IMG/VR virus record: IMGVR_UViG_3300017565_000001
Location: 237,741-301,740 of that record
DNA length: 64,000 bases
From: a virus
Taxonomy: Duplodnaviria > Heunggongvirae > Uroviricota > Caudoviricetes
Strand: one strand, 5' to 3'
In this document: one piece after another, positions 1 to 64,000 of the stretch
Position numbering within the stretch: position 1 is the first letter of the stretch
Layout of the letters: each line of letters opens with the position of its first letter
Made by a program: the position numbers and the translations under genes
Notes under the pieces: generated by a model
Database searches by the model: none
Told to the model about the DNA's origin: nothing
The model's input: the letters and a program-made list of their open reading frames with translations, nothing else

Positions 1-93
1 CAACCAATAGTGTACTTGCTGGACCGAAAAGTCATTCAGGACAAGAATATCCCCGTCGAACAAGTTGACGAAACCTATCAGGAAAAGGCTTGA
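1..93 (+). CDS. C-terminal end of an unknown CDS (partial)
   Basis: Frame 1 is open from the window edge to TGA at 91-93 (QPIVYLLDRKVIQDKNIPVEQVDETYQEKA*). Confidence 0.5.
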   Translation, partial: QPIVYLLDRKVIQDKNIPVEQVDETYQEKA

Positions 94-118
94 CAAATGG
101 CAAACCTAGCATAATACT
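90..118 (+). promoter_or_regulatory. sigma70-like promoter
   Basis: TTGACA at 90-95, with CATAATACT about 15-17 nt downstream; lies upstream of the structured region and the vWA gene. Confidence 0.55.
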
Positions 119-151
119 GAAGATAACCCGGCGAACTATTACCAAGCCGGA

Positions 152-241
152 TGGATCAAGACAGCAAAGTTATTTGGCACTTTCCAGCTACAGGCTGGAA
201 AACAACAAAGATTGCCTAATCTCAAAATAGGCATTGATCCA
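152..241 (+). ncRNA. candidate structured ncRNA or leader upstream of the TROVE/vWA-like gene
   Basis: Closing stem TGGATCAA(152-159)/TTGATCCA(234-241) encloses hairpins TTTCCAGC/GCTGGAAA (181-201) and TGCCTA/TAGGCA (213-233). Confidence 0.45.
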
Positions 242-365
242 GAACGACAAACACACTTATACTATAGATTGAATATTTGAAATGAACTTGGGTGTGTAGA
301 CCGTTTGTGGCTCATATTAGAGAATAGCCACAAACAACCACCCGTTAACCAAGGAGTAACACACG

Positions 366-1781
366 ATGTCCACTTTCGCTCAAGCAGTTGCCGCTCAAAC
401 CACGACCACCACCAACGGTGCCAAGGCTTACACCTCCACCCTGAGTGCGGCGGTTGATCTGTTCTTCAAGATCGGCGCCAGCCGTGGCAAGAACATCATC
501 TCGGATTTCACCGCCGCTTATGTGGAGAATCCGGATGTCGCTCTGCGTATCGCGCAATGGGCTCGTGACGTGCGTGGTGGCTCGGGAGAACGCCAAATCT
601 TCCGTGACATCCTGCAACACCTGGAGAACTCGGCTCCGGCCGACGCCCAGCGTCTGATCAACAACATTCCGGAGATCGGACGCTGGGATGACCTCCTGGT
701 CCTGACCAACCCCCTGCTGAAGCAACATGCTTTCGGCCTGATCAAGGTTGCGCTGGAAGCCGGCAACGGCCTCTGCGCAAAGTGGATGCCGCGCAAGGGT
801 AAGGTCGCCGAAGAACTTCGCGCGTTCCTGGGCTATTCGCCCAAGCGTTACCGCAAGACTCTGGTGACGCTGACCCAAGTGGTCGAAACGCAGATGTGCG
901 CCCAGCAATGGGATGAAATCGAATTCGGTAAGGTGCCCTCGGTCGCCGCTGCTCGTTACAAGAAGGCGTTCAACCGTAACGCGCCGGAAACTTTCGCCGC
1001 TTACGCGGACGCGCTGAGCAAGGGTGAAGCCAAGGTCAACGCTGGTGCGGTGTTCCCGTACGATGTGCTGAAGGGCGCATTCTCGCAGTATGGCCGTAAC
1101 TCCATGCCTCTGCCGGAACGTCAACACGCTATCGCCCAGTGGGCCGCTCTGGAAAACTTCGTGGGCGATGCATCGGTTCTGCCGATGGTCGACGTGTCGG
1201 GTTCCATGTACTGCCCGGCCGGTGGTCACAACTCCAAGTCGAACGTGACTTGTATGCAGGTCGCCGTTTCGCTTGGTCTGTATCTGGCGGAAAAGAACAC
1301 GGGCGCGTTCAAGGACACGTTCCTGACGTTTACCGATCAGCCCAAGCTGTACAACCTGAAGGGTGACGTCTTCCAGAAGATGGATCAGATGACCGGTAAG
1401 GTTGGCTACAGCACCAACATCCAAGCCGCTTTCCGTGAAGTTCTGCGTGTGGCGGTGGAAGGTAAGGTTGCTCAAGCTGACATGCCGGCAAACATCGTGA
1501 TCCTGAGCGATATGCAGTTCGACCAGGTGTCGCGTGACGACGCTACGGCGTTCGACATGATTCGCGAAGAGTACAAGGCCGCCGGCTACGACGCTCCGCG
1601 TATTGTGTTCTGGAACCTGAACGCGCATGGCAACGTTCCGACCCGCTTCAACCAGTCGGGTGTTGCACTGGTTTCGGGCTTCTCGCCCGCGATCGCGAAG
1701 ACCGTTCTGAAGGCCGAGAACTTCGACCCGATGAACATCATGCTGCAAGCTGTGATGGTTGACCGCTACACGCTGGCGTAA
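366..1781 (+). CDS. DUF2828-type, Ro60/TROVE-like protein with C-terminal vWA domain
   Basis: 471 aa. N-terminal TTNGA...LFF, RDVRGGSGER, GRWDDL, AKWMPR; vWA MIDAS DVSGS...T...SDMQFD; FWNL, SGFS. AAGGAG SD; strong codon bias. Confidence 0.85.
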   Translation: MSTFAQAVAAQTTTTTNGAKAYTSTLSAAVDLFFKIGASRGKNIISDFTAAYVENPDVALRIAQWARDVRGGSGERQIFRDILQHLENSAPADAQRLINNIPEIGRWDDLLVLTNPLLKQHAFGLIKVALEAGNGLCAKWMPRKGKVAEELRAFLGYSPKRYRKTLVTLTQVVETQMCAQQWDEIEFGKVPSVAAARYKKAFNRNAPETFAAYADALSKGEAKVNAGAVFPYDVLKGAFSQYGRNSMPLPERQHAIAQWAALENFVGDASVLPMVDVSGSMYCPAGGHNSKSNVTCMQVAVSLGLYLAEKNTGAFKDTFLTFTDQPKLYNLKGDVFQKMDQMTGKVGYSTNIQAAFREVLRVAVEGKVAQADMPANIVILSDMQFDQVSRDDATAFDMIREEYKAAGYDAPRIVFWNLNAHGNVPTRFNQSGVALVSGFSPAIAKTVLKAENFDPMNIMLQAVMVDRYTLA

Positions 1782-1791
1782 GCTGGTTCCC

Positions 1792-1823
1792 TAGGGCGAT
1801 GGATAATCCATCGCCCTACCTTT
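1792..1823 (+). terminator. intrinsic terminator
   Basis: 12-bp stem TAGGGCGATGGA/TCCATCGCCCTA just after the stop codon. Confidence 0.6.
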
Positions 1824-1864
1824 GCCCAAAAGAATAACGTCCCAATCAATTTGAAGGTAACAAT

Positions 1865-3142
1865 ATGAATGCAGCATTTGATAGTCTGTACAAGAAAGCC
1901 GTTCTGAAGAACGTGGTGTCATGGGATGTGGCCACCAACCCGTTGTCTGACGCGCAGTCGTTGGAGGAGCAACTTGACGTTGAATACAACGATCAATTGG
2001 TGGCATTCATTGCTGCGAATCCAGATCATCCGGTGTCAAAGTTTGTTGGGCAGAATACCCTGAACAGTGACTTGATTGCTCGTAGCAGCACTATTACGAA
2101 TCGTCTCAGCAACAAGTACAAGGAGATGAAGAAGACCAGGGCTCCTGCTGACGCTGAATATTTCCGTCTCTTCCAGGATGCAATCGAGATCAGCAAGGAG
2201 GCATTGGCTTATTTGGGCCGAACCTCTGGTGATGCATTTACATTTCAGGATCCCATCCTGGGTACCAAGAAGCAAGTTTACGACTTGGTTCGTGGTATGG
2301 CTGACATCAGTAGGGAGTTCATGCAGAGTGGTCGCACGAATGTGAACGAGCAAAAGCTTACGAAAACGTTCCAGGATGGTCTCCAATACATGGATGCCAT
2401 TCAGGGTATCTCCTACAAGATCTCCGATGAAAACGGGTCGTTCATGACAGCTTTGGACAAGAACAATTCTCGGATCCACATTGCGAAGACTGACAAGAGC
2501 GATTTCGAGAAACTGTCGAGTGTCACCCACGAAGTCGGCCACGCTCTTTACCAGAATATGTTCTTGAACAAGCTACCCATCGGCCAATTGGGTGACTGTC
2601 TGTCCCTGTCATTGCATGAGAGCTCGTCCATCTTCAACGAGATTTCTCTGAGCGGCATCAATCCTGAGATCAAACTGGAACCCGCCTCCCTGTATCGCCT
2701 GGGTTCCAACAAACTGGCCTACATCATCCACATCTTCATCCGTATGGAAGTTGAACGGATGTTGTTCGAGGAGAATATGCCAGCAAGCGATATCCCGCAA
2801 GCATGGAACAAGCTGGTTGAGTCATACATCGGGTTGACTCCCAGTAACGACTGGGAAGGCTTCCTGCAGGATGTTCACTGGAATCACGGCATGTTTGGTT
2901 ACTTCCACAGCTATGCCATCGGATTCCTGAATGCCACTCTGATGTATAGTGACGTGAAAGACCAACTGACTGGTGACATGTTGCGCGACACTATGGAAGT
3001 GGTGATGCCCAAGATCGGCAAGGAATATGGTGATCGTTTTGACGAAATGTCATCTAACATCCTGTCGACCGTTCACCCTGACATCCAGGAAACTTTGACT
3101 CGTTATCGTGCATTTGTCTTTGATACCTTCTCAAACGCCTAA
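1865..3142 (+). CDS. M32 (carboxypeptidase Taq-like) metallocarboxypeptidase
   Basis: HEVGH zinc motif, LHESSS, LQDVHW and GYFHSYAIG motifs typical of M32. Confidence 0.85.
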   Translation: MNAAFDSLYKKAVLKNVVSWDVATNPLSDAQSLEEQLDVEYNDQLVAFIAANPDHPVSKFVGQNTLNSDLIARSSTITNRLSNKYKEMKKTRAPADAEYFRLFQDAIEISKEALAYLGRTSGDAFTFQDPILGTKKQVYDLVRGMADISREFMQSGRTNVNEQKLTKTFQDGLQYMDAIQGISYKISDENGSFMTALDKNNSRIHIAKTDKSDFEKLSSVTHEVGHALYQNMFLNKLPIGQLGDCLSLSLHESSSIFNEISLSGINPEIKLEPASLYRLGSNKLAYIIHIFIRMEVERMLFEENMPASDIPQAWNKLVESYIGLTPSNDWEGFLQDVHWNHGMFGYFHSYAIGFLNATLMYSDVKDQLTGDMLRDTMEVVMPKIGKEYGDRFDEMSSNILSTVHPDIQETLTRYRAFVFDTFSNA

Positions 3143-3175
3143 CTAAATACCGGCGTCATTTTGAAGGAGATTTAA

Positions 3176-3415
3176 ATGGCAAAGAAGATCGATGAATCGA
3201 AGGTAGTACCAGGTTTCACTGGGCCCTTCCATCCTGTTGACGAAGGCAAGGCAGGCGGCTTCTGCGGCGTATGGTATAAGCGTGATGATGGCAAGTGGTC
3301 ACACATTTGCTCTGGTCTCGCCCCAGAAAACGCGAAGGCAATTGCTGGTGCTCTGAATAAACGCGGATTGTTTGGTGGACTCAATGAGTTTGCCAAGAGC
3401 GTAAAGCTCGTGTAA
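3176..3415 (+). CDS. hypothetical protein (probably late)
   Basis: 79 aa, AAGGAG SD, TAAATA upstream, terminator at 3433-3460. Confidence 0.7.
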   Translation: MAKKIDESKVVPGFTGPFHPVDEGKAGGFCGVWYKRDDGKWSHICSGLAPENAKAIAGALNKRGLFGGLNEFAKSVKLV

Positions 3416-3491
3416 AGGCTACTGGCCTCTGAGAAAGGTGATCTTCGGATCACCTTTTTTGTAACCATGTGAAATATTTCTTCATTTGGTG

Positions 3492-3527
3492 TTGACTTGT
3501 CCAACCACGTATGTACAATGTGATACA
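3492..3527 (+). promoter_or_regulatory. conserved early promoter, copy 1
   Basis: TTGACT-N16-TACAAT-GTGATAC-ATGG; inverted boxes CCATGTGAA (3465-3473) and TTCATTTGG (3481-3489). Confidence 0.75.
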
Positions 3528-3574
3528 TGGCGGTAACGCACAAACAACTGAAGCAAACACAAGAAGAGTTAAAC

Positions 3575-3988
3575 ATGGCAAACGCACAAACGGTCGAAAT
3601 CCTGAAGGTTGGTCACGCTCTGGTCGCTGGCACCCGTGGTGAAAATGGCGGCGCTCCTAGCAAGGACAGCATCTGGGGTTTGGCGCGTATCCAAGGCAAC
3701 CTGGTCAAGTTCTACGGTCGTCGCGGTGGTGTGCTGCGCTACAAGACGGCTCGTAAGGTCGATCTGGAACTGGTCCTCGCGCAATACGACAGCAAGCTGA
3801 ACGGCACCGACGGCAAGGGCATCCAATACAAGGACCTCACGGCCGACGAACAAGCGATCGTGGTCCCCGGTCTGCAAGACTTCGTGAAGAAGGGCTTCTA
3901 CAAGGCCATGGGCTGCGGCAAGCTGAACAACCGTGACACCAAGAAGCCGGCCAAGGCTGCTCCGGTGGCAGACGCTGCGACGGCCTAA
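3575..3988 (+). CDS. WGR-like domain protein, paralog 1
   Basis: SKDSIWGLARIQGNLVKFYGRRGG; close paralog of 37096-37488; alternative in-frame ATG at 3527. Confidence 0.7.
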   Translation: MANAQTVEILKVGHALVAGTRGENGGAPSKDSIWGLARIQGNLVKFYGRRGGVLRYKTARKVDLELVLAQYDSKLNGTDGKGIQYKDLTADEQAIVVPGLQDFVKKGFYKAMGCGKLNNRDTKKPAKAAPVADAATA

Positions 3989-4049
3989 ACAAACAGGATA
4001 CAAACAACAAAGGGACCCCTGGGGTCCCTTTTCGTTGTATAATGGCACC

Positions 4050-4343
4050 ATGCAAAAGACCATCTCCAACGGTGTCATTACCGATCGGGCAAGTTATCAC
4101 ATTGTCAACCAATATGGTTGGGAGCCTCGTGCTTGTTTTGAAATCCTCTATACACTTCCAGGATTTGGTGCCAACGAGTCTGCCGCGCTCGCTGACATCG
4201 AGGCTACGTTGTGGCAAACTGTAAATGGGCGAGTCTATCACTACTACGAAACCCTTTTGCGCGACTACGAGTTCTGTATAACATTCACCATTTACTTTGA
4301 ACACCAGGAAGATGCCCTATTGTTCAAATTGGCAGCCGCCTGA
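4050..4343 (+). CDS. small protein, FxxxxDAxxFxL family (apparently leaderless)
   Basis: Ends FEHQEDALLFKLAAA; ATG 6 nt after TATAAT (4038-4043), no SD. Confidence 0.7.
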   Translation: MQKTISNGVITDRASYHIVNQYGWEPRACFEILYTLPGFGANESAALADIEATLWQTVNGRVYHYYETLLRDYEFCITFTIYFEHQEDALLFKLAAA

Positions 4344-4642
4344 TGGACCAACGTGATATCGTTATGAGCGACATGGTGCTACCGTCGTCGCCTATCTATA
4401 TGGTTGGTAATGAACAAGTCACTATGGTGGCCGGACTTGTTATCGACTGTCATTGTGACTTCATGCAAGCACTCGACTATCGTCTTGAAATGGAAACGTG
4501 GCTCAAAAATAATGGCCAAGCCAGATTTAACGTCATTATGAATTCAGCTCATAAAGAATACGATAGACCTTGCTATCGTGTTCGAATATTATTCGAAAGC
4601 ATCGAAGACGCCATCTATATCAAGTTGAAATACGGTGGGTGA
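4343..4642 (+). CDS. small protein, FxxxxDAxxFxL family
   Basis: METWLKNN...FESIEDAIYIKLKY; TGATG coupling. Confidence 0.7.
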   Translation: MDQRDIVMSDMVLPSSPIYMVGNEQVTMVAGLVIDCHCDFMQALDYRLEMETWLKNNGQARFNVIMNSAHKEYDRPCYRVRILFESIEDAIYIKLKYGG

Positions 4643-4717
4643 ACTGAAGTTTGATTGGTGTTGATCCAAACGAATTTTCATGTAGAATGAATACTTCATC
4701 AAACAAGGAGGATCACC

Positions 4718-5104
4718 ATGCACGCTCGCGTCACCGCCTACAAGGGCCATATTGTCATCGAACTGTTGACGCTGGTTTCCATCCCCAACGAAACCTCCGT
4801 GTCGATGGACAACCCCGGCAACTTCGGTCAAGTCATCATGAACACCGAAAAGAACCTGGGCGTGTCCCAAGAAGCCATCGAACTCCTGAAAACCGTCAAA
4901 AGTGGTCCTGACGGCATTGGTGCTGTTGACTGGTTCGCCACTGAAACTGCCGCAGGCAAGGGCCATGCGTTTTCGTGGATCGGTGGACAATATGCGTTGG
5001 TTCTCGCAGCCGAGGCTGTCGCTAGCCGTCAATGGGAAATGGGCAAGTATGTGTCTATCCCCAACGACGTGCCACAAGGTGCAATGGAAGCTATCGACGG
5101 CTGA
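4718..5104 (+). CDS. hypothetical protein
   Basis: 128 aa, AGGAGG SD, promoter TTGATC-N16-TAGAAT at 4661-4688. Confidence 0.75.
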   Translation: MHARVTAYKGHIVIELLTLVSIPNETSVSMDNPGNFGQVIMNTEKNLGVSQEAIELLKTVKSGPDGIGAVDWFATETAAGKGHAFSWIGGQYALVLAAEAVASRQWEMGKYVSIPNDVPQGAMEAIDG

Positions 5105-5409
5105 TGTTGAAACCAACAACGATCAAGACAGTTGAACCCAGTTGTGTTCCGGCTGGGTTGATCAACCTCTATGCCAAGACTTTGCGGCCCAGCTCTTGTG
5201 TGTACATGCAATTTAAGAAGAATTCTTCGCCAAAAGCCAAGGATCAATATCACGACTACAAGAAGCAGTTGAAGAAGTGGCTTCAGGCTAACATCTCTGG
5301 CAAGAATTGTTGCATCACATCAACGGGCGGTCGATCTATTCAAATGTGGATTTTATTTGAAAGCGATAGTGATGCAATGGTGTTCAGACTGTCGTGGGAA
5401 ACGTCATGA
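5104..5409 (+). CDS. small protein, FxxxxDAxxFxL family
   Basis: LKKWLQAN...FESDSDAMVFRLSW; start taken at the TGATG overlap. Confidence 0.7.
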   Translation: MLKPTTIKTVEPSCVPAGLINLYAKTLRPSSCVYMQFKKNSSPKAKDQYHDYKKQLKKWLQANISGKNCCITSTGGRSIQMWILFESDSDAMVFRLSWETS

Positions 5410-5705
5410 TTCTAGTTCCCAAAAAGATTAAGATAGTTGATCCAAAGGACGTCCATAAAGGCTTCTGGATGCGGCGTGGGCTGACGACCTTGGAGTATTG
5501 CCTATACATGAAAGTCACCAGAACAGTCAGCATTGTGGGTGATGACAGTTTTCATGTCTACAAGAAGGCTTTGAAAAAATGGTTGCGGACCAACCCATCA
5601 GGGCGGGCAAACTATGTATCAGGTACCTACAACAAAAATTATCGCATCTGGGTGCTGTTTGAAAAAGAAGAAGATGGTATGATGTTCAGACTTTCTTGGG
5701 GCTGA
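5406..5705 (+). CDS. small protein, FxxxxDAxxFxL family (tandem paralog of the previous gene)
   Basis: YKKALKKWLRTN...FEKEEDGMMFRLSWG. Confidence 0.7.
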   Translation: MILVPKKIKIVDPKDVHKGFWMRRGLTTLEYCLYMKVTRTVSIVGDDSFHVYKKALKKWLRTNPSGRANYVSGTYNKNYRIWVLFEKEEDGMMFRLSWG

Positions 5706-5708
5706 CTT

Positions 5709-6008
5709 ATGAAGCCTGGATTCACTTGTTCAATCAATACCTATTGTAGAGGCCAGGTATTATTCCTACCTGACGGGCGGCGAAAAACGCCCCGAGCCAC
5801 TATGCAGCTTTCTTGGAGGGCGAAATCTCCCAGCGAACATTTTGCGTTCAAGGACGAGATCATGCGGTGGGCAAAAGACAGTTGTCTGGGGGCTATCAAT
5901 TTTTATGGAGGCAGTGCCACGCCACAATCCAATGGTTTCTGGTGTACGCTTCGGTTTCGCTTTGAACTGCTGGAAGACGTGGCAACTTTTAAGCTGGCTT
6001 GGTGTTGA
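5709..6008 (+). CDS. small protein, FxxxxDAxxFxL family
   Basis: IMRWAKDS...FELLEDVATFKLAW. Confidence 0.7.
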   Translation: MKPGFTCSINTYCRGQVLFLPDGRRKTPRATMQLSWRAKSPSEHFAFKDEIMRWAKDSCLGAINFYGGSATPQSNGFWCTLRFRFELLEDVATFKLAWC

Positions 6009-6102
6009 CTTTAAACCAAACTGGCATTATCATTTGCCTTGTAGTAACTCAATGGTAGCGGATGGGGCTCGAAAATCCATTCACAACTATTGGGAGATTT
6101 AC

Positions 6103-6675
6103 ATGAAGAAGATTGTTTCGCTGTTCGTGCGTGACTTTACTGGTAATCGCAAGGTCATGGACCAGGTTTCGCCTGGAGCGGAATGGGTAGCTGATGGAGA
6201 AGGCGTTGCCACTCGTAAATGGGATGGTATCGCCGTAATGGTGAGGGGAGGCCAATATTTCCGGCGTTACGACGCCAAGACCGGTCGAACCCCTCCCCAG
6301 GACTTCATCCCGGCCCAACCGCAACCTGACCCGAAGAGTGGGCATTGGCCTGGTTGGGTCCCTGCTGTTCTACCCGAGTCCAAGTACATCTTGGCAGGAA
6401 TCGAGTGGGGCAAGCGGAATCTGTTCCAGGACGGCGCGATCCCTGATGGGACCTACGAAGTTTGTGGGCCTCGTATCGGAACCCGCCATGGTGCCAACCC
6501 TGAGGGACTGACTGAGCACATCTTGGTTCGTCATGGCCAAGATGAACTGGCTGATTGCCCGCGAGACTTTCAAGGCTTGATGACTTACTTGTCTGATAAG
6601 TGCATTGAAGGAATTGTGTGGCACCATCCAGATGGTCGTATGGTGAAGATCAAGAAAGCTGACTTCCCATACTAA
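6103..6675 (+). CDS. putative RNA ligase (DUF5565/RLIG1-like nucleotidyltransferase)
   Basis: Motif I ATRKWDG, GTYEVCGP, EGIVWHHPDGRMVKIK; GGGAG SD before ATG 6103. Confidence 0.7.
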   Translation: MKKIVSLFVRDFTGNRKVMDQVSPGAEWVADGEGVATRKWDGIAVMVRGGQYFRRYDAKTGRTPPQDFIPAQPQPDPKSGHWPGWVPAVLPESKYILAGIEWGKRNLFQDGAIPDGTYEVCGPRIGTRHGANPEGLTEHILVRHGQDELADCPRDFQGLMTYLSDKCIEGIVWHHPDGRMVKIKKADFPY

Positions 6676-6723
6676 TATTGGTGGTTGAGATTTCTCTCAA
6701 CCACCATTTTCATAGGACAAAAT

Positions 6724-7020
6724 ATGACCGAGAATCAAATTGACCAACCTTCCAACGAAGCCCTTGCGGAAGCGGAGTACCTGATCGTCAAGATCAAGAA
6801 GCTGAACGGCAATGATTATTCGGGTCTGAGGGCCGAGATCGCCCTGTTCTTCGACAATTTCCTGTGGCAAGGCAATTGGGACTGCACCCTGGCTATCGAT
6901 ACGGAGCTCCCCAATCTGCGCTTCATCCAAGAAGATGAATACGATCAACACATGGATGAAAGTGATGACAAGCCCGATTATGACCTGTACGCTTGCGGTC
7001 ATTACGTCATCTTTGTCTGA
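6724..7020 (+). CDS. hypothetical acidic protein
   Basis: ORF with AGGA SD. Confidence 0.6.
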   Translation: MTENQIDQPSNEALAEAEYLIVKIKKLNGNDYSGLRAEIALFFDNFLWQGNWDCTLAIDTELPNLRFIQEDEYDQHMDESDDKPDYDLYACGHYVIFV

Positions 7021-7035
7021 TCATTCATTTGGTGC

Positions 7036-7072
7036 TTGACTCTGAGTGAAACCATGTTTATCATTTGATACA
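7036..7072 (+). promoter_or_regulatory. conserved early promoter, copy 2
   Basis: TTGACT-N17-TATCAT-TTGATAC-ATGGTAA; TTCATTTGG at 7024-7032. Confidence 0.8.
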
Positions 7073-7098
7073 TGGTAAGCAAACACAAGGAGCAGTAA

Positions 7099-7389
7099 AT
7101 GAATGTGACTTTCATCAAGCGCGACAAGGACCAAGTTGAAGCTGATCTGAAAGCAAAGGCTGCTGTCTATGCCCGTGAAGCATTGGGTAAGTCACTCACC
7201 ATTCGTCTCGCTGCTCAGAACCGCCCCTCGCGTGCTGCCGTGTCCACTGCCACGGGCATCATCGTTGAATGCGAGTTTGGGCGCTTCGACTACACCCTGG
7301 CGAAGGCTACGGTGGTCTTCCGCGTGGTGATGGAATGTGGCCCCAACAAAGTGCGCCGCGAAACGTTCGTGAAGAACTTGCCGGCATAA
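7099..7389 (+). CDS. hypothetical early protein
   Basis: 96 aa, AAGGAG SD. Confidence 0.75.
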   Translation: MNVTFIKRDKDQVEADLKAKAAVYAREALGKSLTIRLAAQNRPSRAAVSTATGIIVECEFGRFDYTLAKATVVFRVVMECGPNKVRRETFVKNLPA

Positions 7390-7398
7390 GGTGAGCAA

Positions 7399-7722
7399 GT
7401 GTTCGACGTGTCATTACCCTGGCTAGACCAAATAACGGATTACGATCCAATTTGGTGGGAGTGGGAAAACTACAGTTTCAAAATCAGGGCAGTCTTCATG
7501 TTGGCATCAACACATGAAATGAATCTCGCCTTGGATGAAGTTGAGCGGGCCATGATTCATATTGATGCGACGAAATACAGCATCAATCAACATCCGAGTT
7601 TCGCTTCGATTGTGGTTTACTTTGATGCGGACGACCTGGACTGGTTGACGATTCTCAGGCTGCAAACCAGTTCTGATGATCCAGTGCAAAAACATTTGAT
7701 GCAGATCGAGAAATTAGCTTGA
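7399..7722 (+). CDS. hypothetical protein (degenerate FxxxxDAxxFxL family)
   Basis: VVYFDADDLDWLTILRL. Confidence 0.55.
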   Translation: MFDVSLPWLDQITDYDPIWWEWENYSFKIRAVFMLASTHEMNLALDEVERAMIHIDATKYSINQHPSFASIVVYFDADDLDWLTILRLQTSSDDPVQKHLMQIEKLA

Positions 7723-7755
7723 CGCCAAATGAATCCATGTTTATCATTTGATACA
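7719..7755 (+). promoter_or_regulatory. conserved early promoter, copy 3
   Basis: TTGACG-N17-TATCAT-TTGATAC-ATGGTAAAC; CCAAATGAA box in the spacer (7725-7733). Confidence 0.8.
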
Positions 7756-7781
7756 TGGTAAACAACACGCAGGAGAAACAA

Positions 7782-8096
7782 ATGGCCCGTAAACAAATGT
7801 CCGAAGCTGAACAAGTCGATGCGTTCTTCGCCAAGATCGAAAAGCAGAACCAGGAACGTGATGCCAAGGTCAAGGTCACCCAGGAAGATGTGGTGAAGGA
7901 AGCCAAGTTTCTGCTGGACTGGGCCAAGAGCAAGGAAGTCGTGATCGATCTCAACATGACCAACTACTACCGTTGCGGTAAGTACATGTCCAAGATCTTG
8001 CCCAAGGTGGTTGATGCTATGCTGGAACAGGGCCTGATCACCGGTTCCAAGACCCGCTTCAAGATGAACAAAGCCGCCGTCAAAGCTCTGGGTTAA
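7782..8096 (+). CDS. hypothetical early protein
   Basis: AGGAG SD before ATG 7782; in-frame upstream ATG at 7755. Confidence 0.75.
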   Translation: MARKQMSEAEQVDAFFAKIEKQNQERDAKVKVTQEDVVKEAKFLLDWAKSKEVVIDLNMTNYYRCGKYMSKILPKVVDAMLEQGLITGSKTRFKMNKAAVKALG

Positions 8097-8106
8097 GGAG
8101 AAACAC

Positions 8107-8400
8107 ATGGAACTCAAAGTCACCAGAATCGAAGAACAAGCCACGTACTGCGGTTTCAAGTTCAAGGTGATCACTGACGGTAACGGTGAAGTGACCGTGT
8201 TCCGCGTCACTGCTGACCGTCCCTGGATCCCACCCAGCACCTTCGTCCTGACCCTTCGGGATGGTGAAGTTGCTTGGGCGCATTCGTTCAAGGTCAATAC
8301 CCCGTTCAAGTTCAACAGCAAGGTCGAGGCCATGGATTGGCTGACCCGCACTGGCCCTGATGGCATCAAGAATGCCGTGATGGCTGCGATTGTTCTGTAA
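8107..8400 (+). CDS. hypothetical protein
   Basis: 97 aa, AAGGAG SD. Confidence 0.75.
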   Translation: MELKVTRIEEQATYCGFKFKVITDGNGEVTVFRVTADRPWIPPSTFVLTLRDGEVAWAHSFKVNTPFKFNSKVEAMDWLTRTGPDGIKNAVMAAIVL

Positions 8401-8410
8401 GGAGAGCATC

Positions 8411-8602
8411 ATGCCTGAAATCACCGAAGACGAAACCTATTTCGGTCGTGGAGTCTACGTTTACTGCGATCAACATATGCGTCCGCATTCCACGGGCTGG
8501 TGTACGGTCGGTCTGAAGCACAAACAGAAGCTGGATGCCGATAACATCCAGGACGCCTACGTGGAATGCGAAGCCAAAGAACTGAAAGTTTTCAAGGGGT
8601 AA
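8411..8602 (+). CDS. small hypothetical protein, possibly metal-binding
   Basis: YCDQHMRPHSTGWC; AAGGAG SD. Confidence 0.65.
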   Translation: MPEITEDETYFGRGVYVYCDQHMRPHSTGWCTVGLKHKQKLDADNIQDAYVECEAKELKVFKG

Positions 8603-8605
8603 AAC

Positions 8606-8908
8606 ATGGAAGATAAGATCATCATTCGTGAAAACGAAAAACTGCTGGAAGCTGCCAAGAATCTGTTCGGCCCGGAACTCGTGGCCAATGCGTGGCTGTG
8701 TACTGATTGTGAAGATTTCTACACGGTCGCCGACTACAAGGAACAGTTGGACAATCGCGAAACTTATCTGCGCACCGACGACACCAAGATCGACCTGGAT
8801 GCAATTTCGTTCATCATCAAACTGGTAAACGGCAATTGTCTGGAGTTCACGGCTTCGGAATGGGGAGCTATCACCAAGATTCCGGAAGCCAACCTGCAAA
8901 GGGAGTGA
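8606..8908 (+). CDS. hypothetical protein
   Basis: 100 aa ORF within the operon. Confidence 0.65.
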   Translation: MEDKIIIRENEKLLEAAKNLFGPELVANAWLCTDCEDFYTVADYKEQLDNRETYLRTDDTKIDLDAISFIIKLVNGNCLEFTASEWGAITKIPEANLQRE

Positions 8909-8945
8909 TTTGCGCTTGATTGCCAATTGTTCTATAATTGGCAAT

Positions 8946-9092
8946 ATGCAAAACGTAGATTACATCGTCCAAGCAGCGGGATATTTTGGTGTTGGTGCCG
9001 TGATCGGCATGTTCACTTACCTGCTGGTTGAGTACACCCGTGTCGCCATTCGATACTTCAAGCGGCGCTTGCCGCAAGATCACAAGGAGTAA
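8946..9092 (+). CDS. small membrane protein (apparently leaderless)
   Basis: One hydrophobic segment; ATG 7 nt after TTGCGC-N17-TATAAT (8910-8938). Confidence 0.5.
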   Translation: MQNVDYIVQAAGYFGVGAVIGMFTYLLVEYTRVAIRYFKRRLPQDHKE

Positions 9093-9096
9093 CTCC

Positions 9097-9330
9097 ATGC
9101 AAGCTCAACAAGTCCTGAACCAAGCCCTGAACCTTCTGCAGACTGGTGAGCAACTGTTCGCCGAAGAAGCGGTGAAGTGTGTGGAACTCCGTCACGCGGT
9201 TTCCACCAACGCCCTGCAAATCCTAGCTCTGGCTCCCGGCAACGAGCAAGAACGCATCCAGAACGCAATCAACATGGCTCCGTACACCATTGCTGTTGGT
9301 GAACCTGGTCCGGTAGCAGTCGCAGCCTAA
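9097..9330 (+). CDS. hypothetical protein
   Basis: AAGGAG SD; followed by a 16-bp inverted repeat (9329-9367). Confidence 0.65.
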   Translation: MQAQQVLNQALNLLQTGEQLFAEEAVKCVELRHAVSTNALQILALAPGNEQERIQNAINMAPYTIAVGEPGPVAVAA

Positions 9331-9376
9331 ATGAATAGCGATGATCAAAAGTCATCGCTATTCATTTGAATAGATC

Positions 9377-9673
9377 ATGGAACTAAAAGAAATCTCATTG
9401 ATTTCGTTGATCTCACACGATTGTTCAAATGGCTTTGGGTACTATGATTTCAATAGATCAGGAACGCGCTGGCTGATAGCAAAGTACATTGAACTGACTG
9501 ACGCTGTACATTACCGTGTGGACGACAGATTGGCAGTTATATTTGCCGATCAACACGACCAATGGTGGATTGGCGCGTATTGGCAAGACGATCAAGAATG
9601 GTTTGATATCATGGGCCCGTACGATACCAGCGCTGACGCTTATGTCATGTTGACCCTAGTCGGAAGTAAATAA
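9377..9673 (+). CDS. small protein, WW...DxGPF family
   Basis: WWIGAYWQDDQEWFDIMGPYDT. Confidence 0.65.
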   Translation: MELKEISLISLISHDCSNGFGYYDFNRSGTRWLIAKYIELTDAVHYRVDDRLAVIFADQHDQWWIGAYWQDDQEWFDIMGPYDTSADAYVMLTLVGSK

Positions 9674-9743
9674 AGCAGCACACAACAGGCTCATTTGGCG
9701 TTTTAAATAAGAACAGTATTTGATGTTCTTATGGTGAAAGGCT

Positions 9744-10370
9744 ATGAGCTGGTTGTTCTGTTATTACGTGGAAACTCGATACGGTTGCATTTATCGCTTC
9801 CCAAATCCGTGGTTCAACCAAGAAGCCATTCTGGATGCCTGTCCAGGAGCCATCTTTCACTGCTCTGAATCCCACCAAATCCACGCTATCGGCGGTTTCC
9901 TGAAAAACTTCGGTCTGCGAACATGCATGATTATTGAAGTCAAGAGCGACGCTGAGGCAATGATTCTTCGTTTGATGGATGATCAGGTTGTTTCAATGAA
10001 TCATAGCATGAAGAGTAAACCACCTTCCTTGCAGTTGATTCTTGAGAACCCTGATATGAAAACACTAGACGAACTATCCCAACCCCTCATAGAGTACAAG
10101 AAAGGGGACACCAAGCGACGTTCTGACAATAGGGCTTGTCAGACCCTTCAGAAACAAGTTGATCGCGTGGTGATGACCTTAGAGGACCTGGAGGGGTCTA
10201 TCAGTACTGAGTTCATTGAGAAAGCTTCTGCATTCGTTGATGACAGCCTTCAGGAAATTGAACGCATCCGCAATGAAGGTCGAGTTGAATCCCGTAAAGC
10301 CACCGCCGCCCGAAAGGCGCTTCAAAAGAAACTCTTAAGTTTCTCCACATATATCAAACCAGCCCCTTGA
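9744..10370 (+). CDS. hypothetical protein with coiled-coil C-terminal half
   Basis: 208 aa; internal VKSDAEAMILRL resembles the family motif. Confidence 0.6.
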   Translation: MSWLFCYYVETRYGCIYRFPNPWFNQEAILDACPGAIFHCSESHQIHAIGGFLKNFGLRTCMIIEVKSDAEAMILRLMDDQVVSMNHSMKSKPPSLQLILENPDMKTLDELSQPLIEYKKGDTKRRSDNRACQTLQKQVDRVVMTLEDLEGSISTEFIEKASAFVDDSLQEIERIRNEGRVESRKATAARKALQKKLLSFSTYIKPAP

Positions 10371-10786
10371 TTGCCAGTTTGCCATACTCTATACTGATGT
10401 GGCAAATACAGGCCAAGCATGTGACTGACATCGATTCAAAACCCATCACCGTAAACTGTCCAACTGACAAGTTATCTTCAGCAGACCATGAAGTCGTTAC
10501 TCTGCGCCTGCTTGGTGAGCAGAAAACGATCCTGGACATAGATTGGCGATTCAAGCATCGAAGTCATCACATCAAATACGTGATATCAGGCAATGAACCA
10601 CACTGGTATGTAAATGGCTTCCGCACCTTGGTGGCCTTCATCAGTACGGGTCAGTGGTGGATCGTTGCTGACGATCCATTGTATGACTTGATGTTTAAAG
10701 ACATTGGACCATTCGTCACCGCCACGGCTGCCTTAGATTTCTTGAAAGCAGAACACGAACATCGTTTGGATGGACAAATCGAATGA
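10367..10786 (+). CDS. small protein, WW...DxGPF family (start uncertain)
   Basis: WWIVADDPLYDLMFKDIGPF. Confidence 0.65.
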   Translation: MIASLPYSILMWQIQAKHVTDIDSKPITVNCPTDKLSSADHEVVTLRLLGEQKTILDIDWRFKHRSHHIKYVISGNEPHWYVNGFRTLVAFISTGQWWIVADDPLYDLMFKDIGPFVTATAALDFLKAEHEHRLDGQIE

Positions 10787-11094
10787 ATCCATATACCATT
10801 GCGGAAGTAAAAGAACAATTCGATACATTGCCTGAGGGTGTTTATTCCTTAGTTACCGCGTTCAACATTGAGCGGCATCGAGGCAATAAGATGCTTGCGG
10901 TTGTAAGTCCCACGCATCGATCATTTTACATTGATGGTATGGCCTGTGTGGTTCTCTCCCTAGTGGACAAGCCAGGATGGCTCATCGTGGCCAATTACTA
11001 TGGCGATGATGCGAAATTTACAGACATCGGTCCCTTCAACGACTTGCACGAAGCTTTGACTTATGTGCATCTGCGCAAGGATGTACTGGAATGA
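10783..11094 (+). CDS. small protein, WW...DxGPF family
   Basis: WLIVANYYGDDAKFTDIGPFNDLHEA; ATGA overlap. Confidence 0.7.
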   Translation: MNPYTIAEVKEQFDTLPEGVYSLVTAFNIERHRGNKMLAVVSPTHRSFYIDGMACVVLSLVDKPGWLIVANYYGDDAKFTDIGPFNDLHEALTYVHLRKDVLE

Positions 11095-11447
11095 CTGTGA
11101 TCGACCAAACGATTTTGGATCTTCATGATCAATTGGAGCAAGATATCATATGGTTCAAATTGCTCGATTCCGACCAATTGACGATGGATTCATATCCTGG
11201 GCGTCGTCACCGCCAGTATTTGTTTGACTACACGGTCGCTCATAGTGGAAATAATTCGTTTTGGGTGAAGCAGGAGATTGAATTCATAATCGTGCATTTG
11301 ACTGATCTAGAAGTCACCGGATGGTGGCTGGTCGCCAATTCTCGAAATGAGGATGAGTTGTTTGACGATCAAGGGCCATTCACAAACCTGCATGACGCTA
11401 TTGTGGCTGCGAACGAATATTCAGACATGGATGTACCCAATGAGTGA
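11091..11447 (+). CDS. small protein, WW...DxGPF family
   Basis: WWLVANSRNEDELFDDQGPFTNLHDA. Confidence 0.7.
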   Translation: MTVIDQTILDLHDQLEQDIIWFKLLDSDQLTMDSYPGRRHRQYLFDYTVAHSGNNSFWVKQEIEFIIVHLTDLEVTGWWLVANSRNEDELFDDQGPFTNLHDAIVAANEYSDMDVPNE

Positions 11448-11763
11448 GCCACTATTGACTCAACTGTTGTGGCTCAAGAAGCACACTAATTGGGAATATG
11501 ACATTGTTCTTGATGATGAAAGCAAAAACAAACATCGAGAAACCATGACAGCTTTGGTGTTCCTGATACCGTACACGGATCAAGATGAAATGCTGAACAT
11601 CATGATTGGTGATGTTCCCATGAATGCAGTAATTCTTGAACACGATCCTCATAAGTGGTATCTGATTCCGGCTGAACCATCAGATGATTGTCGTCAAGAT
11701 GATGTGGGTCCGTTTGATACAATTCAAGACATAATCTTTCACTCCAGCTTGCTATTCGCTTGA
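11440..11763 (+). CDS. small protein, WW...DxGPF family
   Basis: WYLIPAEPSDDCRQDDVGPFDT. Confidence 0.65.
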   Translation: MSEPLLTQLLWLKKHTNWEYDIVLDDESKNKHRETMTALVFLIPYTDQDEMLNIMIGDVPMNAVILEHDPHKWYLIPAEPSDDCRQDDVGPFDTIQDIIFHSSLLFA

Positions 11764-11795
11764 CTTGGTAGCCAAATGAATTTACCATCACAACA
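11760..11795 (+). promoter_or_regulatory. conserved early promoter, copy 4
   Basis: TTGACT-N17-TACCAT-CACAAC-ATGGTAAA; CCAAATGAA at 11772-11780. Confidence 0.75.
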
Positions 11796-11816
11796 TGGTA
11801 AAGACAGGAGAGCTAA

Positions 11817-12989
11817 ATGGAAGCGATTGAAAGCAATGGCACGTTTCTGATCCCGGAAGCGAACTTCCCCAAGTTTGAGGCCGAGATGGCCAAGCTCAAC
11901 AAGCGGTCCCTGAAGCTTACTGGTGATGATATCACCTATGTGGTCTTTGGCTACGAGATGAAGGAGTTCGAGAAGGGTCAAGCAGTCAAGTGCTTCAATG
12001 TGCTGCTTACCGCCGAGGCTCCCAAGCTGAATGGCTGGACATTCCTGGCTCGCATCGACCATGCCAACAAAGAAGTTGGCAACATCGTTCACGTGGTACC
12101 CGGTCAAGTCCTGGATACCAAATATCGTGACGCTGGTAGCGTTTGCGAACATTGCAACGTGAATCGTTTCCGTCGTGATACGTTCGTGGTTCACAACGAA
12201 ACCACCCAGGAAACCAAGCAAGTGGGTCGAACCTGCTTGAAGGACTTCCTGGGTCACGAAAATCCCGAAGCCATGGCAAAGCGTGCCGAATTCCTGGGCT
12301 TTGCCGCTCAGCTGGGCCAAGTTCACAGCTACTCGAAGCCTGGTGAAGGATTCGTCCTGTACTTGAACATTCCTACCTTGCTGGAAAAGTTTGCCTACAC
12401 GGCCCGCGTTGAAGGTTACGTGAGCCGCAAGATGGCCATGGCGAATGAGAACCTGGAGACCACTGGTGGCCGTGCTTTTACGAGCAAGGATCTCCCAGTC
12501 GAAGAACAGGACGTATTGCTTGCGGAGCAGGCTCTGGAATGGGCAAAGAACCTGGGTGATGACGGCAGGGAGCTCTCGGATTACGAGCACAATATCAAGA
12601 CCCTGGCTGTCAGTGGTTACTGCACTCTGCGCTCAGTCAACTACGTGATGTCCATTATCCCCGCGTGGAGCCGTGCAACCGGCAATCTGTTTGCCAAGGG
12701 TCAAGCAAACGTCCCCCGCTATGTGAGCCAGTTTGTGGGTGCTGAGAAGGACAAGATCGAATTCCAGGGTACGATCGGCCGTATCACAGTCTGCGAAACG
12801 CAGTTTGGTTCTTCCCTGCGTGTTGCACTCAAGGACCTTACTGGTAACGAGTTTGTGTGGTTTACGGGCTCTGAAGTGAAAGCCAGTGAAGGCCAGAGCG
12901 TCAAGGTTCGTGCAACGGTTAAGGGGCACGAAGAATTCAACAACGTGCGTCGTACCCAGCTGACGCGCTGCAAGATCGAAATCGTCTAA
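11817..12989 (+). CDS. zinc-ribbon + C-terminal OB-fold-like protein (putative nucleic-acid binding)
   Basis: CEHC...VGRTC; C-terminal beta-rich GQSVKVRATVKGHEEFNNVRRTQLTR. Confidence 0.6.
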   Translation: MEAIESNGTFLIPEANFPKFEAEMAKLNKRSLKLTGDDITYVVFGYEMKEFEKGQAVKCFNVLLTAEAPKLNGWTFLARIDHANKEVGNIVHVVPGQVLDTKYRDAGSVCEHCNVNRFRRDTFVVHNETTQETKQVGRTCLKDFLGHENPEAMAKRAEFLGFAAQLGQVHSYSKPGEGFVLYLNIPTLLEKFAYTARVEGYVSRKMAMANENLETTGGRAFTSKDLPVEEQDVLLAEQALEWAKNLGDDGRELSDYEHNIKTLAVSGYCTLRSVNYVMSIIPAWSRATGNLFAKGQANVPRYVSQFVGAEKDKIEFQGTIGRITVCETQFGSSLRVALKDLTGNEFVWFTGSEVKASEGQSVKVRATVKGHEEFNNVRRTQLTRCKIEIV

Positions 12990-13000
12990 GGAGATCAACA

Positions 13001-13210
13001 ATGAATACTTTTATCGCCGCAGCTTTCCTGGTCATCAATTTTGGTGGCTACCAAAATGCCGCTGCTGTTCAAATTCCCATGCCGTCCTTGCTGGCATGTC
13101 AGACACGTCTTGCTGAGATTTACAAGGTGAATCCCACACCCATCCGCTACGCCATGTGCATTTCGACTGACATCAACGCACCCATCGTACCGTCCAAGAA
13201 TCTCTGGTAA
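13001..13210 (+). CDS. small exported or membrane protein
   Basis: N-terminal hydrophobic segment, two Cys, AAGGAG SD. Confidence 0.6.
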   Translation: MNTFIAAAFLVINFGGYQNAAAVQIPMPSLLACQTRLAEIYKVNPTPIRYAMCISTDINAPIVPSKNLW

Positions 13211-13258
13211 AACGTAACAGTCAGTTGATTATGGCGCTGAAAGGCGCCATAATGCTTT

Positions 13259-13849
13259 ATGGAATCAATGGGAGGAAGGATGACGTTCGATTTTGCGCCC
13301 ACATATGTTGCGAGCATCGATGCCGCCAGCCAAGCTACGACACGAAGCCGTAGCGCCTTGGGCTGTGAAGTTCTTACTCCAGAACTGCAACAGGCATTGG
13401 TACCTTTCCTGAACTTCATCAATGACAATATGGTCATCAATGAAGGCTATATGGGCCTGGAGCGGTCACGTCGTCAAGATATTCCAGAGTATATGCGCCA
13501 GCGTCTTGCCTTGATTTTCCATAAACGATCAAATCTCATCACAGTCAGTTGGATGTGGGAGCATATGGGTACGACTTATATGGTCGATGAATATGCGGCT
13601 GGTTCCCCTGGAGAATCTACGGATGTGGTGATCCGGGTCTCAACCGAAGACTGGATGATCTCCTTCTCCACCTCTAAATTCCTGGGATTCTGGCGTGATT
13701 CTGAACCCCGGGTTACCCTTTACACTGGTTGGGTTGATAACGAGCCTTTCTTCAAGAGGCGCCGTGTCAACGACACCATCGACTTCAAAATTCACAACGG
13801 TGAAGAAGCATTCTATCGCGACCTCATCATGCTGAAACTTTCCCTCTAA
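13259..13849 (+). CDS. hypothetical protein
   Basis: 196 aa; ends FYRDLIMLKLSL. Confidence 0.65.
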   Translation: MESMGGRMTFDFAPTYVASIDAASQATTRSRSALGCEVLTPELQQALVPFLNFINDNMVINEGYMGLERSRRQDIPEYMRQRLALIFHKRSNLITVSWMWEHMGTTYMVDEYAAGSPGESTDVVIRVSTEDWMISFSTSKFLGFWRDSEPRVTLYTGWVDNEPFFKRRRVNDTIDFKIHNGEEAFYRDLIMLKLSL

Positions 13850-13858
13850 AGGAGCTTT

Positions 13859-15115
13859 ATGCAAACCAAAGTAGTAACCATCGCCAATGGCATTCGTGTC
13901 CTGATCGTCAACAATCCCAACGTCCAGAGCGTGACTGTTGGGGCCTTCACCAACGTTGGTGCCCGAAATGAAACCAAGAAGCTCAACGGCATCAGCCACT
14001 TCCTGGAGCATATGGCGTTCAAGGGTACGACCACTCGTGACTACCTGAAGATCGCCACTGATGCCGAGCGCCTGGGTGCCAGCATGAACGCCTACACGAG
14101 TCGCGATCGCACTGCCTACCATATGGGTGGGTTGGCCAAGCATCTGCCCACTTTCGTAGAAATCATCGGTGACATTCTGAGCAATTCAGTGTTGCCCGAA
14201 GATGAAATCGAACGTGAACGCGGCGTCATCGTACAAGAGTTCGAACGCTACCAGGACAATCCCTCGGCCATCGCGTACTACCAGTTCGAGAAGGCTCGCT
14301 ACGGTGACAGCTCGTACGGTCGCACTATCCTGGGTCCCAAGGCTAACATCCTGCGTTTCACCCGCGATGACTTCAAGGGGTACATGGACAAGCATTACAC
14401 TGGTCGAAACATCATCGTTGCCATCGCCGGCAATGTTGACGAAGACCAGGCAGTGAAGCTCGTCGAACAACACTTCGGCAGCATTCCGGAAGGTCAGGAA
14501 GCTGTGGTCGAACTGCCCAAGTTCGTGGGTGGCATTCAACCCCTGAAGCGTTCATTCAAGCAAAGCCACGTGGTGATCGGCTTCGAAGCCGCTAACCTGC
14601 AGGAAGACTTCTACGCCGATTTGGTGGCTGGTGAACTTCTGGGTGGTGGTATGAGCTCCCCGCTGTTCGTTGAAGTCCGCGAAAAGCGTGGCCTGGCATA
14701 TAGCATCGCCAGTAGCACGGATTTCTCGGACAACAATGGCCAGATGTACATGTTCGCAGGCACCACGGAAGAACATCTGGATCAAATGTTCGACACCATC
14801 GGCGACGTACTGTTGAGCCACACCCAGACGATCACTCCCATGGATCTGGAACGCGCCATCAACTCCCTGCTGGTTTACGAGATCCGCAAGACTGAGCGTC
14901 CTTTCGCAGTTGCCACCAATGCTGCTGAGGATCTGTTCACTCACGGTAAAATCAGCGACGCGAGCGAATTCGTTCGTCGCGTTGAGGCAGTCACCGCTGA
15001 AGACGTGAAGGCTAGTATTGCCCGCATGATCGCCTCACCCGCCAGCGTTGCGGTTGTGGGTAAGGGTGCAGACGATCGCTTCCTGGCAAGCCTGGAAACC
15101 AAGCTGAAGGGTTAA
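13859..15115 (+). CDS. M16 family zinc peptidase (insulinase/MPP-like)
   Basis: Inverzincin HFLEH, MNAYTS, EIERERGVI, LGGGMSSPLF, VREKRGLAY. Confidence 0.92.
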   Translation: MQTKVVTIANGIRVLIVNNPNVQSVTVGAFTNVGARNETKKLNGISHFLEHMAFKGTTTRDYLKIATDAERLGASMNAYTSRDRTAYHMGGLAKHLPTFVEIIGDILSNSVLPEDEIERERGVIVQEFERYQDNPSAIAYYQFEKARYGDSSYGRTILGPKANILRFTRDDFKGYMDKHYTGRNIIVAIAGNVDEDQAVKLVEQHFGSIPEGQEAVVELPKFVGGIQPLKRSFKQSHVVIGFEAANLQEDFYADLVAGELLGGGMSSPLFVEVREKRGLAYSIASSTDFSDNNGQMYMFAGTTEEHLDQMFDTIGDVLLSHTQTITPMDLERAINSLLVYEIRKTERPFAVATNAAEDLFTHGKISDASEFVRRVEAVTAEDVKASIARMIASPASVAVVGKGADDRFLASLETKLKG

Positions 15116-15135
15116 TCCTTAGCTACATGACCGGG

Positions 15136-15249
15136 AGCCCACTTCGGTGGGCTTTTTCTTGAGTTCATGATTCGTCCAGCCATAGAAAAGGCCCCTTGCT
15201 GACTTAGGGGCCTGAGGGATGGGTATCAGCGGGGGTTGCTGATACCCTT
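15136..15249. terminator. cluster of three hairpins between convergent genes
   Basis: AGCCCAC-TTCG-GTGGGCTTTTT; AGGCCCCT/AGGGGCCT; GGGTATCAGC/GCTGATACCC. Confidence 0.7.
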
Positions 15250-15255
15250 GCCCGA

Positions 15256-15738
15256 TTAGGCTGCGGCTTGGGCCGCTTGGCTTTTGCCGCGACGGGCACC
15301 GGTGGTCTTCTTGGCGACGGCCTTGGTCTTCGTGGCGCGGGAAGCACGGGGAGCCTTCTTGGGAGCATCTGCGGCCATGGAGCCTGCTTCGTCGCGAACG
15401 CGCCAGAGGCGAGCGGTCGGGATGATCTTGCTGGGCTTCTCGCCCGGTTCGCCGTGGACGTCTGCCGCCAACCACTTGTAGCTGGTGGGTTCCAGGGTCA
15501 GGTGGGTGCCACGTTGCAGGCCGGCGTCGTTCAGGAAAGCTTCGGCCATGCGACCGTTCACGGTCACGCCGACACCACCACGGGTGCGCGACGACAGGGG
15601 GAACGTGTCACGTCCGCCTTCGGAAGCGACGGGCTTGATCATCAGTTTGCCGTCCACGATCTTCAGCTTCAGGGCCTTGGTGGTGCCGTCGATGAAGTTG
15701 GTGACAGCGGGCTTGTTCAGGGTCAGGTTGAATTGCAT
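15256..15738 (-). CDS. putative DNA-binding protein with Lys/Ala-rich tail
   Basis: 160 aa, beta-rich core plus APKKAPRASRATKTKAVAKK tail; AAGGAG SD; very GC-biased codons. Confidence 0.7.
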   Translation of the reverse strand: MQFNLTLNKPAVTNFIDGTTKALKLKIVDGKLMIKPVASEGGRDTFPLSSRTRGGVGVTVNGRMAEAFLNDAGLQRGTHLTLEPTSYKWLAADVHGEPGEKPSKIIPTARLWRVRDEAGSMAADAPKKAPRASRATKTKAVAKKTTGARRGKSQAAQAAA

Positions 15739-16087
15739 GTTGGTGCTCCTTCAAAAGTTTATCGAGAGTGCTACAAAGGTGAATGGAGTTGCTTACCACA
15801 TCACAAAGTTGTTTTGTCTTTGCGTACAACCATAATAGTTGCGAACTACGTGCCAAGTCAACCTTTATGGCGATCTCTGGTAGTCAGAAGAATACCTAGA
15901 TAAAACAAGAACCTACGTAGTTCTATGAATATTCTGGTTGAAATTATTTGACTTTTTCAAGACAAATTTTTCATCAAATGTTGTTTGTGCCACACGAAAT
16001 CGAAGAATAAAATGTTGACTTCAAACAAACTGTAAAAAGTGTATGAATAAATACCACTTATAACGATGGCACTTTACAGGCAAATTG

Positions 16088-16414
16088 ATGGCAATAATTT
16101 CATTTACTGACGCAGCAAGGCGGCAACTCATCTCCTATATGGAGCAGAATGATATCACTGCATTGCGTCTGAGTGTTCGAAACTCAGGATGCAGTGGATG
16201 GCGATGCTCATTTGAGCACTTTGTTGGTGATTCATCCTCTATGGCATCCGTTCCGGTGATTGAAGGCCGGCATGTCGTAATGTCTGAACATGACCTGTTT
16301 GTTCTAGATGGTATGACTGTGGATTACGAACGCAATGGTTTGTCATCTCAATATAAGTTCAATACCAGAACGCCCCAAACATATTGTGGATGTGGTGAGA
16401 GCTTTACTTTCTAA
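16088..16414 (+). CDS. iscA: A-type Fe-S carrier (IscA/HesB family)
   Basis: FTDAA, SGCSG and C-terminal CGCGESF. Confidence 0.88.
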   Translation: MAIISFTDAARRQLISYMEQNDITALRLSVRNSGCSGWRCSFEHFVGDSSSMASVPVIEGRHVVMSEHDLFVLDGMTVDYERNGLSSQYKFNTRTPQTYCGCGESFTF

Positions 16415-16417
16415 TCC

Positions 16418-16636
16418 ATGTTTGATCATCTACCCTTTAAAACCCATCGGGTTGTCACTGGAGAGCAGCTATTTCTAGCGGAATTCTGGGACGAACCAAT
16501 AAGAGAATGGTGTGCAAATAATTGTGAAGGAGCCTGGGAAACTTCCCTGGAATCCGTTGAGTCATTGCACTCCGTCATGATTGCTATTCATTTTGAAGAA
16601 GAGGATGACGCGCTGTTGTTTCAGCTGTCATATTGA
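16418..16636 (+). CDS. small protein, FxxxxDAxxFxL family
   Basis: IREWCANNCEGAW...FEEEDDALLFQLSY. Confidence 0.7.
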   Translation: MFDHLPFKTHRVVTGEQLFLAEFWDEPIREWCANNCEGAWETSLESVESLHSVMIAIHFEEEDDALLFQLSY

Positions 16637-16639
16637 AAT

Positions 16640-16861
16640 ATGAGCAAAGATTACGAATATCAGGTTTCAATTGATTTTGACGTAAATCGATCCGTTCAGG
16701 AAGAAGAAGGGATGGCGTCTGCTATTCATAGTTGGTGCAATTCCTATTGCAGTGGTGAATGGGCGTGCTCATTCAATTTCAGCAACACTAGACACCTGGG
16801 CTCTGTCAACATGAGCTTCAGGGAAGAAATGGATGCTTGTCTGTTCAAGCTTTCATTTTAA
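16640..16861 (+). CDS. small protein, FxxxxDAxxFxL family
   Basis: IHSWCNSYCSGEW...FREEMDACLFKLSF. Confidence 0.7.
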   Translation: MSKDYEYQVSIDFDVNRSVQEEEGMASAIHSWCNSYCSGEWACSFNFSNTRHLGSVNMSFREEMDACLFKLSF

Positions 16862-16913
16862 ATGAGTATTTTGCCTACTGAGGCTCACAAATAAATATTT
16901 GGACTAGGGAACC

Positions 16914-17168
16914 TTGGAGGCGATTGTGAGCAATGTTATTAAATTCCCAAGAAGCGAAGAACGTAAAGCTCTGTTGAAGGAGCAAACAGAACAAAATTCA
17001 ATGTTCATGGGAGCGTTCAGCTTTACTTGTCCATGTGGTACTGTGGCGCATATTCAGCCACAGAATATGATATTCAGGACTATGGAGTTCTACTGCAAGG
17101 ACTGTGGTACAGCTCACAAGGTTACAAACCCAGCCTTCACCCCACCCAAACCTACAAAATCTCGTTAA
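16914..17168 (+). CDS. small zinc-ribbon protein
   Basis: CPCG...CKDCG; SNVIKFP N-terminus; TAAATA upstream. Confidence 0.65.
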   Translation: MEAIVSNVIKFPRSEERKALLKEQTEQNSMFMGAFSFTCPCGTVAHIQPQNMIFRTMEFYCKDCGTAHKVTNPAFTPPKPTKSR

Positions 17169-17256
17169 TCTTGTTGCCAATTTTTGCGCTAAAGCGTGAT
17201 GGCGTTTAATATATGTCATCACGTTTAGCCTTAAATAGAGGCAAGGAGATTTACGC

Positions 17257-17715
17257 ATGTCAGCAGTAAAAGTTCGAGTGTTGGACGCTCGTATTCAGGA
17301 ACATCTTCCCAAGTATCAAACACCAGGTTCAGCAGGCTTTGATCTGCGTGCCGCCATCGATGCTCCCCTAGTCATCGAAGCAGGCCAAACGGTTCTGGTC
17401 CCAACTGGTTTGTCAATCTATCTGCAGGATCCAAACCTTGTTGGTATCATTGCTCCTCGCTCTGGTCTGGGCCACAAGAATGGCATTGTGTTGGGTAACT
17501 TGGTTGGTGTGATCGACTCCGACTATCAAGGTCAGCTCATGGTTTCGGTGTGGAATCGAAACGCAAAGGGATCTGAACCTTTCACAATTAACCCGCTTGA
17601 TCGCATTGCTCAATATTTGGTTATGCCAGTCGTTCAAGCAACTTTTGAAGTGGTTGACGAATTCCAAGCTACTGAACGTGGCGAAGGTGGATTCGGCTCC
17701 ACGGGCAAACAATAA
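17257..17715 (+). CDS. dut: dUTPase (trimeric)
   Basis: [35 protein letters not shown]. Confidence 0.97.
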
Positions 17716-18069
17716 ATGGACTACCCAGGACTTGACGCTTCTAAATTAACAGACGACCAGTTGATGAATAAGATTGCCGAAATTCACGGCAAACTTATCT
17801 ACGCTTATAACTTCAGCAACGCCCAGGAATTCGTTGAACAACTTCAATGGATTCTGGAGACTTTGCAATTTGAACAGAGCGATAGAGCGAACCGCCGAGC
17901 CTGGGATCTGATGTCCAGAAAGCAACCACAAGTGATTGAAACTGAACCCGATTTGGTCGTCAAGCAGAAAGATGATTCCCTTCCAAGCAAAAAGAAGGGT
18001 GGTGTTTCTGGTGGCGGCAGCCTACTCAAACGCTCAAGAAGCTCCACTGCTGGAACTACGGACCTTTAA
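17716..18069 (+). CDS. hypothetical protein
   Basis: 117 aa, abuts the dut stop codon. Confidence 0.7.
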   Translation: MDYPGLDASKLTDDQLMNKIAEIHGKLIYAYNFSNAQEFVEQLQWILETLQFEQSDRANRRAWDLMSRKQPQVIETEPDLVVKQKDDSLPSKKKGGVSGGGSLLKRSRSSTAGTTDL

Positions 18070-18191
18070 CCTGAGTGTTAATAAATAAAGTTGGTAGCTT
18101 GGTGGGGATCCTTAATAAGGCCGCTCAAACCCACCAAGCGAAGTCGGGCCCGGCTACCATTTGCTTGCAATGAAGTATCAATCAAAGGTGT

Positions 18192-18902
18192 ATGATGAGT
18201 GAAGTTAACGATGATATTTTGGGTGAAAGTTACACCTGGGTAAACTTCAAGTTCAAGACTATCCGTATAGTTGGCAATACGATCACTAGTCACAATAGTT
18301 CCATCAAGGCAGAAATGCTCGTTGATGACGATGCATCAGATCAAGATGTAATGATTGCATTGGAGAAAATTCATTTCTGGTTCGACCAGATTGTTCCATT
18401 GAGCGTATTGTTTTGCCGAGACAATGAATTTGCGTTCAATGTTATGTTTGGTGCTGACGGTACCCTGCAGTCAGCAAACTTCCCTATGGCCATCCCAGAA
18501 GAGCCCACAGACGATTATTTGGCATTGGTGTTCCACAGCAAGCTGAATGCTCTAGCGGGTGATTCCTTGGCCTTTGGTATGATTGAAATTCAAAGTGATA
18601 CCAGGGAACAACTTACCTGTACCTTCACTGGATATGGTGAATTGTTCTTACCTGATATGGACGAATGGGTGGGTGAACGCGCATTTCATTCAAAGCCCTG
18701 GTGGGCGCGCAATGACGGGTCAACCCTAGATATTGTGCCACCTGAGGATGCGGATCTCAAACATCCGCCACTCGTTGGTGTTGACTTGTCTTTTATTGAA
18801 CAAAGATTTAGGCAACCTGAGTCCGGAACTGCTATCGTAATCAGACCTGAAAAATTCAAGCCTGAGGTCATTATCGGTGGAAAGGACAAACCAGAGAATT
18901 GA
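18192..18902 (+). CDS. hypothetical protein
   Basis: 236 aa acidic ORF overlapping the next gene. Confidence 0.75.
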   Translation: MMSEVNDDILGESYTWVNFKFKTIRIVGNTITSHNSSIKAEMLVDDDASDQDVMIALEKIHFWFDQIVPLSVLFCRDNEFAFNVMFGADGTLQSANFPMAIPEEPTDDYLALVFHSKLNALAGDSLAFGMIEIQSDTREQLTCTFTGYGELFLPDMDEWVGERAFHSKPWWARNDGSTLDIVPPEDADLKHPPLVGVDLSFIEQRFRQPESGTAIVIRPEKFKPEVIIGGKDKPEN

Positions 18903-19413
18903 TAATTGGGGTCGAGTGGTCCTTGACGAACAAGGGCTACTTGAACTCTTTTATAAGGGGATTGAAAATCCCCAGGATGTTCTTATTGAAAGAACTCCAG
19001 AAGTTGAAGCATACAATCAGTGGTGTCAAACATTTGATGCCGCGGATAAGAAAGTGATCATTTTCCAGGATATGGACAAATCTCCTGAAGAATATCACGC
19101 AGAACGACAAGCCAATTGGCTGATTCCTCAAGAATATTTGGATCTGGATGTGGAATCATGGCTCTATGCCAAATGCAACAACCAGATCCAGATTGATCGA
19201 GTCAAGACTGAACTGGAATTGTTCAACAAACATCAGATGTACGACGTATTGCGTTTGTTCATCTACATTACTGAAACACTTCGAACCAACAACGTATGGT
19301 GGGGAGTGGGGCGTGGTAGTAGCGTCTCCAGTTATTGTTTATTCCTGATAGGTGTCCATAAGATTGATTCAATCAAATATGATCTCGATATCAAAGAGTT
19401 CATAAGGGACTGA
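18877..19413 (+). CDS. stand-alone fragment of DNA polymerase III alpha (DnaE-like; split polymerase subunit)
   Basis: RVKTELELF...WGVGRGSSVSSYCLFLIGVHKIDSIKYDL matches the DnaE GxGRGS/DPIKYDL region; only 178 aa. Confidence 0.8.
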   Translation: MERTNQRIDNWGRVVLDEQGLLELFYKGIENPQDVLIERTPEVEAYNQWCQTFDAADKKVIIFQDMDKSPEEYHAERQANWLIPQEYLDLDVESWLYAKCNNQIQIDRVKTELELFNKHQMYDVLRLFIYITETLRTNNVWWGVGRGSSVSSYCLFLIGVHKIDSIKYDLDIKEFIRD

Positions 19414-19453
19414 AAATTAAGTGCATAAATAATGCATGAACGGAGGGATTTCA

Positions 19454-19777
19454 ATGAAACTCAAAACTATGCGTGGTAAGGTGCTTGATATCACTCAAGT
19501 CTATGCGCAGAACGAAACGTCAATTGCCATTGGTAATGCAAACATGAACGCCCGTGGCGATATCGTGGGGCCTGGCGGTAAGGTTGTGAAGCGCAAGGAA
19601 CAAGTGGCTCAAGAATATCATAAGAGCAACCCCAATGCCGTGAAACGTACGAGCATCAAGGAAGTTCAACCCGATGTGTTCTTGACACCACAAGAAGTTA
19701 TGGCCGAACTCAACAATCAAGCTCCCCAGGCAGCAACACCAGCTCCTAAGGGTCGCCGCATTGTAGACAAGCCCTAA
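19454..19777 (+). CDS. hypothetical (probably late) protein
   Basis: GGAGG SD; CATAAATA upstream; AIGNANMNARGD. Confidence 0.75.
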   Translation: MKLKTMRGKVLDITQVYAQNETSIAIGNANMNARGDIVGPGGKVVKRKEQVAQEYHKSNPNAVKRTSIKEVQPDVFLTPQEVMAELNNQAPQAATPAPKGRRIVDKP

Positions 19778-19909
19778 ACTCCAGTCACCTTCCATTAAAA
19801 GGCCACCATGTTTTGGTGGCCTTTTATTTTGAGTAAATCATGTCATTTCTATTTTGACGACAATAAGACTGGCAAATACAATGATATGACTTTAAGGAGT
19901 TTTCAAAAC

Positions 19910-20254
19910 ATGATGGCAGTTACAGGAAAGCTGAAGCCGATGCCTGGGAAGGTATTTGTTGAACAGCTGGAAAATGGTCAAAGAGTGTCGATGGGTGGTA
20001 TTTTGATCCCTGATGACAACATGAAGAACCATGGTATCCGCCCACGCTGGGGTAAGGTTTGGGCAGTTGGTAATGGGGTTGAGGGTATCGAAGTCGGTGA
20101 ATGGATTCTGATCGAACATGGTCGTTGGTCTTTCGGTGTTGACATTCGGGGCGAAGACGGCGAAACGTTCAAGGTCTGGATGGTCGAATATCCCAAGAGT
20201 GTTTTGCTGGCAAGCGACGTATTCCCCTCCGAACTCAAGCCCACAGGAAAGTAA
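19910..20254 (+). CDS. GroES-like co-chaperonin
   Basis: LKPMPGKVFVE, GGILIPD, GKVWAVGNG, IEVGEWIL; AAGGAG SD. Confidence 0.85.
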   Translation: MMAVTGKLKPMPGKVFVEQLENGQRVSMGGILIPDDNMKNHGIRPRWGKVWAVGNGVEGIEVGEWILIEHGRWSFGVDIRGEDGETFKVWMVEYPKSVLLASDVFPSELKPTGK

Positions 20255-21193
20255 ATGGCAATCGATCTATGGACTGAAAAGTATCGCCCTACCACTCTTG
20301 ATGAGTATGTATGGCGGGAACCCGCACAGAGGGCTCAGGTAGAGTCCTGGCTGCAAGATAAGGTGTTGCCTCACCTCTTGCTGTCTGGTGTGCAAGGTAG
20401 TGGCAAAACGTCTTTGGCGAAGCTCATGCTACGTCTTCTAAACGTTAATCCAGGTGACATTTTGGAAGTGAATGCCAGTCGCGAACGTAAGGTCGAAGAT
20501 GTTCAGACTAAGATCCTGAACTTTGTCAGCACTTGGCCTATTGGTGACTTCAAGTATGTGTTGCTGGACGAAGCTGATTCCATGAGTCAGTTGGCTCAAC
20601 GGATGCTGCGTGGTGAAATGGAGAAGTATGCTGATTCATGTCGCTTCATCCTGACTTGCAACTATCCCAACAAGATCATTCCAGCTCTCCATAGTCGTTG
20701 CCAGGGTTTCCACTTTGATGCCTTGGATCAAAACGAATTCATGGTACGTTGCGCAACCATTCTTTCGAATGAGGGTGTGGCTATGGAAACTGAGGAAGAC
20801 ATTATGGTCTTGAACGAGTTCGTGGAGATGACCCATCCCGACTTGCGCAAGTGTATCAACCTCATGCAACAAAACGTTCTGGGTGGCAAACTTCGCAAAC
20901 CAGAAGTCCGTGATAGTGGTGGCAAGGACTATCTGTTGGAAATGGTTGGGTTGTTCCAACAAGGTCAATATCTGGCAGCCAGAAAGTTGATCGTTGGGCA
21001 AGCACAACCCGAAGAATACGAAGAGATTTACCGCTTCATGTATCAAAACTTGCAGGTTTGGGGAGATACTGAGGAACAACAGAACGAAGCTCTGTTGATT
21101 ATTCGTAAGGGTTTGGTAAATCACGGGCTGGTGGCCGATGTTGAGATTAACTTGGCTGCAACTATTGTTGAACTTACCCAGCTGAAGAAATGA
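20255..21193 (+). CDS. clamp loader subunit (RFC/T4 gp44-like AAA+)
   Basis: LWTEKYRP, Walker A GVQGSGKT, NAS, LLDEAD, SRC motif. Confidence 0.93.
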   Translation: MAIDLWTEKYRPTTLDEYVWREPAQRAQVESWLQDKVLPHLLLSGVQGSGKTSLAKLMLRLLNVNPGDILEVNASRERKVEDVQTKILNFVSTWPIGDFKYVLLDEADSMSQLAQRMLRGEMEKYADSCRFILTCNYPNKIIPALHSRCQGFHFDALDQNEFMVRCATILSNEGVAMETEEDIMVLNEFVEMTHPDLRKCINLMQQNVLGGKLRKPEVRDSGGKDYLLEMVGLFQQGQYLAARKLIVGQAQPEEYEEIYRFMYQNLQVWGDTEEQQNEALLIIRKGLVNHGLVADVEINLAATIVELTQLKK

Positions 21194-21438
21194 GCAAGAA
21201 GTTCGTGGATAAGGTGGCAACAAGCGCCATATTGGATTTCATAACCTATATGTCGGCGTCGGATCAACCATTGTCAATTTCTCGCAATCATGAGATTCCT
21301 GCGGCACTAAATCGTGTCAAAGAATTCTTGGAGTTGCGGGATTGTGCTAAGGCTTATGATGATGGTGATCCGGATTATTGGCGATTCCTTAATCCAGAAC
21401 GCAAGCACAACAAAAAGAAAAATAAACGAAGGAAATAA
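21190..21438 (+). CDS. hypothetical protein with basic tail
   Basis: ATGA overlap with the clamp loader gene. Confidence 0.6.
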   Translation: MSKKFVDKVATSAILDFITYMSASDQPLSISRNHEIPAALNRVKEFLELRDCAKAYDDGDPDYWRFLNPERKHNKKKNKRRK

Positions 21439-21440
21439 TC

Positions 21441-21848
21441 ATGTACAACAAGCAATATCTGGCGAAGCGTCCTTTCATGGTCATCACCGCCTCTTACAAG
21501 CCTGCTCCTGGTGCTCGCACTGAAAAGGCTGGTTGGTCGGAAGTTTCTGGCTGGGAAGTCAACGAGCAACTGTCACTGGTTGATCGCGTCACTCACAAGC
21601 ATCTGGTGAATGCCACCGTCATTGTTGACGTTCTGGAAGCCAGCATTGTCGTGAATCGCCTGCGTGGCGCCTCGGATGAGGAAGCTCTGCAGCACTTCAT
21701 GACCAAGTACAAGGATCAGGTTTCTCAAGCTCTGGGCATCTGGATGGAAGGCGAGGCCCGTAAGCGTGCTTCGACTCTGACCGTTGACCCGGTTGCTGAA
21801 GCTGTGACTGAAGTCACAGAAACCACCGTGGAAAATGAAACGGCCTAA
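21441..21848 (+). CDS. hypothetical protein
   Basis: 135 aa, AAGGA SD. Confidence 0.7.
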   Translation: MYNKQYLAKRPFMVITASYKPAPGARTEKAGWSEVSGWEVNEQLSLVDRVTHKHLVNATVIVDVLEASIVVNRLRGASDEEALQHFMTKYKDQVSQALGIWMEGEARKRASTLTVDPVAEAVTEVTETTVENETA

Positions 21849-22059
21849 GAATCTTCCCGGCGCACCTGACCCCAAGAAGCTCGCAGAGCTTAGGGCTAGG
21901 CTACCACGTCCAGTCTCTCCAGAAATCCTAGATGGAGTGAAGCGAACTATAGCAAAGCTGGACAAGATTCGCGCCAGATTCGAAACCGACGAAGAATTTC
22001 GCGAATATATGAAACGTAGAAGCGAACGAGAATTCGAACGCCTCAACCGTTTTCGTTAA
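21835..22059 (+). CDS. small basic hypothetical protein
   Basis: 74 aa, Arg-rich; followed by a hairpin at about 22066-22097. Confidence 0.5.
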   Translation: MKRPKNLPGAPDPKKLAELRARLPRPVSPEILDGVKRTIAKLDKIRARFETDEEFREYMKRRSEREFERLNRFR

Positions 22060-22172
22060 AGAAGGCAAATGGTGGTGAACTCAAGACCACCATTTGTCGG
22101 TAGCACCAGGCCCAACTGAACATAAATATTGTCGAGCGGCCTGTTTATAAAAGTCCTTATTGGAGACTGAAA

Positions 22173-22991
22173 TTGGGTAACAAAAGAAACTCCTCGCGTC
22201 GCGATGGTCAAGGTCAACGCAGCGAGCGCGGCAATTTTCACGGCAATTCAAACCCTTCTCAATTCAGAGAGCAACGTAATCAACAACAATTTCCCCAAGA
22301 TCAAGGCCATGAACCGCCAAAGCGTCCCCGCAAACGCATTGATCTGATCCCCAGAAACCTAACACAAGAGCAATACGTCAAGGCTCTTTCCAAATCTGAC
22401 CAGTACATCGTTTTTGCGATGGGCCCTGCAGGATGCGGCAAAACCCTTCTAGCTACCCAATACGCCATTAAGGCGCTGATTGAAGGCACGTTTGACAAGA
22501 TTGTTATCACTCGACCAGCAGTAAGTGTTGATGAGCAACACGGATTCCTGCCTGGTTCTCTGTATCAAAAGATGGAACCCTGGATCCTTCCTATCCTGGA
22601 CGTATTCAAAGAACATTTCATGCCATACCAGATTGAAAAGATGATCGCTGATGGCGTAATCGAAATCAGTCCCCTGGCCTATATGCGTGGTCGCACATTC
22701 AAGAATGCTATCGTCATCGCGGACGAAATGCAGAACAGCACGATTTCGCAAACCAAGATGGTCCTAACTCGTATCGGTGAAAACTCCCGTATTGTGATGA
22801 CTGGTGACTTGAACCAGCACGATCGTGGTTTCAACGACAACGGTCTCAAGGACTTTGTTGCTCGTTTCTCTGCGGCGCCCAGCCGTTGCGAGAATATCAG
22901 CGTGATCAACTTCGCACAAGGCGATGTTGAACGTCACCCCGTCATCGAACAGATCCTGAGTCTGTACGAAGACGATCAATCGGGCGAGTAA
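22173..22991 (+). CDS. phoH: PhoH-like ATPase
   Basis: GPAGCGKT, ITRP, GFLPG, YMRGRTF, DEMQN, TRIG, GDLNQHD, ERHP. Confidence 0.95.
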   Translation: MGNKRNSSRRDGQGQRSERGNFHGNSNPSQFREQRNQQQFPQDQGHEPPKRPRKRIDLIPRNLTQEQYVKALSKSDQYIVFAMGPAGCGKTLLATQYAIKALIEGTFDKIVITRPAVSVDEQHGFLPGSLYQKMEPWILPILDVFKEHFMPYQIEKMIADGVIEISPLAYMRGRTFKNAIVIADEMQNSTISQTKMVLTRIGENSRIVMTGDLNQHDRGFNDNGLKDFVARFSAAPSRCENISVINFAQGDVERHPVIEQILSLYEDDQSGE

Positions 22992-23021
22992 CCTGATAGT
23001 GGGGTGGCAAGTCCACCCCAC

Positions 23022-23029
23022 TATAAATA
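23022..23029 (+). promoter_or_regulatory. T4-like late promoter (TATAAATA); TAAATA-type motifs recur before many middle/late genes
   Basis: Exact TATAAATA here and at 54380. (A/C)ATAAATA variants near 16047, 16890, 18081, 19425, 22121, 24948, 45032, 45220, 55737 and 61797, each shortly upstream of a gene start or candidate RNA. Confidence 0.7.
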
Positions 23030-23051
23030 CACTGAAATTATAGGTGTAGTT

Positions 23052-23531
23052 ATGGAACTCGACATCAAAAATATCGAAGAAACCCCTCATCTGCTGGAAT
23101 TGCTTCTGGAAGTGGAAGACGTCTTGGATTCCCTGGATGTCTACGTATTCAGAAACTGGTTTGACGGAGAAGTCGTAAGCGGCCCATCAGTCAAGCGTTA
23201 TTGGGTTTCAATCAAGCTCAAATTCGAAGAGCATAAAATGCCCGATCCGAGGGCAGCCAAACGTCTGTTGAAACATGGCGTTATGGTCGAATATCAGAAA
23301 GAACAAGAAGAAGATATAAGTGAACACGGCCAGGAAGGCGACACCAAAACCGTTTGGATCGTAACCATTGACGTCCCTCGCAAACTACTGAATGGTATGA
23401 ACGATTCAGGTACCGACTTCTATGATGATGAAATCGACATAGAAGACATCGAAAGTGCCAAAGATCTGGGCGTGGATCAAGAATCTGGTTACGACCAGAG
23501 TGGTGATACTGGAGCACAATCCAATGCATAA
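23052..23531 (+). CDS. hypothetical acidic protein
   Basis: LDSLDVYVFRNWFDGEVVSGP, MPDP; late promoter upstream. Confidence 0.75.
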   Translation: MELDIKNIEETPHLLELLLEVEDVLDSLDVYVFRNWFDGEVVSGPSVKRYWVSIKLKFEEHKMPDPRAAKRLLKHGVMVEYQKEQEEDISEHGQEGDTKTVWIVTIDVPRKLLNGMNDSGTDFYDDEIDIEDIESAKDLGVDQESGYDQSGDTGAQSNA

Positions 23532-24228
23532 GTTGATGGAAGGTCTACGCCCCCATGATCTAAAGGGGATGCTAGACAATTACGTGAGTGTAGATGAATA
23601 CGAGAGCAAGATTGATGAAGCTGCTCTTGTTATCGCCTTCTACGTTTCTGACCGACACGCCGCCCAAGATGTTAGTCGCTTCATCCAGAAGAGTTTTGTT
23701 GAGCTTCTGGATTCGGAGGTGAGTGCTTCACCTGATCAGAACGGTCGATACCTAGTGTTCGTTGAACTTCCAATGAACAGTAAGGTAGGTGCGGAGATTG
23801 CAGAGCTATGCGATGACCTGTCCTCTTTGGGTGACATTGACACTTGGAGAGTGAAGGTTAGGGGTGAACCCGAAACGAAGGGTATCCCAGCGAAAGAGAT
23901 TCAAAAGATCGTTGACCAAGGGCTTTCTGATGCCCTGCGTGAATATTTTAAAGACACGACTGCGACGAACATCTTGGTTGAGGGACGTTGCACGGTTCAT
24001 TTCGACGCGCAGGAGATGCAATTTTCTGTAACCGACCACGGTCCACTAGAAGATGTTGCAAGGCGTAAGAATTTAGATGAGCGCGCAGTGGACTTATGTA
24101 TTGTTTCGCAAAGAACTTGTAGAAATATCAACAATTTGCTGGGGATACACTGGACCGTAGAGAAGCTAGGTGAACAATACTTGCTTGTGAATACCCAAAC
24201 AGACCGAGCTATCCTTATTGAACCCTAA
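23524..24228 (+). CDS. hypothetical protein
   Basis: GGAG SD before ATG 23524; terminator at 24231-24258. Confidence 0.75.
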   Translation: MHKLMEGLRPHDLKGMLDNYVSVDEYESKIDEAALVIAFYVSDRHAAQDVSRFIQKSFVELLDSEVSASPDQNGRYLVFVELPMNSKVGAEIAELCDDLSSLGDIDTWRVKVRGEPETKGIPAKEIQKIVDQGLSDALREYFKDTTATNILVEGRCTVHFDAQEMQFSVTDHGPLEDVARRKNLDERAVDLCIVSQRTCRNINNLLGIHWTVEKLGEQYLLVNTQTDRAILIEP

Positions 24229-24567
24229 ACAAAAGCTCTGAGAAGTCTCAGAGCTTTTCTTGCTTTTGGGGTAGATGAATGTGTTGTAATTTCGCGTACA
24301 TAAAATTTTTCTATCGTGGCTATTGTGAAAGCTCATCGTTACGTTTAATATTATCCTGCCATCGCAAATTTGTTAGCTGTTCATGCGTGGTGCCCTGCTT
24401 TACTCCCCAGCAAGTCCTAATAGGAGCCTGATTTTGAGCAAGAAAGTAACTTTGTTCTGCGTGGTACTTGCAGGACTTTACCAACAGTAAGCAGGCCTTC
24501 ATTTGCTACACCTCCGCAATACAAACCAACAAGAAGCATCGCAAACCGTCTTCATCATGGAGTCGAA

Positions 24568-24861
24568 ATGAGGGTCAAAGTTCCGTTCAATTGGCGCCAA
24601 GCGTCGTCCACTAAATTCAACCAAGATGCGGTACGACGTGACGGGCTGCCCTATCGCACAAAACGCCTCAAGGGGTTCATTAGCAAAAAATCCGAAAGCG
24701 ACATGAATGTCGTGAAGCAATGGATTGAGGACAACGGTATTGTCCTGAAACGGCTCTTGGGTGTGTTCATTGTCCACCCTGACCGTGTGTATTACGATGG
24801 TGTCGCACTGGAATTCACTAACGACGACGATATGCTGATGTTTAAGCTGCGTTTCGACTGA
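24568..24861 (+). CDS. small protein, FxxxxDAxxFxL family
   Basis: VKQWIEDN...FTNDDDMLMFKLRF; terminator at 24882-24907. Confidence 0.7.
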   Translation: MRVKVPFNWRQASSTKFNQDAVRRDGLPYRTKRLKGFISKKSESDMNVVKQWIEDNGIVLKRLLGVFIVHPDRVYYDGVALEFTNDDDMLMFKLRFD

Positions 24862-24977
24862 ATCCTCCTCACATAAACAAGAAAAGGCCCGGGAAACCGG
24901 GCCTTTTCGCCATTAAAAGCAAGTAGTTTAAACCTTCATCTGCGCCAATAAATACCAGGTACGTGAGGGTACCTACC

Positions 24978-25223
24978 GTGGATTCTGTAATTGAACAACT
25001 TCTATTGGCGCTGGTAAGTGGCGGACCTAACGCAATCATTGCGGTTCTGGTCCTAGTCATCATCATGCTGGTGCTTGAGCGCCGCCGCCTGCTGAAAAAG
25101 CTGGACAAGAACGAAGAAAAGATCGACAAGATCATTGATGATTACTATAAGGGCAACATGACGTTAAGCGAAGCCCTTAATAGCTTGAAACTGGTTCTGT
25201 ATGAAATCAAGGGTAAGCTATAA
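24978..25223 (+). CDS. small single-TM, coiled-coil protein (holin-like candidate)
   Basis: AIIAVLVLVIIMLVL followed by ERRR and an amphipathic helix; AATAAATA upstream; GTG start uncertain (24963 or 24978). Confidence 0.6.
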   Translation: MDSVIEQLLLALVSGGPNAIIAVLVLVIIMLVLERRRLLKKLDKNEEKIDKIIDDYYKGNMTLSEALNSLKLVLYEIKGKL

Positions 25224-26152
25224 TGAAATTCAGATGGTGGCGCAAAGATAAGCCACTCGACCCTCGCGAAGAAGAACGTATGCGCAAGGTTCAGGAGAGT
25301 CAGTTTGCTCTCCTGAATGCCGCCACCACTACGGCCGATGTAGCGCAAGACGTTACCCTCAAACTCAAGGCGCGCCTGGATGACAGTCTTCGCCAACTAG
25401 AACTCACCAGCAATCTGCTGAGTGACGCTCTAATTACTTGCACCAGCTCTGGTGTTATCACCACATTCAATCCAGCAGCAGAACGAATCTTCAATTGGAC
25501 TGCTCAAGATATCGTTGGCAAAGATCTGTCCATACTGTTCAGGGACCAGACGGGTAAGAAGAAAACGAACGACGAGATCATTGATTGTCTGAATTCAGAA
25601 CCAAGCGAACTTGATTCTATGACACGCATCGAATGTGTTCGTGGACGCCGCCGTTCGGGCGAACCGTTTTATGTGGACGGGGATCTTACGTTCTTGGAAC
25701 GCCAAGATGGAACAACCATTGTGATGATTCTCATCAAGGATATCACCACTCGAGTTGAACTCCAGAAACAATTACAGTTGAGTGAAACTCGCTACCGTGG
25801 CATTTTTGAAAGCTCCTTTGACGGGATTCTTGTAGTTCAGAATTTCTATGTTGTGGCAGCTAATCCAGCCGTTGGAAGTATGCTGGGATACGAAACAGAT
25901 GAAATGATCGCAAAGCCGGCCACTTCATTCTTTCATCAAGATTCACAACAGAAACTCAACACACTCATCATGCAATATCTGAACGGTGACGTCAGCAGCC
26001 ATTGCTCGGTGGTAGGGGCCATAGCGTCAAACGGCCAAACAGTAGACTTACTACTCAGTTGCGCTCCCATGCAGTGGGAAGGGAAACCAGCCAGCCTTAT
26101 AGGGCTCAAGGACATAACTGAGATCATGAAAACGATTTCAGCAGCCAAATAG
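25223..26152 (+). CDS. tandem PAS-PAS protein without an output domain
   Basis: DALITCTSSGVITTFNPAAERIF...KDIT; SETRYRGIFESSFDGILVV...NPA...LGY...KDITE; no HisKA/HATPase/GGDEF. Confidence 0.88.
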   Translation: MKFRWWRKDKPLDPREEERMRKVQESQFALLNAATTTADVAQDVTLKLKARLDDSLRQLELTSNLLSDALITCTSSGVITTFNPAAERIFNWTAQDIVGKDLSILFRDQTGKKKTNDEIIDCLNSEPSELDSMTRIECVRGRRRSGEPFYVDGDLTFLERQDGTTIVMILIKDITTRVELQKQLQLSETRYRGIFESSFDGILVVQNFYVVAANPAVGSMLGYETDEMIAKPATSFFHQDSQQKLNTLIMQYLNGDVSSHCSVVGAIASNGQTVDLLLSCAPMQWEGKPASLIGLKDITEIMKTISAAK

Positions 26153-26180
26153 AAAAGGCCCCGAATATTCGGGGCCTTTT
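26153..26180. terminator. bidirectional intrinsic terminator
   Basis: AAAAGGCCCCGAA-TA-TTCGGGGCCTTTT between convergent genes. Confidence 0.8.
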
Positions 26181-26194
26181 GCTGAGTGGTGACC

Positions 26195-27685
26195 TTACTT
26201 GATCAGCGTGTACCAGGTGAAGCCATCACGCATGACAGGCTTGACCTTACCTGCGCGAATAGCCGCATCCACTGCCGCAAAGTTGGCACTATTTCCACCA
26301 ATCAATGATGCCATTTGGCTCTTGGAAAGCAGGACTTCGCTAGGAAGCGTAGTGTCAGCAACCGCTTCCTTCACAACAGGCTTGGTGACTTTCGACGCAG
26401 TACCAGTGGGGAAAGGCCATGTTGTGTCCACGGGGTTGGTGGCAGGAATATGCGGTGCCGTGGGAGCCCTATAGGCCGGATTGCGCGACTCACTCATAAT
26501 CTGACCGTCCGAGCAACGAACAATCCTTGAAGAGTAAATGTGGCTGGGAACACCGGCCTTGATTTCGTTCTTCAGATCGTCAAAGTCATAATCCATACCA
26601 GCGTATTCATAATCAGCATCGGCTGAAGTACGTTGCTCCAAAGTGTATTGCGCATCCACTACCGTGGGACGATTTTCCTCCCACGTAAGGTTTTCAGCTT
26701 CGTACACGGTAGCACCGGTCTCGGAATTGATAACACAAACCGAGAACACGTTGTCCTCTTCCAGAAGATCTTCTGCCATTTCAAGAGCCGAATCCTTGTC
26801 CAGATAATCTGATTCTAGACGGTATTCAGCATCGGGCGAATTGCGATAACAAACCTTGAAGTCATCTTCATCACAAGTGTGATCTCCAAATGCATCAAAG
26901 CCCTCTTCGTCATCAAATTCAGGATCGTCGGGATCCTGGGTATTGTAAACGACGCGGTTCTTACCCAGATCTAGATCGTCAACTGGTACTTCACCAATGA
27001 CTTCGTACTTGCAAGTACGCCCCTTGGCATTGTTGTAGTCAGTCGGAATGGCTACCACATCGGCGGGGTTGATCTTCACCAACACAACACGAACATGTTC
27101 GGGATCAGACGAGCCATAATAGGGCAGGTACGACATGGAGCAGAAGTGTAGGCCGGCCGAACAAGTGCGGGACTTTTCTTCGTCAACCAGATTACGGCGC
27201 ATCGTAACTACCTGTCCGATTGCATTGCTAATCTTTCCAGTGTAGATGTCCGTGTAATCAGCGTTTACCTTCTTGTATGCCACAAAGTGACCATCATCTG
27301 TGATTGGCAGATCACACGCTTCCAGGAAGCCATACAGTTCATCAACTGCTCGCTTGCTGGGGTTCAGCATCAAGTTATCCAGGAACGCAACCATGGGCTT
27401 GATGTCGAAGCCTTCAGCTTGCATCTCCAGAATGCGTTGAGTCAGAGTGTTGTGTACTGCGAAGTCATCGTAATAGACAACACCATCCGCGACACGGATG
27501 AGGCCTTGAGAAAAGCTCACGATCGCGCGGCTGATATTGATGAGTTCTTCAACCAGATCAAAATCACCAACCTTCAGTGCTTCACGAATTTCGTGATACT
27601 TTTGGTGGGAATCTTCCGTGATTGTGTATGTCTTGCCCTTCAACATCACATTGATGGACGTGGGAGTTAGTCGATATGGAATCAT
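26195..27685 (-). CDS. rIIB: rIIB-like protein with C-terminal extension
   Basis: NPSKRAVDELYGFL, PITDDGHFVAYKKV, CSAGLHFCS, VKINPADVVAIP, KGRTCKYEV. Confidence 0.9.
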   Translation of the reverse strand: MIPYRLTPTSINVMLKGKTYTITEDSHQKYHEIREALKVGDFDLVEELINISRAIVSFSQGLIRVADGVVYYDDFAVHNTLTQRILEMQAEGFDIKPMVAFLDNLMLNPSKRAVDELYGFLEACDLPITDDGHFVAYKKVNADYTDIYTGKISNAIGQVVTMRRNLVDEEKSRTCSAGLHFCSMSYLPYYGSSDPEHVRVVLVKINPADVVAIPTDYNNAKGRTCKYEVIGEVPVDDLDLGKNRVVYNTQDPDDPEFDDEEGFDAFGDHTCDEDDFKVCYRNSPDAEYRLESDYLDKDSALEMAEDLLEEDNVFSVCVINSETGATVYEAENLTWEENRPTVVDAQYTLEQRTSADADYEYAGMDYDFDDLKNEIKAGVPSHIYSSRIVRCSDGQIMSESRNPAYRAPTAPHIPATNPVDTTWPFPTGTASKVTKPVVKEAVADTTLPSEVLLSKSQMASLIGGNSANFAAVDAAIRAGKVKPVMRDGFTWYTLIK

Positions 27686-27733
27686 GTTTGATCCTGTTAT
27701 TGTTTATTGTTGTTCTGGTGCTTTGTTGCCATT

Positions 27734-29926
27734 TTACAACGAACTGTCATCACTCTGCAATGCTTGTTCATCAACACTCTTAACATAGTTGATGACCGTC
27801 ATACGATCTTTCTGATCATACGAATATTTCGTCAAGAGCTTCAACATGGGATAATTGTCAGTGATGGCATTCCACTCACTCACAAAGTCGATTTCAACCA
27901 AAGTCTGCGAATCTTCTTTGAAATTAAGGAGTTTGGCCAGTTGATGCAATTCGACCTGGGTAGCTGTCTGAATTTGATTTGCTTCTTCGATCCGTTCACG
28001 GAACTTGCGAATTGGGTGGTCTTCAGACAACTCATTTACTGCCACAGCAGCCCATGAAGAGTAATGTGACTCGGACGAATGGCGCCAGGCTTGATATGCT
28101 TGACGACGTACAACCGCGCCTGCCACATCAACCTTACTGAGCTTCTTCTTCAAACGATCTTTGATATCGTCGTAAAAATTAATCCACTTGTCACTTTCGT
28201 CAAATTCTTTGGTCTTGGAACGCAATACGCCAAGCACCACTTCATTATCGGCATATAGACCAGTTGACCTCGCCATAGTCAACACATCAGCAAATCGTTG
28301 ATCCTTACGATCGCCATCGCACGGGTAATTACGCAGAATTGGCAAGTAAACGCCACCATCTTCAAAATCCAAATCGTCCGGTTCGAGGTCAGAACTGCCG
28401 TAATGTGGATTCAAGAATTCCTGATAAATCGTGCGCTTGCCACCGCTGGACGGAGTGCTACGCGATGGCAATGGATCAAGCGTTGACGTGTTGGTAGTTT
28501 GCGGGTCACCAAGCGCATTCAACAGTTTCTTGACATCAGCATCAGAACCCTTGATGGTGTATCCTGATGCCAGCGTTCCGCTCTTCTTGATGTGTTGTTT
28601 GACTCGAGTGGCGCCACCGCGCTTCAAGTCATCAATGAAGATTCCCACCGTGCCACTGGGGCTAACAGCATAGGTTTCTTTGACGTTAGCAGTGGCAAAG
28701 GTTGCCCGACGATTCGCACGGTAACTAGTCGACAGTGTTACTTCGACTGATGGATAGTTAGCCATGGACAATTTAATGACATTGTCGTATGGCAAAAACC
28801 GTTTGTTCTTCCACATGAACGGATTGTCATTTGTGATGACAGAACTCAATACTGAAACCTGGCTGAGGATTGCGCTAAACTTGCAACGAGCTTCCCATTC
28901 AGTCGTGCAAGCATCAATCACGTCCTTGAACTTCAGGGGGAGTTCAGCCGCAACAACCTTCAGAGCATTCTTGATATTCTGAATTGTGGGGCCCTTGTAG
29001 CTGAGGGTTTCGCGCGAAGCGGTTACGTCCAGATCACCGATGGGAAATTGGATAACCAAGTGCGAACGCAGCAGGTTCCAATAAAGTTGACCTTCAGTGG
29101 TGCTATGATCCAAATCCAGAGCGTATGCATCAATGGGGTAGGCAACCTTGCCTTGAATGGCCATGGCACCGTGCGAACCATACGGTGATGCGGTGTTTAG
29201 CACCCAGTTGGAGCCTGAGACCTTGGGGTTCAGAGTAGCCACTTGCCAGTTGTGGGCACCAGTGACAACAGGTTGCGGGTCAAACCATTGCAGGACCAGC
29301 TTGGCCTTCTCAGCAAACACGTGATAATCGTTCTTCTTGACGGGCATGGACACTTCAAGGCCATTGCCTTCATCCGTGGGTTCACGACCCAGCTCAACAA
29401 TTTCAGGTTCATCCTGTTCGTTGATGTAAGCGGTGAAGCTATACTTCATGCCATCTTTACGGCTGATTACCGTGAAGCTGTCCACATAGCTGAAAGGAGA
29501 CTTTGAGCCCAGACCCAATGCACCGATGAAATCGTTGCTGGTGGTCTTGGTGGATTTGAAGAACGTATTGTAGATACCACCAACAAAGACTCGTTCTTCC
29601 TTACCATCCTCATTCGTGACCGTCTTCCAGTAACCACACATTTCTTCTGGAGTGAGGCCAATACCGTAATCACGGATGGTCAGCCAGGGTTCCAGAGCTG
29701 TGGGGAGATGTACAGAGAAGGGCTTGTCAGGGCATCCCGCGGCGATGTGAGCATCGTACGCATTGCAGGACAATTCACGCAGAATTGCCTTGGGCTTATC
29801 GGGATACAGGGAGTCACTGAGGACGCGAAAGGCTTTGCCGTTTGCTTCAATGGTGAACTTGCTTTCGTTCAACCCGCCACTTCTTTCGATGGCGTTTACT
29901 TTACCTTCAATGATCATGCTGGGCAC
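27734..29926 (-). CDS. rIIA: rIIA-like protein (N-terminal GHKL ATPase)
   Basis: KAFRVLSDSLY, RELSCNAYDAH, IRDYGIGL, GALGLGSKSPFSY, SRETLSY; adjacent to rIIB. Confidence 0.9.
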   Translation of the reverse strand: MPSMIIEGKVNAIERSGGLNESKFTIEANGKAFRVLSDSLYPDKPKAILRELSCNAYDAHIAAGCPDKPFSVHLPTALEPWLTIRDYGIGLTPEEMCGYWKTVTNEDGKEERVFVGGIYNTFFKSTKTTSNDFIGALGLGSKSPFSYVDSFTVISRKDGMKYSFTAYINEQDEPEIVELGREPTDEGNGLEVSMPVKKNDYHVFAEKAKLVLQWFDPQPVVTGAHNWQVATLNPKVSGSNWVLNTASPYGSHGAMAIQGKVAYPIDAYALDLDHSTTEGQLYWNLLRSHLVIQFPIGDLDVTASRETLSYKGPTIQNIKNALKVVAAELPLKFKDVIDACTTEWEARCKFSAILSQVSVLSSVITNDNPFMWKNKRFLPYDNVIKLSMANYPSVEVTLSTSYRANRRATFATANVKETYAVSPSGTVGIFIDDLKRGGATRVKQHIKKSGTLASGYTIKGSDADVKKLLNALGDPQTTNTSTLDPLPSRSTPSSGGKRTIYQEFLNPHYGSSDLEPDDLDFEDGGVYLPILRNYPCDGDRKDQRFADVLTMARSTGLYADNEVVLGVLRSKTKEFDESDKWINFYDDIKDRLKKKLSKVDVAGAVVRRQAYQAWRHSSESHYSSWAAVAVNELSEDHPIRKFRERIEEANQIQTATQVELHQLAKLLNFKEDSQTLVEIDFVSEWNAITDNYPMLKLLTKYSYDQKDRMTVINYVKSVDEQALQSDDSSL

Positions 29927-30022
29927 TCAATGTTTTTATGGTTTATGCCCATCATACTAAATGGCAAGATGGCTAGTGTCAAGCACTAGCCATCTTTTAT
30001 TTTGAAACCTGGTTGTTTCGTG

Positions 30023-30301
30023 TTACTTACTCATGCGCTGTTCGTTGATTTCACGAACCGTATCGATGATTTTCTGCAGGGTTTCTTCACCCGTCCCTTC
30101 AACTTTGCGATTTGCACCATAGAACGTGTAGTGCGTAACCTCTTGTTCAGCGTCTGTGTGAACTTCGAAGTGGCTAATGCAAGCAAGATTCTTGTGCAGC
30201 AGGCCAACCTTGGGCACATACTCAGCAATGAAGTACAGACCACGCGAGCCACCGCTCTTGTATTTGTAGCCCAGCTTGCTGATCTCTTTGCCGAATTCCA
30301 T
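30023..30301 (-). CDS. hypothetical early protein
   Basis: GGAG SD; in-frame upstream ATG at 30325. Confidence 0.7.
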   Translation of the reverse strand: MEFGKEISKLGYKYKSGGSRGLYFIAEYVPKVGLLHKNLACISHFEVHTDAEQEVTHYTFYGANRKVEGTGEETLQKIIDTVREINEQRMSK

Positions 30302-30324
30302 TTGCTTCTCCGTTTGTTTTACCA

Positions 30325-30361
30325 TGTTTCACATTATGGTACCAAATGAACTAGGAGTCAA
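30325..30361 (-). promoter_or_regulatory. conserved early promoter, copy 5
   Basis: TTGACT-N17-CATAAT-GTGAAAC-ATGGTAAA; box at 30342-30350. Confidence 0.75.
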
Positions 30362-30930
30362 GGCTTCGACACTACTCGTATGGCTTCTCGCAATTGCTTG
30401 ATGGAATGCTCCAGGCCGCAAGAGCAATACAGGTCTTGCTTAACTACGAGACCCGTGGGATGAATGGCGCAGAATTCTGAATGTTCGCCTCGAGTCTGGA
30501 GGATTTCCTGAGCGTCTTTCATTACATCTAGGACAGTGACATTGGTGTTCGTTTGCATTGATCGCAAAAACGAATTATAGATGATGCTGAACCATCCGAC
30601 CTGATAACCAACTAGCAACGATATGAGGACCACCGCATACACGGGGATATCCAAGCTGACATTCAGAAAAATCATCCCCATGGCACTGAATAACAGTAGT
30701 GGAGAAGCATAGGTGGCTGCTCGATTGAATTTGTATGGGCGATCATACAAATGAAGCATGTCTTGGGTTGTATGCGCCATTACGACCCCAGTCACAGCCG
30801 CAAGCACGTAACCCAATTGGCCGGTATCACCAGGTAGCAAATACGCTAGTATGATTGATACTATCAACATCACAACCGCAAATGCAATCGTTCCATTGAC
30901 TTTGGCAAGAACAGCCTTGAAAACCTTCAT
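30358..30930 (-). CDS. four-TM membrane protein
   Basis: Four hydrophobic segments; C-terminal H..C...CSC cluster. Confidence 0.7.
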   Translation of the reverse strand: MKVFKAVLAKVNGTIAFAVVMLIVSIILAYLLPGDTGQLGYVLAAVTGVVMAHTTQDMLHLYDRPYKFNRAATYASPLLLFSAMGMIFLNVSLDIPVYAVVLISLLVGYQVGWFSIIYNSFLRSMQTNTNVTVLDVMKDAQEILQTRGEHSEFCAIHPTGLVVKQDLYCSCGLEHSIKQLREAIRVVSKP

Positions 30931-30983
30931 TCAACTCTCCATAGAATAGATTGTTGAATATTACACATTATGGCATCTAGTAG

Positions 30984-31526
30984 TCAATTGCCATGTGATC
31001 CACAACATACGGTCATCAGGAGTGGTGTGGGATCCAGTAAGGTAGCGGGTCGCTCTTCCATAACGTCCCAGGGAGGGCATGACCTAGTTCCAGGTTGGTG
31101 CAACTCCACGTGAAGCATTGACATAGGACGACCTTTGAAATTCTTCAGCACTCGTTTGACTGACCCAATGCGATCACCCGTCTGCAGGACTTTGCCTACC
31201 TCTACGCATGAAATGATTTCACCGTATGCGACGACACCGCTTTCGCCTTCAACTAGGACTACTTGGGTGTCTTCCCACCACGGAAGACCAGCCAGAGGCC
31301 CTGTAAAGGGGAGTACGGCGACAACCGTACCCGACTCTACGGCGAATACCTTGGAATATTCAGGACAATAAAGGTCGACGCCTTCGTGTACGTGATGAGT
31401 ACGTTGGACGCCAAAGGCACCGCAATGGTCACCGACCGGTAGGCCCGTATAACCACATGGCATTGTTTTGAACGATTCACTGTCATCTGTAGATAACAGT
31501 TTCAGTTCAAGAGGATTGGACCACAT
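30984..31526 (-). CDS. M23 family peptidase (peptidoglycan endopeptidase-like)
   Basis: HEGVD and LHVE zinc motifs, VFAVESGTVV. Confidence 0.8.
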   Translation of the reverse strand: MWSNPLELKLLSTDDSESFKTMPCGYTGLPVGDHCGAFGVQRTHHVHEGVDLYCPEYSKVFAVESGTVVAVLPFTGPLAGLPWWEDTQVVLVEGESGVVAYGEIISCVEVGKVLQTGDRIGSVKRVLKNFKGRPMSMLHVELHQPGTRSCPPWDVMEERPATLLDPTPLLMTVCCGSHGN

Positions 31527-31610
31527 AACGTGATTTCTCTCAGTGAAGACTACACTTCATCTATTTACGTCCATCATATTACAGGATGGTTACCATTCAT
31601 GCAAATGGCA

Positions 31611-32612
31611 TTAGATGTCGTATAAGCCAACAGCTTCACGTATCTTCTGAACCCGCTCAGACACTAGGTTTCTTGCTCTGGATGCACCAGCCAGAAGAAT
31701 GTCACGGACCTTGCTGGGTGCGGCCATGTAATATTCATACTTGTCACGCATAGGGCTGAGCTCGCGTTCCAACAAGGCAACGAGATCTTTCTTGGCGTCT
31801 CCCCATCCCAACCCATTATCAAGGCTGTCTTTGAATGCTTGAGCTTCGTCATCTGTGGAGAATGCACGATAGATTTTGTAAACGTTTGAATTCAACGCAT
31901 CTTTTGGTTCTCCTGGTAACAAAGAATCGGTGACAATCCGCATCACGTTTTTCTTCAATGCCTTACTACCACCAGCAAACAACGGGATGGTGTTGTTGTA
32001 GCTCTTGGACATCTTGCGGCCGTCAAGACCGGGCAGTACATCAGCAACAGTTGACACTTGTGCTTCGGGTAAATCAAAATGTTGGCCGTAAACATGGTTG
32101 AAACGTTGAGCGATGTCTCGAGCCATCTGAATGTGTTGAATCTGATCGTAGCCGACTGGAACCGTATTTGCATTGAACAGTAGAATATCAGCCGCCATCA
32201 ATACAGGGTAGGAATACAACCCCATACTGATACCATCGTCTACATCATGCTCCAACTTGTTGTTTTGGTCGACTGCGGCCTTATAAGCATGGGCGCGATT
32301 CATCAGCCCCTTGGCAGTCACACAACTCAGAATCCAATTTAGTTCTTGGATTTCGGGAATGTCTGACTGTCGGTAAAGAGTCACATGATCGGGATCCAAT
32401 CCAGCGGCGAGCCACGAAGACGCAATTTCAAGTCTTGACTGCGCCACCCTTGCCGGTTCGTCACATTTGATGAGAGCATGATAGTCAGCCAGAAAGAAGA
32501 ACGATTGTGTATTGGGCTGTAGACTTGCCTGAATCGCGGGACGAATGGCACCAGCATAATTCCCCAGATGGGGAATTCCTGTTGTCGTGATACCAGTGAG
32601 GATTCGTTTCAT
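31611..32612 (-). CDS. trpS: tryptophanyl-tRNA synthetase
   Basis: TGITTTGIPHLGN, YPVLMAADIL, VPVGYDQIQH, KMSKS. Confidence 0.97.
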   Translation of the reverse strand: MKRILTGITTTGIPHLGNYAGAIRPAIQASLQPNTQSFFFLADYHALIKCDEPARVAQSRLEIASSWLAAGLDPDHVTLYRQSDIPEIQELNWILSCVTAKGLMNRAHAYKAAVDQNNKLEHDVDDGISMGLYSYPVLMAADILLFNANTVPVGYDQIQHIQMARDIAQRFNHVYGQHFDLPEAQVSTVADVLPGLDGRKMSKSYNNTIPLFAGGSKALKKNVMRIVTDSLLPGEPKDALNSNVYKIYRAFSTDDEAQAFKDSLDNGLGWGDAKKDLVALLERELSPMRDKYEYYMAAPSKVRDILLAGASRARNLVSERVQKIREAVGLYDI

Positions 32613-32683
32613 TTTGACTCCATGAAGAAATGAGCCATTATAAGCTAATGGCTCATTTAACGCTATTGATTAGCGACAGGACC

Positions 32684-33070
32684 TCACTTGATCAGTTCAG
32701 CCAGATCATCGAACAGATCCACGACTTCATGCAGGCCAGAAGAATGGCGTTCGTCGTAGGCGATCTTGTAGGCCTTTTCGGCCTTGGGACCGCTGACGTC
32801 GTAGTCAGCGAACAGATCAGCCTTGAATTCATCGCTGAGGCGATTCATGTTGGTAACATGGGCCAGGGTGGCGGTGCGGTATGCAACGTCATCCACTTCA
32901 GTTTCGACACTGTAGCCCTTGTTGCGCCATTCGGCCCGCAGGTCTTCGCTGGGATTCAGGAGACCGTTGACGATCACCTTGCCCTTGCTGTACACGAAAT
33001 ACTTGGTGAAGTCAGACTTGCGCGGACGAGTGCCATAATCGGTGTAGTAGGACAGTTCCTTCATTTTCAT
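32684..33070 (-). CDS. hypothetical early protein
   Basis: GGAG SD; in-frame upstream ATG at 33091. Confidence 0.7.
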   Translation of the reverse strand: MKMKELSYYTDYGTRPRKSDFTKYFVYSKGKVIVNGLLNPSEDLRAEWRNKGYSVETEVDDVAYRTATLAHVTNMNRLSDEFKADLFADYDVSGPKAEKAYKIAYDERHSSGLHEVVDLFDDLAELIK

Positions 33071-33090
33071 TTTCTCCGTTTCGTTTACCA

Positions 33091-33126
33091 TGTTTGTATT
33101 CTGATACCAAATGAATATGAAGTCAA
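33091..33126 (-). promoter_or_regulatory. conserved early promoter, copy 6
   Basis: TTGACT-N17-CAGAAT-ACAAAC-ATGGTAAAC; box at 33107-33115. Confidence 0.75.
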
Positions 33127-33165
33127 CACTCAAATGAAAAGAATGACGCCCTGGGCGTCATTCTT

Positions 33166-33270
33166 TTACAACATGCTCTTGATGTGGGAGATCATTCCAA
33201 TGATCAGCAGAATGATCCCCACCGTACAGCCGCCAACCACCAGGATGGCGAACAGACAAGCGGGTGTCAT
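33166..33270 (-). CDS. 34-aa single-TM microprotein (not in the ORF track)
   Basis: MTPACLFAILVVGGCTVGIILLIIGMISHIKSML*; ATGA-coupled to the upstream gene and followed by a terminator hairpin. Confidence 0.55.
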   Translation of the reverse strand: MTPACLFAILVVGGCTVGIILLIIGMISHIKSML

Positions 33271-33521
33271 GCAGTTTCTGCGATGAGCCCCGAGGGAATG
33301 CCTTCCGTGCTGGGGCGAGCCAGCGACAGTTCCTTGCTGACGTCCTGGCTGATCTTCAGGTAGCGAGCGTGGTTGGCCGGTTCCATCATGAAATTCGCAA
33401 CGGTGACGGCCAGATCACGGTACGTGGCCGTTTCCGTCGCTCGACCCGTCGGATCGGACAACTTGATCAGGACGGCCAAGCGGACCTTGAGTTCGACTTC
33501 GGGATTGATTTGCAGGGTCAT
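33267..33521 (-). CDS. hypothetical protein
   Basis: 84 aa, AGGAG SD. Confidence 0.7.
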   Translation of the reverse strand: MTLQINPEVELKVRLAVLIKLSDPTGRATETATYRDLAVTVANFMMEPANHARYLKISQDVSKELSLARPSTEGIPSGLIAETA

Positions 33522-33599
33522 AATGATCTCCTAAGAGGTTGCGTGGGCGGGAATCTTACAATGCCACATTGTAGCATGAAAATTTCAAATGGTTATGAA

Positions 33600-33842
33600 T
33601 TATTTTGAACTGGCGCTATCGCGATGTCCCCACATAATATTCAGAGGGCCGATGATCAATTGCCAGGCCGAGCCATCCTTGGAGGAAATCACGCGACCCA
33701 GAGAAAACACGTGATAGTGGCGGTAATTGGATCCCTTGGGGCTTCTGTTTCTGGTGAACCAAATACGTTGGCGTCCAACCTTACTAGATGCCATCCGCAC
33801 CATACAGCCTCGTTGGATCAACCACCGTTCGATCTTATTCAT
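33600..33842 (-). CDS. hypothetical protein
   Basis: Overlaps the upstream gene's stop region. Confidence 0.5.
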   Translation of the reverse strand: MNKIERWLIQRGCMVRMASSKVGRQRIWFTRNRSPKGSNYRHYHVFSLGRVISSKDGSAWQLIIGPLNIMWGHRDSASSK

Positions 33843-34095
33843 CTGATAGTCCCAGAGCACGTTGTAGGAACTTCACATCCTCTGGACGACTGGCGACGCC
33901 CATACTGATCGACTTGTCGTAGGGGATGACTTTGCCATCCTCAATGTAAAAGAAGCCACCAGCAATCACGGTGCCATGATTGAAAAACTTCCCAATGTCG
34001 TCATGACCGACTGTTTCAGGAAAGCAAATGGCAACGTATTGGTCCACGTATTTGGTGGCCAGTTCACCGATCAGATATTTGCCCCTTTGATACAT
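33835..34095 (-). CDS. hypothetical protein
   Basis: AGGAG SD before ATG 34095. Confidence 0.65.
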   Translation of the reverse strand: MYQRGKYLIGELATKYVDQYVAICFPETVGHDDIGKFFNHGTVIAGGFFYIEDGKVIPYDKSISMGVASRPEDVKFLQRALGLSDE

Positions 34096-34175
34096 GCTGA
34101 AATCTCCTATGAGATGCCAGAATAGCAAAATGGCAAGAGGAGTCAACCCCTTGCCATTCTATTAAGCTATGTTGC

Positions 34176-34541
34176 TTAGTGGCGAGTATTCAGCTTGCCA
34201 CGCGACATGTCGCTGTAGTAGTGGGTGGTCAGGTCAGCGGCCAGCGTGGGGCACAACAGATCACGCATGGGTTGGGCATTTACGGGAGTGTAGATGTCAC
34301 CACCGTCGGTGCGACCACCGATCTTTTCCGCGTACTTGTCCATGACCTTGGGCATCTGGCCCGTCAGGAACGTCTTGAAACGCAGCTTATGATTGCGACG
34401 ACCCCAGAAGTTGACCAACGTGCCGTTGATCTTGGCTACGCCCCAAACCTTGTCATTCTTGGCAGCACCACCATTCGCACCGCGCTCACCTTCGTTGTAA
34501 AAAGCGGCGAACTTGATCACTTCGATTTGTGCGTTGGACAT
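34176..34541 (-). CDS. WGR-like domain protein, paralog 2
   Basis: KNDKVWGVAKINGTLVNFWGRR; in-frame upstream ATG at 34568. Confidence 0.75.
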   Translation of the reverse strand: MSNAQIEVIKFAAFYNEGERGANGGAAKNDKVWGVAKINGTLVNFWGRRNHKLRFKTFLTGQMPKVMDKYAEKIGGRTDGGDIYTPVNAQPMRDLLCPTLAADLTTHYYSDMSRGKLNTRH

Positions 34542-34567
34542 TTGTGTTTGCTCCGTGTTGTTTACCA

Positions 34568-34604
34568 TGTATCAAATGATATACCTGGTTTCACATGGGG
34601 TCAA
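34568..34604 (-). promoter_or_regulatory. conserved early promoter, copy 7
   Basis: TTGACC-N17-TATCAT-TTGATAC-ATGGTAAAC; boxes at 34590-34598, 34607-34615 and 34623-34631. Confidence 0.8.
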
Positions 34605-34631
34605 CACCAAATGAAGAAATAATTCACCTGG

Positions 34632-34886
34632 TTACAATTCTATTTGGTTGTATTGCAAGTAGAACTGTAGAGCATCGGCTTCTCGGAAAAAACTGACAAT
34701 CATCATATTAAAGCCATAATGCAGAACTTGGCTGTACTCTGATATCTGTTGGGTGGTTTCCTTAAGGTCAGCCATCATTTTCCATGTTGGTATCGCCGAC
34801 GTATGACCAATCAATGTCACTATCAACTTATGTTCGAATTGACATAGGCTGTGTGGTACGCGCAGTGTATCAATGATGTATTTCAT
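34632..34886 (-). CDS. small protein, FxxxxDAxxFxL family
   Basis: FFREADALQFYLQY. Confidence 0.65.
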   Translation of the reverse strand: MKYIIDTLRVPHSLCQFEHKLIVTLIGHTSAIPTWKMMADLKETTQQISEYSQVLHYGFNMMIVSFFREADALQFYLQYNQIEL

Positions 34887-34895
34887 GATTGATAG

Positions 34896-35150
34896 CTACC
34901 AGGTCAATGCGAACAGCATAGCATCTTGTTCGTTTTCAAAGAAGATGCGCCCCATTTCAGTAATGCGGTACCTGCCGACTGAATGAGCTTTCAACCACTT
35001 CTCAAACTTTTTGATTTGAGGAACAGTATCCTGAGATTCATCAATCGGTAGTCTACTCTGATGCGTCGGAATGAATCCCCAATTGCCACGTTGGGATATG
35101 GCTGCTCGAAAGTCGTAAAGACCACCAGTGATACTCGTGACTTCTACCAT
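34896..35150 (-). CDS. small protein, FxxxxDAxxFxL family
   Basis: FEKWLKAH...FENEQDAMLFALTW; start at the TAATG overlap. Confidence 0.7.
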   Translation of the reverse strand: MVEVTSITGGLYDFRAAISQRGNWGFIPTHQSRLPIDESQDTVPQIKKFEKWLKAHSVGRYRITEMGRIFFENEQDAMLFALTW

Positions 35151-35404
35151 TACGAGTGCGCCAAAATAAATGCCACCCTGTGTTCTTCGGAGGTGAAGCC
35201 CAACACTATGCATTGGGGACTCCATTGCGATATGGCTCCGTTAGGGTCAATATCGCAAACTTTTTGTTGGGTTGCGCACATAAGGGTACCGTCCACCCTT
35301 AGATCCGTTATCGCAAATAAACAATGGTCGAATTGGACGAAATCCCAACCCACTTGCATAACATGTGAGTTGGGTTTCGAATGCAAGTATGTGATTTTGG
35401 CCAT
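35150..35404 (-). CDS. small protein, degenerate FxxxxDAxxFxL family
   Basis: FTSEEHRVAFILAH. Confidence 0.6.
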   Translation of the reverse strand: MAKITYLHSKPNSHVMQVGWDFVQFDHCLFAITDLRVDGTLMCATQQKVCDIDPNGAISQWSPQCIVLGFTSEEHRVAFILAHS

Positions 35405-35411
35405 CGACAAT

Positions 35412-35699
35412 TCAGTCGTAGAACGGTTCCATGGGCTCGAGATCGCGTTCGAAGTCATACCAGGAATCCATCACCATGAGATCATACGCGAGTCGGGCGG
35501 CTTCCTGCTCCTGTTCGCGCTGGATAACGTTTTCACGATAATCCATAACTTGGGCCGACTCCAAGTCCAGGGGATTGTTTTGGGCTCGCCATTCAACCTC
35601 CTGGAGAACCTGCTCAAAAAGAACAGGATCGTTGGCCTCCAGCATGTCATCATTCGCCATGCGGTCCAATTCAATATCGGTCAGTTTGCGCAGATTCAT
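35412..35699 (-). CDS. acidic hypothetical protein
   Basis: AAGGAG SD; strongly Asp/Glu-rich. Confidence 0.7.
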   Translation of the reverse strand: MNLRKLTDIELDRMANDDMLEANDPVLFEQVLQEVEWRAQNNPLDLESAQVMDYRENVIQREQEQEAARLAYDLMVMDSWYDFERDLEPMEPFYD

Positions 35700-35710
35700 G
35701 AACGTTCTCC

Positions 35711-36109
35711 TTACTTCTTGATGCGCAGCATCAAGTCATCTTCGCTCAGACGGTAAAAGCGGTTCGTGCCGGGGATTGCAGCGATGAACGGCGTCTTGCG
35801 GGCGCGGGAGTTGTAACCAGTAACCTTCAGCTTGATGCCGTTAATCGTGAATTCACGATCCAGGTCCAGGTCAGGATACAGGGGACGGTATGCCGCAAGC
35901 GTGTCCGCTTGCTTGTCAGCCTTAGCATCAGCGATAGTGCGGTCAGCGTTGGCGAAAAGGGACACTTTGAATTCACCCTGCGAACCATCCAGATGGAACT
36001 TGGCGTTGCCAGCTTGGATGGAAATACCATGTCGCTTGGCGACTTCTGCCAGTGCTGCATTTATTTCCGGACGCAGGGTTTGCAAAAGTTGCTTGGTGAT
36101 CGTGGACAT
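35711..36109 (-). CDS. hypothetical early protein
   Basis: 132 aa, AAGGA SD, directly downstream of promoter copy 8. Confidence 0.75.
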   Translation of the reverse strand: MSTITKQLLQTLRPEINAALAEVAKRHGISIQAGNAKFHLDGSQGEFKVSLFANADRTIADAKADKQADTLAAYRPLYPDLDLDREFTINGIKLKVTGYNSRARKTPFIAAIPGTNRFYRLSEDDLMLRIKK

Positions 36110-36136
36110 TTGTGCATTTCCTTGTGTTGTTTACCG

Positions 36137-36173
36137 TACATCAAATGATACACCTGGTTTTCATACCAGTCAA
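36137..36173 (-). promoter_or_regulatory. conserved early promoter, copy 8
   Basis: TTGACT-N17-TATCAT-TTGATGT-ACGGTAAAC; CCAAGTGAA at 36176-36184. Confidence 0.75.
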
Positions 36174-36239
36174 CGCCAAGTGAAGAAGAATTGTAACGAA
36201 GGTAATATGTGGGATACCATTCTGGGATCAACGCATCGT

Positions 36240-36494
36240 TCACACGTGGCTAAAAGCCAAATAGAACATCATAGCTTCGTCTGGATCTTCAAAAACGAAC
36301 ATGCTTGGAATCGTATAACTGCCAGCACCACTTGAACATTTTGCCGTCCAAGCCAACATCTCACTTAAATACACACCATACTCTTTGACGGAGTATTTGG
36401 CCGTGTCAAATACTACCACCACCTTGGCGTCAAATCCTAGGTGTTTGGAAAAATTCAAGGTGCTCAATTCACTAAGGACTTCATACTGGGGCAT
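36240..36494 (-). CDS. small protein, FxxxxDAxxFxL family
   Basis: MLAWTAK...FEDPDEAMMFYLAF. Confidence 0.7.
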   Translation of the reverse strand: MPQYEVLSELSTLNFSKHLGFDAKVVVVFDTAKYSVKEYGVYLSEMLAWTAKCSSGAGSYTIPSMFVFEDPDEAMMFYLAFSHV

Positions 36495-36939
36495 TCAATT
36501 CCCTCCCTTCATAATGGTGTTCACGAATGGCTTGTACAGCATCCTCATACACGTCGTTGTTCGCTCGATCGTCATCAGTCAGGGAGGGAAGATTGCCGTA
36601 TTCGTCAAGTTCAACCAACTTCACATCACACACTATAAAGCCTTGTGATTTAAGATATTTGGCCCAATACCGCAACACCATAAGGGAGTCGTCACCGTTG
36701 GCAACTTGAAATCCACCAACTGATCCCGGCCAATAACTATCCTCGTGCCTGCCAAATAGGTTGTTGGCTTTCTTTATGGCGACGTCGTACTCGGCCTGAT
36801 TGGCAAAGAATGTCCCGAAGGTATCCAGATACCCTGCACAAGAAATGGTAGCCGCTTGCGGCTTCGTGTCGCCAGTGCCCATAAAGTACAGCTCAAAACG
36901 GCTGAAAATCATGTGGTAGGAATTGCGTATATTTGCCAT
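36481..36939 (-). CDS. hypothetical protein
   Basis: About 152 aa; start uncertain. Confidence 0.6.
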   Translation of the reverse strand: MANIRNSYHMIFSRFELYFMGTGDTKPQAATISCAGYLDTFGTFFANQAEYDVAIKKANNLFGRHEDSYWPGSVGGFQVANGDDSLMVLRYWAKYLKSQGFIVCDVKLVELDEYGNLPSLTDDDRANNDVYEDAVQAIREHHYEGRELNAPV

Positions 36940-37095
36940 ATCATTATGGTAGCATAAACATACCATCTCAAGTGTACTGGATGGTAAAAAGGGCTAGGGT
37001 TTATCTATTCCCTAGCCCTACGGCGCAGTTATCTATTTGGTGGGGTAGCCTACGGCGGGTCTCTGAGACGCATCGTCGTTTCCTTGCGCTTTACC

Positions 37096-37488
37096 TTAAG
37101 CCGCCGTCTTGGCGGGCTTCTTGGTGCTGCGCGTGTTCAGCTTGCCCGTGCCCATGGCCTTGTAGTAGCCGGTCTTCACGATTTGCGGCAGGCCGGGAAC
37201 CAGTTCTTCCTGCTGAGCGGGCGTCAGTTCCACGTATTCGTAGTCCTTGCCGTCCTTGCCAGCGATCTTGGCTTCGAACTTGGCCAGAGCGGCATCCAGT
37301 TCAGCGCGACGTTCCGTCTTGTAGCGCAGGACACCACCGCGGCGTCCGTAGAACTTGACGACGTTGCCAGCGACCTTCGCCACGCCCCAGATGCTGTCCT
37401 TGCTGGGAGCGCCGCCGTTGGCACCGCGCACACCTTCAACCAGGGCGCGACCAACCTTCAGGATTTCGACGTTTTGAACTTGGGTCAT
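37096..37488 (-). CDS. WGR-like domain protein, paralog 3
   Basis: SKDSIWGVAKVAGNVVKFYGRRGGVLRYKT; AGGAG SD. Confidence 0.75.
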   Translation of the reverse strand: MTQVQNVEILKVGRALVEGVRGANGGAPSKDSIWGVAKVAGNVVKFYGRRGGVLRYKTERRAELDAALAKFEAKIAGKDGKDYEYVELTPAQQEELVPGLPQIVKTGYYKAMGTGKLNTRSTKKPAKTAA

Positions 37489-37562
37489 TTGTGTATCTCC
37501 TATTCAGTTGAAAGTGTGTGCTACTTGTTGCTCTGTAGACCGTTTCATCTTGCTGTCTACCA

Positions 37563-37599
37563 TGTATCACATTCTGTATTCATTTGAAAGGTGAGTCAA
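37563..37599 (-). promoter_or_regulatory. conserved early promoter, copy 9
   Basis: TTGACT-N17-CAGAAT-GTGATAC-ATGGTA; variant box at 37579-37587. Confidence 0.75.
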
Positions 37600-37653
37600 C
37601 ACTTTTTTCACCTAGTTTGAAAATTTTTGCAAATCAATTACATGGTTGTGGCG

Positions 37654-37908
37654 TTACAACGATAGTTTGCATATTAGTGAGTCAGCTTGATTCTTCACCA
37701 TGAAGATGCCCGTGTTGGGAATCTGTTTGAAAGATGCATCATTGGTGTTGAACCACGAAATGATATCGTTCACTAGAGTCTTGTCCGACTGATCAACGAG
37801 CATGACTGCTTCAGGCTCCCAACCACAGAGTCCAAGAACCTCCCCATGACGTATATTGCTGATCTGGCTCATGAAGTTCCTGTAGTCATACAGGTGGATG
37901 ACTCTCAT
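37654..37908 (-). CDS. small protein, FxxxxDAxxFxL family
   Basis: IISWFNTN...VKNQADSLICKLSL. Confidence 0.65.
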   Translation of the reverse strand: MRVIHLYDYRNFMSQISNIRHGEVLGLCGWEPEAVMLVDQSDKTLVNDIISWFNTNDASFKQIPNTGIFMVKNQADSLICKLSL

Positions 37909-38240
37909 TTGTTATCCTTGGAATTATTACTCCAGGCCAGGATGAACATCATTGCGTCAGTCTCGTGTCTGAACGCCGCCCAGTACGGTGGGCGGATGAG
38001 CTTCCAATCACCTTTTTGAATGTGTTTCCTCAACCAGTCTGCTATCGGGTCAACAGCTTCAGGCGGGGCGTAAAAGGTATCAGGACCATTGGATGAATGG
38101 GCCCACCATGACGGGCGCGTCAGGAATGGAGTCAAACTCACTATTTCCCAATCCAATATACCCAAACGATTCCCGTCCAGTATTGTGTCATGGACTGCAT
38201 CAATATGAGTATGGAGTAGAAGAAAGTCGTCAAAGGTCAC
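37905..38240 (-). CDS. small protein, FxxxxDAxxFxL family
   Basis: IADWLRKH...FRHETDAMMFILAW. Confidence 0.7.
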   Translation of the reverse strand: MTFDDFLLLHTHIDAVHDTILDGNRLGILDWEIVSLTPFLTRPSWWAHSSNGPDTFYAPPEAVDPIADWLRKHIQKGDWKLIRPPYWAAFRHETDAMMFILAWSNNSKDNK

Positions 38241-38241
38241 A

Positions 38242-38541
38242 TCAGAGATTCCAAGCTAATTTGAACAGCATAGCATCATCTGGGTGCTCAAACAAGACTA
38301 GTTGGGCCGCTCGTCTAACTCGCACTGATCTTTTGGCGACACGACCTTTGGCCGTCTTAGTGAATTCCCTTATGGCTGCTGAAGCTATTCCTTCTGGGCG
38401 TTCGTGCAGACAAATGTGGGCCACGTAACAGACGGGGAAATTTGGGCGTCTTGATTTGATCAGGGCCGGATACATTCCAGTGAAAATACCCTCGGCGAGT
38501 ATTTCCGTACCACCCAACATTCTAGTACGGCTCATCCCCAC
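38242..38541 (-). CDS. small protein, FxxxxDAxxFxL family
   Basis: FEHPDDAMLFKLAW. Confidence 0.7.
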   Translation of the reverse strand: MGMSRTRMLGGTEILAEGIFTGMYPALIKSRRPNFPVCYVAHICLHERPEGIASAAIREFTKTAKGRVAKRSVRVRRAAQLVLFEHPDDAMLFKLAWNL

Positions 38542-38894
38542 ACCATCTTGAACATGACTGCTTCGTTCTCATCCTCCAGCACGACAACGAATGGTGCCAG
38601 AAGAAAATCCCATTTGTAGTTCAGGTGATCCTTGCACCAATCAGCTATCTTGTTGGTTGCGAATAGGTCCACATCGAGAAGGGCCATACTATCATACTTG
38701 GTTATCACTGGATACGTCAATACGGGATCAAGTGCGCTCACTCGCTGCATCAGTAGAGAACGATCGTATGACACGCCAGAAAGCCCAATACGAACACAAT
38801 TTTCCATAAGGGTTTCATTGACTGTTATTGGGTGTTTGTGGAAGGCTGAGAACATTTCTATCATATTTCTACCTGGAGTTGGGACCACTATCAA
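38532..38894 (-). CDS. small protein, FxxxxDAxxFxL family (start uncertain)
   Basis: IADWCKDH...LEDENEAVMFKMVW. Confidence 0.7.
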   Translation of the reverse strand: MIVVPTPGRNMIEMFSAFHKHPITVNETLMENCVRIGLSGVSYDRSLLMQRVSALDPVLTYPVITKYDSMALLDVDLFATNKIADWCKDHLNYKWDFLLAPFVVVLEDENEAVMFKMVWG

Positions 38895-38991
38895 GGGTAT
38901 AGTTGAGACTCTCCATGAATTCTTATCAAGTTTGCAGAAGTCTACCTGGAGTTTACGACATCCAGGTGTCCTTGGTAGCTTGGTGAGTGTC

Positions 38992-39285
38992 TTAGAAGAC
39001 CCTAATATGATCTCTATTGATGACTGGGATACTCGTGAAAGAATCCTTGATGATTGGCTTTACCACCCTGTTATCAACAACCACGTTTGGATACTTGAGC
39101 CTAATCCATACAAGCTCCACTTCTGATAACTGAATATCCACGGCCAGAGCATCAGACAGCTTATCCTCGCACATCACAAAGGAATTCCATTTAATACTTT
39201 CATTGAATCGCTCTTCACCCAAATCCCGATATAATTCGTTGAATTGAACTGGGTCATTGACACCACCAACCAGGTACATGATCAC
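38992..39285 (-). CDS. hypothetical protein
   Basis: IQLSEVELVWIRLKYP, similar to its neighbour. Confidence 0.6.
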   Translation of the reverse strand: MIMYLVGGVNDPVQFNELYRDLGEERFNESIKWNSFVMCEDKLSDALAVDIQLSEVELVWIRLKYPNVVVDNRVVKPIIKDSFTSIPVINRDHIRVF

Positions 39286-39521
39286 TTCAGATATCCAACT
39301 ATCAGGGGATACTGGATCTTCAGCAACAGTGCCTGCTCTTCACTCAGATCGATCTCCCACCCCTTCAACATATGTTGATGACCCTGGTTGTCGTAGAACA
39401 CCCGCAGGCCCACGCCGTAATCAGCCAATTCGTAGTGTTCCCGTAGATGGTTAGTCAAGTCGTCGATTTCCCTGTAGGTTTCCGACAACCTGTTTCCATG
39501 TTCAACAACCAGGTAGCCCAT
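39282..39521 (-). CDS. hypothetical protein
   Basis: IDLSEEQALLLKIQYP; ATG just after the ATPase stop codon. Confidence 0.6.
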   Translation of the reverse strand: MGYLVVEHGNRLSETYREIDDLTNHLREHYELADYGVGLRVFYDNQGHQHMLKGWEIDLSEEQALLLKIQYPLIVGYLK

Positions 39522-39522
39522 A

Positions 39523-40683
39523 TCAGAATGCGTTGAAATTAAACGCACGGCTAATGTGGCGAGTGAACTCAACCTGATAGCCCTCAGGATTCTTGTACGT
39601 GAAAGAGCCGGTCTTGGGATCCACACCAATCAGATGCTCTTGGGTGAAGACCACGTTGATACCGTCTTGATCTTGATCCCCATCATCGCTGTCATCCCAT
39701 TCGCTCGCCATGATATCAGTGGGAGTTTGGGCACTGGCGACATTTCTGCCCAGCTTCTGGGAAGTGCCACCCTGATTTGCGTCATAAACAACCAGATTGA
39801 TCTCAGGGCTGAGAACAGGAATACCCCACCAGATCTTATAGTTAATACGTTCGGTGGGAATCTGAGCACCATTCAGAGTCAACTTCAGGTTGAACTCAGT
39901 GTTGTGATCATTGGCCGGTTTCGCGTTCAACATCTCCAGAGCTTTCTGGGGAGTTTCCTTGTAGCGGTTCATTTCTTCGACCAGAGCTTTCAACATGTCA
40001 AAGTTGAAGTTATCGAAGGTCGAAGAAATCTTGGTGATCGTGCCAATATATTGTTTGTCGTCCAGTCGATCCTGGCAATATTCCACGATTGCGTCGTGTT
40101 CCATACCCTTGAAATCCAGAGCATAAAAGATTCGACCGGGACGATTGCGCATGTGAGCATCAACGCGATAAACCTGGTTGCAAGTCAGAATGAACAGTTT
40201 CTTGGTGGGGAAAACACCATCTAGGAGACTCAACAGACTTTCCTGTTGGTCGCTGCTGTAGATCTTCTCGAATTCGTCGAAAAGCACCACTGCTTCTTGT
40301 TCAACGCTTTGGATCAGCTTATTGAATTCTTCACCACACCAGGGAGCGTTGATAACAATGCAGGGCATACCAAGCTCATAGGCTCTCAGGGCCAGGGAAC
40401 GCGCCAACAGGGTCTTACCGCTACCCTTTTCACCAGTCAGCATCACGCCAGTACTGACAGAGCGTGACAGGAAGGTATTGAAGATGCGTTCGGACCTGGC
40501 AGTGGTGTTGCCGTACACCTTACCCAAGGGGTCAAAGTTGTCGATTTGTTCAAAGAACAAAACACCCGTAAAGGTGTTCTTTACGATCGTGTACACCCCG
40601 GCAGGCAGGCGATCCCTGACGTCCAGGTTTGCATCATTGGTGGGAGTGAATTTGTTGCCGTCGCAGATAAATTTGGTTGCCAT
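39523..40683 (-). CDS. AAA+ ATPase
   Basis: Walker A GEKGSGKT, Walker B VLFDEFEK, LLSLLDG, NRPGRI arginine finger. Confidence 0.9.
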   Translation of the reverse strand: MATKFICDGNKFTPTNDANLDVRDRLPAGVYTIVKNTFTGVLFFEQIDNFDPLGKVYGNTTARSERIFNTFLSRSVSTGVMLTGEKGSGKTLLARSLALRAYELGMPCIVINAPWCGEEFNKLIQSVEQEAVVLFDEFEKIYSSDQQESLLSLLDGVFPTKKLFILTCNQVYRVDAHMRNRPGRIFYALDFKGMEHDAIVEYCQDRLDDKQYIGTITKISSTFDNFNFDMLKALVEEMNRYKETPQKALEMLNAKPANDHNTEFNLKLTLNGAQIPTERINYKIWWGIPVLSPEINLVVYDANQGGTSQKLGRNVASAQTPTDIMASEWDDSDDGDQDQDGINVVFTQEHLIGVDPKTGSFTYKNPEGYQVEFTRHISRAFNFNAF

Positions 40684-40724
40684 TTTGGTTTTGTTATTGT
40701 GACTAAATATTTGAAAAGGTTCTT

Positions 40725-41198
40725 ATGTTCTACACTCAAGTACTGAAATTTCCACGCTTGCCAGACCACCTGGTACAAAAGGCCCTAGACAGCATCCGGG
40801 ACTATGAAGTTCAGGATGAATTCGAGAAGACCGGAAACTACCGCTGGCATCTGCTTGATCCTCAGGTCCAGGAATGGCTCAACACCAATGTTCTGGAGGG
40901 TGCCTGGGGTATTCAAACAAACACTGATGACAAAGACCTTGATGTCCACGTCGATCGTTTTACTCCCACAAGGATCCTGTATACCCTGGATCCTGGTGGT
41001 CCCAATGTCACAACCACTTTCTATGAAAATGATCGAAAAACTGTCATTGAATCAATTGTCCTGCAACCACATACCTGGTACGCCCTAAAGACTGACATTT
41101 ACCACGCCGCCCATGGTATCGTACCAGGCCAAACCAGAATCGCCATCACTGTACGATTCTTTACCAATCACGAACCCAAGCCGCTCAAACCGCGTTGA
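40725..41198 (+). CDS. putative 2OG-Fe(II) dioxygenase / cupin-fold protein
   Basis: HVD...YHAAHG...RIAITV pattern; TAAATA upstream. Confidence 0.6.
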   Translation: MFYTQVLKFPRLPDHLVQKALDSIRDYEVQDEFEKTGNYRWHLLDPQVQEWLNTNVLEGAWGIQTNTDDKDLDVHVDRFTPTRILYTLDPGGPNVTTTFYENDRKTVIESIVLQPHTWYALKTDIYHAAHGIVPGQTRIAITVRFFTNHEPKPLKPR

Positions 41199-42132
41199 TT
41201 CTGATCACTTCCCGGGGAGCATGAACAACACCCAGGCCTCGTCCCACACTTGCTTTTGCCAGTTCGGGATGTTTGTTCATCCAATCCTGAACGTACCACA
41301 GTTGTCCACAGCCACCACCGATGTCATCTTGTCCCGCGGGATCAAAACAACGAACGCTGAAGCCATGAGCCAGTAGACGGGCCATGAAACCTGTTGCCAG
41401 TTCACGCTGGCGTACATTTGCGGCAGCAACCGATTCATCGCGTTCACACACCACGCTCACGGTTGCTTCCCAGACCTTGGGATCAAAGCGGGCGGCGATT
41501 CGATCTGCGTCAGCCTGGCTAGTATTTGCTTCGTGAGCGCAGTAGTTGAAGAAGGGCTTCCGTCCCGTGGCAGCAAACCATGATTCACCAGCAGCCGCGA
41601 TCTCGTCCAGGTTCAACTTGGCTTTGAACGGAACCAGCTCATTCCTGGCTTCATCCGTACTTTCATGCACGCTGAATTGGAGCCCCACCATGGGTACTTC
41701 AGCACTCAGGGCATTCACACGCTCGTAATCAACCTTGGGAGCGCTGGTGCTGATCAACAGGGCAAAGCGGGGATATTTGGCATGTAGGATGCGAATCGCT
41801 TCGGACAATCCTTGAAAGTTCAGCAACGGTTCACCCATCGACATGAACATGATCTGACACTTCTGCACTTTCGTGACATCGATGTTTCGATCAGCGAACA
41901 GGTAATCCACTTGTGCGACGATTTCTTCAGCGGTAAGACTACGAACGAATGCATCACCAGCACCACAGAAACGGCAGCCGACTGGGCAACCACTTTGAGT
42001 ACTGCAACATATTACCGTTCGATCTTCGTATGTGGGATATTTGTAGAGCACGGCTTCAGCAACCGCATTATCGAAATCGAAAACGTATTTGCTGACGTTT
42101 TCGTCCGATGAATCTACTCGTTTGACTTGCAT
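41185..42132 (-). CDS. RlmN/Cfr-like class A radical SAM RNA methyltransferase
   Basis: ICCSTQSGCPVGCRFC (CxxxCxxC plus upstream Cys), MSMGEP, SVHE, GCGQL; GGAG SD before ATG 42132. Confidence 0.85.
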   Translation of the reverse strand: MQVKRVDSSDENVSKYVFDFDNAVAEAVLYKYPTYEDRTVICCSTQSGCPVGCRFCGAGDAFVRSLTAEEIVAQVDYLFADRNIDVTKVQKCQIMFMSMGEPLLNFQGLSEAIRILHAKYPRFALLISTSAPKVDYERVNALSAEVPMVGLQFSVHESTDEARNELVPFKAKLNLDEIAAAGESWFAATGRKPFFNYCAHEANTSQADADRIAARFDPKVWEATVSVVCERDESVAAANVRQRELATGFMARLLAHGFSVRCFDPAGQDDIGGGCGQLWYVQDWMNKHPELAKASVGRGLGVVHAPREVIRINAV

Positions 42133-42235
42133 GCCATTTCTCCGTGCTTTTGATGCACCCATGGTACAATGAAATGGCAAGCTGTAAAGAGGAAGGTGGT
42201 TGCAAAATCAAATTATTTCACAACACCACCCCATG

Positions 42236-43213
42236 TTAACCTTTTGCTACATTGGCAATGACGATACTTGTTCCAACGATCACCCACTTATCGCTTGAGT
42301 AAGCTATATCAGTGTAGGTATAAGTTTGCCCTGGAACTGCCACACTCTTCCAAGTGGTTATCGAATCCCTTGACACTACTGGAGTTTGTGAACCTTGAGC
42401 ACCCACAAACGAACCGTCTGCTGGATTGTATGCCAAACTAGCAATCAACCCTGTTACTGGGACGCTGGCCCATGTAGTCATATCAGTTGAATACCAGATT
42501 CTGTTATTGCTACCGATCACCCAATGAGTGGCGCTTCTGGCAGTACAATCGAATCTAGCACCAGACCCAGAGTCAAGGGTAGTTACTGCACTCCACGCCA
42601 AACCGTTATTGGTCGAAGTCATGTACCGTCCTGGGGCTTGGTCATTGGAACTTCCACCAACACATAGCCAATTTCCCGCACCATCAGTGATTAGATCCTT
42701 GGGTGTGAAGTTGAATATGGCACCAGTAACGTTTGACCATGGTCCTGCCATACCGTTTGACGACAATCGCAGGCCGTCGCTACATACTAGCCAAATTCTG
42801 TTCGTATTATTGGGATCAACACGGACTTCCCACACATATCCGTTCACCCCCGTTGATGTGGCATATGACGCCCATGATACACCATCAACTGACCTCAACA
42901 CGGCGGTGGGTCTATTGTAGGTGAATCCATAGAAAGCATCGTTGACCCAACGAATGAGGTTGGTACCAGTAGAAGTATTGGGGTCATTAATTGCTGACCA
43001 ATTGCTGGTATCATCAAAAGACCTTACGATCTGACCAGAAGAACCTTGACGCCCGGCAGCAATCCATGTTCCAGTGCCATTTGTGGCTATGGTATTGAAC
43101 GAAAATCCAGTCAAGACTGGTATATTGGCTGGTGGTACGGGATTCCAATTGGTTGGTCCATCTGAATCTCTTACACTTGTCGGCCAACTTGCTACGATTC
43201 CGGTTATCATCAA
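42236..43213 (-). CDS. BNR/beta-propeller repeat protein, probably virion-associated
   Basis: Repeated SxDGxxW Asp-box-like motifs; TAAATA upstream on the - strand. Confidence 0.7.
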   Translation of the reverse strand: MMITGIVASWPTSVRDSDGPTNWNPVPPANIPVLTGFSFNTIATNGTGTWIAAGRQGSSGQIVRSFDDTSNWSAINDPNTSTGTNLIRWVNDAFYGFTYNRPTAVLRSVDGVSWASYATSTGVNGYVWEVRVDPNNTNRIWLVCSDGLRLSSNGMAGPWSNVTGAIFNFTPKDLITDGAGNWLCVGGSSNDQAPGRYMTSTNNGLAWSAVTTLDSGSGARFDCTARSATHWVIGSNNRIWYSTDMTTWASVPVTGLIASLAYNPADGSFVGAQGSQTPVVSRDSITTWKSVAVPGQTYTYTDIAYSSDKWVIVGTSIVIANVAKG

Positions 43214-43283
43214 ATTCTCTTCGTATGAGGTTTGTGATATTTACACGGCAGGAAGGGGAGTGATTAATCACTCCCCTTCAATT

Positions 43284-43358
43284 TGGTGCTCCCAGTTGGA
43301 CTCGAACCAACACTCCCGGTCTTATGAGGACCACGCTTTGCCTTTAAGCTATAGGAGC
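43284..43358 (-). tRNA. tRNA with CAU anticodon (probably Ile2; elongator Met not excluded)
   Basis: GCTCCTA...TGGTC-CTCATAA-GACCG...GTTCGAGTC...TGGGAGC-ACCA cloverleaf with encoded CCA. C4-G69/C5-G68 pairs fit TilS substrates; no initiator features. Own promoter (TTGATT...TACAAT) and terminator (43252-43279). Confidence 0.92.
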
Positions 43359-43397
43359 AAAATGCTATTGTACAGCCAAATCACAAGGAATCAAAGC

Positions 43398-44222
43398 TTA
43401 GTCTTCATTTGCCTTGATCACGAAGCTTTCGATACCCAACAGATCCAGAGCGCTGACGGCCAGGTACTTGTGACGGCTCCAATACTTGTTGCGATCCTTG
43501 CATTCCCGATACCACTCATTGATCTTCACCATGTCCTCAGCCGTAGGAGTGTAGACGAAGCTCAAGAATTGTGAGTGAGACTCACTGATATTGTAGTACG
43601 GAATGCTCAAGATGCGATCTTCTGCACTCACGGGTTGATAGGACCGACGTTCAAGATCCTTAAAGACAACACGATTGTCTTTGCGCAGGACCTCCAGAAC
43701 CTTATTCAGGTCATAGTGGCCATTGTGCATGTTGCCATTCATGTAGGTATACAGGATCCCTTGTGGCAAAAAGTCACCGTTGAAGTTCAGCCAGCTGTGG
43801 TCGCGAGGATCAAACCGAACAAGAACAACATCCCTGGTGGATGCAACCTCCCAAGGGTCACATTTTTCATACTCTTGCAACAGGGGTTCGAATTCCCTGG
43901 AGCCGTAGAAGTGTTTGCCGATGATGTCCAACATGTTCTGATCACCCAAATACAAATATTCATTGGGGAACAAATTGGTGATGGACTTCAGCTTACCAGC
44001 TGCCATCTTTTCGGCATCAACCAACGAACAGAAACTGGCGTTTCCTTGATGCACTTCGCCCTTGTATCCACTGAACACCTTGGGCGGCTTCTTGCCTTCA
44101 ACCATTGCCGATGTGGCATTACGGTAGATGGCGACACCGTTACCGATATCCATGTATTCAAACGTCTGAGTGTGTTCCACCACAGCCTTGAACGTGCTGG
44201 ATTTGATTTCACGCATCGCCAT
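43398..44222 (-). CDS. hypothetical protein
   Basis: 274 aa, AGGAG SD. Confidence 0.75.
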   Translation of the reverse strand: MAMREIKSSTFKAVVEHTQTFEYMDIGNGVAIYRNATSAMVEGKKPPKVFSGYKGEVHQGNASFCSLVDAEKMAAGKLKSITNLFPNEYLYLGDQNMLDIIGKHFYGSREFEPLLQEYEKCDPWEVASTRDVVLVRFDPRDHSWLNFNGDFLPQGILYTYMNGNMHNGHYDLNKVLEVLRKDNRVVFKDLERRSYQPVSAEDRILSIPYYNISESHSQFLSFVYTPTAEDMVKINEWYRECKDRNKYWSRHKYLAVSALDLLGIESFVIKANED

Positions 44223-44265
44223 CTCCTGTTTTAAATGATAGGTGAATTATACATTCACCTGCCAA

Positions 44266-44937
44266 TTACCACAACAGGTTAAAGTTACCACCCATCACTT
44301 TGTCGCAAGCTGCACTCTTACCAGTCACGTGATCTTTTACCTGGTTGTCCTGGAAACGATACGTGCGAATTTTATCACCACGCATACCAGAACCAACTTG
44401 GCTCTTACGAGTGCTTGCTTGTTCGGCATTGTGTACAGCGGTTGAATGCCCATTGAGGCGTTCCAAGATCGTAGTCTTAGCCTCATTTAGGGAATTTTCA
44501 CGACTGCGACACTGCGCGGTGGCCACCACCCCTGTTGCGATGTGGGTGATTCGGCAAGAGTTTTGATGTTTGTTTCTGTGTTGACCGCCCGCACCGGTAC
44601 CAGAATACCATTCAATCTTGAACTCGCGTTCGTTGAACGTTATCTCTTTTACTTCCTGGGGGTCAATTACTGCGACCGTAACCGTCGATGTGTGAACTCG
44701 ACCCTTACGTTCAGTGGGAGGAACTCGTTGGATTCTGTGTCCGCCGGGTTCATTGTTGAGCGCTGATAGATCATCCCCTTCAACCTCGATGGCAACATCG
44801 GCGGTGTGGACGTCAATCAGGCGGTGCTTTCAGCCGTTCTTGGTGAAATGCTTCATGTAAGCGGCAGCCAGATCCTGTGCAAACAGTCGGCTATCTTCGC
44901 CACCCTCGGCGGCGCGGATTTCAAGTACTCGTTTCAT
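44266..44937 (-). CDS. class I peptide chain release factor, RF1-like, lacking domain 1, with one in-frame TGA (44830-44832)
   Basis: One continuous frame: MKRVLEIRAAEGGEDSRLFA...KNG*KHRL...GGHRIQRVPPTERKGRVHTSTVTVAV...GAGGQHRNK...RGDKIRTY; AGGAG SD. Confidence 0.88.
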
Positions 44938-45065
44938 CTCGATCTCCTATTTGTTAGATGAAAATGAAGTCTACTGGCTAAACCACCAGAGATCAAGTAT
45001 TTACATTAGACATTTCCTTACATGATTCATGAATAAATATCTGGGTATCTTTCAAGGAGGGATAT

Positions 45066-45197
45066 ATGAAGATTAGAGGCTTGAAACCTTTTCGTGGTGC
45101 CGTACGTTTCTACAAATACGTTGGCGGTCCTGTAACTTGGGACAATTTGACTCAAAACTGGAACACCATCACGGTGAACTGGGAAAACTTGGCTTAA
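45066..45197 (+). CDS. 43-aa late microprotein (not in the ORF track)
   Basis: AAGGAGG SD, AATAAATA promoter, downstream hairpin; MKIRGLKPFRGAVRFYKYVGGPVTWDNLTQNWNTITVNWENLA. Confidence 0.65.
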   Translation: MKIRGLKPFRGAVRFYKYVGGPVTWDNLTQNWNTITVNWENLA

Positions 45198-45294
45198 CTG
45201 AGTTTTGGTAAAGGGCGTCCATAAATACGTGGACGCCCTTTTTCGTGGGTGGTCCCATGAGCAATTAGTTCATGGCTTGATGGATAGTGAAATC

Positions 45295-47214
45295 ATGAAA
45301 GAATTTCAAGTAAAGAATGGGATTATCTCCCTGGGACCAATTGTCCTTCCCGTAGTTCCCAGCTTGCCAGAACATGCGACATCAAAATCGTATGTAGATG
45401 CCAGAGCAGCGGTTCAATCGGTTGCTGGTAAAACTGGTGATGTGAACCTAGTCAACTCTGATGTTGGTTTGGGTAATGTGGAAAACAAGTCTTCAGCCAC
45501 AATTCGTGGTGAACTGACTCAAACCAACGTAACGAATGCATTGGGTTTCATACCGGTTCGTAAGACTGGTGATACTATGACCGGTGCGTTGACCCTAAGT
45601 GGAGCACCCACAGCGAATCTCCACGCGGCCTCCAAACTGTACGTTGATACCCAGATTGAAGACACGAGATTCAACCCAGCGGGTTCTGAAGGCCAAATCC
45701 TGTATCTGCAGGAAGATGGTTCCAATTTGTATGGGTACGAGGATAATGTGAAGTTTGGTGCCTTTGTTTCAGATGACACTGAACTCGCTGCCGCGCAACA
45801 AGCTTTTCAAGGACCGCAAGCAATTTATGACACTTGGAGTCGCATTTCTCACTCCAATTCGTTGACCGCTCAACCAGCTATTCCCTCTGAACTAACAGCT
45901 TGGGCATACGACTCAGGTACTGATGTTATTTCCTGTACTCTGAACACGTCTTCGATGGTTGGCTTTATCAGCCCATCACGTTATACCAAATACCAACACA
46001 CCGTTCAATTGTCCTCAACCGCTGGCGACGATGACATGATTGGTGTCGTTATTGCATTCGCAAAAGATAGTTTGGGTGTCGAACATACTCTGACTGCCAT
46101 TCGATCGGTTGGTGGTTATGGCACATCCGCCTATTGGTCAGTGTATTATGACTTCAGTCAATCCACTCAAGTCCTGATCACCAATAACAGTGTGACGGCC
46201 GGTGTTGGCTCTTTCACTGCATGGAACCAGATTGTGAATGGTACTACTGTTTCTGTTGAACGTGATAATGATCTCATTACGTGCCAGTGTTCACAATTTG
46301 ATACTTCGACTCTGGATCCTGCCACCACAATCACCATTGATCTCACGTCTGATCCATTACTGAATATCTTCCGTGGACCTAAGCCGTACGGGTACGTGGC
46401 CAAGTCACAATTGGGTGCTTCGTTCTCCGATATCACGTTCTCAGAACCAAATAACTTGGTTTTTGATGTTCGTGACGGTGCGGTTTACGAAGCTGATGAC
46501 CAGGGCAATTACACGGTTTCAACCACTCGTACTATTTTCAGTGAGTATGGTCCAAACAGAATTCTGTTTAATCCCTCAACCACAAAGATGTTCTACACTT
46601 TGTTGGATGGTGTTCAACTGCTGGCACAAAATTCAAGTGGGGGCGGAAGTGTTCCACTAGCTACTACAACCACACCTGGTGTTGTTCAAGTTGGTTCTGG
46701 TCTGAATATCAGTGGTGGCGTTCTGAGTACAGCAAACAACGGTACCATCACATCGGTAGCTAACGCTGCGGGTTCTGGTATGTTGCTTGTTCCAGCAACA
46801 GTGAATTCTGGCCCTGTCACGATCAAGAATATCGGTAACGGCGCCAGTTCTGGTTTGATGTTCGCCCAGACGGCAACCGATATTTCGATTGTACAAGATC
46901 ACCCGTCTGTCAACTTTTCAACAGCATTTGATCTTAACAGTGCGAATGTGAAAAATGCGTATTACCGTTATACGGGAGCAGGTGCGGTAAGTCTGACTGC
47001 ACCCACTGCCTCGTATTCCAATGGTTTGCGCAGTTATGAGTACCATTTCCGTCAAGCTGGTGATGGTCAGATCACATTTGTTCCAGCCGCCGGAGTGACT
47101 ATTAATGCTCCGTTTGGTGGAACTCTAGTGACTGCGGGCAAGGGTGCAAGCGTTACACTAAAGCTGGTGGGTCCAAATGAATATGATCTTATTGGTCAAG
47201 TAGTCCCAGCTTAA
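45295..47214 (+). CDS. tail fibre / virion structural protein
   Basis: HATSKSYVD, VGLGNVEN, GDTMTGALTLSGAPTANLHAASKLYVD, ATTTTPGVVQVG fibre motifs. Confidence 0.75.
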   Translation: MKEFQVKNGIISLGPIVLPVVPSLPEHATSKSYVDARAAVQSVAGKTGDVNLVNSDVGLGNVENKSSATIRGELTQTNVTNALGFIPVRKTGDTMTGALTLSGAPTANLHAASKLYVDTQIEDTRFNPAGSEGQILYLQEDGSNLYGYEDNVKFGAFVSDDTELAAAQQAFQGPQAIYDTWSRISHSNSLTAQPAIPSELTAWAYDSGTDVISCTLNTSSMVGFISPSRYTKYQHTVQLSSTAGDDDMIGVVIAFAKDSLGVEHTLTAIRSVGGYGTSAYWSVYYDFSQSTQVLITNNSVTAGVGSFTAWNQIVNGTTVSVERDNDLITCQCSQFDTSTLDPATTITIDLTSDPLLNIFRGPKPYGYVAKSQLGASFSDITFSEPNNLVFDVRDGAVYEADDQGNYTVSTTRTIFSEYGPNRILFNPSTTKMFYTLLDGVQLLAQNSSGGGSVPLATTTTPGVVQVGSGLNISGGVLSTANNGTITSVANAAGSGMLLVPATVNSGPVTIKNIGNGASSGLMFAQTATDISIVQDHPSVNFSTAFDLNSANVKNAYYRYTGAGAVSLTAPTASYSNGLRSYEYHFRQAGDGQITFVPAAGVTINAPFGGTLVTAGKGASVTLKLVGPNEYDLIGQVVPA

Positions 47215-47299
47215 CAAATGGGAGGGGTTAAACCCCTCCCATTTCATTGGTTCGCCAGGTGTAAATATAGATGTTCTATTCGATCCATGAAGGTGACCA

Positions 47300-48403
47300 A
47301 TGCCACGCATTCTACTCAAACGTGTTGATATTCCCAACAAGGTTCTTACCTTGCAGGACCTTGCCATAGGTGAAATTGGCGTAAATACCGCAGACGGTAA
47401 ACTGTACATGAGACGCGGTAACGGCTCATCAACGGATTCGGTGTTTGAGATCGGTGATGTGGTCAGACAGTTGGGATATACTCCAGCCAACAAGGCGGGA
47501 GATACACTTACCGGTCAGTTGGTTCTGGCTCCTGGGACGGCGAACGCCTCTCCACTGAAGTTCCAACCAGGGGCAACAATCGTGGTTCCGCAAGCCCATA
47601 GCATGGAATGGGATGGCGCATATCTGTACATGACGAATAACGGCGGCCAACGGAAAACTGTTGCCTATCTGGATAGCAACATCACAGGTACCGCTGGTGG
47701 ATGGAACGCAACTAGAACCCTCGCATTTACGGGCGACGCTGTTGGTACCCTGAACGTAAATGGTTTGTCCAATGTTAGTTCACCACTTACCCTTGCAACT
47801 GTCAATGCGAGCCCTGGTGTATTTGGCGACGACAAGAACGTTCCAGTAGTCACGGTGAACAACAAGGGTTTGGTGACGAGTGTCACCACTATGCCCATTG
47901 CACTAACCACTTCCGATGTGCCTGAGGGTACAAATCTGTATTTTGTAAACTCCAGAGCCCGTGCTGCAATTAGTGTGGCGGGTGACCTTACCTATAATGT
48001 GGCAACTGGCGTTATCAGCTACACGACTCCCGCCCTGTCACCTGTTGGTGTGAGTGGTGATTACAATGATTTGACAAATAAGCCAGTTCTGTCACGCCTA
48101 ACGTCAGTATCTGGCGTCACGACTCGGGTATTGGATTCCTTTTCTGCAAACTCATATCGAGCAGCGAAATTTTATATCTCAGTAGCTGATACGTTTTCAA
48201 ATAAGTTTCACGTAGTTGAAATTATGGTCATGCACAACAATGACGAAACTTTCCACAACGAATACGGTGTTTTGTTGAGCGATGAAGAATTGGGGGCTTT
48301 TGATACCCAGTTGAATGGTGCCAATGTTGAACTGTTGTTCACGCCATCAACAAGCTCCAGTAAAGTAGTAACCGTCACCAAGATCCTTGTCCCACGTGGT
48401 TAA
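47300..48403 (+). CDS. tail fibre-like protein
   Basis: LAIGEIGVNTADGKLY, LGYTPANKAGD, TTSDVPEGTNLYF, SGDYNDLTNKP. Confidence 0.75.
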   Translation: MPRILLKRVDIPNKVLTLQDLAIGEIGVNTADGKLYMRRGNGSSTDSVFEIGDVVRQLGYTPANKAGDTLTGQLVLAPGTANASPLKFQPGATIVVPQAHSMEWDGAYLYMTNNGGQRKTVAYLDSNITGTAGGWNATRTLAFTGDAVGTLNVNGLSNVSSPLTLATVNASPGVFGDDKNVPVVTVNNKGLVTSVTTMPIALTTSDVPEGTNLYFVNSRARAAISVAGDLTYNVATGVISYTTPALSPVGVSGDYNDLTNKPVLSRLTSVSGVTTRVLDSFSANSYRAAKFYISVADTFSNKFHVVEIMVMHNNDETFHNEYGVLLSDEELGAFDTQLNGANVELLFTPSTSSSKVVTVTKILVPRG

Positions 48404-48405
48404 TC

Positions 48406-48822
48406 ATGTTCAAGAAATTACTTTCGATGTTTGATATGGCTAAGGTCATTCGTTACCTGATCGTAACCCTGCTCGTATTGGGCGGAGTATATTACCTGTA
48501 TTACAAGTTGGAACTCCAGGCAAAACAAATTGCCGTTCTTACTGAATATGTGGAAACGGTTAAAAAACAGAATGACCTCATTGTCGCCGCCAACCAGGCA
48601 ATCACTGCTGATATGAAAGTCATAAAAGAGGGAGTTGAAACATTCAACTCCAACATATCGTCCATAAAAGAAACGACTTCTCGCCTGTCCAAGCAACTGC
48701 AAGATCCCAATTTCCGCAAGATGCTTAAAGAGGAAATCTCCAAGGCGCAAACAGAATACAACCGCATGTTCAATGATTATCTGAAGAGCATAAATGATGA
48801 CACTAAAAAATTCAGTAAGTAA
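48406..48822 (+). CDS. i-spanin (Rz-like) candidate
   Basis: N-terminal TM plus long coiled coil; overlaps a lipoprotein gene. Confidence 0.7.
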   Translation: MFKKLLSMFDMAKVIRYLIVTLLVLGGVYYLYYKLELQAKQIAVLTEYVETVKKQNDLIVAANQAITADMKVIKEGVETFNSNISSIKETTSRLSKQLQDPNFRKMLKEEISKAQTEYNRMFNDYLKSINDDTKKFSK

Positions 48823-49159
48823 ATTGGCTCTGGTGGGCATCTTGGCTCTGAGCGGGTGCGCCACAAAATCAGATGGTCCGCGTGAGATCACAATTCCACC
48901 CACGTATTCAGACAAGATTCCCATCCCCAAGGTTGAACCCACACAATTAGTTGATGTGAATTGGATGGTTATGAATAAAGACGAATTGGCCAAGTTCTTG
49001 GAAGCTAACAAGGGTAAGGATTTTGTGATATATGCTCTTGATGAAACCAATAACGCAAATTTGGTTGGCAACGTGCAGGAGCTCAATCGTTACATCAAGT
49101 CACAGCAAGAAGTAATCAACTATTTGATCAAGATCATTGACGCCAGAACGCAAAAATGA
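48794..49159 (+). CDS. o-spanin (Rz1-like) lipoprotein candidate
   Basis: Lipobox LALSGC followed by a Pro-rich linker. Confidence 0.7.
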   Translation: MMTLKNSVSKLALVGILALSGCATKSDGPREITIPPTYSDKIPIPKVEPTQLVDVNWMVMNKDELAKFLEANKGKDFVIYALDETNNANLVGNVQELNRYIKSQQEVINYLIKIIDARTQK

Positions 49160-49220
49160 GTTGATTAGATGAACCATATGATGCTACCATACGTGGCATC
49201 ATATTCATTTGGAAATCAAG

Positions 49221-50072
49221 ATGTCACATTACGAAACATTGGGTATTGGCAAAGACGCAAGCTTTGATGAAATCAAGCAAGCGTATCGAAAGCTGGCTCA
49301 AAAGTGGCATCCGGATCGCAACAAAGAAAAGGGCGCCGAGGACCAATTTAAAGCAGTCAACGCGGCCTACGATGTTCTTGGTGACCCGCAGAAACGTGTC
49401 GAATACGATCTGGGATTCAAGAAGGAATACGTCCGCAAACCATCTGGTGGGTTTGGTTCACATAGCCGTAAAGGTGATTTTGACGGTTTTGGTGGTTTTT
49501 CGAATCCGCAATATGACGATTGGGGTGATTCCAAACCGTACTCCCGGTGGGATTATGTCACCAATACTGACACCCATCAGAATATTCATGTACCGCTCGA
49601 CATCGTCGCTGCTGGTGGCAAATTGCCTGTTATCAAAGATGATGTGACCATTGAGGTAAATGTTCCGGCCGGTGTCAAGGACGGTACCATCATTCGAGTA
49701 GCGGGTTATGGCTCCAAGAAATACGCCAGTAAGCCTCCCGGCGACTTGCTGTTGACCGTTCATATCATCCCGCACCCCACACTGAAGGTCGAGGGTCTCG
49801 ACGTGATTCAACTAGTGAGTGTTGACGCTTTGGATCTAATTCTGGGGACTTCTGTCATTGCACAAACGGCCGATGGTACCAAATACGAAGTTCAAGTCAG
49901 GGCTGGAACGCAACACAACTCCAGGATTCGCATTTCTGGTAAGGGGCTCCCAACCATCAATAACGAAAAGCCAGCCGGCGATCATTTCCTGCAAATTCAA
50001 GCAGTCATTCCCACCAGTCTAAAACCTGAAGTGGTTACACTTCTCCAAGAGGCAAAAGGCTTGATTTCATAA
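49221..50072 (+). CDS. DnaJ/CbpA-like co-chaperone (type II, no zinc finger)
   Basis: J-domain with HPD, G/F-rich region, PGDL and GKGLP in the CTD. Confidence 0.92.
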
Positions 50073-50117
50073 GCCACCTGTGCCATATTACGATATGGTG
50101 ATAACTGGGAGGTGCAA

Positions 50118-50489
50118 ATGAAAAAGGCTGTTCTTGCTTTTCTGGGCTTGATGCTCGCTGCATCAAGTGCTGCCTCCCAAGCGGTCCCCGCTACGCCGCA
50201 AGATCGGCAAACCTGTAAGGCGGCATACGATACGAGCCGCCTTTACGTAAACGATGCTGGTGCATTCATGTGGCGTGTGCATGCCAAAGGTCTAGTTGAC
50301 TATGATGCATACAACCGCTGGCAAAATGAACTGGTACTCTATACTCGTGCCTACATTTCCAAAATCCGCAATAAGTCCTACACGGGCGAAGGATGGGAGT
50401 GTCAGCGCATCACCGAACAAGTTCAAAACATCACGGACAACGTGTTGCTGCAATTCATGAGGAACAATGGACTTAATTTCGGAAACTGA
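50118..50489 (+). CDS. exported protein with signal peptide
   Basis: MKKAVLAFLGLMLAASSAASQA; two Cys; GGAGG SD. Confidence 0.7.
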   Translation: MKKAVLAFLGLMLAASSAASQAVPATPQDRQTCKAAYDTSRLYVNDAGAFMWRVHAKGLVDYDAYNRWQNELVLYTRAYISKIRNKSYTGEGWECQRITEQVQNITDNVLLQFMRNNGLNFGN

Positions 50490-50958
50490 CCCCCGACTCA
50501 AATTGATGAGTGAAGACTATGACTTCCAGAGCACGACTCTGGAAGAACGGTCCTCGTTGGTCGAACAAATGTTTGATACCATGGTGACCAATCATGGTAT
50601 CGGTTTGGCGGCACCGCAAATTGGAATCAATAAGCGCGTGTTTGTTATGGAGGTGGAAGGCAGTCGCTTTCCTTGTTTCAACCCTCAGATCGTTGAAGTC
50701 CTGGAGGAGACTGAAAAGGCTCAAGAAGGATGTCTGAGTTTTCCTGGCTTGCGTATGCACGTGACGCGCCATTCGTGTATAATTGGCAAGTTCGCTGATG
50801 TTCACGGAAACGAAGTAACACGGCAATTCAAAGGATTGGCAGCAAGGTGCTTTCAGCACGAACTGGATCATCTCAATGGTGTGACGTTCGACAGTAAAGT
50901 CAGTAAGATGGCACTTGATCTTGCCAAGAAACGTAGGCCCAAACAAAGGAACAAATAA
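50467..50958 (+). CDS. def: peptide deformylase
   Basis: GIGLAAPQ, EGCLS, HELDH. Confidence 0.96.
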   Translation: MDLISETDPRLKLMSEDYDFQSTTLEERSSLVEQMFDTMVTNHGIGLAAPQIGINKRVFVMEVEGSRFPCFNPQIVEVLEETEKAQEGCLSFPGLRMHVTRHSCIIGKFADVHGNEVTRQFKGLAARCFQHELDHLNGVTFDSKVSKMALDLAKKRRPKQRNK

Positions 50959-53280
50959 ATGAGTCGTCCCAATATCGATTATTCGGCAATCACCAACGTC
51001 CTCGGCGCAGCTCGCGACATCGCGGCTTCGTACTGTCACGAATACGTGACCATCGAGCACGTGACGAAGGCCATGATCGCCACCAAGGAAATCCAAGATA
51101 TCCTGCGGGCGATGAGCATCAACATCCAGTCGGTCGATGACAAACTGGACAATTTCTTCAACAGCTCGCTCTGCCCGGTCGCCCCTGGCATTGCGCCCCG
51201 CGAAACTACCGCGGTTGGTTCCCTGTTGCAAGGTACCGCTACTCGCGCGATCGCAACGGGCTCAAGCAAAATCGGTGTCGAATTGCTGCTGGTGGCAGTG
51301 ATGATGCAAGAAAACACCACGGCCTATGCGGCACTGACCCAAGCTGGTCTGACGCTGCTGGCGCTGAAGCAACATCTCAGCCACGGCGGTCTGTCGGCAT
51401 CCAGCGGGTCACCCGAGATGGTCGGTCCCGACGGTGAGCGCTCGCTGCGTGAGCCCACCAATCGTGAAGAAGCCGAAGCAATCCTGGCCAAGTTCACCGA
51501 AAACCTGAACAAGACCGCCGGTGAAGGCAAGATCGATCCCGTGATCGGCCGTGAAGAAGAAGTCGAAGCCATCGTGCTGGCAACTGCTCGCCGTTCCAAG
51601 AACAACGTGATCTTGACGGGTGAGCCCGGCGTCGGCAAGACCGCCATTGCTGAAGGCCTGGCAGTCAAGATCGTCAAGGGTGAAGTGCCCGAAATCCTGA
51701 AGAACGGCATCGTGTACAGCCTGGACATCGCAGCCCTGATGGCTGGCACCAAGTTCCGCGGTGAATTCGAAGAACGCATGAAAGCGGTGCTGAAGGCACT
51801 GACCTTCATCGAGTCGCCCATCCTGTTCATCGACGAAATCCACATGATCATGGGCGCCGGTTCCGGTTCCCAGGGCTCGATCGACATCGCCAACCTGCTC
51901 AAGCCGGCACTGGCGAAGGGCAAACTGCGCTGCATCGGTTCCACGACCAGCGAAGAATACCGCAAGCATTTCGAGAAGGATCGCGCACTGATCCGCCGTT
52001 TCCACAAGCTGGATGTTCTGGAACCCAGCATCGAAAATGCCAAGCTGATCATGCGCGGCCTGCGTACCTACTACGAAGAATTCCACGGCGTCACCTATAC
52101 GGATGAAGCGCTGGATCAAGCGGTGGAGTTGACTGCGCGTTACGTACAAAATCGCCAATTGCCCGACAAGGCCATCGACGTGATCGACGGTGCTGGTGCT
52201 CGCCAACGCATTCGCCCCGAAGAAGAAAAGCTGAAGGAAATCACTGGCGATCTGGTGCAATTCGAAGTCAGCAAGATTGCGAAGATCCCCGAACAAAGCG
52301 TCAAGACCGACGAGCGCACCAAACTCTTGAATCTGGATCGCACTCTGCGCCAGACGGTGTTTGGGCAGAACGGTGCAATCGAAACCCTGGTCGATGCTGT
52401 CATGATCGCCCGTGCGGGACTGCGCGACGACAACAAGCCCGCTGGTGCTTTCCTGTTCGTGGGTCCCACGGGTGTGGGCAAGACCGAAATGGTTAAAGCC
52501 CTGGCGACCAACCTGGGAGTTCCCATGATTCGCTTCGATATGAGCGAATACATGGAAAAGCATACGGTCAGCAAGTTGATCGGCAGCCCTCCGGGTTACG
52601 TGGGTCACGGTGACGGTGGCGCTGGTTCGGGTATGCTCACCAACGAAATCGAAAACAAGCCCCACAGCGTTCTGCTCCTGGACGAGTTTGAAAAGGCTCA
52701 CCCGGATATCCAGAACATTTTCCTGCAGGTCCTCGACGAAGGTCACCTCACGAACAGTAGCGGCAAAACCGTTCACTTCAAGAACGTGACGATCATCATG
52801 ACCAGCAATGCGGGTGCCGCACAAATGCAAAAGACGTCGGTGGGCTTCAGCACTGGTTCCACGAACACGGTGGAAGCTGGCATGGATGCGATCAACAAGA
52901 TCTTCCGTCCGGAATTCCGCAATCGTCTGGATGCTGTGGTGCGTTTCAATCCGCTGCAACCTGAAAACATGCTGTCGATCATCGACAAGATGTTGACCCC
53001 GCTGGAGACCAAGATTGCAGTCCGTGGTGCAAAGCTGGTTGTTCCCATGGACGTGCGTGATTGGATGGCCAAGAAGGGTTATGATCCCCTGATGGGCGCC
53101 CGTCCCGCTGCTCGTGTGGTGCATGAGAGCTTGAAGACCCCGCTGAGCCGCGCGATCATCTTTGAGCATGTGGGTGCTGGCACGACGATCACAGCTTCGA
53201 TTGTTGAAGACAAGGTGGTTCTGAACGTCACGCAAGCTGAAGTGGCAAAAGCGGCCCCCGCTGAATCCGCCGAAGCGTAA
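50959..53280 (+). CDS. clpA: ClpA-like AAA+ unfoldase
   Basis: Clp-N, GEPGVGKT, GTKFRGEFE, GPTGVGKT, PPGYVG, VGF (IGF-type) loop; no ClpB middle domain. Confidence 0.92.
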   Translation: MSRPNIDYSAITNVLGAARDIAASYCHEYVTIEHVTKAMIATKEIQDILRAMSINIQSVDDKLDNFFNSSLCPVAPGIAPRETTAVGSLLQGTATRAIATGSSKIGVELLLVAVMMQENTTAYAALTQAGLTLLALKQHLSHGGLSASSGSPEMVGPDGERSLREPTNREEAEAILAKFTENLNKTAGEGKIDPVIGREEEVEAIVLATARRSKNNVILTGEPGVGKTAIAEGLAVKIVKGEVPEILKNGIVYSLDIAALMAGTKFRGEFEERMKAVLKALTFIESPILFIDEIHMIMGAGSGSQGSIDIANLLKPALAKGKLRCIGSTTSEEYRKHFEKDRALIRRFHKLDVLEPSIENAKLIMRGLRTYYEEFHGVTYTDEALDQAVELTARYVQNRQLPDKAIDVIDGAGARQRIRPEEEKLKEITGDLVQFEVSKIAKIPEQSVKTDERTKLLNLDRTLRQTVFGQNGAIETLVDAVMIARAGLRDDNKPAGAFLFVGPTGVGKTEMVKALATNLGVPMIRFDMSEYMEKHTVSKLIGSPPGYVGHGDGGAGSGMLTNEIENKPHSVLLLDEFEKAHPDIQNIFLQVLDEGHLTNSSGKTVHFKNVTIIMTSNAGAAQMQKTSVGFSTGSTNTVEAGMDAINKIFRPEFRNRLDAVVRFNPLQPENMLSIIDKMLTPLETKIAVRGAKLVVPMDVRDWMAKKGYDPLMGARPAARVVHESLKTPLSRAIIFEHVGAGTTITASIVEDKVVLNVTQAEVAKAAPAESAEA

Positions 53281-53357
53281 CAACTGAAGTGAGACTGGCG
53301 GCTTGCTTTCTGCCAGTCTCACTGTATACTCAAAGCATAACGAGTAATTCCCCACAC

Positions 53358-54026
53358 ATGCTGCAAAATCTTCACCCAAAAGCAAAAACGCAAATATCGG
53401 ATCACCTATTTTGGGGTGAGTTCCCATTCAGACTGGTGTTTCAAGTCAACGCCAAGGGTAAACGAGAAAGCCGATTCAACAGATCTGGTCGGAGTGGTCG
53501 AGAAGGGAAACAAATTCGTTCCCATTTCGAATCCATCCTGGCCGGCGTTGACCATCGAGTGAATCGCCTGGGATTCTCAATCATCTACTATTTGAAAGAT
53601 GTAGCCACAGCGCAAGCTATGATTGATGCAAGACCAGAATTCTTGAATCTCTCGAGTGTGATTAGCCCAATGAACGATGCTCACATCGAATTCATGAAGG
53701 CCAATCCTGATCTAGTCACCCGTCCCGATCTGTATCATGGGACCTATCGCTTCTTCACTTACTTCACTGGTGACTACAATACCATGAAGACGCTAAGGAA
53801 GTGGTGTTGGGGTCACGCCGAAGAGCGTGGTTCCAAAGCTGTAAAATTCGTTCGTAAAAGCTCTGAACGAATCGACGCATACTTCATTGATGACGTCGAG
53901 CTCATGATTGCCAAATTGATGCATGGCGGCAACATGGGCAAAGTCAAACAAGTATATATCCTCAATAAAAATAAAAACAAAGCAGGCATATTCGATGAAC
54001 CCCACTCTCTTTCTGAAACTACTTGA
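53358..54026 (+). CDS. hypothetical protein
   Basis: LRKWCWGH...FIDDVELMIAKL resembles the small-protein family module. Confidence 0.65.
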   Translation: MLQNLHPKAKTQISDHLFWGEFPFRLVFQVNAKGKRESRFNRSGRSGREGKQIRSHFESILAGVDHRVNRLGFSIIYYLKDVATAQAMIDARPEFLNLSSVISPMNDAHIEFMKANPDLVTRPDLYHGTYRFFTYFTGDYNTMKTLRKWCWGHAEERGSKAVKFVRKSSERIDAYFIDDVELMIAKLMHGGNMGKVKQVYILNKNKNKAGIFDEPHSLSETT

Positions 54027-54354
54027 AAAGCAACTACTGAAAACTGGCACTGAACTCGGCGTAGAATATATCAAATACCAGGACGGCAAAAAGGTCGGAA
54101 CGGTGAAAGGTATGTATACGATCGAACGCTTTACCCCTCATCCGCTTGGCTATATGCCTATTGTTCATATCAAGAATGATCTAGAGCAAGCAGAAGTTGA
54201 CATCAAGAACATCAAGTTGATTGCAGGACTCAGCCCCAACAAGTATGCGGCAGAATATGGCATTCGGCCTGATGGTAAGGAAAGCGATGCTCCTAAGCGT
54301 CGTGGACGCAAGCCTAAGGATCGCAATCCCGAAAAGGTTTGGTCGTGTGACTGA
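53995..54354 (+). CDS. hypothetical protein with AT-hook-like tail
   Basis: PKRRGRKPK. Confidence 0.65.
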   Translation: MNPTLFLKLLEKQLLKTGTELGVEYIKYQDGKKVGTVKGMYTIERFTPHPLGYMPIVHIKNDLEQAEVDIKNIKLIAGLSPNKYAAEYGIRPDGKESDAPKRRGRKPKDRNPEKVWSCD

Positions 54355-54410
54355 TTGACATAAGCCCTCCTTCATTTGGTATAAATACCAGAAGAATGGA
54401 GGGCTTTATC

Positions 54411-54602
54411 ATGGCTCATATGCATGAACAGGTTGTTCTGGTTAAAATCACAACCTTGAAGAAGGGTAATCACGTTGAATGTGGTGACGCTGCGGATGTT
54501 ACTCCCGAAGTGCTCGCCAACATTGAAGCTCTGGTCGGCGAACTCTTGCAAGAACCAGGTCGTGTGATCGAAGTGTTCGTCGATGACGAACAAGTAAAGT
54601 AA
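54411..54602 (+). CDS. small late protein
   Basis: TATAAATA at 54380, GGAGG SD; bidirectional terminator at 54605-54630. Confidence 0.7.
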   Translation: MAHMHEQVVLVKITTLKKGNHVECGDAADVTPEVLANIEALVGELLQEPGRVIEVFVDDEQVK

Positions 54603-54629
54603 AGAATGGCGCCTCTAGGGCGCCATTTT

Positions 54630-55064
54630 TCATTTCACGTATTGCTTTATTTGCTCATTTATGTTTTTGAGCACTGGTAGAAAATCAAACTCTTTGTCGT
54701 ATTTGGTCACGTAGGACATATCAAGTGCCCTTCCCTGCAGGCTGTCTATAATCAGCCTTCCCACCCCTACATTTGCGTTGGGTATACTGCCCACAATGTC
54801 ATTGAATTGAGCGGTTGGTGCCTCAAATCCAACGTCTTCCCAAAACGCTTTGGATGATGCTTCGAGCGCAGGAGCAGTAGACAACCCATACCCGGCACAA
54901 TGGCGCATGATTGTTGACGCAAAAACGTTCAACTCGACGGGAATACCACACACCGCCACCACCTGATATGTGCGTTTCGCCGTAGTGATCTCACCATACA
55001 TTGGCATACCCAACTTGCTCAAGACCATCATTCGGTCCAGCTCGTCGCGTTCAGAGTTCTCCAT
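54630..55064 (-). CDS. hypothetical protein
   Basis: Start chosen at the overlap with the upstream gene's end. Confidence 0.6.
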   Translation of the reverse strand: MENSERDELDRMMVLSKLGMPMYGEITTAKRTYQVVAVCGIPVELNVFASTIMRHCAGYGLSTAPALEASSKAFWEDVGFEAPTAQFNDIVGSIPNANVGVGRLIIDSLQGRALDMSYVTKYDKEFDFLPVLKNINEQIKQYVK

Positions 55065-55695
55065 ATAGCTCGTCGTATCCGCTGAGGTCAAGGTCGCCAG
55101 CTTTAAGCGTCTTGCGATCGCCAATAAGAACTTTTTCAAAGATTTCTTGGCTGGGCGTGTAGCCCATCGCCATGTATTTGCATGTTCGTACGTCGGAAGC
55201 ATTCCTTTCTCCTGCTGAATATTCTGGAGTAAACGCAAGTTTATTGTCATGATGATCTATCAGAGCTGACAGTGGGTAGCTGATCTTTTGATTTTTATAT
55301 GCGAATTGGCAAACAGTGAAATCAAAAGAACTCAAAAGAGATTCCACAGAATCATGCCATTCTTTGTCGATCAACTGAATGTACAAGCTCTCACCAGGAA
55401 GCTTCACCAATTGATTGTGTTTGGTGAGGGTGAACGATGCGCAATTGGGGTGGCGAGATACGTGAATGTTATTCGCCATCATGTATTCCACGGCACGAGT
55501 AAATTCAGATTTGTTCTTGAAGAACACGTCGTAATCTGACGTTCCCAAAGGTTCACTCACCAGGGCTTTTCTGACACTGCCACCGGCAATCATGATGTCC
55601 ATATTGGGAAACAACTGCTCTTCGATTACGATGAAACCCTTCACGATTTCTGAATGAAGTGGTGCTGGGACTGTTGTTAGATTTGTTTTGTCCAT
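55051..55695 (-). CDS. CCA-adding/poly(A) polymerase-like nucleotidyltransferase (head domain)
   Basis: IAGGSVR, DYDVFF, IQLI, FDFTVCQFAY. Confidence 0.75.
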   Translation of the reverse strand: MDKTNLTTVPAPLHSEIVKGFIVIEEQLFPNMDIMIAGGSVRKALVSEPLGTSDYDVFFKNKSEFTRAVEYMMANNIHVSRHPNCASFTLTKHNQLVKLPGESLYIQLIDKEWHDSVESLLSSFDFTVCQFAYKNQKISYPLSALIDHHDNKLAFTPEYSAGERNASDVRTCKYMAMGYTPSQEIFEKVLIGDRKTLKAGDLDLSGYDELYGEL

Positions 55696-55770
55696 ACCAC
55701 CAATTCTTTGATAACCGGCCAATACTGTCAATATTTCATAAATATTCAAATACGGTATTGGGACGAAAGA

Positions 55771-56184
55771 ATGAGTAAATCAAGCATCCTCATGTTGCCA
55801 AGCACTCAAGGTTCATTCAATTTGACCGGTGAAAAAGTACGAGCTGACGGCTGGTATGGCTTCTCCGATGGGCTGCACACAGTAGCCATCTACTTGAACA
55901 ACTTTAGAGGCAGATTGGTATTTGAAGCAAGCATCGCAACAGATCCACAAGATGGGGACTGGTTCCCTATTGAAATGTCCGGTGCATCTTACCTGCAGTT
56001 TCCACGTGACGTCATGAATCCAACTGGTGATATTGGTGACACAGGAACTATTGGCATGAATATAACGGGTAGTTTCATATGGTTAAGGGCGAGAGTTGAC
56101 CGTTCTTACATCGTACCAGCACCAGTAGATGATATGGGTATCGCCGCGTATGGCTACGTGGACCGTATCCTGCTAAACAATTGA
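55771..56184 (+). CDS. virion-associated hypothetical protein
   Basis: First gene after CATAAATA in the structural operon. Confidence 0.7.
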   Translation: MSKSSILMLPSTQGSFNLTGEKVRADGWYGFSDGLHTVAIYLNNFRGRLVFEASIATDPQDGDWFPIEMSGASYLQFPRDVMNPTGDIGDTGTIGMNITGSFIWLRARVDRSYIVPAPVDDMGIAAYGYVDRILLNN

Positions 56185-56197
56185 CCGGAGAAGTCGA

Positions 56198-59100
56198 ATG
56201 CCAAAAGTAACTGATAGCAGAATCAAGCCAGGTGACGGCGAGATTGTGTTTCAAACCTCTAATACTGACAACACCGCCACCGCTACTGGCCTGGTGGGTG
56301 GTGATGATACGTCCGATGGTGGTTCATCCAACAATTCCCTTAAGATAAGCGGAAACAACTTGGGTGAAGGGTTTGGCATTTATGCCGGCACCAACGGTTC
56401 ATCCAAGATCGTCATTGACTACCGTTCGCTGGTAGCTGGTGAAGGTGTTGTCATGAGTGGTGATGCTCACACCATCACAATCTCGTCGCCTGCAAATAGT
56501 AGCCGTCCCAACCTGGATGATCTCCCCGGTTCGGTATCGGTTATTCAAGGTGGTACTGGTGTAACTACCATCCCCCTAAATGGAATCATGTTTGGTAACG
56601 GGACTGGTCCTGTCCAAACAATTGATTTGCCAACCACAGCCGATCGTTTGCTGTCATGGGATGGTTCTCGATATAAGTGGATTCCAACGCCAGAATCCGT
56701 TACCCCAACAACCACGAGTGTGGTATCAAGTGATCCTTTGATTACTTCGGTATTGAGCACTGACGGTTCGGGTAACCGTACGTACACGTTGGATTTCAAA
56801 GAAAATGAAGTAGCCATCAACAACTTGACTGGTACACTAGCTGTCACAAAGGGTGGTACTGGTAAGACGTCCTTCACCGCCAATGCTCTGGTCGTCGGTG
56901 ACGGAACTGCTGCTCTAAAGAATGCCCCTGTACCATCTGCCGCCGGTCAATATTTGAACTGGAACGGTACCGCTTATGCTTGGGGAACGGTTGGTACCGT
57001 AACAAGCGTGGGTATGACTGCTGGATCGTCGAAGGTCACAGTAACTGGCGGTCCCGTTACTGGGTCTGGTGCTTTCACAGTTGACGTTAACCCAGGTGCT
57101 ATTGCTCTTGGTGATTTGTCTGGTACTCTGGCTGTTGCCAAGGGTGGTACCGGCCTGACTGCTCTGGGTGCTGCTGGTACGTATCTGCGCGTCAACTCTG
57201 CTGGAACGGGATTTGAATTTGGTGCTGTTTCTGGTGGTAGTGGTGGTACGGTAACGAGCGTAGGTGTTACTGCTGGTTCCAACAAGGTTACCGTAACTGG
57301 TGGCCCTGTTACGACGTCTGGTAGCATCACCGTCGACGTAAATGAAGCCAACTTGAGCCTGACTAACATTCCTGGTAGCGTGTCAATTGCCAAGGGTGGT
57401 ACTGGATTGTCGGCTGTTGGTACTCCTTATCAAGTGCTGCGTACGAATGCAGGCGGAACAGGACTGGAATATTTCACCCTGTCTCTGGCCGACGTCCCAG
57501 GCTTGGCTGATGTCGCAACAAGCGGTGATTACAATGACTTGTCCAACAAGCCATTCCTTGCTCCTATCGCATCATCCGCGCAGTATTCTGATTTGATTGG
57601 TGCCCCCGCTCTTGCTCCTGTTGCAACTAGCGGTTCGTATAACGACTTGACTGACAAGCCAGTAACTGGCGGAACAGTAACAAGCGTTGAAGTTCTGGCT
57701 GGTTCCGGTAAGATTTCGGTCTTGGGCTCACCAATTACCTCGTCGGGTTCTATTACTATCGATGTGGCTGAAGGTGGTCTTAATCTGGCCAACATGGGTG
57801 GTATTCTGCCTGCAAGCAAGGGTGGTACTGGTCTGACTTCAACTGTTCAGAACGGTGTGTTGGTTGGTGGCGCTTCAAATACTGCGGCTTTCACGGCTGC
57901 TCCTACCGCGGCTGGTCAAGCACTCACATGGAATGGCACAGCATTTGCTTGGACAAACCCAGGCAATAGCTATGTTCTGCCTACTGCTTCAGCCTCGATC
58001 CTGGGTGGTGTGAAGGTTGGCGTCAACCTGTCCATCAATGGTGATGGTGAACTGAATGGTATCACGGACAACGCTGCTCTGACAAACGGTGCTGGTTATG
58101 CGGTTGCTGCTGATCTGGCGACTATTGCCACTACTGGCCAGTGGGTTGACATTGTGGGTCGTCCCTCGGTGTTCCAAGTGGCTCAAGGTGGTACGGGTAT
58201 TAGTTCGTACACTCCCAACAGTGTGATCTTCGCTGCTTCAGCAAACACACTAGGTCAGACTGCACCAACGGCTGCTGGTCAGGTTCTAAAGTTCAACGGT
58301 ACAACCTTTACATGGGCGACAGAAGCCGCTGCCTATGAGCTGCCTGATGCTTCTACTACTGAAAAGGGTGGTATCATTGTTGGTGGTGGTCTGGTCATCG
58401 AAGACGGCGTCCTGAGCGTCTCCGCTGAGGCCGGTTTGGGTACGGTAACGAGTGTTGGGCTGACTTCAAGCAACAATGCGATCACAGTATCGGGTTCGCC
58501 TGTTACTGGTGCTGGTGCCCTGACTGTCACATTTGTTCCAAGCAATGTTGATCTGGCTGATTTGACTGGTTCTTTGGCTGCTTCAAGCATCACTGGTCTG
58601 GCTCCGGTTGCCATCAGCGGTTCGTATGATGACTTGACTGATAAACCAGTCCTGTTCAGTGGTTCTTATGACGACCTGTCCGACAAGCCATCCTTGTTCG
58701 GCGGTTCGTATACTGACCTCACAAACGTTCCTGACTTTGCCCCTGTTGCAACTAGCGGTTCGTACAATGATCTAACCGATAAGCCAACTGGTCTGACGTA
58801 TTCGGATGCCGACGCCCGTGCAGCAATCAGCGCAACTGGTGACGTTGCTTATGATTCCACAACAGGTGTTATTAGCTATACGGCTCCCGTCCTGTCAGCT
58901 GTTGCCACTTCAGGTGACTATGCTGATTTGACGAACAAACCAACTTTGTTCAGTGGTTCGTATAACGATCTGACCAACAAACCCACGTTGTTCTCAGGCG
59001 ACTACAACGATCTTTCCAACAAGCCAGTTCTGTTCAGTGGTTTGTATGAAGACCTGGAAGGTGCCCCAACAATCCCAACACAGTACACCGATACGTTGGC

Positions 59101-59737
59101 CCGCGCCGCTATCAGTGCTGGTGGTGACTTGACGTATGATGCATCTACTGGCGTTATGAGCTACACTGCTCCAGCTGGTTCTGGTGAAGCTAATACGGCG
59201 TCAAACGTTGGTACTCAGGGTGCTGGTGTATTCAAGCAAAAGAGCGGTGTCGATCTGCAATTCCGCAAGATTGTAGCTGGTACAAACGTCACAGTTACTG
59301 AAGGCGTCGATGAAATCGTTATCAATGCATCAGGTGGTGGTGGCGAAACTCCTACTGGTGGTCTGCAAAGCTTCCAATTCCGCGTTAATTACGAGGAATT
59401 GAGTGGTGGTGACACCATCGAATCCGTGACAAACTTGCCATCGGGTTGGTCGGCTTCTATCGCTTCGAGCAAACAAGATATCACGATTACGCACACGGTT
59501 GGTAAGGTGGTGTTGTTCGCACAGGCTATGGCTTATGACGGTAATACTGGCTATGCTCCGATCATCCTGGGTGCTTTTACAACCGGTATGGTGAAAATTC
59601 CTGGTGTTGGTGGTAACACTTCCGCCACAGCCGTTCCATCCACGTCTCAGGTCACTTTGAAGCTGTCTGCTTCAAACATAAATCCTCTGCAGGACGGTGA
59701 TGGAAACACCCACGCCATCGTAACTCTGGTATTCTAA
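56198..59737 (+). CDS. long repeat-rich tail fibre protein
   Basis: 1179 aa, Gly/Thr/Ser-rich; GTVTSV, xxGGTG and SGxYxDLxxKP repeats. Confidence 0.82.
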   Translation: MPKVTDSRIKPGDGEIVFQTSNTDNTATATGLVGGDDTSDGGSSNNSLKISGNNLGEGFGIYAGTNGSSKIVIDYRSLVAGEGVVMSGDAHTITISSPANSSRPNLDDLPGSVSVIQGGTGVTTIPLNGIMFGNGTGPVQTIDLPTTADRLLSWDGSRYKWIPTPESVTPTTTSVVSSDPLITSVLSTDGSGNRTYTLDFKENEVAINNLTGTLAVTKGGTGKTSFTANALVVGDGTAALKNAPVPSAAGQYLNWNGTAYAWGTVGTVTSVGMTAGSSKVTVTGGPVTGSGAFTVDVNPGAIALGDLSGTLAVAKGGTGLTALGAAGTYLRVNSAGTGFEFGAVSGGSGGTVTSVGVTAGSNKVTVTGGPVTTSGSITVDVNEANLSLTNIPGSVSIAKGGTGLSAVGTPYQVLRTNAGGTGLEYFTLSLADVPGLADVATSGDYNDLSNKPFLAPIASSAQYSDLIGAPALAPVATSGSYNDLTDKPVTGGTVTSVEVLAGSGKISVLGSPITSSGSITIDVAEGGLNLANMGGILPASKGGTGLTSTVQNGVLVGGASNTAAFTAAPTAAGQALTWNGTAFAWTNPGNSYVLPTASASILGGVKVGVNLSINGDGELNGITDNAALTNGAGYAVAADLATIATTGQWVDIVGRPSVFQVAQGGTGISSYTPNSVIFAASANTLGQTAPTAAGQVLKFNGTTFTWATEAAAYELPDASTTEKGGIIVGGGLVIEDGVLSVSAEAGLGTVTSVGLTSSNNAITVSGSPVTGAGALTVTFVPSNVDLADLTGSLAASSITGLAPVAISGSYDDLTDKPVLFSGSYDDLSDKPSLFGGSYTDLTNVPDFAPVATSGSYNDLTDKPTGLTYSDADARAAISATGDVAYDSTTGVISYTAPVLSAVATSGDYADLTNKPTLFSGSYNDLTNKPTLFSGDYNDLSNKPVLFSGLYEDLEGAPTIPTQYTDTLARAAISAGGDLTYDASTGVMSYTAPAGSGEANTASNVGTQGAGVFKQKSGVDLQFRKIVAGTNVTVTEGVDEIVINASGGGGETPTGGLQSFQFRVNYEELSGGDTIESVTNLPSGWSASIASSKQDITITHTVGKVVLFAQAMAYDGNTGYAPIILGAFTTGMVKIPGVGGNTSATAVPSTSQVTLKLSASNINPLQDGDGNTHAIVTLVF

Positions 59738-59738
59738 A

Positions 59739-61733
59739 ATGAACTACACAACCTATCGTTCTATTAACCGCACTACGCCTCCCAAGAACTTGTCCTGCCG
59801 AATCACGGCAGTTCAAGAACTTGAGGCTTGGTACTATGACGATGGGTTGGGAGATCCCTGGTGGGAAATGGGAGCGTCAAAGAAATCGTATAAATTTCAA
59901 GTGACGCTTGCCATTAACCGCACCACCCACAGTTCACACTTGACTCGTAAGCCGTTTGAATACAACGGCTTGGATGTTAGTCAAGGGCTGTGGTTGGGTG
60001 GTCTTTCAACCGCGAAAACGTACAAGATCACTTCAGTCGTAAGCAAAACTGAAACTCAAGTGATTTGTATCATCGAAGACGAAGATCGTCATAACATTTT
60101 CTCAGCTTCTGGTGGTTCCGGTAACGGTACTCCTGGTTCTGAGGACGCTTTGATTTTTGAATTGGGTGATGACGGTTTGCCATCATTCGATCCCCTACCA
60201 ACCATCGCCGTATCAGTGGCCAGCTTGAAAGCTATGATGCAGATGGAAGCGCGTTTCCGTGTTTTCAATGAAAACATTCGTGTCAAATTCTTTCAGTTGA
60301 GTCATGGCTTTCAAGAAAGTGATATTTTGAAACTCAATCCAGATACAGGATTGTTTGAGAAAGCTTCTAGTAGTGACTTTTACACCGTAGGGACTGTGGT
60401 TGACATTGGGCCAGGCCCCAATTACTTCTATCTGACTCCTACTACGAAGTTTATTCAATACATTGAACCAGGGCTGCCTGGACGTGCTGGTGACTTTGTG
60501 TGGGTTGACGAGGAAACTGGTGAGATGACTAGCGTTCGTGGGGCAAACGTGTTCCCAACGTATATTCAGATGACAAACCCACAGCCATGCTTCGTGACTG
60601 GTTCGGTGACGAGTCCTACTATTTCCGTTAATTCTTCGGTTACCGTCAACAAGATTGCACTCACGTTCAACCAAGGACAAACTCTGCAAAACGTGGTTGA
60701 TGCGTTCAACCTGAAGACCCCAGAACACGGGGTCTTCGCCGAAATTGGTTCACCTCGGTTGTCGCTTACTGCACCCGTTAACGTAAACATTGATGCCACA
60801 AACATTGAAAAATACACGTTCAAGATTAACGGTGTGACCCATGAAGTTACTAAGCCTGGCATGTTGTTGGCTTCCAATCCAGCTCGCCTTGGTAACAAAG
60901 ACTTGATGAAGGTTATCAATGAACGCACCCCACAAACAGGTGTAGTAGCGAGCATTGTTGCTAACCGTCTAGTCCTGGAGACTCCAGGTGGCGAAGGGAT
61001 GACATTTGAAAACGTTATTCCCACCACAACCGTGCTCCTTGAGAAGACATTCCTGGATGCTACTGGATTCCAGGCAGTTAATGCTCCTCTTACAGCCAAT
61101 CGCCTGAAACTATCCAGACTTGATGGTGGTGAGATCACAATCACCCAACTTACTGGTAATTTCCTGGCTGACACTGGTGTCTATAGTGTCAACAATGGTA
61201 TGTTGCCGGTCGCTCTAGTTGTTGATAAGAGCATGGTCGCAAACCAAGGCTATAGCGTGCCGGATATGGAATCGCTCGCCATGCTGCAGAACGTCAAGAA
61301 CGGTGATCAAGCATTTGTTCAAGACTGGAACGGTGTTGGTGAGTGGGGTTTCTTTGTGAAGACTGACAATGAGTGGACGAAGGTAAGTGATTACGACAGC
61401 GCTAGAACTGATGCCAGCACTTATGTGGTAGACGTGTTCCCTGATAGTGATGCTTCGTTGACATTGGGTAGAATTTCACCCGGAAGCCGTATTGTTGACG
61501 TTACGATTGTGATCCACCAGGCATTTGACGGTGAATCGCCAGTCATCATGGTGAAGACCATTGGTGGTGAAGTTGTGATGTCAAATGATCTAGTTGATAT
61601 GTCGATGACTGGTGAATTTAAAACCAGCCCATCATACACATATCATGGATTAATGGAAGAAGAGTTGATCGTTGAATTTGACGGGGATAGTTCAACAACA
61701 GGATCGGCTACAGTAGTTGTTTCATACTTGTGA
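59739..61733 (+). CDS. virion structural protein (tail/baseplate-associated)
   Basis: 664 aa in the structural operon. Confidence 0.6.
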   Translation: MNYTTYRSINRTTPPKNLSCRITAVQELEAWYYDDGLGDPWWEMGASKKSYKFQVTLAINRTTHSSHLTRKPFEYNGLDVSQGLWLGGLSTAKTYKITSVVSKTETQVICIIEDEDRHNIFSASGGSGNGTPGSEDALIFELGDDGLPSFDPLPTIAVSVASLKAMMQMEARFRVFNENIRVKFFQLSHGFQESDILKLNPDTGLFEKASSSDFYTVGTVVDIGPGPNYFYLTPTTKFIQYIEPGLPGRAGDFVWVDEETGEMTSVRGANVFPTYIQMTNPQPCFVTGSVTSPTISVNSSVTVNKIALTFNQGQTLQNVVDAFNLKTPEHGVFAEIGSPRLSLTAPVNVNIDATNIEKYTFKINGVTHEVTKPGMLLASNPARLGNKDLMKVINERTPQTGVVASIVANRLVLETPGGEGMTFENVIPTTTVLLEKTFLDATGFQAVNAPLTANRLKLSRLDGGEITITQLTGNFLADTGVYSVNNGMLPVALVVDKSMVANQGYSVPDMESLAMLQNVKNGDQAFVQDWNGVGEWGFFVKTDNEWTKVSDYDSARTDASTYVVDVFPDSDASLTLGRISPGSRIVDVTIVIHQAFDGESPVIMVKTIGGEVVMSNDLVDMSMTGEFKTSPSYTYHGLMEEELIVEFDGDSSTTGSATVVVSYL

Positions 61734-61849
61734 TGTAAAGTTGAAACCACAAATAAGCGACGCATAAACGTGTCGCTTATTTTTTCATAGAAAGCTCATA
61801 AATATTCGTATCTCAGAGATATGAGAATAACAATAGGGGAAAATCCACT

Positions 61850-63529
61850 ATGGCAATTATCAAGAATTTTGGCCTGTCCGGTATCGGTTCAGACGTTCAG
61901 CTAGGTAAGGCTGGGCTGCGTCTGAAGGCCTCCGCGGGAACTCTGTCCCTCCGCAACGCAGCCGACACCGCCAATGCTGGATTGACGGTCGGTTCGCTGC
62001 AAACAGGTGACTTTACTGTCAGTACAGGTGCTACCGTCAATATGGGCGGTAACGTTTTGACTAACATCGGTGATGCTGTTGGCAACACTGATGCTGTCAA
62101 TTATCAACAGATGGCCGCCGCCATCGCCGATGCTGTTGGCGATCTGGACGTAACGGCTCTTCAGACTGAAGTTGATGCTATTGAAACTTCAGTTGGTTTG
62201 AACGCCAATGGTACTCTGGTAGCGTTTGCTGCTGGTGGCTATGCCGAAGGTAAGACTTCCTTCAAGGCTGCTGTAGAAGCTATTGACGCTGCCCTGAAGC
62301 TGGAAGAAACTGCTCGTGCTGATGCTGACGCCCTGTTGCTGCCTCTGGCTGGCGGCACGATGTCAGGTGCCATCGCAATGGGCGGCCAGAAGATCACTGG
62401 CTTGGGTGCTCCATCTGCTAACACTGACGCAGCAACCAAGGCTTATGTTGACTCGGCTATTGCTGGTTTCAGCTGGAAGTTGCCAGTTGACGCCATTGTT
62501 GCTGATCACACAACTGACGCTGAAACTTACGTCACCGGTCAACGTATTGTTGACACCACAGCTGATTCGATCTTCACAGTTCTGACCGATGGTGAAGTTG
62601 GTACACCTGCTACGTTTGATGCTGGTGTTGCTCTTGTACAAGGCGACGCGTTCTTCAACAAAGCCAACAATAACGGTTATGTTTTCAACGGTACCGATAC
62701 AGTTCAATTCACTGGTGGTTCTGCCGTTACTGCTGGTATTGGTCTGACTCTGAACGGTAACCAGCTTGATGTAAACATGGGCGCTGGCGTTACTGTTCTG
62801 CCAGCAGGTGAAGTTGGTCTGGACATTCGTCCTAACAGTGGTTTGTGGTTGACTGAAGATGGTACCACTGCTTCAACCGGTACTGATGCACAACTGGCAA
62901 TCCGCCTGGATGGTTCCACGTTGGTTATGGGCGCAACCGGCCTGAAGTTGGCTGATGCTCTGAACACCAATATTGCCAGTGCTGTTACTGGTCTGGCTTC
63001 CGTCGGTCTGAACACAGACGGTACATTGGTTCCATTCGATGGTACGAACTTCCTTGATGCAGCAACCACGGTTGCTGGTGGTTTGGTCGAAGTTGACACA
63101 GCTTTGGGTCAACTGGGTACGGTCGTTGACACCAAGGTTGACGGTGACTATGTTGATAACGCTATTGCTGCCGCAATCACAGCTGACCTCAACAAAACCA
63201 ACACCTATTCAGTTAGCTTCACTGGTGCATCTGGTTTGGGTCTACCAGCTGGCGCGAATGCAATCAAGGGTCTGATGATTGCTGTGATGGTTACCATCAC
63301 CACACCAAGCACTATGGATTCGGCTTTGACTATCGGAAGCGAATCAACTCCTGACGCCCTGATCACTGTTGATGATGTTGATACTTCAGTAGCTGGTACA
63401 TATTTGGTTCACCCCAATGTGTTGCTGGATCTGACCAACGGCGATATCCTTATTGACTCTGGTGCTGGTAGTACGTTTGCCGGCCGCGTAACGATTCAAT
63501 ACGCTCCTAGCGTCAGCGACCCAGTTTAA
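61850..63529 (+). CDS. fibre-like virion structural protein
   Basis: LPLAGGTMSGAIAMGGQKITGLGAP, DAATKAYVD; late promoter at 61797. Confidence 0.75.
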   Translation: MAIIKNFGLSGIGSDVQLGKAGLRLKASAGTLSLRNAADTANAGLTVGSLQTGDFTVSTGATVNMGGNVLTNIGDAVGNTDAVNYQQMAAAIADAVGDLDVTALQTEVDAIETSVGLNANGTLVAFAAGGYAEGKTSFKAAVEAIDAALKLEETARADADALLLPLAGGTMSGAIAMGGQKITGLGAPSANTDAATKAYVDSAIAGFSWKLPVDAIVADHTTDAETYVTGQRIVDTTADSIFTVLTDGEVGTPATFDAGVALVQGDAFFNKANNNGYVFNGTDTVQFTGGSAVTAGIGLTLNGNQLDVNMGAGVTVLPAGEVGLDIRPNSGLWLTEDGTTASTGTDAQLAIRLDGSTLVMGATGLKLADALNTNIASAVTGLASVGLNTDGTLVPFDGTNFLDAATTVAGGLVEVDTALGQLGTVVDTKVDGDYVDNAIAAAITADLNKTNTYSVSFTGASGLGLPAGANAIKGLMIAVMVTITTPSTMDSALTIGSESTPDALITVDDVDTSVAGTYLVHPNVLLDLTNGDILIDSGAGSTFAGRVTIQYAPSVSDPV

Positions 63530-63577
63530 GTATTAACTCCCCACGAATGATTTCGTGGGGATTTCACGGAGAAGAAT

Positions 63578-64000
63578 ATGGCAGAAATTCGTAATTTCAG
63601 TTTGGTTGGTGTTGCCCCCAGCCTACAATTTGGTAAAGGCGGTGTACGTCTGGTCCAAGGCGAAGGTACCATGGCCCTTATGGATGCCGCCGGTACCGAC
63701 TTTGCTTCACTGCAAATTGGTGATGCACTGGGTGCCAACTATGCAGTGCCACGCTCGTATGTTGATCAGACGATTCTTAATCAACAGATTAAGAAATCAG
63801 TCGATGTTGCCACAACGGCAAACATTGACTTGGCAGCTGGCCCACAATCAATTGACGGTGTATCAGTAACTGTCGGCCAACGTGTTTTGGTTAAAAACCA
63901 AACAGTAGCCAGCGAAAACGGCATTTATGTTGTTGGTGAAGGAACATGGACTCGTGCTACTGACGCGAACTCCGACTTCACACTCGCTACCGGCGCCCTG
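63578..64000 (+). CDS. fibre-like virion protein (partial; N-terminus paralogous to 61850-63529)
   Basis: MAEIRNFSLVGVAPSLQFGKGGVRL...IDGVSVTVGQRVLVKNQTVASENGIY...WTRATD; open to the window end. Confidence 0.8.
   Translation, partial: MAEIRNFSLVGVAPSLQFGKGGVRLVQGEGTMALMDAAGTDFASLQIGDALGANYAVPRSYVDQTILNQQIKKSVDVATTANIDLAAGPQSIDGVSVTVGQRVLVKNQTVASENGIYVVGEGTWTRATDANSDFTLATGAL

Follow-up and report, generated by a model that had tools for sequence, protein, structure and literature searches.

A conserved in-frame UGA in a predicted short RF1-type release factor gene of huge phages, and its probable readthrough

How a phage gene for a class I release factor could yield its protein when a stop codon interrupts its reading frame is the question raised by a locus in a 424,529-bp phage genome (an IMG/VR record with terminal repeats and 47.7% G+C, hereafter G000), of which a stretch of 64,000 nucleotides, referred to as the window, was analyzed. 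The gene, located at window positions 44266..44937 on the minus strand, comprises 223 codons followed by TAA and encodes a putative short release factor of the RF1 type (short RF1). Translation of the window gave a single continuous frame for it, in which the sole internal stop is a TGA at codon 36 (44830..44832, minus strand; GGC TGA AAG), at the position of the Trp in the G-W of RF1. A Shine-Dalgarno (SD) sequence, AGGAG, is located 6 nt 5' of the ATG (44944..44948, minus strand), and the nearest ATG, GTG, or TTG 3' of the TGA is a GTG at 44529 (codon 137), 100 codons further on and past the GGQ catalytic motif (codons 117-119; 44581..44589, minus strand). A preliminary description of this DNA had reported one frame with a good SD and a lone TGA at codon 36, and every detail of it that we checked was right. 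Its argument that the full-length protein requires UGA readthrough was likewise borne out, with no start codon for 100 codons and the GGQ already passed by then.

Downstream of the short RF1 gene and on the same minus strand are a gene for a 274-residue protein that has its own SD and no family match (43398..44222), which is possibly part of the same operon, and a gene for tRNA-Met(CAT) (43284..43358). Tail-fibre-like genes begin at 45205, divergent from the short RF1 gene. Elsewhere in the window, at 26195-29926, 50959-53280, and 41185-42180, are rIIB and rIIA homologues, a homologue of a large ATP-dependent protease (phrog_4871), and a radical SAM protein.

The protein that would result from readthrough was matched by the Pfam model PCRF over residues 4-88, a range that spans the stop (E value of 1e-24), and by RF-1 over residues 98-203 (2e-18), confirming the earlier observation of release factor homology on either side of the TGA. 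Among the NCBIfam models, those of prfA gave 198.6 and 192.4 bits, that of prfB 119 bits, and that of prfH 45.6 bits, and the protein stayed under every full-length cut-off (198.6 versus 400 for NF001859, and 45.6 versus 166.65 for prfH). A full RF1 (PrfA) has about 360 residues with an N-terminal domain 1 for the interaction with RF3, a size and a domain that short RF1 does not have: its alignments to solved RF1s begin only at residue ~87 (Thermotoga maritima) or 112 (Escherichia coli), indicating that domain 1 is absent, and just upstream there is only a 42-residue ORF without a PCRF match, so that domain 1 is not encoded there. In these alignments, codon 36 coincides with the Trp of G-W in the solved RF1s of T. 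maritima and Streptococcus mutans, as the preliminary description had placed it. The recognition loop reads Q-R-V-P-P-T-E-R-K-G-R-V-H-T-S and agrees with the RF1-type pattern QRVPxTE..GR.HTS; its P-P-T tripeptide (codons 73-75; 44713..44721, minus strand) corresponds to the RF1-type PxT motif for stop codon recognition, and the SPF motif is absent. In an alignment that included bacterial RF1s (A1), P73 was invariant and T75 was conserved in at least 90% of the sequences. The GGQ was invariant in the same alignment and in 76 relatives, and the relatives also retain the other RF1 recognition elements, namely the AEGGED tip of the domain 2 helix (44893-44910, minus strand, in G000), Q-R-V-P-P-T-E, and H-T-S.

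An AlphaFold2 model of the readthrough protein had a pLDDT of 92.9 and superimposed on the ribosome-bound RF1 of Thermus thermophilus with a TM score of 0.93 and an rmsd of 1.8 Å. Its secondary structure consists at the N-terminus of a strand (residues 2-9), a helix (14-33), and a second strand (37-43). Codons 1-35 (44833..44937, minus strand) accordingly cover the first strand and helix of domain 2, and residue 36 falls between helix and strand inside this domain, so that the 35-residue product of termination at the TGA is a domain fragment and not a module; judging from the model, it is unlikely to serve as a release factor by itself. Taken together, the motifs, the higher score with prfA than with prfB, and the alignment starts agree with the preliminary description in characterizing short RF1 as a predicted RF1-type class I release factor without domain 1. 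Its expected stop codons are UAA and UAG, its action would not require RF3, and, being of the RF1 type, it should not read UGA. Peptide release is known not to depend on domain 1, and a truncated RF1 functions in vivo (PMC1586002).

A lone stop in a gene of this kind could have arisen by chance or by an assembly error, both of which were ruled out by the presence of the same TGA across independent assemblies, including those of cultured isolates. A scan of IMG/VR yielded 253 stretches that encode relatives of short RF1, and the first 80 related loci fetched from them, with 61-73% identity, all carried the same TGA. When all the loci gathered were considered, TGA stood at the Trp codon in 110 of 115 distinct family sequences, and it was also found in contigs from NCBI, ENA, JGI, and Logan and in three cultured bacterial genomes. 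The dN/dS was about 0.16 for codons 2-35 and about 0.11 for codons 37-223, values to be read with the saturation of synonymous sites (pS of ~0.8). Retention of the TGA in relatives and a dN/dS below 1 on both sides were two of the checks proposed in the preliminary description, and both came out in favor of it. The stop at codon 36 is thus real and under selection, with coding sequence on both flanks, and the locus exhibits the features that define programmed stop codon readthrough, namely a conserved stop, purifying selection on both flanks, and no alternative start.

The TGA is, furthermore, an exception within its own genome, which uses the standard code and is not recoded, as had been stated previously. 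The long ORFs of G000 (285) end in TAA in 140 cases, in TGA in 118, and in TAG in 27, and TGA terminates 41% of the long ORFs of G000 and 32% of those of G001, the closest complete relative (524 kb). Three scans of G000 for interrupted genes, in which codon usage was scored, shadow ORFs were filtered out, and candidates were tested for a start preceded by an SD upstream, each returned the short RF1 gene as the only stop-interrupted one; it was again the only convincing one in G001. Neither of the signs of recoding to code 4, that is, many genes with in-frame TGA and disuse of TGA as terminator, was found in G000, and no convincing amber-gated genes that might explain the presence of tRNA(CUA) were found in it.

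We also analyzed the nucleotides around the stop, where codons 35-41 of G000 read GGC TGA AAG CAC CGC CTG ATT (44815..44835, minus strand). Of 107 distinct family sequences, which are not independent of each other, 76 have A as the base 3' of the TGA, 24 have G, 7 have C, and none has T, and this base is constrained by residue 37; T follows 40 of the 118 genuine TGA terminators in G000. Analysis of synonymous sites in 32 diverse family sequences indicated that G35 is encoded by GGC in 27 of the 32, R39 by CGC in 23 of 27, compared with 9-45% at twelve other Arg sites, L40 by CTG in 16 of 26, and I41 by ATA in 15 of 19, indicative of selection on synonymous sites beside the stop in the family. 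Within the stretch CGC CTG AT (window 44815-44826), the synonymous sites of which are kept family-wide, CTG-AT creates a TGA in the +1 frame. With respect to RNA structure, RNAalifold detected no conserved structure around the stop in the 32 sequences (consensus energy of 0.0), and the z-scores for individual sequences averaged about -1. Neither a SECIS element nor a stimulatory hairpin is therefore likely here. An SD-like stimulator near the TGA was not seen by eye.

The exceptions in the family are informative as to how the site varies. Two lineages (P0121 and P0129) have TGG at the Trp codon and no stop, which speaks in favor of Trp as the residue belonging there. In L088 and L184, which are not sisters in the tree, the Trp codon is TGG and a TGA occurs four codons downstream. 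In a homologue from a Hahella MAG (L193:3001-3690; 57% identity), the Trp codon is TGG, and a CTT TAG C located five codons 3' of it is the point from which the release factor frame resumes in +1, without an obvious SD-like element 5' of this site. The short RF1 family was monophyletic against host RF1 (SH-aLRT of 100), and in a quick tree search, in which deep nodes are poorly resolved, the deepest branches carry TGA at the Trp codon with the exceptions on long branches. In a phage collection, a search for near-identical DNA gave no match and a protein search gave only matches of less than 40% identity to full-length RF1 and RF2, and the IMG/VR queries for distant lineages (P0125, P0127, and P0129) gave few or no usable loci. 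In the protein database (P0001-P0120), full-length family entries are those from short contigs of up to ~6 kb, and the five checked TGA-containing full-length entries can be translated only with TGA as Trp, indicating that the gene callers had chosen code 4; for long contigs, the database entry is a fragment of 167-187 residues. By splitting the gene or calling it with code 4, annotation systematically conceals the stop.

The family extends to cellular genomes. Short RF1 with the TGA was found in the cultured strains Jiella sp. LLJ827, Thalassospira xianhensis MCCC 1A02616, and Gemmobacter caeni DSM 21823, each of which also has a normal RF1 and RF2, and in sphingomonad MAGs, likewise with TGA at the Trp codon. 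In Gemmobacter, the gene is embedded in a 36-gene tRNA array and has Thg1-like, HD+AAA_33, and SIR2 genes nearby; this array falls within a 40-kb part of a chromosome contig (L242:1-20000 and L243:1-20000), has all its tRNA genes on one strand, also contains an AAA ATPase gene, and has a G+C content close to that of the host. In Jiella, the gene adjoins ispH and a thrB-like gene. In Thalassospira, a tRNA cluster located ~77 kb from short RF1 on the same contig includes a tRNA-Trp with a C27.A43 mismatch, and the lone host copy of tRNA-Trp has U27:A43. Of 81 loci in phage relatives, 50 have a DSP-type phosphatase gene within 3 kb, 14 a T4 Rnl1-type RNA ligase gene, and 10 an AAA_33 kinase gene (examples of such neighbours are at L011:3378-3869, L028:3284-4186, and L015:5347-5811). 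None of the three is beside short RF1 in the window, where no conserved neighbour is shared with the relatives.

These phosphatase, ligase, and kinase neighbours resemble a set for RNA repair and call to mind the pairing of PrfH with RtcB. PrfH (RF-H) is a release factor without domain 1 that is paired with RtcB, and it shares with short RF1 the lack of this domain and, in the relatives and Gemmobacter, the proximity of RNA-repair genes (Rnl1, AAA_33 kinase, DSP phosphatase, Thg1-like, and HD+AAA_33). Short RF1 differs from it in retaining the canonical PxT motif and RF1 recognition elements, in line with its prfH score far under the cut-off, and no RtcB-type protein was found among the neighbours scanned, which included the window flanks, the relatives, and Gemmobacter.

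For the decoding of the UGA, the tRNA genes of the phages offer several candidates. ARAGORN predicted 56 tRNAs in G000, including two tRNA-Trp(CCA) genes, both outside the window, and no tRNA(UCA) at default or mildly relaxed thresholds, low thresholds yielding intron-containing artefacts only. One of the two, tRNA-Trp2, has U11:A24 and G27.U43. In E. coli tRNA-Trp, G24A and changes of the 27:43 pair increase UGA reading, and both the Hirsh G24A variant and a tRNA-Trp with a 4-bp anticodon stem have been described (PMC13092985). The features of tRNA-Trp2 would be only a lead in this respect, and a uniform UGA-reading feature was not found in phage tRNA-Trp across the relatives, in which the features are mixed. 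Other tRNA genes of G000 are also unusual. The other copy, tRNA-Trp1 (L227; G000:C1:208896-208972), carries a linker of three nucleotides (T, C, A) from the acceptor stem to the D stem, and its acceptor stem contains two G.U pairs; a tRNA-like gene (G000:C1:215231-215318) has an 8-nt anticodon loop, to which ARAGORN assigned the four-base anticodon 'caca'; and the one tRNA(CUA) of the genome (L228; G000:C1:53129-53203, outside the window) has an anticodon arm resembling that of tRNA-Trp2.

A census of tRNAs in six complete or near-complete relatives with the gated gene gave a varied picture. G001 has no tRNA-Trp(CCA) and one Trp-like tRNA(UCA) with G73 and C27.A43; G003 has one tRNA-Trp(CCA) together with two tRNA(UCA) with A73; G002 has one tRNA-Trp(CCA) and two tRNA(CUA); G004 and G010 each have one tRNA-Trp(CCA) and one tRNA(CUA); and G005 has two tRNA(CUA) and no tRNA-Trp gene. 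All six and G000 therefore carry a suppressor-type tRNA (CUA or UCA) while using TGA as a terminator, and in at least two lineages a cognate reader for the gate is supplied by the phage. A permuted tmRNA was detected in 7 of 7 genomes, within ~3 kb of a suppressor-type tRNA in four of them, and this finding and the cellular homologues jointly suggest that the hosts are Alphaproteobacteria. In G000, the circularly permuted tmRNA (G000:C1:41648-42040, outside the window) has the tag ANDNVYAAAA, and no SmpB was found in this genome. The preliminary description had proposed that a TrpRS of the phage could tune the readthrough. The enzyme does exist (a class I W/Y synthetase at 31611..32612 on the minus strand; Pfam tRNA-synt_1b, E value of 6e-50), but its link to the gate is weak, as TrpRS was not found in any of the five complete relatives with the same UGA; it is possible that it acts as an accessory in G000 only.

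From these results, we propose, with a probability of about 0.7 for the model as a whole, that full-length short RF1 is produced by programmed in-frame readthrough of the UGA at codon 36. The UGA would most likely be decoded as Trp, in G000, which lacks tRNA(UCA), by near-cognate reading by tRNA-Trp(CCA), either that of the host or one of the two phage copies. RF2 would compete at the same codon, with the consequence that most ribosomes would stop after 35 residues, and the yield of the full-length protein would be set by the balance of Trp-tRNA versus RF2. The insertion of Trp, the level of readthrough, and any role in sensing or timing in this phage are what we infer. Counting against the model are the mixed features of phage tRNA-Trp, the lack of any tRNA-Trp gene in G005, and the failure to find a conserved stimulatory RNA structure. 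Programmed UGA readthrough by tRNA-Trp is known for the A1 protein of Q-beta, and a leaky UGA is known in Bacillus subtilis. The present case resembles them in that the UGA is in frame and usually precedes an A, that Trp suits its position, and that some elements have tRNA variants of the kinds described above (U11:A24 and G27.U43 in tRNA-Trp2 of G000, and C27.A43 in the Thalassospira array tRNA and the tRNA(UCA) of G001). It differs in that the classic events extend an already functional protein at its C-terminus, whereas here the stop gates the whole protein.

Whether the gate has a true regulatory role is, within this readthrough model, about an even matter. It is a reasonable inference that the stop reports RF2 activity or the supply of Trp-tRNA, as the preliminary description suggested; its further idea that the factor is switched on when host termination is compromised is speculation. 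A factor with RF1 output cannot relieve a defect in UGA termination, which leaves the sensing of RF2 without an evident purpose. The preliminary description did not notice the phage relatives with a cognate tRNA(UCA), the alternative recoding sites, the copies in bacterial genomes, or the sequence constraint beside the stop.

Several other explanations of the stop were weighed against the readthrough model. Under plain attenuation, a leaky UGA would do no more than hold down the synthesis of an additional and potentially harmful release factor, to a few percent of the translation rate, without sensing anything. Such a device would suit the known leakiness of UGA-A, the strong SD of the gene, and the failure to find either a conserved partner or an RNA structure; however, a weak SD or promoter would achieve the same, and the stop has been retained in 110 of 115 sequences, arises anew at +4, and gives way to a frameshift site in another lineage, and relatives carry tRNA(UCA), making this explanation rather unlikely. 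Another would have short RF1 recognize UGA and end its own synthesis when abundant, on the model of prfB, the RF2 gene, in which an in-frame UGA at codon 26 (CUU UGA C) is passed by a +1 frameshift stimulated by an internal SD. Both genes encode class I release factors, are interrupted early by an in-frame UGA, and need for their full-length product a recoding event in competition with RF2 termination, and the CUU UAG C +1 site of the Hahella MAG, which is the amber counterpart of CUU UGA C, would be self-sensing for an RF1-type factor. Short RF1 nevertheless stays in frame 0 at a different site (GGC UGA A), and the UGA is not its own codon: the RF1-like GG-E-D helix tip, Q-R-V-P-P-T-E, and H-T-S, with P73 invariant and T75 nearly so and no SPF, and 198 bits with prfA versus 119 with prfB render self-recognition very unlikely. 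With RF1-type motifs, short RF1 would not read its own gate, which would place it under cross-control by RF2 and tRNA supply rather than self-control of the prfB type.

The locus could also be regarded as a remnant or a minimal version of a module that switches the code from TGA stop to Trp by means of a suppressor tRNA, TrpRS, and RF1, as proposed for the Jade phages (Borges et al; bioRxiv 10.1101/2021.08.26.457843). The occurrence of TrpRS and RF1 in G000 and of a Trp-like tRNA(UCA) in G001 is consistent with this, and phage RF1, TrpRS, and suppressor-type tRNAs do occur together in jumbo phages, as in recoded ones. The genomes here are, however, not recoded, and the release factor gene alone is interrupted by TGA, with no further in-frame TGA gene in G000 and no convincing one in G001; moreover, TGA serves as the terminator of 41% (G000) and 32% (G001) of the long ORFs, a search of five relatives found TrpRS in none, and the Jade phage module is itself written in the standard code, so that such an origin is very unlikely. 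Insertion of selenocysteine, which UGA can encode, a protein split by reinitiation, as the division of the gene by gene callers on long contigs might suggest, a pseudogene, and an assembly error are jointly of nearly negligible probability. The position is that of Trp in RF1s and has no SECIS hairpin beside it (RNAalifold consensus energy of 0.0), no start codon follows the stop for 100 codons, purifying selection acts on both sides, and the same TGA recurs in dozens of independent assemblies, including cultured isolates.

To our knowledge, recoding-controlled release factor genes are represented by one textbook case, the +1 frameshift of prfB, and our literature searches found no published description of an in-frame UGA in short RF1. 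The readthrough gate would hence be a second and widespread design, in which an RF1-type factor is gated by in-frame UGA readthrough and sister lineages use a shifted UGA or an amber frameshift site. It would tie termination control to the suppressor-type tRNAs of phages with standard-code genomes, and it exposes an annotation artefact, in which long contigs split the gene and short contigs call code 4. More tentatively, and with considerable doubt on our side, short RF1 and a UGA-reading tRNA might constitute a portable two-part translational switch, in which the tRNA of the element itself licenses an RF3-independent terminator as part of a back-up decoding kit. If this is true, the reader would be tRNA(UCA) in some phages and may in others be a tRNA-Trp(CCA) with a weakened top pair of the anticodon stem or an A24-type D stem; the kit would comprise the tRNA arrays, tmRNA, and RNA-repair enzymes of jumbo phages and of the tRNA-array islands of Alphaproteobacteria, for use when the host translation apparatus is attacked or taken over; and short RF1 would be antagonized by the amber-suppressor tRNAs that most of these phages carry. 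The presence of the gate in both huge phages and cultured Alphaproteobacteria makes it amenable to testing at the bench.
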